The notes under the pieces were generated by a model. That model worked only from the letters and a program-made list of their open reading frames with translations, ran no database searches and was not told the DNA's origin. From Nitrososphaeraceae archaeon (GTDB lineage: Archaea; Thermoproteota; Nitrososphaeria; Nitrososphaerales; Nitrososphaeraceae), in NCBI GenBank assembly GCA_035250975.1, contig DATFEP010000030.1, positions 1 to 21,371 of the forward strand: a stretch of DNA of 21,371 nt. The letters run 5' to 3'. The position numbers and the translations under genes are program-made. Positions 1 through 21,371 of the stretch are shown one piece after another. The number at the start of each line of letters is the position of its first letter. The first letter of the stretch is position 1.

Positions 1-119
1 ATTTGAGTTAATATGCATTATATATAATATATTAGCTTTAAAGTATTTTATTTTAACATGAAAAAATTTAAAAAAGCAAGATAAAAATAAAAAGAATCAA
101 ATTAAATAAATACAGATAT

Positions 120-1148
120 ATGCTTTTCTTTACTAGCCCGATAGGTCTAGGTCATGCCACACGTGATATAGCAATAGCTCAGAAGTTAGATATTAAAGAT
201 ATGTCATTAAGATTTGTTACTGGATCAAAGGCATATACTTTTATAGCAAATTGTGGATATGAAGTTTTTAATCTATATAATCCACCTGAATTTAACATTG
301 AAAATGGGGTACTAAATAATTCTTTCAATTGGCTAATAAAATATTATTTATATTACAAGAAATGTAAAAATGCTGCTAGAACCGTAATTAATTCTAAAGG
401 TAATGACAAAATTTTAATTAGCGATGAGGATTTTGCATCTATTGCAGTAGCAGAAGAAAGAAAAAGGAAAAAAATTTTAATCACGGATATCATTAATACC
501 ACTTTTACAAGTGGCTTTTTATCTTTATTAGAAAAACAAATGAACAAAAAATTGTGCCGAATGATTAGAAGATGTGATTGTGTAATTATTCCAGATTTTG
601 GAGAAGATAGTGAAAATTTAAGATATGTTGGACCAATTGTTAGAAATATTTATGATAGTAAAGAAAATTTAAGGAAAAAATTTAATTTTAATAAAAAAAC
701 AATCCTTGTTTGCGTAGGTGGTACTAATTATGGTAAATTTTTAATAGAGAAAACAAAAGAATCTTTCGAAAAGATAAAGAAGAGGTTGGACGTCGATCTT
801 GTAATAGTTGCTGGTCCATCATTAACAATAAAACCATCAGATGATTGCAGGTTGTTAGGATTTGTACCAAATTTAAATGAGTATATCTATGCTTGTGATC
901 TTGTTATTTCTCTTGCAGGGAGATCTACCATGGATGAATCCATAGTATACAATACTCCTGGAATATTTATTCCTTTAAAGAATCATTTTGAACAAGAAGA
1001 AGGTGCAAGAAGATTGGGATTTGAATTCAATGATATTTTTAGACTCAACGAATTAATTGAAGAAAGACTTGGTTTCAGTAAGGATAACAGAAAAATTGTG
1101 AATAAGGGAGCTCAAAAAGCAGCAGAAATCATCCTAGAGTTTCTCTAA
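120..1148 (+). CDS. GT-B glycosyltransferase, MurG/GT28 C-terminal-like
   Basis: N-terminal SPIGLGHATRD, central ILVCVGG, C-terminal FVPNLNEYIYACDLVISLAGRSTMDE...PGIFIP...HFEQ match the MurG/GT28 nucleotide-sugar binding pattern. Confidence 0.85.
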   Translation: MLFFTSPIGLGHATRDIAIAQKLDIKDMSLRFVTGSKAYTFIANCGYEVFNLYNPPEFNIENGVLNNSFNWLIKYYLYYKKCKNAARTVINSKGNDKILISDEDFASIAVAEERKRKKILITDIINTTFTSGFLSLLEKQMNKKLCRMIRRCDCVIIPDFGEDSENLRYVGPIVRNIYDSKENLRKKFNFNKKTILVCVGGTNYGKFLIEKTKESFEKIKKRLDVDLVIVAGPSLTIKPSDDCRLLGFVPNLNEYIYACDLVISLAGRSTMDESIVYNTPGIFIPLKNHFEQEEGARRLGFEFNDIFRLNELIEERLGFSKDNRKIVNKGAQKAAEIILEFL

Positions 1149-1206
1149 ATATTTATTACATTAATACTATATCAATTCAAGTAAATAATACCTAGGAACA
1201 AGAGAT

Positions 1207-2679
1207 ATGACCGAAGTAGTAATTGCAAAGTTTGGAGGAAGTACTATTGGACAAAATGGTGAACAGATACCAAAAGTAATAGAAAGAATAAAACTAATGA
1301 AAAATGAAGGAAACAAAATTGTAGTAGTTTTTTCTGCTCCTTTAATGGAATACGAAGGAAAAATAAGATCCATGACAGATATTGCTATAAATATTGGTAG
1401 AAAGTATGCATCAGGACAAAAAGTAGATACAAAAATTTTTTATGATACATACTTAAACATCGCAATGAACTATGTGTCTGAGAAATATTTGAAGGAATTT
1501 GAATATCACCTCGAAGAATTTTATCATTATGTTACTGTTTCTTTAAATAATTCAATTGAAAATAAAAGATTCATAGATGTTAATAGAGCAAGAACTCTTG
1601 CATATGGAGGAGAAATTACTATGTCATATCTAATGGACTATATTATGAGAAGTAATGGATTAAAATCGAATCATGTAGATATTGAAAAATGGCCTATAAT
1701 TACTGATGATAATTTTGAAGCTGCAAATTTTATGATTGAAGAATCCAAGGAACGCAAAAAACATCTTCTTCAATTAATAGAAGAAAATGAAGTAATATCT
1801 ATTGGTGGTTTTATTGGCAAAACTACAGATGGTTTAGAAACTACATATGAAAGGGGAGGTTCAGATAGAACTGCTGCAGATATTGCTATTATTCTTCATG
1901 ATGATTATAAGACACAAATAGATTTTGAAAAAGATAATATTGTTCTTAGTGCAGATCCAAAAATTGTAAAAGACAATCTAGAATCAATAAAATATTTATC
2001 GTATAATGAAGCTAAATTAGCTGGAATGTTCGGAATGAAAATTCTAGACCCTATAGCAATAAAAGAAATAGATGATAATAAATTGGATATCCCAATAGTT
2101 ATAACCTCAATCATTAATCCTTTAAACGTTACAATAATTCAAAAATCTTTAGATAACGATAAGAAAGGTTTTGAACATAAGGATAATAAGAAGGATAGGA
2201 ATATTTCAAATTCTTTAATCAAAATAGTAACAGGAAAAAGAAATTGTGCTATAGTTAGAATGGAGAGCATAAACGCATCTTATTTAATAGCATCACTGGA
2301 GAAAGATAAACAATATTACAATTTCTTAAAATTATCACCATATAAAATTGATGACATGGAGATTACTAGACTACTATTTTTAGATGCAGATTATGTTAAG
2401 CGTCATGAGCGACATTTCAAAGCATTCTATCCGAAAACAGAATTTTCATATGGAAGAGGTGTAGTTACATTAATAGGAGATTCTATGTGGAAAATGCCAA
2501 AAATTGTGTCCACTGCAAGTAGAACTTTAGGAGATAATGATATAAATATATTGAATTTAGATGCTCAAGAAGAAACATCAAGGATTTTAATAATAGTTGA
2601 AGATATAGACAATAATGTTGCCAATGCAATAAAGGCAGTTCATTTACAAAGAATTAGTAATGATAGCAAGAGCACCTAG
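1207..2679 (+). CDS. lysC: Aspartate kinase with C-terminal ACT-like domain
   Basis: VIAKFGGST N-terminal motif, GFIG...TTYERGGSDRTA, VLSADPKIV, LSYNEA, G-MKILDP motifs of aspartokinases; ACT-like VTLIGDSM region. Confidence 0.9.
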   Translation: MTEVVIAKFGGSTIGQNGEQIPKVIERIKLMKNEGNKIVVVFSAPLMEYEGKIRSMTDIAINIGRKYASGQKVDTKIFYDTYLNIAMNYVSEKYLKEFEYHLEEFYHYVTVSLNNSIENKRFIDVNRARTLAYGGEITMSYLMDYIMRSNGLKSNHVDIEKWPIITDDNFEAANFMIEESKERKKHLLQLIEENEVISIGGFIGKTTDGLETTYERGGSDRTAADIAIILHDDYKTQIDFEKDNIVLSADPKIVKDNLESIKYLSYNEAKLAGMFGMKILDPIAIKEIDDNKLDIPIVITSIINPLNVTIIQKSLDNDKKGFEHKDNKKDRNISNSLIKIVTGKRNCAIVRMESINASYLIASLEKDKQYYNFLKLSPYKIDDMEITRLLFLDADYVKRHERHFKAFYPKTEFSYGRGVVTLIGDSMWKMPKIVSTASRTLGDNDINILNLDAQEETSRILIIVEDIDNNVANAIKAVHLQRISNDSKST

Positions 2680-2714
2680 TATTGAATTATTTGATATGAA
2701 AAGAATGAAATGTT

Positions 2715-3635
2715 ATGAATAATGGTCATATTTGGATAGATGGATCTTTCTATAAATGGGATGAAGCAAAAATACATGTTTTAACCCATTCTCTACATTA
2801 TGGAACGGCAGTATTTGAGGGAATCCGTTGTTATAATACTGTTAAAGGTCCTGCAATATTCAGATTAGAAGATCATGTAAATAGACTATTTAATAGTGCC
2901 AAAATATATTTCATGAATATTGAATTTTCCAAAGAACAAATAGAAGATGCGATAATTGATACTACCAAAAAAAACAGAATAGATGAATGCTATATTCGAC
3001 CGTTAGCTTATTTTGGTTATGGAAAAATGGGAATTAATCCATTAAGCAATAAGGTATCTGTAGCTATAGCGTTATGGAAGTGGGATGAATATCTAAAGAA
3101 AGAAGACGTCAATCATGGAGTCAGAGTAATGGTATCAGGATGGATGAGAATAGATGCAAGAACGATGCCTATTCATGCAAAAGCAACTGCCAATTATGCG
3201 AATTCAGCTTTAGCAAGAATTGAAGCTATAAAAGCCGGATTTGATGAAGCTATCATGCTTAATACTGATGGAATGGTAGTTGAAGCTAGCGGGGAAAATA
3301 TTTTTATTGTTAAAAATAATGTTTTAATTACTCCTCCAACGGCTTCCGGTGCATTAGAGGGAATAACACGTGATACAGTATTAAGATTAGCTAAAGATGA
3401 TAATATCGTTACTGAAATTCGTGATATATCAAAAGATGAATTGTATTTAGCAGATGAAGTATTTTTGACAGGTACTGCTGCTGAGATAAAGGCAGTAGGA
3501 GAAATAGATAACAGACGTATAGGAAATGGCGATATAGAAAAAATAACTCTACAGTTAAAAAGTTTATTTGACGATCTAACAAGAGGCAACCACAAATACA
3601 GTACCGAGTGGCTTAGCTACATAAACATAGATTGA
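2715..3635 (+). CDS. ilvE: Branched-chain amino acid aminotransferase (PLP class IV)
   Basis: HSLHYGTAVFEGIR, YIRP, AKATANY (PLP lysine), EASGENIF, LEGITR, ADEVFLTGTAAEI. Confidence 0.95.
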   Translation: MNNGHIWIDGSFYKWDEAKIHVLTHSLHYGTAVFEGIRCYNTVKGPAIFRLEDHVNRLFNSAKIYFMNIEFSKEQIEDAIIDTTKKNRIDECYIRPLAYFGYGKMGINPLSNKVSVAIALWKWDEYLKKEDVNHGVRVMVSGWMRIDARTMPIHAKATANYANSALARIEAIKAGFDEAIMLNTDGMVVEASGENIFIVKNNVLITPPTASGALEGITRDTVLRLAKDDNIVTEIRDISKDELYLADEVFLTGTAAEIKAVGEIDNRRIGNGDIEKITLQLKSLFDDLTRGNHKYSTEWLSYINID

Positions 3636-3720
3636 TTAAACTAAGATGTTTGTTTCAATATCAAAAATAAGCCAATTTTCCTTTAAAATATATATGAAAT
3701 AAGCGTAAATCTTTCAAAAT

Positions 3721-4191
3721 TTGATCCAAATGAAGAAAAAGAATAACAACAAATTTGAAACTGATTTATTTAGGGAATATCTGAGCTGGATCGATATTGA
3801 AAATCTTATTGACATAATTAGTAACAAAATTAGAAAATGCAATAAAAAATATGATACAGTAATTGGAATAAAAAATGGAGGAATCGTTCCTGCAAGATTA
3901 TTTTCAAGGGAACTAGAAATTAAGGAGATTGAATTTATTTCAACTAAATCTGTTCAAACAAATGAATTTTATGATAGAATAAAAAACAATAAAAAATATC
4001 TTTTAGTTGATGAAATATATGATACAGGTAAAACTTTTCTTGCAATTAAGGAACGTTTGAAAAATATTGAATATGATTTTTCATGTTTGATAAGTAGATA
4101 TAATATACATGATGATGGTATAATCATAGGAAGAGTTTTGAATAATACAAATTGGATTATTTTTCCTTGGGAAAATAGAAATATAAAGTAG
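3721..4191 (+). CDS. Type I phosphoribosyltransferase, probably purine (xanthine/guanine-like); true start may be ATG 3730
   Basis: PRPP-binding motif LLVDEIYDTGKT, IKNGGIVPA, C-terminal WIIFPWE typical of Gpt-like enzymes. Confidence 0.8.
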   Translation: MIQMKKKNNNKFETDLFREYLSWIDIENLIDIISNKIRKCNKKYDTVIGIKNGGIVPARLFSRELEIKEIEFISTKSVQTNEFYDRIKNNKKYLLVDEIYDTGKTFLAIKERLKNIEYDFSCLISRYNIHDDGIIIGRVLNNTNWIIFPWENRNIK

Positions 4192-4200
4192 AAAAAAATA

Positions 4201-4222
4201 TTTCGTTTAGTTTCATATAGAA
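4201..4222 (+). repeat. Copy 1 of a 22-bp imperfect direct repeat flanking pstS
   Basis: tttcgtttagtttcatatagaa; matches 5509-5530 at 19 of 22 positions. Confidence 0.6.
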
Positions 4223-4244
4223 CTAATGATATTATAATGTCAAA

Positions 4245-5378
4245 ATGTTAATCATATTATCATGTACATTGGATATGCAAAATAACTATAGACCAATGAT
4301 TTGGTTCATAGCTGGTATATACTTAATGACAAATTTGCCAACAATATTAGAACAAACTTACGCACAGATTACTATAAATGGAGCAGGTGCATCGTTCCCA
4401 TTTCCATTAATAGACACGTGGAGAGTTGAATATCAAAATGTTAAACCTGATGTAAATATCAATTATCAATCTATTGGAAGTGGAGGAGGAGTAAAACAGT
4501 TTATAGAAAAAACGGTGGATTTCGGAGCGACTGATGCTCCGTTAAATGAGGAAGAAGAGAAGAAAATTACTGGTGCAGTACATATTCCTGAGACTATTGG
4601 ATCTGTTGTAGTTGCTATAACTTGCCACAAATATCAGATAAGGAGCTCAAATTAACTGGTCCTGTAATTTCTGAAATATTTATGGGTAAGATAACTAAAC
4701 GGAATGATCCAAAGATCAAAGAGTTCAATCCTGATTTAGATCTACCTGCAGAAGGCATGCATGTGGTACATAGATCTGATGGTTCTGGTACAACATTTGT
4801 ATTTACAGTTTGTATTTACAGATTATTTATCTAATGTTAGCTCACAATGGGAAGCAGAGATAGGCAAAGGAAAATCAGTTCAATGGCCTACAGGAATAGG
4901 TTCTCCAGGAAGCGAAGGTGTTAGTAGTTCAATAGTAAGTACACTTAATTCAATTGGATATATTGAATTAGCTTATGCAATGACTACCGATCTTGATTTT
5001 GCTTCTGTTCAAAATAATGAGGGTAATTTTATAAAACCATCTTTAAATTCTACTGCAGCTGTGATATCATCTTCTACAACGGGCTTACCTGATGGTATTG
5101 GTTCATGGAAAGATGTTTCAGTGGTCAATGCCCACGGTAGTGATTCGTATTCTATAGCAAGCTTCACTTATCTTTTACTCTTTAAAGAATTAGGTACTAA
5201 TCCATCTATTGATGAGACCAAAGCTAAGGCATTAGTTGATTTTATATCCTGGGCTATTACTGATGGACAAAAATTTGCTTCAGGTTTAGAATATGTTACC
5301 TTGCCTGATGAAGTCGTAAAACTTAATCAAGAAATACTCAAATCATTGATATTCAAGGGAAATCCAATACTTCAATAG
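4245..5378 (+). pseudogene. pstS: Phosphate ABC transporter substrate-binding protein, broken by two frameshifts
   Basis: Three ORF pieces carry consecutive PstS motifs (INGAGASFPFP, YQSIGSGGG, DFGATDAPL / VVHRSDGSGTT / GKSVQWP, IGYIELAYA, SFTYLL). 1-bp deletion near 4616 (gttgctataac versus expected VAYN) and a 13-bp tandem duplication at 4796-4821. Confidence 0.92.
4796..4821 (+). repeat. 13-bp perfect tandem duplication (tttgtatttacag x2) inside pstS
   Basis: Read directly at 4796-4808 and 4809-4821; removing one copy restores GTTFVFTDYLS. Confidence 0.92.
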
Positions 5379-5508
5379 CTTATAACAAAAACACCAATTT
5401 TTTTTGCATTTATTATATTTGGTACTTAATAGGTAAAAATAATTTTCAACAATATTTTTTAGAATGAATGTATAAGAATAAAACAACAATAAAGTATAAC
5501 ACTGAAAT

Positions 5509-5530
5509 TTTCGTCAAGTTTCATACAGAA
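5509..5530 (+). repeat. Copy 2 of the 22-bp imperfect direct repeat flanking pstS
   Basis: tttcgtcaagtttcatacagaa; 19/22 identical to 4201-4222. Confidence 0.6.
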
Positions 5531-5661
5531 AAAGAAAATTAGCATATTATCTTTGAAAGACATTTTTAATGATTTGCATAAGTATGTGGTAAATTTAGGA
5601 ATGTGATATTATATCTTAGGTATATAGAAAATTATTTATATTTATATCAACTGCTAAATAT

Positions 5662-6744
5662 CTAAATCTTGTAACTTGATGGTCTTTTTTCTATAGTTAT
5701 TACTTCTCCGATAGTTTGATTTAATGCTTCTTCTGCTATGTCACTAGCATGTTCTGCAGTACGTCTTAGATGCTCGAGTATAAGTTTAACGTAAATCTTA
5801 TTTTGATTAAAGGAATCACCAAATTTATCCAGAATTGACACGATTTCATTTTCAAGAAGTCTCACATTTTCAACTCGATCCACTATTTTATCTGCTATCA
5901 AATAATCTCTTCTTAAAAATGCTTCAACTGAATCATTAAGATCTTGTAATGATAGATCGCTCATTTTTTTCACGTTTTCAAGAATTTCATTAGGAATCTT
6001 ATCTTTTATAAACAAACATTGTTCAGTTATTTTAGAAGCATGATCTGCAATTCTCTCGATACTTTTTACAGCTGATCTATAACTTAAACAATCTGAAGTA
6101 TTTTTTAAGCCGATTTCACTTAACATTCTATCGTTTTTTGTAGCAATAACTAGATTTCTCAATATGTAAAGACTAAACCTGTCGACTTCATCATCAGATC
6201 TAATAACAGCATTAGCCAGTTCATAGTTCAACTCTGTTAAAGCAATAATCGCATCTTTATGCATTGAAGTAGCAAGTAGGAACATTCGTCTCACTGCAGT
6301 ATTTACAGAAAGCTCTGGAAGAGTAATTAAAACTTGTATCGTTATTAAATCTGAAGAATCAGCAATAATCTCTGTACCTACCAGATTTCTGCGAACAACT
6401 TCTCTAGCTGCTTCACGTTGTAATGGATTAATTCTTCCCAGTTTCGATTTTAAATTTATTATATTAAATCCTGCTAAATACATGGATACCAATTTACGTT
6501 TTATGGAATTGGAACTATCATCTTTTAGTACTTGAACAGTAGCTTCATCGACTGATTCTTTTGATAATCTAGCAATATCAGATACTATTGATAATGTATT
6601 ATCTGGTTCTCTAATGATTGTAACAGGGTCTCCTGGTTTCAAATGTAGTTCTGTTACCCATTTTTTAGGTAATGATAAGACGTATGTAGATTTCCCAGTA
6701 AATTGTATTTTTCTTACTTCACCACTGTCTGAATATATTGGCAA
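5662..6744 (-). CDS. phoU: Archaeal phosphate uptake regulator, AbrB/SpoVT N-terminal domain plus two PhoU repeats (TTG start)
   Basis: RKIQFTGKSTYVLSLPKKW (AbrB-like), DDEVDRF, KSIERIADHA and EHLRRTAEHASDIAE PhoU motifs; sits between pst relics. Confidence 0.92.
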   Translation of the reverse strand: MPIYSDSGEVRKIQFTGKSTYVLSLPKKWVTELHLKPGDPVTIIREPDNTLSIVSDIARLSKESVDEATVQVLKDDSSNSIKRKLVSMYLAGFNIINLKSKLGRINPLQREAAREVVRRNLVGTEIIADSSDLITIQVLITLPELSVNTAVRRMFLLATSMHKDAIIALTELNYELANAVIRSDDEVDRFSLYILRNLVIATKNDRMLSEIGLKNTSDCLSYRSAVKSIERIADHASKITEQCLFIKDKIPNEILENVKKMSDLSLQDLNDSVEAFLRRDYLIADKIVDRVENVRLLENEIVSILDKFGDSFNQNKIYVKLILEHLRRTAEHASDIAEEALNQTIGEVITIEKRPSSYKI

Positions 6745-6791
6745 TAGTTAGAGAAGGAGAAACATTATTAGTATAGTTTATGTTAGTTGAT

Positions 6792-6816
6792 AATATAGAT
6801 CTATCAAATCTATATT
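6792..6816. promoter_or_regulatory. 9-7-9 inverted repeat upstream of phoU, candidate operator
   Basis: aatatagat (6792-6800) N7 atctatatt (6808-6816); further ctatat copies at 6819 and 6860. AT-rich context lowers significance. Confidence 0.35.
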
Positions 6817-6880
6817 TACTATATAATATATCTTTAGATCAGGAACTATTCATATAATACTATATAGAAAGAAACTAAGC

Positions 6881-7411
6881 CTAGTAATTTTTAATTGAAA
6901 TATTTTTTCCTAGAGACAATAATCTAAGAACTATATTCAAGATTAATACAATCATAATTGAAACGAATGCTGTACCCATCCTTGAGCATGAGCAGATTCG
7001 TATGGTTGAGATGCCAATCTCCATATTCTAAGAGGAAGAGCAGCTAGACATATTTCAGAGAGGAAGACGGCTATCCTAAACTTATTGGTACACATATAAC
7101 CATTGCAATGCCAGAACTAACCAAGGTTCCTATGACCTATGATATAATATAACGCTCCAAATGATTCTCTTCCCACTATTGTATTCCAATCTGTACCAGT
7201 GAAGAAACTAAATCCTTCCTTTCAAAAAATTTTTAGAACCATCACCAACTGAAAAAACTATTAATGATAAAATAACTAGTGTATAGATAGAAGCTCCAAT
7301 TATAATCCATTTGAAAATTTTGTCAAATTTTGATGTATTCTTTAATCGAGTTAGAGATTTGTGATTACTAATATTGTCATTGAATATGGAACTCGTGACT
7401 GGTACTACCGT
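6881..7411 (-). pseudogene. pstC/pstA: Relic of phosphate ABC permeases: PstC N-terminus fused by deletion to PstA C-terminus, with several frameshifts
   Basis: Manual minus-strand translation across frameshifts: FDKIFKWIIIGASIYTLVILSLIVFSVGDGS / KEGFSFFTGTDWNTIVGRESFGALYYIIG / TLVSSGIAMVICVPISLG / IAVFLSEI (PstC-like), running in frame into AALPLRIWRLASQPYESAHAQGW / TAFVSIMIVLILNIVLR...stop (PstA-like). Junction about 7045-7050; ACG at 7411-7409 may be a mutated start. Confidence 0.85.
7129..7142 (+). repeat. 7-bp tandem duplication (cctatga x2) inside the pstC relic
   Basis: Removing one copy restores YYIIGTLVSS on the minus strand. Confidence 0.85.
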
Positions 7412-7626
7412 CTAATATTAAGAAGATTGATATTTTTTTAGTTATCACATAGTTTTAACGTACAACAACATAGTCTATGATACAGATATAGTATAAAGAT
7501 TTTTATAAAATAATAAGAAAATATACAATAAAAATTAAGATTCGAAATTAAAGTTGTATTTATCTTTATACAGTCAATTATTTGTATCACGAATAATTAA
7601 AATAAGAAAATGAACAAATTGTATAA

Positions 7627-8277
7627 ATGAAAATAAGGATAGACCAGCAATCACCAGTAAATATAATTGATGAAAAAATAGATGGATTTAAAATTTTAGG
7701 GGTTGGTGCAAGTTTACGTAAAAATTCTACAAGTACTAAAATACTACAAATGACTCTTGAAGAGTGTCAGAAATACGGTGCAATTATTAGTGTACTTGAT
7801 TTAAGAGAAATAGAGTTACCCATTTTCAGTCCAAATAAACCTAAAGAAATTACAGAAAATATTAGAAAGATAAATGATGAGGTAATTGAATCTGATGCAT
7901 TTATTTTGGCCACACCTGATTATCATGGATCAATGTCGGGTGGAATGAAGAATTTTTTAGATTATTATTGGTATGAATTTTCTGGTAAACTATTTGGATA
8001 TATAGTATCATCACATGAAAAAGGTTTAACTGTCATTGATCATATGAGAACAGCAGTACGTCAATGTTATGGGTGGAGTTTACCATATGGTTTATCTATA
8101 CATGGAGAAAATGATTTTGATGATCAAGGTAATTTAAAAAATACTTATTTGAATCAACGTATGAAAAACATGGGAAGAGATATGGTAACTTATGGAAAAT
8201 TAATAGCAACTCAGTTTTTATATGATAAAAATCTAAAAGAAAATAATACTTTTGCATTTCAATTTGTAAAAAAATGA
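7627..8277 (+). CDS. NAD(P)H-dependent FMN reductase (SsuE/flavodoxin-like fold)
   Basis: GASLRKNSTS FMN loop and DAFILATPDYHGSMSGGMKNFLD signature. Confidence 0.9.
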   Translation: MKIRIDQQSPVNIIDEKIDGFKILGVGASLRKNSTSTKILQMTLEECQKYGAIISVLDLREIELPIFSPNKPKEITENIRKINDEVIESDAFILATPDYHGSMSGGMKNFLDYYWYEFSGKLFGYIVSSHEKGLTVIDHMRTAVRQCYGWSLPYGLSIHGENDFDDQGNLKNTYLNQRMKNMGRDMVTYGKLIATQFLYDKNLKENNTFAFQFVKK

Positions 8278-8488
8278 TATCGACAATTATATTATTTTTT
8301 AATTGTGTAAATGTATATTAGATCTATTATGCATTTAGTGACAATATTAAAATCTGTGAGATTGAATATGTTTCACGGTAAAAACTAATGTGATATTTAT
8401 AATATTCTTAGTTTTTGGCCTAGGGTCTAAAAATTCTAAAAATTTCAATTATTCATTTTAATATATTCCTATGGATAGTATTGTGTAT

Positions 8489-8926
8489 CTAACAGGGTAC
8501 TGATATTGTTAATATTTTTTGAATCTTATTGTTATCAGGTAGATTATCTTGATCTAAATCATTAAACAATTGAATTTCGTACGATCCTTTGATTAATGGA
8601 CCTTCAATGAATACGTCTTCATTGAATCCACCCGTACTGTTGGTGGCAAAATATCCGTATGATGCAATAGTTTTGCTCTCAGGGTGGACTACTTGCCACT
8701 GGACATTCCCATTTGGTTCAAATCCATTGACTTTGAGTATCATTGAAAAGCCTTCAAGTTCGCCGCATTCTGGAGATACCATTACATTAGGTTCTGATTC
8801 GGCACTAACATTTACTAATATCGTTGAGAGAGATGATACCAATAATATTATTACAAGAATAGGAGCTATTGTTAATTTCATTGATGATATACTATTAGAT
8901 TTTTGTTTATTTAATTTTGCTTTCAA
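8489..8926 (-). CDS. Hypothetical secreted or membrane-anchored protein; start may be the downstream Met (MKLTIAP)
   Basis: Hydrophobic signal-like segment ending VSA-ESE, then a beta-rich domain with two Cys, one near each end. Confidence 0.7.
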   Translation of the reverse strand: MKAKLNKQKSNSISSMKLTIAPILVIILLVSSLSTILVNVSAESEPNVMVSPECGELEGFSMILKVNGFEPNGNVQWQVVHPESKTIASYGYFATNSTGGFNEDVFIEGPLIKGSYEIQLFNDLDQDNLPDNNKIQKILTISVPC

Positions 8927-8969
8927 AATTCTTGTTAAAGAGATAAAAATTATTCAGATACTGATTAAC

Positions 8970-9090
8970 AATTAAGTCAAGTGTCATAATGAATATCATC
9001 ATGCCATCTTCTAATTTTCTATATGGAAATGCAGAAATTTAGATCTGTAATTAAAAGGATATCACATCCATCAAGACACTTGACTTAATT
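8970..9090. mobile_element. MITE-like non-autonomous element or internally deleted IS relic
   Basis: Perfect 16-bp inverted repeat aattaagtcaagtgtc (8970-8985) / gacacttgacttaatt (9075-9090), extending imperfectly (9 of the next 14 nt); ttaa at both outer ends could be a target duplication; no coding capacity. Confidence 0.7.
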
Positions 9091-9166
9091 TAAATAATTC
9101 AAATATAATGATTATTTTAAATTGTCTCTAGATAACAAAAAATTATAATGAAAAGGGTGAAGTGAA

Positions 9167-9428
9167 ATGATAAATCATTTTAATTTCTATGAAAAATACA
9201 CAAATGGACCAACAAAGTGTGCAACACTAAACACAACAGCTAGACATATTCCTGATAATGAAGTAGGACAGTTAAAACCATTAGTTAATAGATTAAATGT
9301 ACAAACCAATATTGCAAAAGAGTTAGTAGCTGATTCTATGATTAAAGAGTTCAAACAAAGATATTTTGATTAAAGTTGATCCTCATGGAAATGTTTGGGT
9401 TAAGCGAATGCTCTATCAATTTAGTTAA
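9167..9428 (+). pseudogene. Small hypothetical ORF (9167-9373), possibly frameshifted with a continuation to 9428
   Basis: 68-aa ORF; a shifted frame near 9360 reads DILIKVDPHGNVWVKRMLYQFS-stop. No family recognised. Confidence 0.3.
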
Positions 9429-9499
9429 ATGACAATTTTGAAATTTACTTATTATTATAGAACATTTTTAATATTACTCTTTTATAATTTCACTTAACA

Positions 9500-9745
9500 T
9501 TGAAAGTAAAAATCACGTCAATTTTGATGGTCATGTTTGTTTCAAGTTTAACTTTTTTTTCTTTCACTATTACTAAAACAGAAGCACAATTTGATGACTG
9601 CGATTCTTCATATCCAGATGTATGCATAGCATCTCCACCACCGGATCTTGATTGTGGTGATATTTCAGATAAAAGATTTACAGTTTTGTCACCAGATCCG
9701 CATGGATTTGATCGCGATGGAGACGGTATAGGATGTGAATCATAA
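9500..9745 (+). CDS. Secreted excalibur-like calcium-binding domain protein (TTG start)
   Basis: Signal peptide then CDSSYPDVCI...DLDCGDI...DPHGFDRDGDGIGCES with a DxDxDG Ca-binding loop. Confidence 0.85.
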   Translation: MKVKITSILMVMFVSSLTFFSFTITKTEAQFDDCDSSYPDVCIASPPPDLDCGDISDKRFTVLSPDPHGFDRDGDGIGCES

Positions 9746-9793
9746 CCATCTTATGGTTTCAAAATACAATAATATATCAAATTTTTAATTCAG

Positions 9794-10249
9794 TTGGATA
9801 AGGAACAATACTTGATAATATTTTCAATCATTATAGTAAGTCTTTTTTCTTTTGCTCTTCTTGATTCAAATCTTTACAGTAACCGAGAAGAACAAGACGA
9901 TATAGAATTAGAAGGTATAGTAAATTATGTTGTAGATGGTGATACTCTAGACATCAATGATATCAGAATAAGGTTAGCATTAGTTGATACACCCGAACGG
10001 TGACAAGATGGATATAAAGAAGCAAGGAAATTTGTTAAGAATTTATGTCTAAATAAAAAAGGCGAAGTTGATATTGATGATGGTCAGCGTAGAGGTGACA
10101 GATATGGAAGAGAAATAGGTGTTGTCTATTGTGATGGTATAAATGTCAATAAAGCGTTAGTCGAAAACAATTTGACAAAAATCTATACAGAATATTGTGA
10201 CATTTCTGAATTTTCCGAGGAAGAATAGGCTATAAAGAATTGCATTTAG
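9794..10249 (+). pseudogene. Membrane-anchored thermonuclease (SNase family) with two in-frame stop codons
   Basis: VVDGDTL...IRLALVDTPER then TGA (10001-10003); the same frame continues QDGYKEARKF...DRYGREIGVVYC...NVNKALV...CDISEFSEEE, TAG (10226-10228), AIKNCI-stop. Confidence 0.9.
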
Positions 10250-10299
10250 GATAAATGTTTTTATAAATCTTAAATAAATATATTGATAAATATGAAAGA

Positions 10300-10752
10300 T
10301 TGATAAATATGAAAGTAATTTTGCTTTCTTTTTTTGCAAGTTTAGCAGTACTTGTCATTTTTGTGCCTTCTCTTTTTGAGAAATCAGTAATTGCACAGAA
10401 TACAACAAAAGCCATAGGAGCATCAATACCTTATTATCTCTTTCCAATAGAGATAGAGGAAATTGAAGAAGAAATTTTAAAACTCCCTCATGATGCTTAT
10501 TCAGTACAAACAATTGTTGCAAATAAAGGTGACAACCTAACTATTAAATTCTATAACACTGAAGGCGAGGAAAGACATACGTTCACTTTAGATGCTCCAT
10601 ATAATATCAATGAAGATCTGAAAGGAGGACAAAATTCAACAATTAATTTTGTTGCTAATAAAGAAGGAATATTCACCTACTACTGTAAATATCATCTACC
10701 GACTATGACAGGAAAATTGCTTGTATTGCCACAACAACAACAATCTCAATAA
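10300..10752 (+). CDS. Secreted cupredoxin (type 1 blue copper) domain protein; start may be ATG 10309
   Basis: Signal peptide, ERHTF His ligand and GIFTYYCKYHLPTMTG C-x2-H-x3-M ligand loop; such proteins are typical of ammonia-oxidising archaea. Confidence 0.9.
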   Translation: MINMKVILLSFFASLAVLVIFVPSLFEKSVIAQNTTKAIGASIPYYLFPIEIEEIEEEILKLPHDAYSVQTIVANKGDNLTIKFYNTEGEERHTFTLDAPYNINEDLKGGQNSTINFVANKEGIFTYYCKYHLPTMTGKLLVLPQQQQSQ

Positions 10753-10759
10753 TAATAAT

Positions 10760-10913
10760 TAATTACCTCAAACCATGATTTACATACGACATCATCTTCT
10801 AGCATTCCATTCCATTAGGTATTGGAATGCACTGGTAAAAAAATTCCTTATGCGACCATTTTGTCGCAAATGTTCCCAATTCCTTTTTGCAAGCATAACA
10901 AGCTTTTGCAATT
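10760..10913 (-). pseudogene. Relic of a small zinc-finger-like protein
   Basis: Manual translation AKACYACKKELGTFATKWSHKEFFYQCIPIPNGM; removing one copy of a 5-bp repeat (cattc, 10803-10812) continues LEDDVVCKSWF. No intact start; ends approximate. Confidence 0.45.
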
Positions 10914-11031
10914 ATGAAAAATAAATATGCTAATAATTAAGAATTCTGACTGAACTGAAATACTGATAATAGATTTCTAATTCCTTTAATAGTCGAATAA
11001 ATCTTATTCAACTAAAATCTATACTATTGTT

Positions 11032-11406
11032 ATGACCAAAAATTCCACTTCTTACAGCATCAGACATGAAAATACAGGTACTGAAAACTCTGTCAGACAT
11101 ATCGATACTATAAAAGAGATGGAAGCACTAAAATTAGAATATCAAATACGTTGTAGTCATTATGAGCTTGAATTAATCGGTGACGAGAAAAAAATAACTT
11201 GTATTATTTGTGGAAAAAATTGGTTATTTTTGGAAGAAAGAGGTTTCATGAAAATCAAGTCTGTGTATACAGCAGAAAAAAATGAGACTTATACCAGTTA
11301 GCAAAAGTTCAATGACGCAATTACAGGGATTATGGTTTCAATAACGATAATAATGCTAAGTATAGTTATGCTAATTGGTATACACTACTACAACATCAAA
11401 AATTGA
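11032..11406 (+). pseudogene. Hypothetical Zn-ribbon-like protein (ORF 11032-11301) with a probable C-terminal TM helix beyond an in-frame TAG
   Basis: CSH...CIICG motif; after TAG 11299-11301 the frame stays open as QKFNDAITGIMVSITIIMLSIVMLIGIHYYNIKN to TGA 11404-11406. Confidence 0.55.
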
Positions 11407-11622
11407 TTAAAACGGATCATCTAAAACGTGTCCTTCATTATTAATGTTATCTTTCACATATTTTTTAATTTGTTCTATGGAAGATATATTAAAGAATCTG
11501 TTAGTCCATTTGTTATTTACAGCATCAGTAGCATTGAATTCTATGGACAAAGCTTTTCTAGACCTACAAAATGCTTTCCATAAGTCAAGTATATAACGAT
11601 CGTCATCATCATTTTTTAACAT
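11407..11622 (-). CDS. Small hypothetical protein
   Basis: 71-aa ATG ORF with protein-like composition that fills the gap exactly; no family recognised. Confidence 0.5.
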   Translation of the reverse strand: MLKNDDDDRYILDLWKAFCRSRKALSIEFNATDAVNNKWTNRFFNISSIEQIKKYVKDNINNEGHVLDDPF

Positions 11623-11862
11623 TAACTGATCATATTAATTTGATAACTAAACCTGAATAAAGATATCGGTTTATATATATATTCATCTTATTACCATTCT
11701 ATCATTTATATATGACTGCTAATAGTGTCATAGAGTATTAGTGGATTACTTGTATTGTGCATTTACAAATTATCTGATTATTAATATTGGTAAAATTTTA
11801 GCTAGTTTTATTGATAGGATTACTACGCAAATCAGCAGGATATTTGGAATTGAGGATAATGA

Positions 11863-13781
11863 ATGGTTGAACCATTAGAACGTTCTGTATTTTCTTATAT
11901 GCATAGACAATTTGTTCTATTGAATGAAAATTTATCAGTTGCATCAGCAGTTAAACTAATGCAACAAAAAAAAGTGGAAACAATTATTGTAACTCGCAAT
12001 GAATTTCCTGTAGGAATAGTAACTGATAGCGATATTCTAGAAAAAGTCGTAATCAAAGGAGAAGATTCAGATTTAGTATTACTCAGATCTATAATGACAT
12101 CACCAATAATAACTTTAGCAAGCAATTCTACTGTTAAAGAAGCTATAGAATCTATGCGACTTCATAGAATTAAGAGGATTCCTATAACAGATTCGTCTGA
12201 TGAAACTGGCAAAAAAATAGTAGGAATGATACTACAAAAGACTCTTGCAGATTCTATTAGAAATTCAGTGATAGAAAAAACTTTTAGAAGTTATAGAGTG
12301 ACAATTAGGGAACATTATAAGCCTATCTTTGGAAATGTTGGTTTCATAATGCATTTGCTGGAATATTAATGATTGTTCCTTCTCTATTGGCAACGTTTAT
12401 GAATGAATTACATTCTGCAACAGGGATTTATCTTACTGTAGTAACAACATTTTTTGTAGGTTTTGTGTTAAATGTATTTGGAGAAAAAAGTCCTTTAAAT
12501 TTAAAGCAGGCATCCATTGTTGTTGTCTTAAGTTTTGTGTTATTAAGCTTGTTTGGAAGCCTGCCATATATTTATGTAAATCCTTTTTGGAATAATGTTG
12601 ATTATGTATCACTTTTTGTTAATTCATTCTTGGAGAGTACATCAGGATTTACTACTACAGGTATTTCTACTATAGTTCATCCAGAGGATTTGCCAGCAAG
12701 TTTTGTATTTTATCGTTCATATACTCTGGGTTGGTGGATTAAGTTTTATTTATCTTGTAATGGCATTATATTATCCGGAAACAAAATTGGCCGCAATGAA
12801 AAATATGATTGGAGGTGGTATACTTAAATTTAGACAATTATTATCGACAATTACAATAATCTTCGTAGTTTATGCAGCAATTTTCACTATATTATTGTAT
12901 ACTTTTGGAAGTGAAGATATAATTGATTCTGTGTCTGTAGTATTTGCTACTCTTACAAGCGGAGGATTTGTACCAATTTCAACCTTCTTGGATTCAGAGA
13001 ACACTTTACAATTAATAATAATAATGATTGGAATGATCATATCTGCGTTACCTTTTGCATTTCATTACGGTATTTTTAGTAGAGAATTTAAAACAAAAAA
13101 ACTTTGGAATGAAATCATAATCTATTGTATTTTTATGTCTATATTTATAGTAATATTAATAATTATTGAATCAAGTGTATCTGATGTAGGATGGCTATCT
13201 TTTGTATTTCATGCGATCAATGCTTCTACTACTACTGGCTTTCAATTTTTAAATCTCGTTGAACTATCTGATGGTGGAAAAATATTACTTATTATTTTGA
13301 TGCTCGTTGGAGGAACTGCATTTTCTACTGCAGGTGGTATTAAGATTACAAGATTTCTATATATTTTTAAAAAATTGGCTCAAAAAACGAATTTATTGTC
13401 GCACTCAGATACAGATGGGGAAAATATTTCAGCATCTATTTCATCAACTTCTCGACAATTCAGAAAAGATATTGAAAAATATAATATTAATAAATCAGAT
13501 CAATCTTCAAGACAGAAGTTATCATTATTATCAGATAAAGTCTTTAGAGAAACCTTGATGGTTATATCTTTATTTATAATATTTTCAATTGGAAGTGGAA
13601 TAGCTTTATTGATTCTTTATTTGAATGTGTTTCAACAATCTCAAACACTGGATTATCTGTTGGAATAACTGCCATGGATGTAGATTTGTTCTCGAAAATT
13701 ATTTTGTCATCGAATATGATAATTGGTAGGTTTGAAATTATCGCTATTTTTTATATATTCATTTTCCGGCTTAGAATATGA
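11863..13781 (+). pseudogene. trkH: CBS-pair fused TrkH-family potassium transporter, broken by three frameshifts
   Basis: CBS pair (VGIVTDSDI, RIKRIPI) then pore motifs ESTSGFTTTG, TLTSGGF, ASTTTGF, GGTAFSTAGGIK. Breaks near 12353, 12727 and 13606; the last shifted frame reads FIDSLFECVSTISNTGLSVG...MIIGRFEI...stop 13779-13781. Confidence 0.9.
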
Positions 13782-13870
13782 TTCAATTAATATGTATACA
13801 TAAAAATAAAACAATCAATATATAGAATATGTTAAATAATTAAGTTGATACAGGATATGATTTTATTTTA

Positions 13871-14104
13871 TCATAATTTCAATTTTCTTCGAATATACAC
13901 TCTCTTGAGATAATTGAGAATAACTATTAGTAATAACACAAATAAAATAGCTATTAGAGCTTGAACTATTGATGTAATATAAAGATCAGTTCTAGTATTA
14001 AAAATTATAATTTCCATAGGAGCGACAAAAATCACCAAGAAAAAAGATATTGCTAAAATGGTACACCAAAATAATGCAATCAACGATATAAGATTTGAAA
14101 CCAT
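13871..14104 (-). CDS. Small two-TM membrane protein
   Basis: Two hydrophobic segments and a basic tail; starts 4 nt after the upstream transferase stop, so probably co-transcribed. Confidence 0.7.
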   Translation of the reverse strand: MVSNLISLIALFWCTILAISFFLVIFVAPMEIIIFNTRTDLYITSIVQALIAILFVLLLIVILNYLKRVYIRRKLKL

Positions 14105-14108
14105 ACGA

Positions 14109-15227
14109 TTATCTACCTATTCCTATAACAAAATAATATTGTATTACTATTGAAATTAATGCTAAACACGATGAAAAAATTCCTAGTTTGAAAATCTTCG
14201 TGGCTAATTCTTTTTCTGTTAGTGGGCCATCTACAAGAATAAGTCTTAAAAGTGTAATTGGAGCTTTTTTATCTTTTGATGCATCCAGTTTAAAATCATC
14301 TGTTAAAAATGTAGGTCTTGTAGTGATCTCTCTATGTTCAACAACTCTTTTAACACTTGAGAGAAATAAAAATGAATTAAAGATAGCAGGAAGTAATGCA
14401 ATAATTGCAATTAGCTCTGATTTTCCTATTATTGCTATAGCACCATACATTGCTCCAAGCATTAGGGTACCCGAATCACCTGGAAAGATCTTACTTGGAA
14501 ATTTATGATATTTATAGAAAGCTAAATTAATAAAGAAAAGAGAGATGGTTGATACAAATACTTCAATACTTCCAAATATGTAGACACTGATTATCAATGG
14601 GATACACGTTATTAACATGAATCCACTTACAACACCATTTAAAACATCAATGGAATTAATTGTATTTCCTACCACGGGTATTGCAATTAGAATTAATGGG
14701 ATATATAAAATTGGGATAAATGCATCACCGAAAATAAGATTAAGGTTGGTATCATATACACCTAAAATAATAATAGGTAATGCTGAAACAATTAAAGCAA
14801 CTGGTTTGAACCATCCTGGCATAACTTTTTTATCATCAATATAACCGACACAAAATGCAATTATAGTTGTAAACAAGATTGCCAAAATTTCCATACTAAA
14901 GGTAAATAGATAAATGATTGTCATAGGTATTATTATCCCCATAATTAAGATTGGACCGGCAGGTCTTGGAATATTTGGTTTTTGTGGTTTATGATAGTCT
15001 TGTACTACTTTGCCTTTGGAGGTAAGAGATTTAATTGCACGGGGCATAAAAAAATACACTATGAAAAAAGAACATACAGAAGAAATTATTGTATAAATAA
15101 TAAACGTAAGTACAGAACTATCATTCAAAATTATCATTTTTTTATATTCACTAGATAACTCTTTTTGATATTGTATTTTTGTATTTTTTTTCAGATTGTT
15201 CTTTTTTATATGAAGAAATGTTATCAA
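14109..15227 (-). CDS. UDP-GlcNAc:dolichyl-phosphate GlcNAc-1-phosphate transferase (AglH/Alg7, MraY-like family); start may be the downstream MIILND
   Basis: Multi-TM; DYHKPQKPNIPRPAG, GYIDD, NTINSIDVLNG, PSKIFPGDSG motifs of polyprenyl-phosphate HexNAc-1-P transferases. Confidence 0.88.
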   Translation of the reverse strand: MITFLHIKKNNLKKNTKIQYQKELSSEYKKMIILNDSSVLTFIIYTIISSVCSFFIVYFFMPRAIKSLTSKGKVVQDYHKPQKPNIPRPAGPILIMGIIIPMTIIYLFTFSMEILAILFTTIIAFCVGYIDDKKVMPGWFKPVALIVSALPIIILGVYDTNLNLIFGDAFIPILYIPLILIAIPVVGNTINSIDVLNGVVSGFMLITCIPLIISVYIFGSIEVFVSTISLFFINLAFYKYHKFPSKIFPGDSGTLMLGAMYGAIAIIGKSELIAIIALLPAIFNSFLFLSSVKRVVEHREITTRPTFLTDDFKLDASKDKKAPITLLRLILVDGPLTEKELATKIFKLGIFSSCLALISIVIQYYFVIGIGR

Positions 15228-15357
15228 TGTTAAAAATAATAATATTTTTGATTTTCATATCAGTTTCTTTATTTAATGATAGAATGATTTCTATTTTTGT
15301 TTTACTATTAACGTTTTATGAGATTGTATTATTGAGGAATAATAATATTGTAATTGT

Positions 15358-17619
15358 TTAATTGAATTGTTTTTTGATTTTCTTGGCAACTGTTGGTCCA
15401 ATTTTGGATATTTTAGATAAATTGAGTTCTGGTGTTGATTTAAGTATTGTTAGATTGACTATTCCAGAATCATGAAGTGCACGTGCTCTTATTCTTCCTA
15501 TACCTTCTACCTTTACTAACGATAGTAATTCCTTCTTTATACCGTATTTTATTCGAGTTCTAAGATCAGAAATTATTGGAAGTAGATCTTCTCTCTTGAA
15601 TAATTTTGCAAATTCATATAAAGAATGTATTAACCATTCACCAGATTCAGAAATTCTGTGCATATCACCAGGATCTATTGCTAATTTATCACTCAAGGCT
15701 CTATCACTAGTTTCATTTATCCATTCGCACAATCCAAGAAAGCTGCGAGAACAATTATTTTCATTTAGATCATATATTAGATCATTAGAATATTTTCTGA
15801 TAGTCGTATAAAAAATATCCATGTCTTTTTTTCTTAGTGCTAGTTTTGGATAAAAATCTGAACACTCGGAAATCAAATGTAAAAAGCAAATAGTAATATT
15901 CCTATATTGACTTGAATCGAGAGATTTTTTAATCTCAGAAATTGAATTAAGTGTATTTTTAAATTCCATAGCTGAAAGGGGATCGATATAGAAGATAGAA
16001 GTTTGTTTTCCGAATGCCGTTGCGATATACCTATCATTTTTACATTTTATAAATTCATACTCTTCAAGATATTCTAATACACTATCAAGTTTAAATATAA
16101 TATTAGATTTCTTGATATTTTGGGCAAATAGAGTATTGGAGAACAGTTCATAGAGTTCTGTCTTTTTTATCCCTGGAATAGTTGATATAGTACTAAGAAT
16201 ATGGAAACGTAATGATTTTTCATTAAATAATTTAGATTTAATAGGTTCAGGGGTTCCAAGAATATAATGATCATAAAGATCTTCTGAATTCATTCCAGAT
16301 TCTGATACAATTATTGCTTCTCCATATGTGTCATATTGTGGTCTACCAGCTCGTCCACATAATTGTTTATATTCAAGGATACTTATCGGAACATTTGAAC
16401 CATAATCATAATCATATCTCAAAATACTAGACAATATTACTCTTCTTGCAGGAAGATTTACTCCTGCGGCCAATGTTGGAGTAGAAGCTAATAGCTTGAT
16501 TGTTCCGTTTTTAAAATATTCTTCAATTTTTTCCCTTGCTATATGTCCTAATCCTGCATGATGAAAACCTACACCTTTGGAAATTAAGGTTATAAGGTTT
16601 TTTGTAAGTTCTGTATCGTCGGATATTTTAGCTAATTTGGATGCAAGGTTTGCAGCTTTTTCCTTTTGTTTTTTATCGAGTAAATTAAAAATTCCTTCTG
16701 CTGATTTAGCTGCTAGTGAAGCTGCTCTTTTTCGGGTATCTGCAAAAATAATTACTTGTCCTCCATTTTCTACAGAATCCACTGCTATATCTACCGGGGC
16801 AGATGATATTGATGAATTATGATTTATTTTAGATTTTTTGTTATTATTTGTACGGATTATCCCCTGATCATATATCCCTTCTATTAGAGTTGTTGGTCTC
16901 CAATTGCTTTCTAGTAATGTACATTCCAACCATTCAGCAATCTCTTCTGAATTTGATACAGTTGCACTGAGTGCTAGTATTTGTGCTTCATGATAGAACT
17001 TTTTTATCTTTGTCAACATTATCTCAAGAGTTGGACCTCGATCTTTATCGCCTATTAAGTGTATTTCATCTACAACAAAAAGTCCTACATTAGATAATAG
17101 CTCAGTATTGTTTCGTATTAATGCATCAAGTTTTTCATTAGTTAATATAACAATATCTGCATCCAATAGATCTTTTCCCTGTGAGTCATAATCTCCAGTC
17201 GCTATCTTTATTACGAGTTCTTTTTTTCCAACTTTTATTCTCTTTTTGTTATTATTATTTTCAATAATTTGATCCGAATTTAAAGAATTATCTGTAATCC
17301 CGTTAGAATAAACATTTTTTAAAGCTAAAAAATCATTATATTTTTCAGTAGCTAATGATCGTAATGGTGTCAAATAAATGACTTTCTGTTTTTTTTCAAT
17401 TGATTTAATGGCAGCCATTATTGCTATTAGCGTTTTGCCACTAGCTGTTGGAGAGGTTACTAGTAGATTTTTTCCTTCTAAAAGACCTTTTGATATAGCT
17501 TGTTTTTGAATTGGATATAAAGAAGTATATCCTAAATCTAAGATTATTGTTTGTAAATTTTTATCCAGAATATTCGATAATGCCATAATTTCCTCTCTGT
17601 TCTTATATTCAATGAGCAT
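15358..17619 (-). CDS. hel308: Ski2-like SF2 DNA helicase Hel308/Hjm; start may be MALSN at about 17586
   Basis: LYPIQ Q-motif, SPTASGKT, VDEIH, LSAT, FHHAGL, TPTLAAGVNLPAR, QLCGRAGRP, C-terminal HhH VEGIGRIRARAL. Confidence 0.93.
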   Translation of the reverse strand: MLIEYKNREEIMALSNILDKNLQTIILDLGYTSLYPIQKQAISKGLLEGKNLLVTSPTASGKTLIAIMAAIKSIEKKQKVIYLTPLRSLATEKYNDFLALKNVYSNGITDNSLNSDQIIENNNNKKRIKVGKKELVIKIATGDYDSQGKDLLDADIVILTNEKLDALIRNNTELLSNVGLFVVDEIHLIGDKDRGPTLEIMLTKIKKFYHEAQILALSATVSNSEEIAEWLECTLLESNWRPTTLIEGIYDQGIIRTNNNKKSKINHNSSISSAPVDIAVDSVENGGQVIIFADTRKRAASLAAKSAEGIFNLLDKKQKEKAANLASKLAKISDDTELTKNLITLISKGVGFHHAGLGHIAREKIEEYFKNGTIKLLASTPTLAAGVNLPARRVILSSILRYDYDYGSNVPISILEYKQLCGRAGRPQYDTYGEAIIVSESGMNSEDLYDHYILGTPEPIKSKLFNEKSLRFHILSTISTIPGIKKTELYELFSNTLFAQNIKKSNIIFKLDSVLEYLEEYEFIKCKNDRYIATAFGKQTSIFYIDPLSAMEFKNTLNSISEIKKSLDSSQYRNITICFLHLISECSDFYPKLALRKKDMDIFYTTIRKYSNDLIYDLNENNCSRSFLGLCEWINETSDRALSDKLAIDPGDMHRISESGEWLIHSLYEFAKLFKREDLLPIISDLRTRIKYGIKKELLSLVKVEGIGRIRARALHDSGIVNLTILKSTPELNLSKISKIGPTVAKKIKKQFN

Positions 17620-17782
17620 ATTATCTATTAATTAATTGTTATATTTCAAAATCAAAAATTTTAGTGAATAAATAAGAAAAAACAAAAGAAATTGGATTTC
17701 AGATCCTTGTGATAAAAGTCTAATTGTTATTGGGTTTTTTAGATGATGCGTATCTAATGACATTTAGAATCTGTGTTAGATA

Positions 17783-17796
17783 TTAAATATATAAAA
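17783..17796 (+). promoter_or_regulatory. Probable TATA box of the tRNA gene
   Basis: ttaaatatataaaa lies about 22-35 nt upstream of the mature tRNA 5' end. Confidence 0.45.
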
Positions 17797-17817
17797 TACA
17801 ATGTGTTTTTAGTAGAT

Positions 17818-17939
17818 GCCGGGGTACCCAAGCTAGGTAAGTCATAATGACCCTAACAGGGGTCAGCCTCGAGATCGTATGCAATGACGTGCTAGCTGAT
17901 GTCCTTGTGGACTCGTGGGTTCGAGTCCCACTCCCGGCG
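17818..17939 (+). tRNA. tRNA-Ser(CGA) with two introns (17840-17857 at position 21/22; 17874-17893 at 37/38); CCA not encoded
   Basis: Acceptor GCCGGGG/TCCCGGC plus G discriminator; anticodon stem TCAGC/GCTGA with CT-CGA-G|A loop; long variable arm GTCC-TTGT-GGAC; T arm GTGGG-TTCGAGT-CCCAC. Removing both introns gives an 84-nt cloverleaf; both junctions fold into bulge-helix-bulge motifs. Confidence 0.93.
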
Positions 17940-18478
17940 CTCAACTCCAGTAGTCATATTGTAGGTAAAAATTTTAGTATTAGAACTAGAATGGATTAAT
18001 AGAAAAATTAAGAAATAGGTTAAATATTGTAAATTTCATCTAATGATATTCTTAATATCTCCAATTAATATTAGAATGAGTAAAGATCGTCATTAGACGA
18101 TTCACTGTTTGAATAATGAATGTCAAAAAAATGCATAGTCAAGTACTAATATTAATTTATTATTACACAAATGTAATTCATTAAATTTAGCCGATTCATT
18201 GGATTTGGCGATATAATCATATTTCTGTGCATACTTTGTGTTCAATCCCATTTTTGATATATTCTTAAAATTGATATCCAATAGTCGTTAAAATAGATTA
18301 AAATTTTAGGTAAATGTAATATCAGATAAAAGGTTTTACCAAAATGCATGGAATTCTTAATCTGTTTCTTTGATAGATTACCTTATAATCAAATAAATTA
18401 TTAAACTTAATCATACAGTATGAATTATAATGTATTCTAAAATTTAGATATTAGATACTATATAACATTATTCTAACA

Positions 18479-19747
18479 TTATTCTAATCCACTATTTACT
18501 TTAATTATAGTTCTAAAATTATCTTTTGCATATTTTTTTTGGTTAATATAATTTACCAATACGTTTTCATGAATCTTTTGTTGAATTTCAAGTGCCTCTA
18601 ATCCTTGACTTTCAACATTAAATGCCTTTCTGATACTTTTTAATTTATTGTCACTGAATGAATTTGAGTAAATTTGATCGAAATTTATTATAGAATTATC
18701 CATTATAGATGACTTTAAATTTTTTATATCACTTCTATAGTAACCATAATCTTTTCTGTTGAATACACGAAATACTTCTTGCTGATTCATACTTTCGGTG
18801 TTCATCCTTTCGGTGTTTAGGGTTTCTCTATTACTAAACTCTGATGTCATTCTCCATGGAATAAATCTTCCAGTTTTTTTCCTTTGTTGTATTATTTGAA
18901 TGACATTAAGAGGCAATTTCTGAGGGATATGTGAGGTTCCAAAACTATCAATTCCTAATGTAAAAGTAAGAATATCTTTTGCTGGAGTTACATCCGTCTT
19001 ATGTTTTATTCTTGTAAATGGCACATTTAATGCATGGACATAACAATCCTCCTTATACTCCTTTTGTATATCATTAACATAATTGTTCACATCCATTACT
19101 CTAGCAAAAGAATCAATTGGATTATGACCCTCAAAATCCACAATAAATGAGATAATACCTTCATTTTTATAAAAATCAGTCAACTGTATTAACTCATTTC
19201 TGGCGATGAATGGTAAGAATCCCATTATTTCAGCCTTTGAATTAAAGGATTTGAGAATTTCGATGAACTTCTTTAAAAAATTCATATAATCTAAACCTGT
19301 AAGTTGCGGTAAGCGTGGAGGGATAATTGTATCTGCATAAGGATGTGATAGTAGAATACATAAATCTCTAATTTCTGAATCAGTTGGTGGTCTATTGTAG
19401 AAATCTCCTTTTTTCGCATTCTTGTTCTCGTATGAAAAAATTAATAGATTTAATTCCTTTTCCATGTTTGATTTATCAAAAGTGTATCGTAATTTTTTTC
19501 CAAACTCAATTTCTGATTTGGGATCTGAATTTATGTTATCTAACTTCTCCTTTGTAATTGATTTATAGATTTCATTGATTCCTCTAAGTTTATCTTCTTT
19601 AATTAATCTAGATTCAGAGGAAGAATCATTTAGTGTAAATGCTCTTCTTGGCGTAATTATTTCCTTTTCACCAATTTTTAGTTGTAAACTTCTGGCCTTA
19701 GGAAGTGTTTCATCATATCCTCTGATGCGAATGCGAAGATTAGCCAT
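18479..19747 (-). CDS. Uncharacterised protein with a probable tRNA-guanine transglycosylase (TGT)-like TIM barrel, catalytically divergent
   Basis: The 422-aa ORF is clearly coding. N-terminal ARSLQLKIGEKEIITP resembles TGT AR.G.l.....ieTP; VHALNV and LGIDSFG resemble the last barrel strands; C-terminal FNV...LEIQQKIHENVLVNY resembles the TGT HN helix. Fold call is by eye only. Confidence 0.5.
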   Translation of the reverse strand: MANLRIRIRGYDETLPKARSLQLKIGEKEIITPRRAFTLNDSSSESRLIKEDKLRGINEIYKSITKEKLDNINSDPKSEIEFGKKLRYTFDKSNMEKELNLLIFSYENKNAKKGDFYNRPPTDSEIRDLCILLSHPYADTIIPPRLPQLTGLDYMNFLKKFIEILKSFNSKAEIMGFLPFIARNELIQLTDFYKNEGIISFIVDFEGHNPIDSFARVMDVNNYVNDIQKEYKEDCYVHALNVPFTRIKHKTDVTPAKDILTFTLGIDSFGTSHIPQKLPLNVIQIIQQRKKTGRFIPWRMTSEFSNRETLNTERMNTESMNQQEVFRVFNRKDYGYYRSDIKNLKSSIMDNSIINFDQIYSNSFSDNKLKSIRKAFNVESQGLEALEIQQKIHENVLVNYINQKKYAKDNFRTIIKVNSGLE

Positions 19748-19800
19748 ATAATAATTAATAAGCAGTAGATAATAATATTTTAAATTGTGGTATTAAGATA

Positions 19801-20469
19801 ATGAAAAGTGAGAATAAGAAAATAGATTCATTACATTATCCTCCTGAAGAAAAATATTTCCTAGTATTACTATACGCTCCTAATTTATCGAACAAATTTG
19901 CCCAACCAGTCAGAGGTAATCTATGGATGCAAAAGGAAATGTTCGTTCTTTCAAAAATATTAGATGAATTGAATGATTTGAAATTCGATGAACACTTATT
20001 TGGTCCACATAGTCCAATTCTAGAATCTATACAGAATCAGTATCTTAATTCTAAAGTAATTAAACAACAATATCTAAATGGTCCAATTACTCTTACTGAC
20101 AATGGTATAGAATTAGTAAAGAGTATATGGGACAAAATATCTGATGAGAAAAAAAAATTAATTTTAGAAGTTAAACAGTTTTTAAATGATATGAGGACTT
20201 GGGAACTGATTTCATTTATATACTCATCATACCCAGAAACTACTAAAAATTCTGACGTATTAGAAAAATTTCATTCTGAAAGATTGAATTCTGCTATTTC
20301 TTTGTTTAAAAAAAAAAAGATTTCTTTGGAAAAGGCTGCTAGCATTTCTGGTAAAACCTTAGAGGATTTTATTATTTTACTCAAAGAAAAAAAAATTAAA
20401 GCGTTTGAAGTAGATGAGTCAACTCTTAGGGAGGATTTATCATTTTTTGAGAATACTGCTAGATGCTAA
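19801..20469 (+). CDS. Putative antitoxin: N-terminal wHTH (Panacea/DUF4065- or YwgA-like) fused to C-terminal UPF0175 HTH
   Basis: MQKEMFVL...FDEHLFGPHS...ITLTDNG...LISFIYSSYPE in the N-terminal part; AISLFKKKKISLEKAASISGKTLEDFIILLKEKKI...LREDL is the UPF0175 pattern. Confidence 0.75.
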   Translation: MKSENKKIDSLHYPPEEKYFLVLLYAPNLSNKFAQPVRGNLWMQKEMFVLSKILDELNDLKFDEHLFGPHSPILESIQNQYLNSKVIKQQYLNGPITLTDNGIELVKSIWDKISDEKKKLILEVKQFLNDMRTWELISFIYSSYPETTKNSDVLEKFHSERLNSAISLFKKKKISLEKAASISGKTLEDFIILLKEKKIKAFEVDESTLREDLSFFENTARC

Positions 20470-20965
20470 TTTTATAATTAATCTGCAGTATACTAATTGC
20501 GATCAAGTTCTTATTACTCTTGCAAAGAAAAATAGTTGGGATATATATTTACCAAAAATAGCAGAGGCAGAGGCTACACAAAAAAATCCATTGACGAAAT
20601 CTATCTTACAAAACATAAAAAATGGACAAATTATTAGAACTCATGGTAATTCAAATACCATTAATTTATTTCAAAAGTATCATGGAAACTTAGGTAAAGG
20701 AGAACTAGAATCTATGGCTATTGCCTACGATTGTCCAGATAAATCAACAAATCCTTATGTTATTTTATCAGATGACGATAAAGCCAGAAAGAAGGCTAAG
20801 AATTATGGGATTAAATCTCAAGGTATTTTATCAATTTTTATTCTTGCTAATCATCAAGGTTTTCTTGAAAAACAAAAAGCAATTGATTACGTGAAAATTT
20901 TAATCAAAAATAATTTTATTCCCAAACCAAATGCATATTTACTATATCTGAATTCTTTACATTAA
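20447..20965 (+). CDS. PIN-domain (VapC-like, DUF3368-type) putative ribonuclease toxin; start refined from 20414 to TTG 20447
   Basis: MRILLDANFII, EAE, LGKGELESMAIA, ILSDDDKARKKA...GILSI acidic PIN motifs; gggagga at 20429-20435 precedes the TTG; overlaps the upstream gene by 23 nt. Confidence 0.88.
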   Translation: MRILLDANFIINLQYTNCDQVLITLAKKNSWDIYLPKIAEAEATQKNPLTKSILQNIKNGQIIRTHGNSNTINLFQKYHGNLGKGELESMAIAYDCPDKSTNPYVILSDDDKARKKAKNYGIKSQGILSIFILANHQGFLEKQKAIDYVKILIKNNFIPKPNAYLLYLNSLH

Positions 20966-21371
20966 TTTTTCAGTTTATAAATAACGTAACTAAAATTTTA
21001 TTTTTATCCAAATTATACAAAAATATCATCATATAGATACGCAAAAATAAGATATAATAATTATTTTATACAAGAAGTGATTTTAAATTTGAATGGCTCT
21101 ATTAGTTCGATACTAAAATCTATGTCATATACTACCCTTTGAAGAACAAGAAAAATATCTCAAGAGATCAACTATCCTATTGTTTTTTGCAGGAATTTCT
21201 GTATTAAATAATCAAACTCGAAATTAGATCAATATTCAAGATGAAAAGATGGATAGAAGTGTAAATAGATAATTGATTAATAATGATAAATTGATCAACC
21301 ATCCATTATTTGTTATGCTATCTAATACAAAAGAACTATTATTATATACTTGTCAAATATTATTAATTTTA

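Follow-up and report, generated by a model that had tools for sequence, protein, structure and literature searches.

A conserved module of a TGT-fold protein, a two-domain antitoxin-like protein and a putative PIN toxin beside a tRNA-Ser gene in a Nitrososphaeraceae archaeon

The locus and its insertion site

The window considered here is the whole stretch of 21,371 nucleotides analysed from contig DATFEP010000030.1 (Nitrososphaeraceae archaeon, assembly GCA_035250975.1). It harbors three ORFs, hereafter TGL, AT and PIN, next to a tRNA gene:

17818..17939, + strand: tRNA-Ser(CGA) with two putative introns (D-arm, ~17835-17858; anticodon loop, ~17874-17893); read from the sequence and called by ARAGORN after in-silico excision
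17940..18478, no strand: AT-rich spacer without ORFs between tRNA and cassette, where the strain-specific segment begins; from GC content and lack of a counterpart in relatives G046 and G049
18479..19747, - strand: TGL (ORF1), TGT-fold TIM-barrel protein of 422 aa from an unnamed family; from AF2 model and Foldseek
19748..19800, no strand: divergent intergenic spacer of 53 bp, with a putative bidirectional promoter and operator
19801..20469, + strand: AT (ORF2), two-domain antitoxin-like protein of 222 aa; from PF03683 and DarG-C/Panacea likeness
19831-20250, + strand: AT N-domain, DarG-C/Panacea-like winged helix, residues ~11-150
20266-20439, + strand: AT C-domain, UPF0175 HTH, residues 156-213
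20414..20965, + strand: putative PIN-domain toxin (ORF3) of 183 aa, or 172 aa from TTG 20447; from PADLOC PDC-S70

An earlier, sequence-only reading had delimited the three ORFs, the 53-bp divergent spacer, the overlapping third gene and the 540 bp separating the tRNA 3' end from the TGL stop codon; all of these proved exact. ORF3 shares its first 56 nt with ORF2. An alternative PIN start is an in-frame TTG at 20447 with GGGAGG 5' of it, which would yield a 172-aa protein, similar in length to its homologues, and an overlap of 23 nt. Many full-length homologues were found for each of the three ORFs, which are therefore real genes and no chance ORFs. The AT-rich and ORF-poor flank described from the sequence was recovered as well: the GC content of positions 18001-18500 was 0.222 (~0.29 for the window) and segment 17940-18478 was devoid of ORFs. 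Decay of other accessory genes in the window, claimed by the same reading, was apparent in a split TrkH gene (12369-12827 and 12703-13668) and a PstS-like piece (4245-4655), whereas most other ORFs looked like intact housekeeping genes.

No tRNA was reported at 17818-17939 by ARAGORN (intron option on or off) or Rfam (at the gathering score or at E<=10). The segment could nevertheless be read on the plus strand as a class-II tRNA with acceptor stem, T-arm and long variable arm. After in-silico excision of two inserts, 3256 of 5760 boundary combinations gave an ARAGORN tRNA call, most commonly tRNA-Ser(cga) (759/3256). The tRNA-Ser noticed earlier was thus real, being a two-intron tRNA-Ser(CGA) that Rfam missed, as did ARAGORN until the inserts were excised.

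A search of 40 relatives, including 24 from the same genus, did not recover the cassette. Homology to two relatives (~95.8 % identity) stopped at window positions 17941 and 17981, at the tRNA 3' end, and one relative displayed a tyrosine integrase at this very end. A mobile cassette inserted beside tRNA-Ser is the best reading of this site, whose role as a point of integration had been suspected from the tRNA; the synteny break and the integrase showed it to be variable. Absence from the 24 genomes of the same genus fits an accessory gene or a recent arrival, the latter having also been proposed earlier.

The three proteins and a predicted complex

TGL belongs to a family of 611 representative clusters (E<=1e-3). 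Neither the window protein nor 10 diverse relatives matched Pfam or NCBIfam at E<=1, and the window protein had no PADLOC match. Its AF2 model (pLDDT 87.7, pTM 0.86) displayed strands 4-11, 19-25 and 28-31 before the barrel, and a hairpin (327-338) followed by helices; residues 295-321 formed a disordered linker. The top 50 Foldseek matches in the PDB were all TGT (E 1.9e-6 to 4.2e-5, TMq 0.45-0.54), the best being QTRT1/2. An atlas structure search retrieved the TGT cluster (TM 0.64/0.70) and DpdA (0.60), the next other fold scoring 0.45. These three lines of structural evidence bore out the TGT-like fold ascribed to the protein from its sequence. A PDB profile search with TGL contained no TGT among its matches, and hhalign against 21 ArcTGT sequences returned a probability of 1 %; the similarity to TGT is at the level of fold only.

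Columns conserved in at least 85 % of 151 TGL relatives were T32, P33, E59 (97 %), P121, P144, G176, P179, Y193, D204 and N241 (100 %), together with A256, D258, G265, D267, G270, H273, F329, Y334, Y336, N377, E384 and K404. Regarding the zinc site CxCxxC...H, no Cys occurred among these columns and the median was two Cys per protein; the ArcTGT of the same genome carries CSCSIC. By eye and in a non-significant hhalign alignment, LGIDSFGTSH of TGL corresponded to LGCDMFDSAS of ArcTGT, which placed G270 (Gly in 95 % of relatives) at the position of the TGT nucleophile Asp. With Gly at this position, TGL may be no transglycosylase or may lack catalytic activity. To judge from their conservation, E59, D204, D258 and D267 are acids that could replace the TGT catalytic Asp.

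AT was the sole PF03683 match in its genome (residues 156-213, E 1.5e-12, 47.5 bits for a cut-off of 27.9). Against SocA_Panacea (PF13274) it reached E 0.011 and 17.1 bits, below the gathering score of 25.7, and its best paralogue reached E 3.4e-5 and 25.2 bits for the same score. Residues 38-154 matched the DarG model of NCBIfam (E 3.9e-4), and PADLOC models PDC-S70 and PDC-M19A were also matched. Chains D and B of 7yk3, i.e. DarG in the DarTG complex, were the two best Foldseek matches (E 1e-3 and 2e-3) of the AF2 model (pLDDT 90.4); this similarity was modest (TM 0.45-0.53) and the remaining matches had E>=0.19. The winged helix and UPF0175 parts assigned beforehand to this protein were recognised in these two domains.

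The window PIN matched six PADLOC PDC-S70 models (best 3e-11) and, weakly, Pfam PIN_4 (E 0.069), while its family profile matched VapC6 (2lcq, E 2.3e-4). Acidic residues D17, E53, E97, D120 and D121 were kept, in columns conserved in 90-99 % of 80 homologues. PIN identity was in this way upheld. The DUF3368 signature brought up by the sequence-only reading was not reached: the window protein had no PF11848 match, and the matches of homologues were weak (E 0.012-0.023).

A TGL-AT complex was predicted with ipSAE values of 0.90, 0.90 and 0.88, the best control reaching 0.35. Of 80 solved complexes, 58 reached the mark used, as did two of 110 mismatched pairs; this calibration holds only roughly for the present prediction, made from custom unpaired alignments. 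The runs had at least 50 % of contacts in common and the partner displayed a pLDDT of at least 79. All predicted AT contacts fell within residues 11-105, in the N-domain only. Those of TGL (148-151, 179-187, 206-218, 245 and 409-416) lay where the barrel strands end on their C-terminal side, flanking the conserved residues P179, D204 and N241. The AT N-domain alone is thus predicted to sit on the catalytic face of the TGL barrel.

Gene linkage and diversity of the third gene

Locus sets were collected by motif patterns and included related populations; ORF caller and HMMs were custom-made. Of 31 genome loci, 28 had the relevant flank (L025, L026 and L032 were cut 5' of TGL) and AT adjoined TGL in all 28. 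Within the phylum, 401 genomes were searched by profile, and TGL was detected in 18 and PF03683 in 89. All 15 TGL matches with open frames of at least 343 aa adjoined AT, the remaining three being fragments. Among 80 metagenome loci picked by AT, 65 were assessable for TGL, which adjoined AT in 52 and was absent in 13, and 15 were not assessable. After dereplication at ~90 %, TGL was present in 37 of 51 clusters, mixed in one, absent in four and unassessable in nine. AT without TGL was encountered in L056-58, L119, L130, L145, L146 and L150, with AT and PIN present in L146.

Gene order was variable, with 13 divergent, 14 AT-PIN-TGL and one TGL-AT-PIN arrangements in the 28 genome loci, and 40 colinear and 12 divergent ones in the 52 metagenome loci. 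Spacers of the 13 divergent homologous loci measured 14-91 bp, mostly ~50 bp, and overlaps of 4 nt also occurred (e.g. L083). Linkage held both ways across several archaeal phyla, in distant archaea and in a few bacteria. The trio of TGL, AT and toxin is one conserved module, as claimed from the single locus; the linkage scoring proposed at that time was run here, and linkage recurred in both directions. No fourth conserved gene was found in the flanks of 18 loci, the commonest family occurring four times among 139 ORFs, and no linked 7-deazaguanine synthesis or restriction genes were found in these flanks. Some loci lay in a defence-island context and others among housekeeping genes.

The third gene encoded a PIN protein in 24 of 27 assessable genome loci and a ParE protein in three (PF05016, E 2e-7 to 2.5e-11), and a ParE-like protein recurred in two distant TGL lineages. 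A paralogous cassette in L013 and L020 consisted, in this order, of TGL2, an AT restricted to the N-domain, a PF01850 PIN and an ASCH protein. With PIN, ParE or PF01850 PIN plus ASCH as partners, TGL and the AT N-domain appeared as the constant part and the toxin as the variable one. No two-gene form (TGL and AT without toxin) was seen among assessable loci.

Possible mechanism, alternatives and related systems

The reading preferred here, at a rough probability of 0.45, is that of a mobile, self-contained tripartite toxin-antitoxin-like cassette in which TGL would be the defining regulator or sensor and the toxin a swappable effector gated via AT. AT would be adaptor and antitoxin in one, with two heads. 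The UPF0175 HTH head would neutralise the overlapping PIN in the manner of ordinary COG2886-PIN pairs and probably act as repressor of the compact promoter region between the divergent genes, while the DarG-C/Panacea-like head would dock on the catalytic face of TGL. TGL itself may be an enzyme of the nucleobase-transglycosylase fold or a derivative of this fold that binds a ligand; it displays a conserved polar constellation (E59, D204, N241, K257/D258, D267 and H273) without a zinc site. Gating of the antitoxin by TGL is thought most likely: as long as TGL and AT are bound, the toxin would stay neutralised, and loss of TGL, or its encounter with a nucleic-acid or nucleobase ligand, would shift the balance and free PIN or ParE. 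Growth arrest, abortive infection or addiction could follow. Sensing of nucleic acid or modified bases by TGL, with PIN as effector in antiviral defence, is what we infer in line with the sequence-only reading, and the exchange of PIN for ParE fits such a sensor-plus-effector idea. Binding of TGL to AT in vivo, toxicity, direction of regulation, ligand and antiviral role are all presumed in this scheme.

The predicted interface on the catalytic face is no less compatible with simple inhibition of a second toxin than with gating. TGL might itself be toxic, excising or exchanging nucleobases on tRNA, rRNA or DNA, with the Panacea/DarG-C-like head occluding its active site and the UPF0175 head neutralising PIN, i.e. 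one antitoxin for two toxins. We hold this to be possible, if on the whole unlikely. Predicted AT contacts were confined to the catalytic face; structurally, AT comes closest to the DarG domain that binds the toxin in the DarT-DarG complex, and direct binding is the way in which Panacea-type domains neutralise many unrelated toxins (PMC8832971). TGL never occurred without AT (28/28; 15/15) and orphan AT genes exist, an asymmetry predicted by a toxin-antitoxin pair. The colinear form puts both enzymes downstream of AT, and the strong conservation of polar TGL residues (N241, 100 %; E59, 97 %) is that expected for an active enzyme. However, a sufficient pair of TGL and AT N-domain predicts two-gene versions, which were not seen, a classical small toxin was also present at every assessable locus, and at 390-420 aa TGL would be a large type II toxin. 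A modification enzyme with a targeting subunit seems improbable. The winged helix and HTH of AT, two folds of DNA-binding type, would bring TGL to DNA or RNA, where it would install or remove a base (as a DpdA-like self-mark or in repair), the PIN/ParE toxin-antitoxin pair being a mere addiction stabiliser. Its TGT and DpdA relatives are nucleic-acid base-exchange enzymes, some of them heteromeric (QTRT1/2), and toxin-antitoxin pairs often travel with mobile cassettes. Yet the AT N-domain was predicted over the catalytic face and not beside it, TGL has no zinc site and a Gly at the nucleophile position, the flanks of the 18 loci lacked the synthesis and restriction genes mentioned above, and the presence of TGL-binding and toxin-neutralising heads in one polypeptide argues for functional coupling rather than hitch-hiking.

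Only a slim chance is given to constitutive negative regulation, by which a product of TGL or a covalent modification would keep toxin or antitoxin off until infection depletes substrate or product. This would be analogous to the model for TIM-B proteins (bioRxiv 10.64898/2026.10.19.760177), and both fold class and coupling to variable effectors are common to TGL and TIM-B; but TGL lies outside PF14350, and PIN with AT-like or plain UPF0175 partners is widespread without TGL (PF03683 in 89/401 genomes and TGL in 18/401; L146), so PIN needs no TGL in general to stay off. That an ordinary UPF0175-PIN pair lies by chance beside an unrelated gene is scarcely credible: such pairs are common alone (PMC2701414, PMC5499597), but the linkage counts contradict independence, adjacency holding both ways in several archaeal phyla and three gene orders, and binding to TGL is predicted for the additional domain of AT.

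No named system composed of TGL, AT and PIN was found in the literature searched or by PADLOC or other tools, and the combination had not been recognised from the sequence either. The nearest described analogue of the TGL cassette is TIM-B (phage P4 beta, PF14350 Beta_protein), whose systems were described in October 2026 (bioRxiv 10.64898/2026.10.19.760177). According to the parts of that preprint consulted, TIM-B is a TIM barrel, extended at the C-terminus by a hairpin and helices and structurally related to deazaguanine transglycosylases (TGT, DpdA), and belongs to toxin-antitoxin-like or immune operons with interchangeable effectors, among them a RelE/HigB-type RNase; these features are shared by TGL, a TGT-like barrel in operon with PIN (DUF3368-like), ParE/RelE, or PF01850 PIN and ASCH. 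PanA-type antitoxin domains are mentioned there as regulators in neighbouring contexts, and the TIM-B section of its main text names neither UPF0175 nor Panacea. TGL differs by its obligatory Panacea-like-UPF0175 adaptor with PIN or ParE, mostly in archaea. Membership of TGL in PF14350/TIM-B was considered and rejected: none of 11 TGL members matched PF14350, nor did anything in three TGL-bearing genomes, and hhalign scored P4 beta at 0.2 % and a small beta alignment (one off-frame ORF included) at 0.06 %, indicating a different sequence family.

Pairs of COG2886 (UPF0175) and COG2405/DUF3368 PIN, mainly archaeal (PMC2701414, PMC5499597, PMC12988326), resemble the cassette by the UPF0175 C-domain of AT, the PIN matching PDC-S70 and the overlapping antitoxin-then-toxin order. 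Ordinary UPF0175 proteins have ~75-135 aa (open frames), whereas AT adds an N-domain of ~150 aa and TGL is an obligatory third gene; the COG2405 three-component systems noted in PMC5499597 include an HTH and DUF955 protease, not a TGT-fold protein. Panacea (PanA, DUF4065) and DarG-C, which the AT N-domain resembles (SocA_Panacea, DarG NCBIfam, 7yk3), neutralise partner enzymes by direct binding, and a direct AT-TGL interface is likewise predicted. AT differs in staying below the Pfam gathering cut-off, in its fusion to a second antitoxin domain and in its partner, a TGT-fold barrel, which is not named in the consulted parts of PMC8832971. TGT and DpdA (PF01702, PF23859) serve in defence as Dpd and as CBASS-associated TGT (cited in bioRxiv 10.64898/2026.10.19.760177). 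They share with TGL the barrel with a TP motif at its first strand, the N-terminal sheet of three strands, and the C-terminal hairpin and helices; TGL differs by lacking profile similarity, CxCxxC...H and linked deazapurine synthesis genes, and by the Gly at the aligned nucleophile.

In TAC modules, a classical toxin-antitoxin pair is controlled by a third protein that binds an extra segment of the antitoxin. Such tripartite toxin-antitoxin-chaperone modules are mentioned in PMC8832971; here, the third protein has a TGT fold and is not a SecB-like chaperone, and the extra segment is a folded N-terminal domain instead of a C-terminal tail.

Rather doubtful is the view of TGL as defining a widespread, mostly archaeal class of 'enzyme-gated' toxin-antitoxin immune switches. 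The barrel, whose substrate face would rest on a Panacea-like head, would read an infection-specific nucleic acid or modified base (7-deazaguanine-type viral DNA, free bases) and free PIN or ParE, as an independent archaeal counterpart of phage P4 TIM-B. With TIM-B as the first, the cassette would be another independent example of toxin control by a recruited transglycosylase-fold barrel, which bears on how such enzymes became regulators or sensors in conflict systems. It also provides a concrete architecture, namely an antitoxin with two heads whose predicted interface is resolved to individual residues, and TGL could enter Pfam, PADLOC and DefenseFinder as a new protein family. Little of archaeal immunity has been charted: in a 2026 survey (PMC12988326), almost a third of archaeal genomes had no known systems beyond CRISPR and R-M. 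The PDC-S70 PIN family is an unvalidated single-gene candidate in that survey, and a sizeable share of PDC-S70-type PIN genes appears here as part of a larger unit around the unnamed TGT-fold family.

Composition of the cassette

The three genes beside tRNA-Ser(CGA) formed a real, conserved and mobile module. It was rated as a toxin-antitoxin-like system that would be controlled by a barrel of transglycosylase fold, the central family of which is unnamed. All structures and the complex described below are predictions. The three open reading frames proposed by the sequence-only reading were recovered by ORF check:

18479-19747, minus strand: TGL, the TGT-fold protein, ORF of 422 aa
19801-20469, plus strand: AT, the Panacea-like and UPF0175 antitoxin-like protein, ORF of 222 aa
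20414-20965, plus strand: PIN, the PIN-domain toxin, ORF of 183 aa (172 aa from the in-frame TTG at 20447)

TGL and AT were separated by the claimed divergent spacer of 53 bp, and AT and PIN overlapped by 56 nt. Within window 20429-20449, a GGGAGG motif was located 12 nt upstream of the TTG at 20447; the resulting 172 aa are the usual length of PIN homologues, which suggests that translation starts there rather than at ATG 20414. An imperfect direct repeat of 22 nt (82% identity) occurred at the TGL/AT spacer (window 19746-19767) and at the AT stop and PIN start (20469-20490); it could be an operator or a chance product of AT-rich DNA.

At E<=1, neither Pfam nor NCBIfam nor PADLOC gave a match to TGL, and ten diverse relatives likewise had none in Pfam. 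A word-index search gave 34 relatives, and a profile search extended the family to 611 representative clusters at E<=1e-3 (444 of them at E<=1e-10). The AlphaFold2 model, built from 27 sequences (pLDDT 87.7, pTM 0.86), starts with an N-terminal sheet of three strands, followed by a beta/alpha barrel, a beta-hairpin (residues 327-338) with an RxFxxxDYGYY motif and a helical tail. All of its best 50 Foldseek matches in the PDB were TGTs (QTRT1, bacterial TGT and archaeosine TGT; E 1.9e-6 to 4.2e-5, TMq 0.45-0.54), and the ESM Atlas structure search returned a TGT-family cluster (TM 0.64/0.70) and a DpdA cluster (0.60), the next other fold being at 0.45. The fold search of BFVD gave weak generic TIM-barrel matches alone (best GH5 at E 9e-4, viral TGTs at about 1e-2). 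At the sequence level, the TGL profile linked no TGT and no PDB chain, hhalign reached a probability of 1% against a set of 21 ArcTGTs from the phylum, and searches against P4 beta (PF14350) and PHROGs gave no link and nothing useful, respectively. The TGT zinc motif was missing. One motif appeared alike by eye: TGL has LGIDSFGTSH where the ArcTGT encoded in this genome has LGCDMFDSAS, and G270, 95% conserved, aligned by eye to the TGT nucleophile position. The label "TGT-like" was thus right for the fold, while family membership and base-exchange chemistry were not established.

The polar residues conserved among 151 relatives were E59, D204, N241 (100%), D258, D267 and H273; T32-P33, Y334, Y336, N377, E384 and K404 were also conserved. 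A 15-nt tandem duplication (window 18786-18815, encoding TERMN/TESMN) was located in a linker of low confidence (residues 295-321), and this linker was missing in most relatives outside Nitrososphaerota in the TGL alignment.

Residues 156-213 of AT matched UPF0175 above cut-off (E 1.5e-12). Its N-terminus displayed weaker matches to SocA_Panacea (E 0.011), to the NCBIfam DarG model (E 3.9e-4, residues 38-154) and to PADLOC PDC-M19A. By Foldseek, the AT model (pLDDT 90.4) best matched the C-terminal domain with which DarG binds DarT in the DarTG complex 7yk3 (E 1e-3, TM about 0.46-0.53); generic winged helices came next, at E>=0.19. PIN matched six PADLOC PDC-S70 models (best 3e-11), its family profile matched VapC6 (2lcq) at 2.3e-4, and D17, E53, E97 and D120/D121 were kept in 90-99% of 80 homologues. 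The proposed assignment to PIN was supported, and the window protein fell short of the Pfam DUF3368 model. PDC-S70 is described in the accessible part of its source as an unvalidated single-gene candidate, mainly archaeal (PMC12988326).

Prediction of a complex of TGL and AT gave ipSAE values of 0.90, 0.90 and 0.88, against 0.35 for the best control. In calibration, 58 of 80 complexes of solved structure attained the score mark, as did 2 of 110 mismatched pairs; this calibration holds only roughly here, as our own alignments were supplied. At least 50% of contacts were common to the runs, and partner pLDDT was at least 79. AT contacts (11-17, 59-61, 72-86 and 105) were all in its N-domain and started just past the invariant G68/S71 motif. 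Those of TGL (148-151, 179-187, 206-218, 245 and 409-416) were on loops following the barrel strands that bear conserved G176/P179, D204 and N241; in the model this surface is the catalytic face of the TIM barrel. These predictions support binding between TGL and AT.

Recurrence and variation

A scan seeded with motifs, in which each species was represented by one genome, yielded 31 TGL loci from Nitrososphaerota, Bathyarchaeia, Methanoperedens, ANME-2, Nanoarchaeota, Woesearchaeota, Culexarchaeum and Wolframiiraptor, and from two bacteria, a Terriglobia MAG and a Cloacimonadota MAG. Locus retrieval was motif-seeded, with some loci from related populations, and ORF calls and HMMs for the locus sets were home-made. 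An AT homologue adjoined TGL in all 28 loci that kept the 5' flank of TGL, the other three (L025, L026 and L032) being cut there. As third gene, 24 loci carried a PIN and three a member of the ParE family (L006-L008; PF05016, E 2e-7 to 2.5e-11), and one locus (L010) was cut. In an unbiased sample of 401 genomes from the phylum of the window, a profile search matched TGL in 18. All 15 matches with an open frame of at least 343 aa adjoined AT (ten by adjoining PF03683 matches, five by the AT HMM in fetched loci), and the other three were fragments.

The reverse search covered the best 80 of 203 metagenome loci picked by the motif of the AT subfamily, and that subfamily only. TGL was found in 52 of them and lacking in 13, and 15 were too short to tell; dereplication at about 90% left 51 clusters, 37 with TGL, one mixed, four without and nine not assessable. 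The linkage of TGL to the toxin-antitoxin pair, on which the sequence-only reading depended, thus recurred in forward, genome-sample and reverse searches. The reverse-search loci without TGL look like decay, and the decayed versions came from closely related populations. In one set (L055-L058), orphan AT genes were followed by nucleotidyltransferase-like genes and a type I methylase-like gene (named by eye, from ORF starts). In L063-L066 and L069-L072, the first ~45 PIN residues were joined to an unrelated ORF of ~300 aa, and TGL was missing.

AT-like genes without TGL were also present in the genome sample (L145, L146 and L150); PF03683 occurred in 89 of 401 genomes, and short UPF0175 proteins were far commoner than TGL. 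Since AT adjoined every assessable TGL and also occurred without it, TGL was always with AT, but AT not always with TGL. One genome of the same order (G510; L144, L147, L150, L152 and L157) displayed seven AT-like paralogues on different contigs, one of them seen beside TGL, which looks like an expansion of an adaptor family.

Gene order was variable. Among genome loci, 13 were divergent as in the window (with 14-91 bp between the genes, in most cases about 50), 14 were colinear AT-PIN-TGL and one was TGL-AT-PIN; the metagenome set included 40 colinear and 12 divergent loci. Colinear forms often overlapped by 4 nt (e.g. L083). The toxin varied as well. Two distant TGL lineages (L154 and L155) displayed ParE-like toxins, and two Methanoperedens loci (L013:487-3095 and L020:1481-2962) contained a second cassette, placed 3 kb upstream of the other and composed of a TGL paralogue of 407 aa (related to TGL at 1e-52 by hmmsearch and 99.8% by hhalign), an AT reduced to the N-domain (163 aa), a PF01850 PIN and an ASCH-domain protein. 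These variants indicated that TGL and the AT N-domain are invariant and the small toxin interchangeable. No two-gene form was seen among the loci examined. The flanks of 18 loci held no fourth conserved gene, the most frequent family appearing four times in 139 ORFs; some loci were flanked by R-M, MADS-like, AbiE-like or transposase genes, others by housekeeping genes. No long fused version of TGL was found, which counts as weak evidence. In viral contigs TGL was found at a single locus (L054, order TGL-AT-PIN), so that a viral setting is not typical of the cassette.

Possible mode of action and related systems

The toxin was always present yet swappable, and a TGL-binding and a toxin-neutralising head were fused in AT; TGL is therefore taken to be functionally coupled to toxin control. 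These features argue that TGL would act as a conserved regulator or sensor into which exchangeable effectors are plugged, in line with the sequence-only reading. In the preferred reading, to which we give a probability of about 0.45, TGL would control the hold of AT on the swappable toxin. That TGL is itself a toxin, the second of the cassette, and kept in check by an antitoxin of Panacea type, was considered less likely. The dependence of TGL on AT, not the reverse, and the covering of the catalytic face in the predicted complex fit this alternative as well as control of the antitoxin by TGL. [quoted passage not shown] A reading resembling restriction-modification, with TGL as the modifying and PIN as the restricting enzyme, was ranked low, PIN being replaced by ParE in some lineages.

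As far as the accessible parts of the sources go, UPF0175-PIN pairs are long-predicted toxin-antitoxin modules (PMC2701414, PMC5499597), and many toxins are neutralised through binding by Panacea domains (PMC8832971). The three-component COG2405 systems in the portion available of PMC5499597 combine an HTH with a DUF955 protease and no barrel, in contrast to the TGT-fold barrel found here. The closest concept in the material available is that of the TIM-B systems, described in a preprint of October 2026 that unifies the P4 beta family (PF14350) with the barrel of the deazaguanine transglycosylases; the family is coupled there to varied effectors, which it is proposed to repress (10.64898/2026.10.19.760177). 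TGL did not group with the PF14350 family in any test run, and the partners also differ. The trio had been regarded as not being a named system; in keeping with this, TGL had no PADLOC match, and no description of a TGL-AT-PIN trio was found in the open full-text literature, a scope that ends short of subscription journals and the supplements of the Panacea paper and the TIM-B preprint.

Insertion site and surroundings

The tRNA-Ser next to the cassette (17818-17939, plus strand) proved real, by reading of its structure and removal of inserts in silico. Its acceptor stem has 7 bp, its T-arm pairs GTGGG with CCCAC and its variable arm is long; the D-arm and the anticodon loop each contain an insert. 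No tRNA was called at 17818-17939 by ARAGORN (with or without -i) or Rfam (E<=10); with the inserts excised, a tRNA was called in 3256 of 5760 boundary combinations, most commonly tRNA-Ser(cga) (759), and this call was stable with the anticodon-loop insert set at about 17874-17893. Archaeal tRNAs with multiple introns of such kind would escape routine annotation. The 540 bp claimed between tRNA end and TGL were likewise recovered, as ORF-poor DNA with a GC content of 0.222.

The cassette was not found in the 40 relatives searched, 24 of which belong to the same genus, and AT/UPF0175 was single-copy in the source genome. Only the probable source metagenome covered the locus in full, and no RNA run was listed for it. 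Two congeners were ~95.8% identical to the window up to 17941 and 17981, at the tRNA 3' end, with no match beyond; by this comparison the cassette is in a strain-specific segment. In congener G046, a gene of 550 aa (L167:2809-4461, minus strand) overlapped the corresponding tRNA-Ser at its 3' end; it grouped with tyrosine integrases by Atlas features (scores 0.97-0.99) and had no phmmer match in the PDB. The synteny break and this integrase-like gene bore out the proposed role of the tRNA as an island integration site and marked tRNA-Ser as an integration hotspot in the genus. The 3.4 kb up to the contig end contained no direct repeat of the tRNA end that resembled an att site, the repeats encountered looking like AT-rich chance matches. 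As the contig ends 406 bp past PIN, the far boundary of the element and any integrase are out of view. The terminal 25-45 nt at the tRNA 3' end (window 17911-17960) recurred at 84-100% identity in many places of congeneric genomes; these matches may be other tRNAs with the same T-arm, or leftover att fragments.

Elsewhere in the window, TrkH appeared split over two overlapping frames (12369-13668; Pfam positions 26-100 and 147-412 of 502), and an ORF of 136 aa (4245-4655) covered just positions 10-98 of a PstS-like PBP model of 267 positions. Both are likely pseudogenes or assembly frameshifts. A protein of 360 aa (5662-6744, minus strand) with a MazE/AbrB-type N-terminal domain and PhoU domains is probably an ordinary archaeal phosphate regulator with no relation to the cassette.
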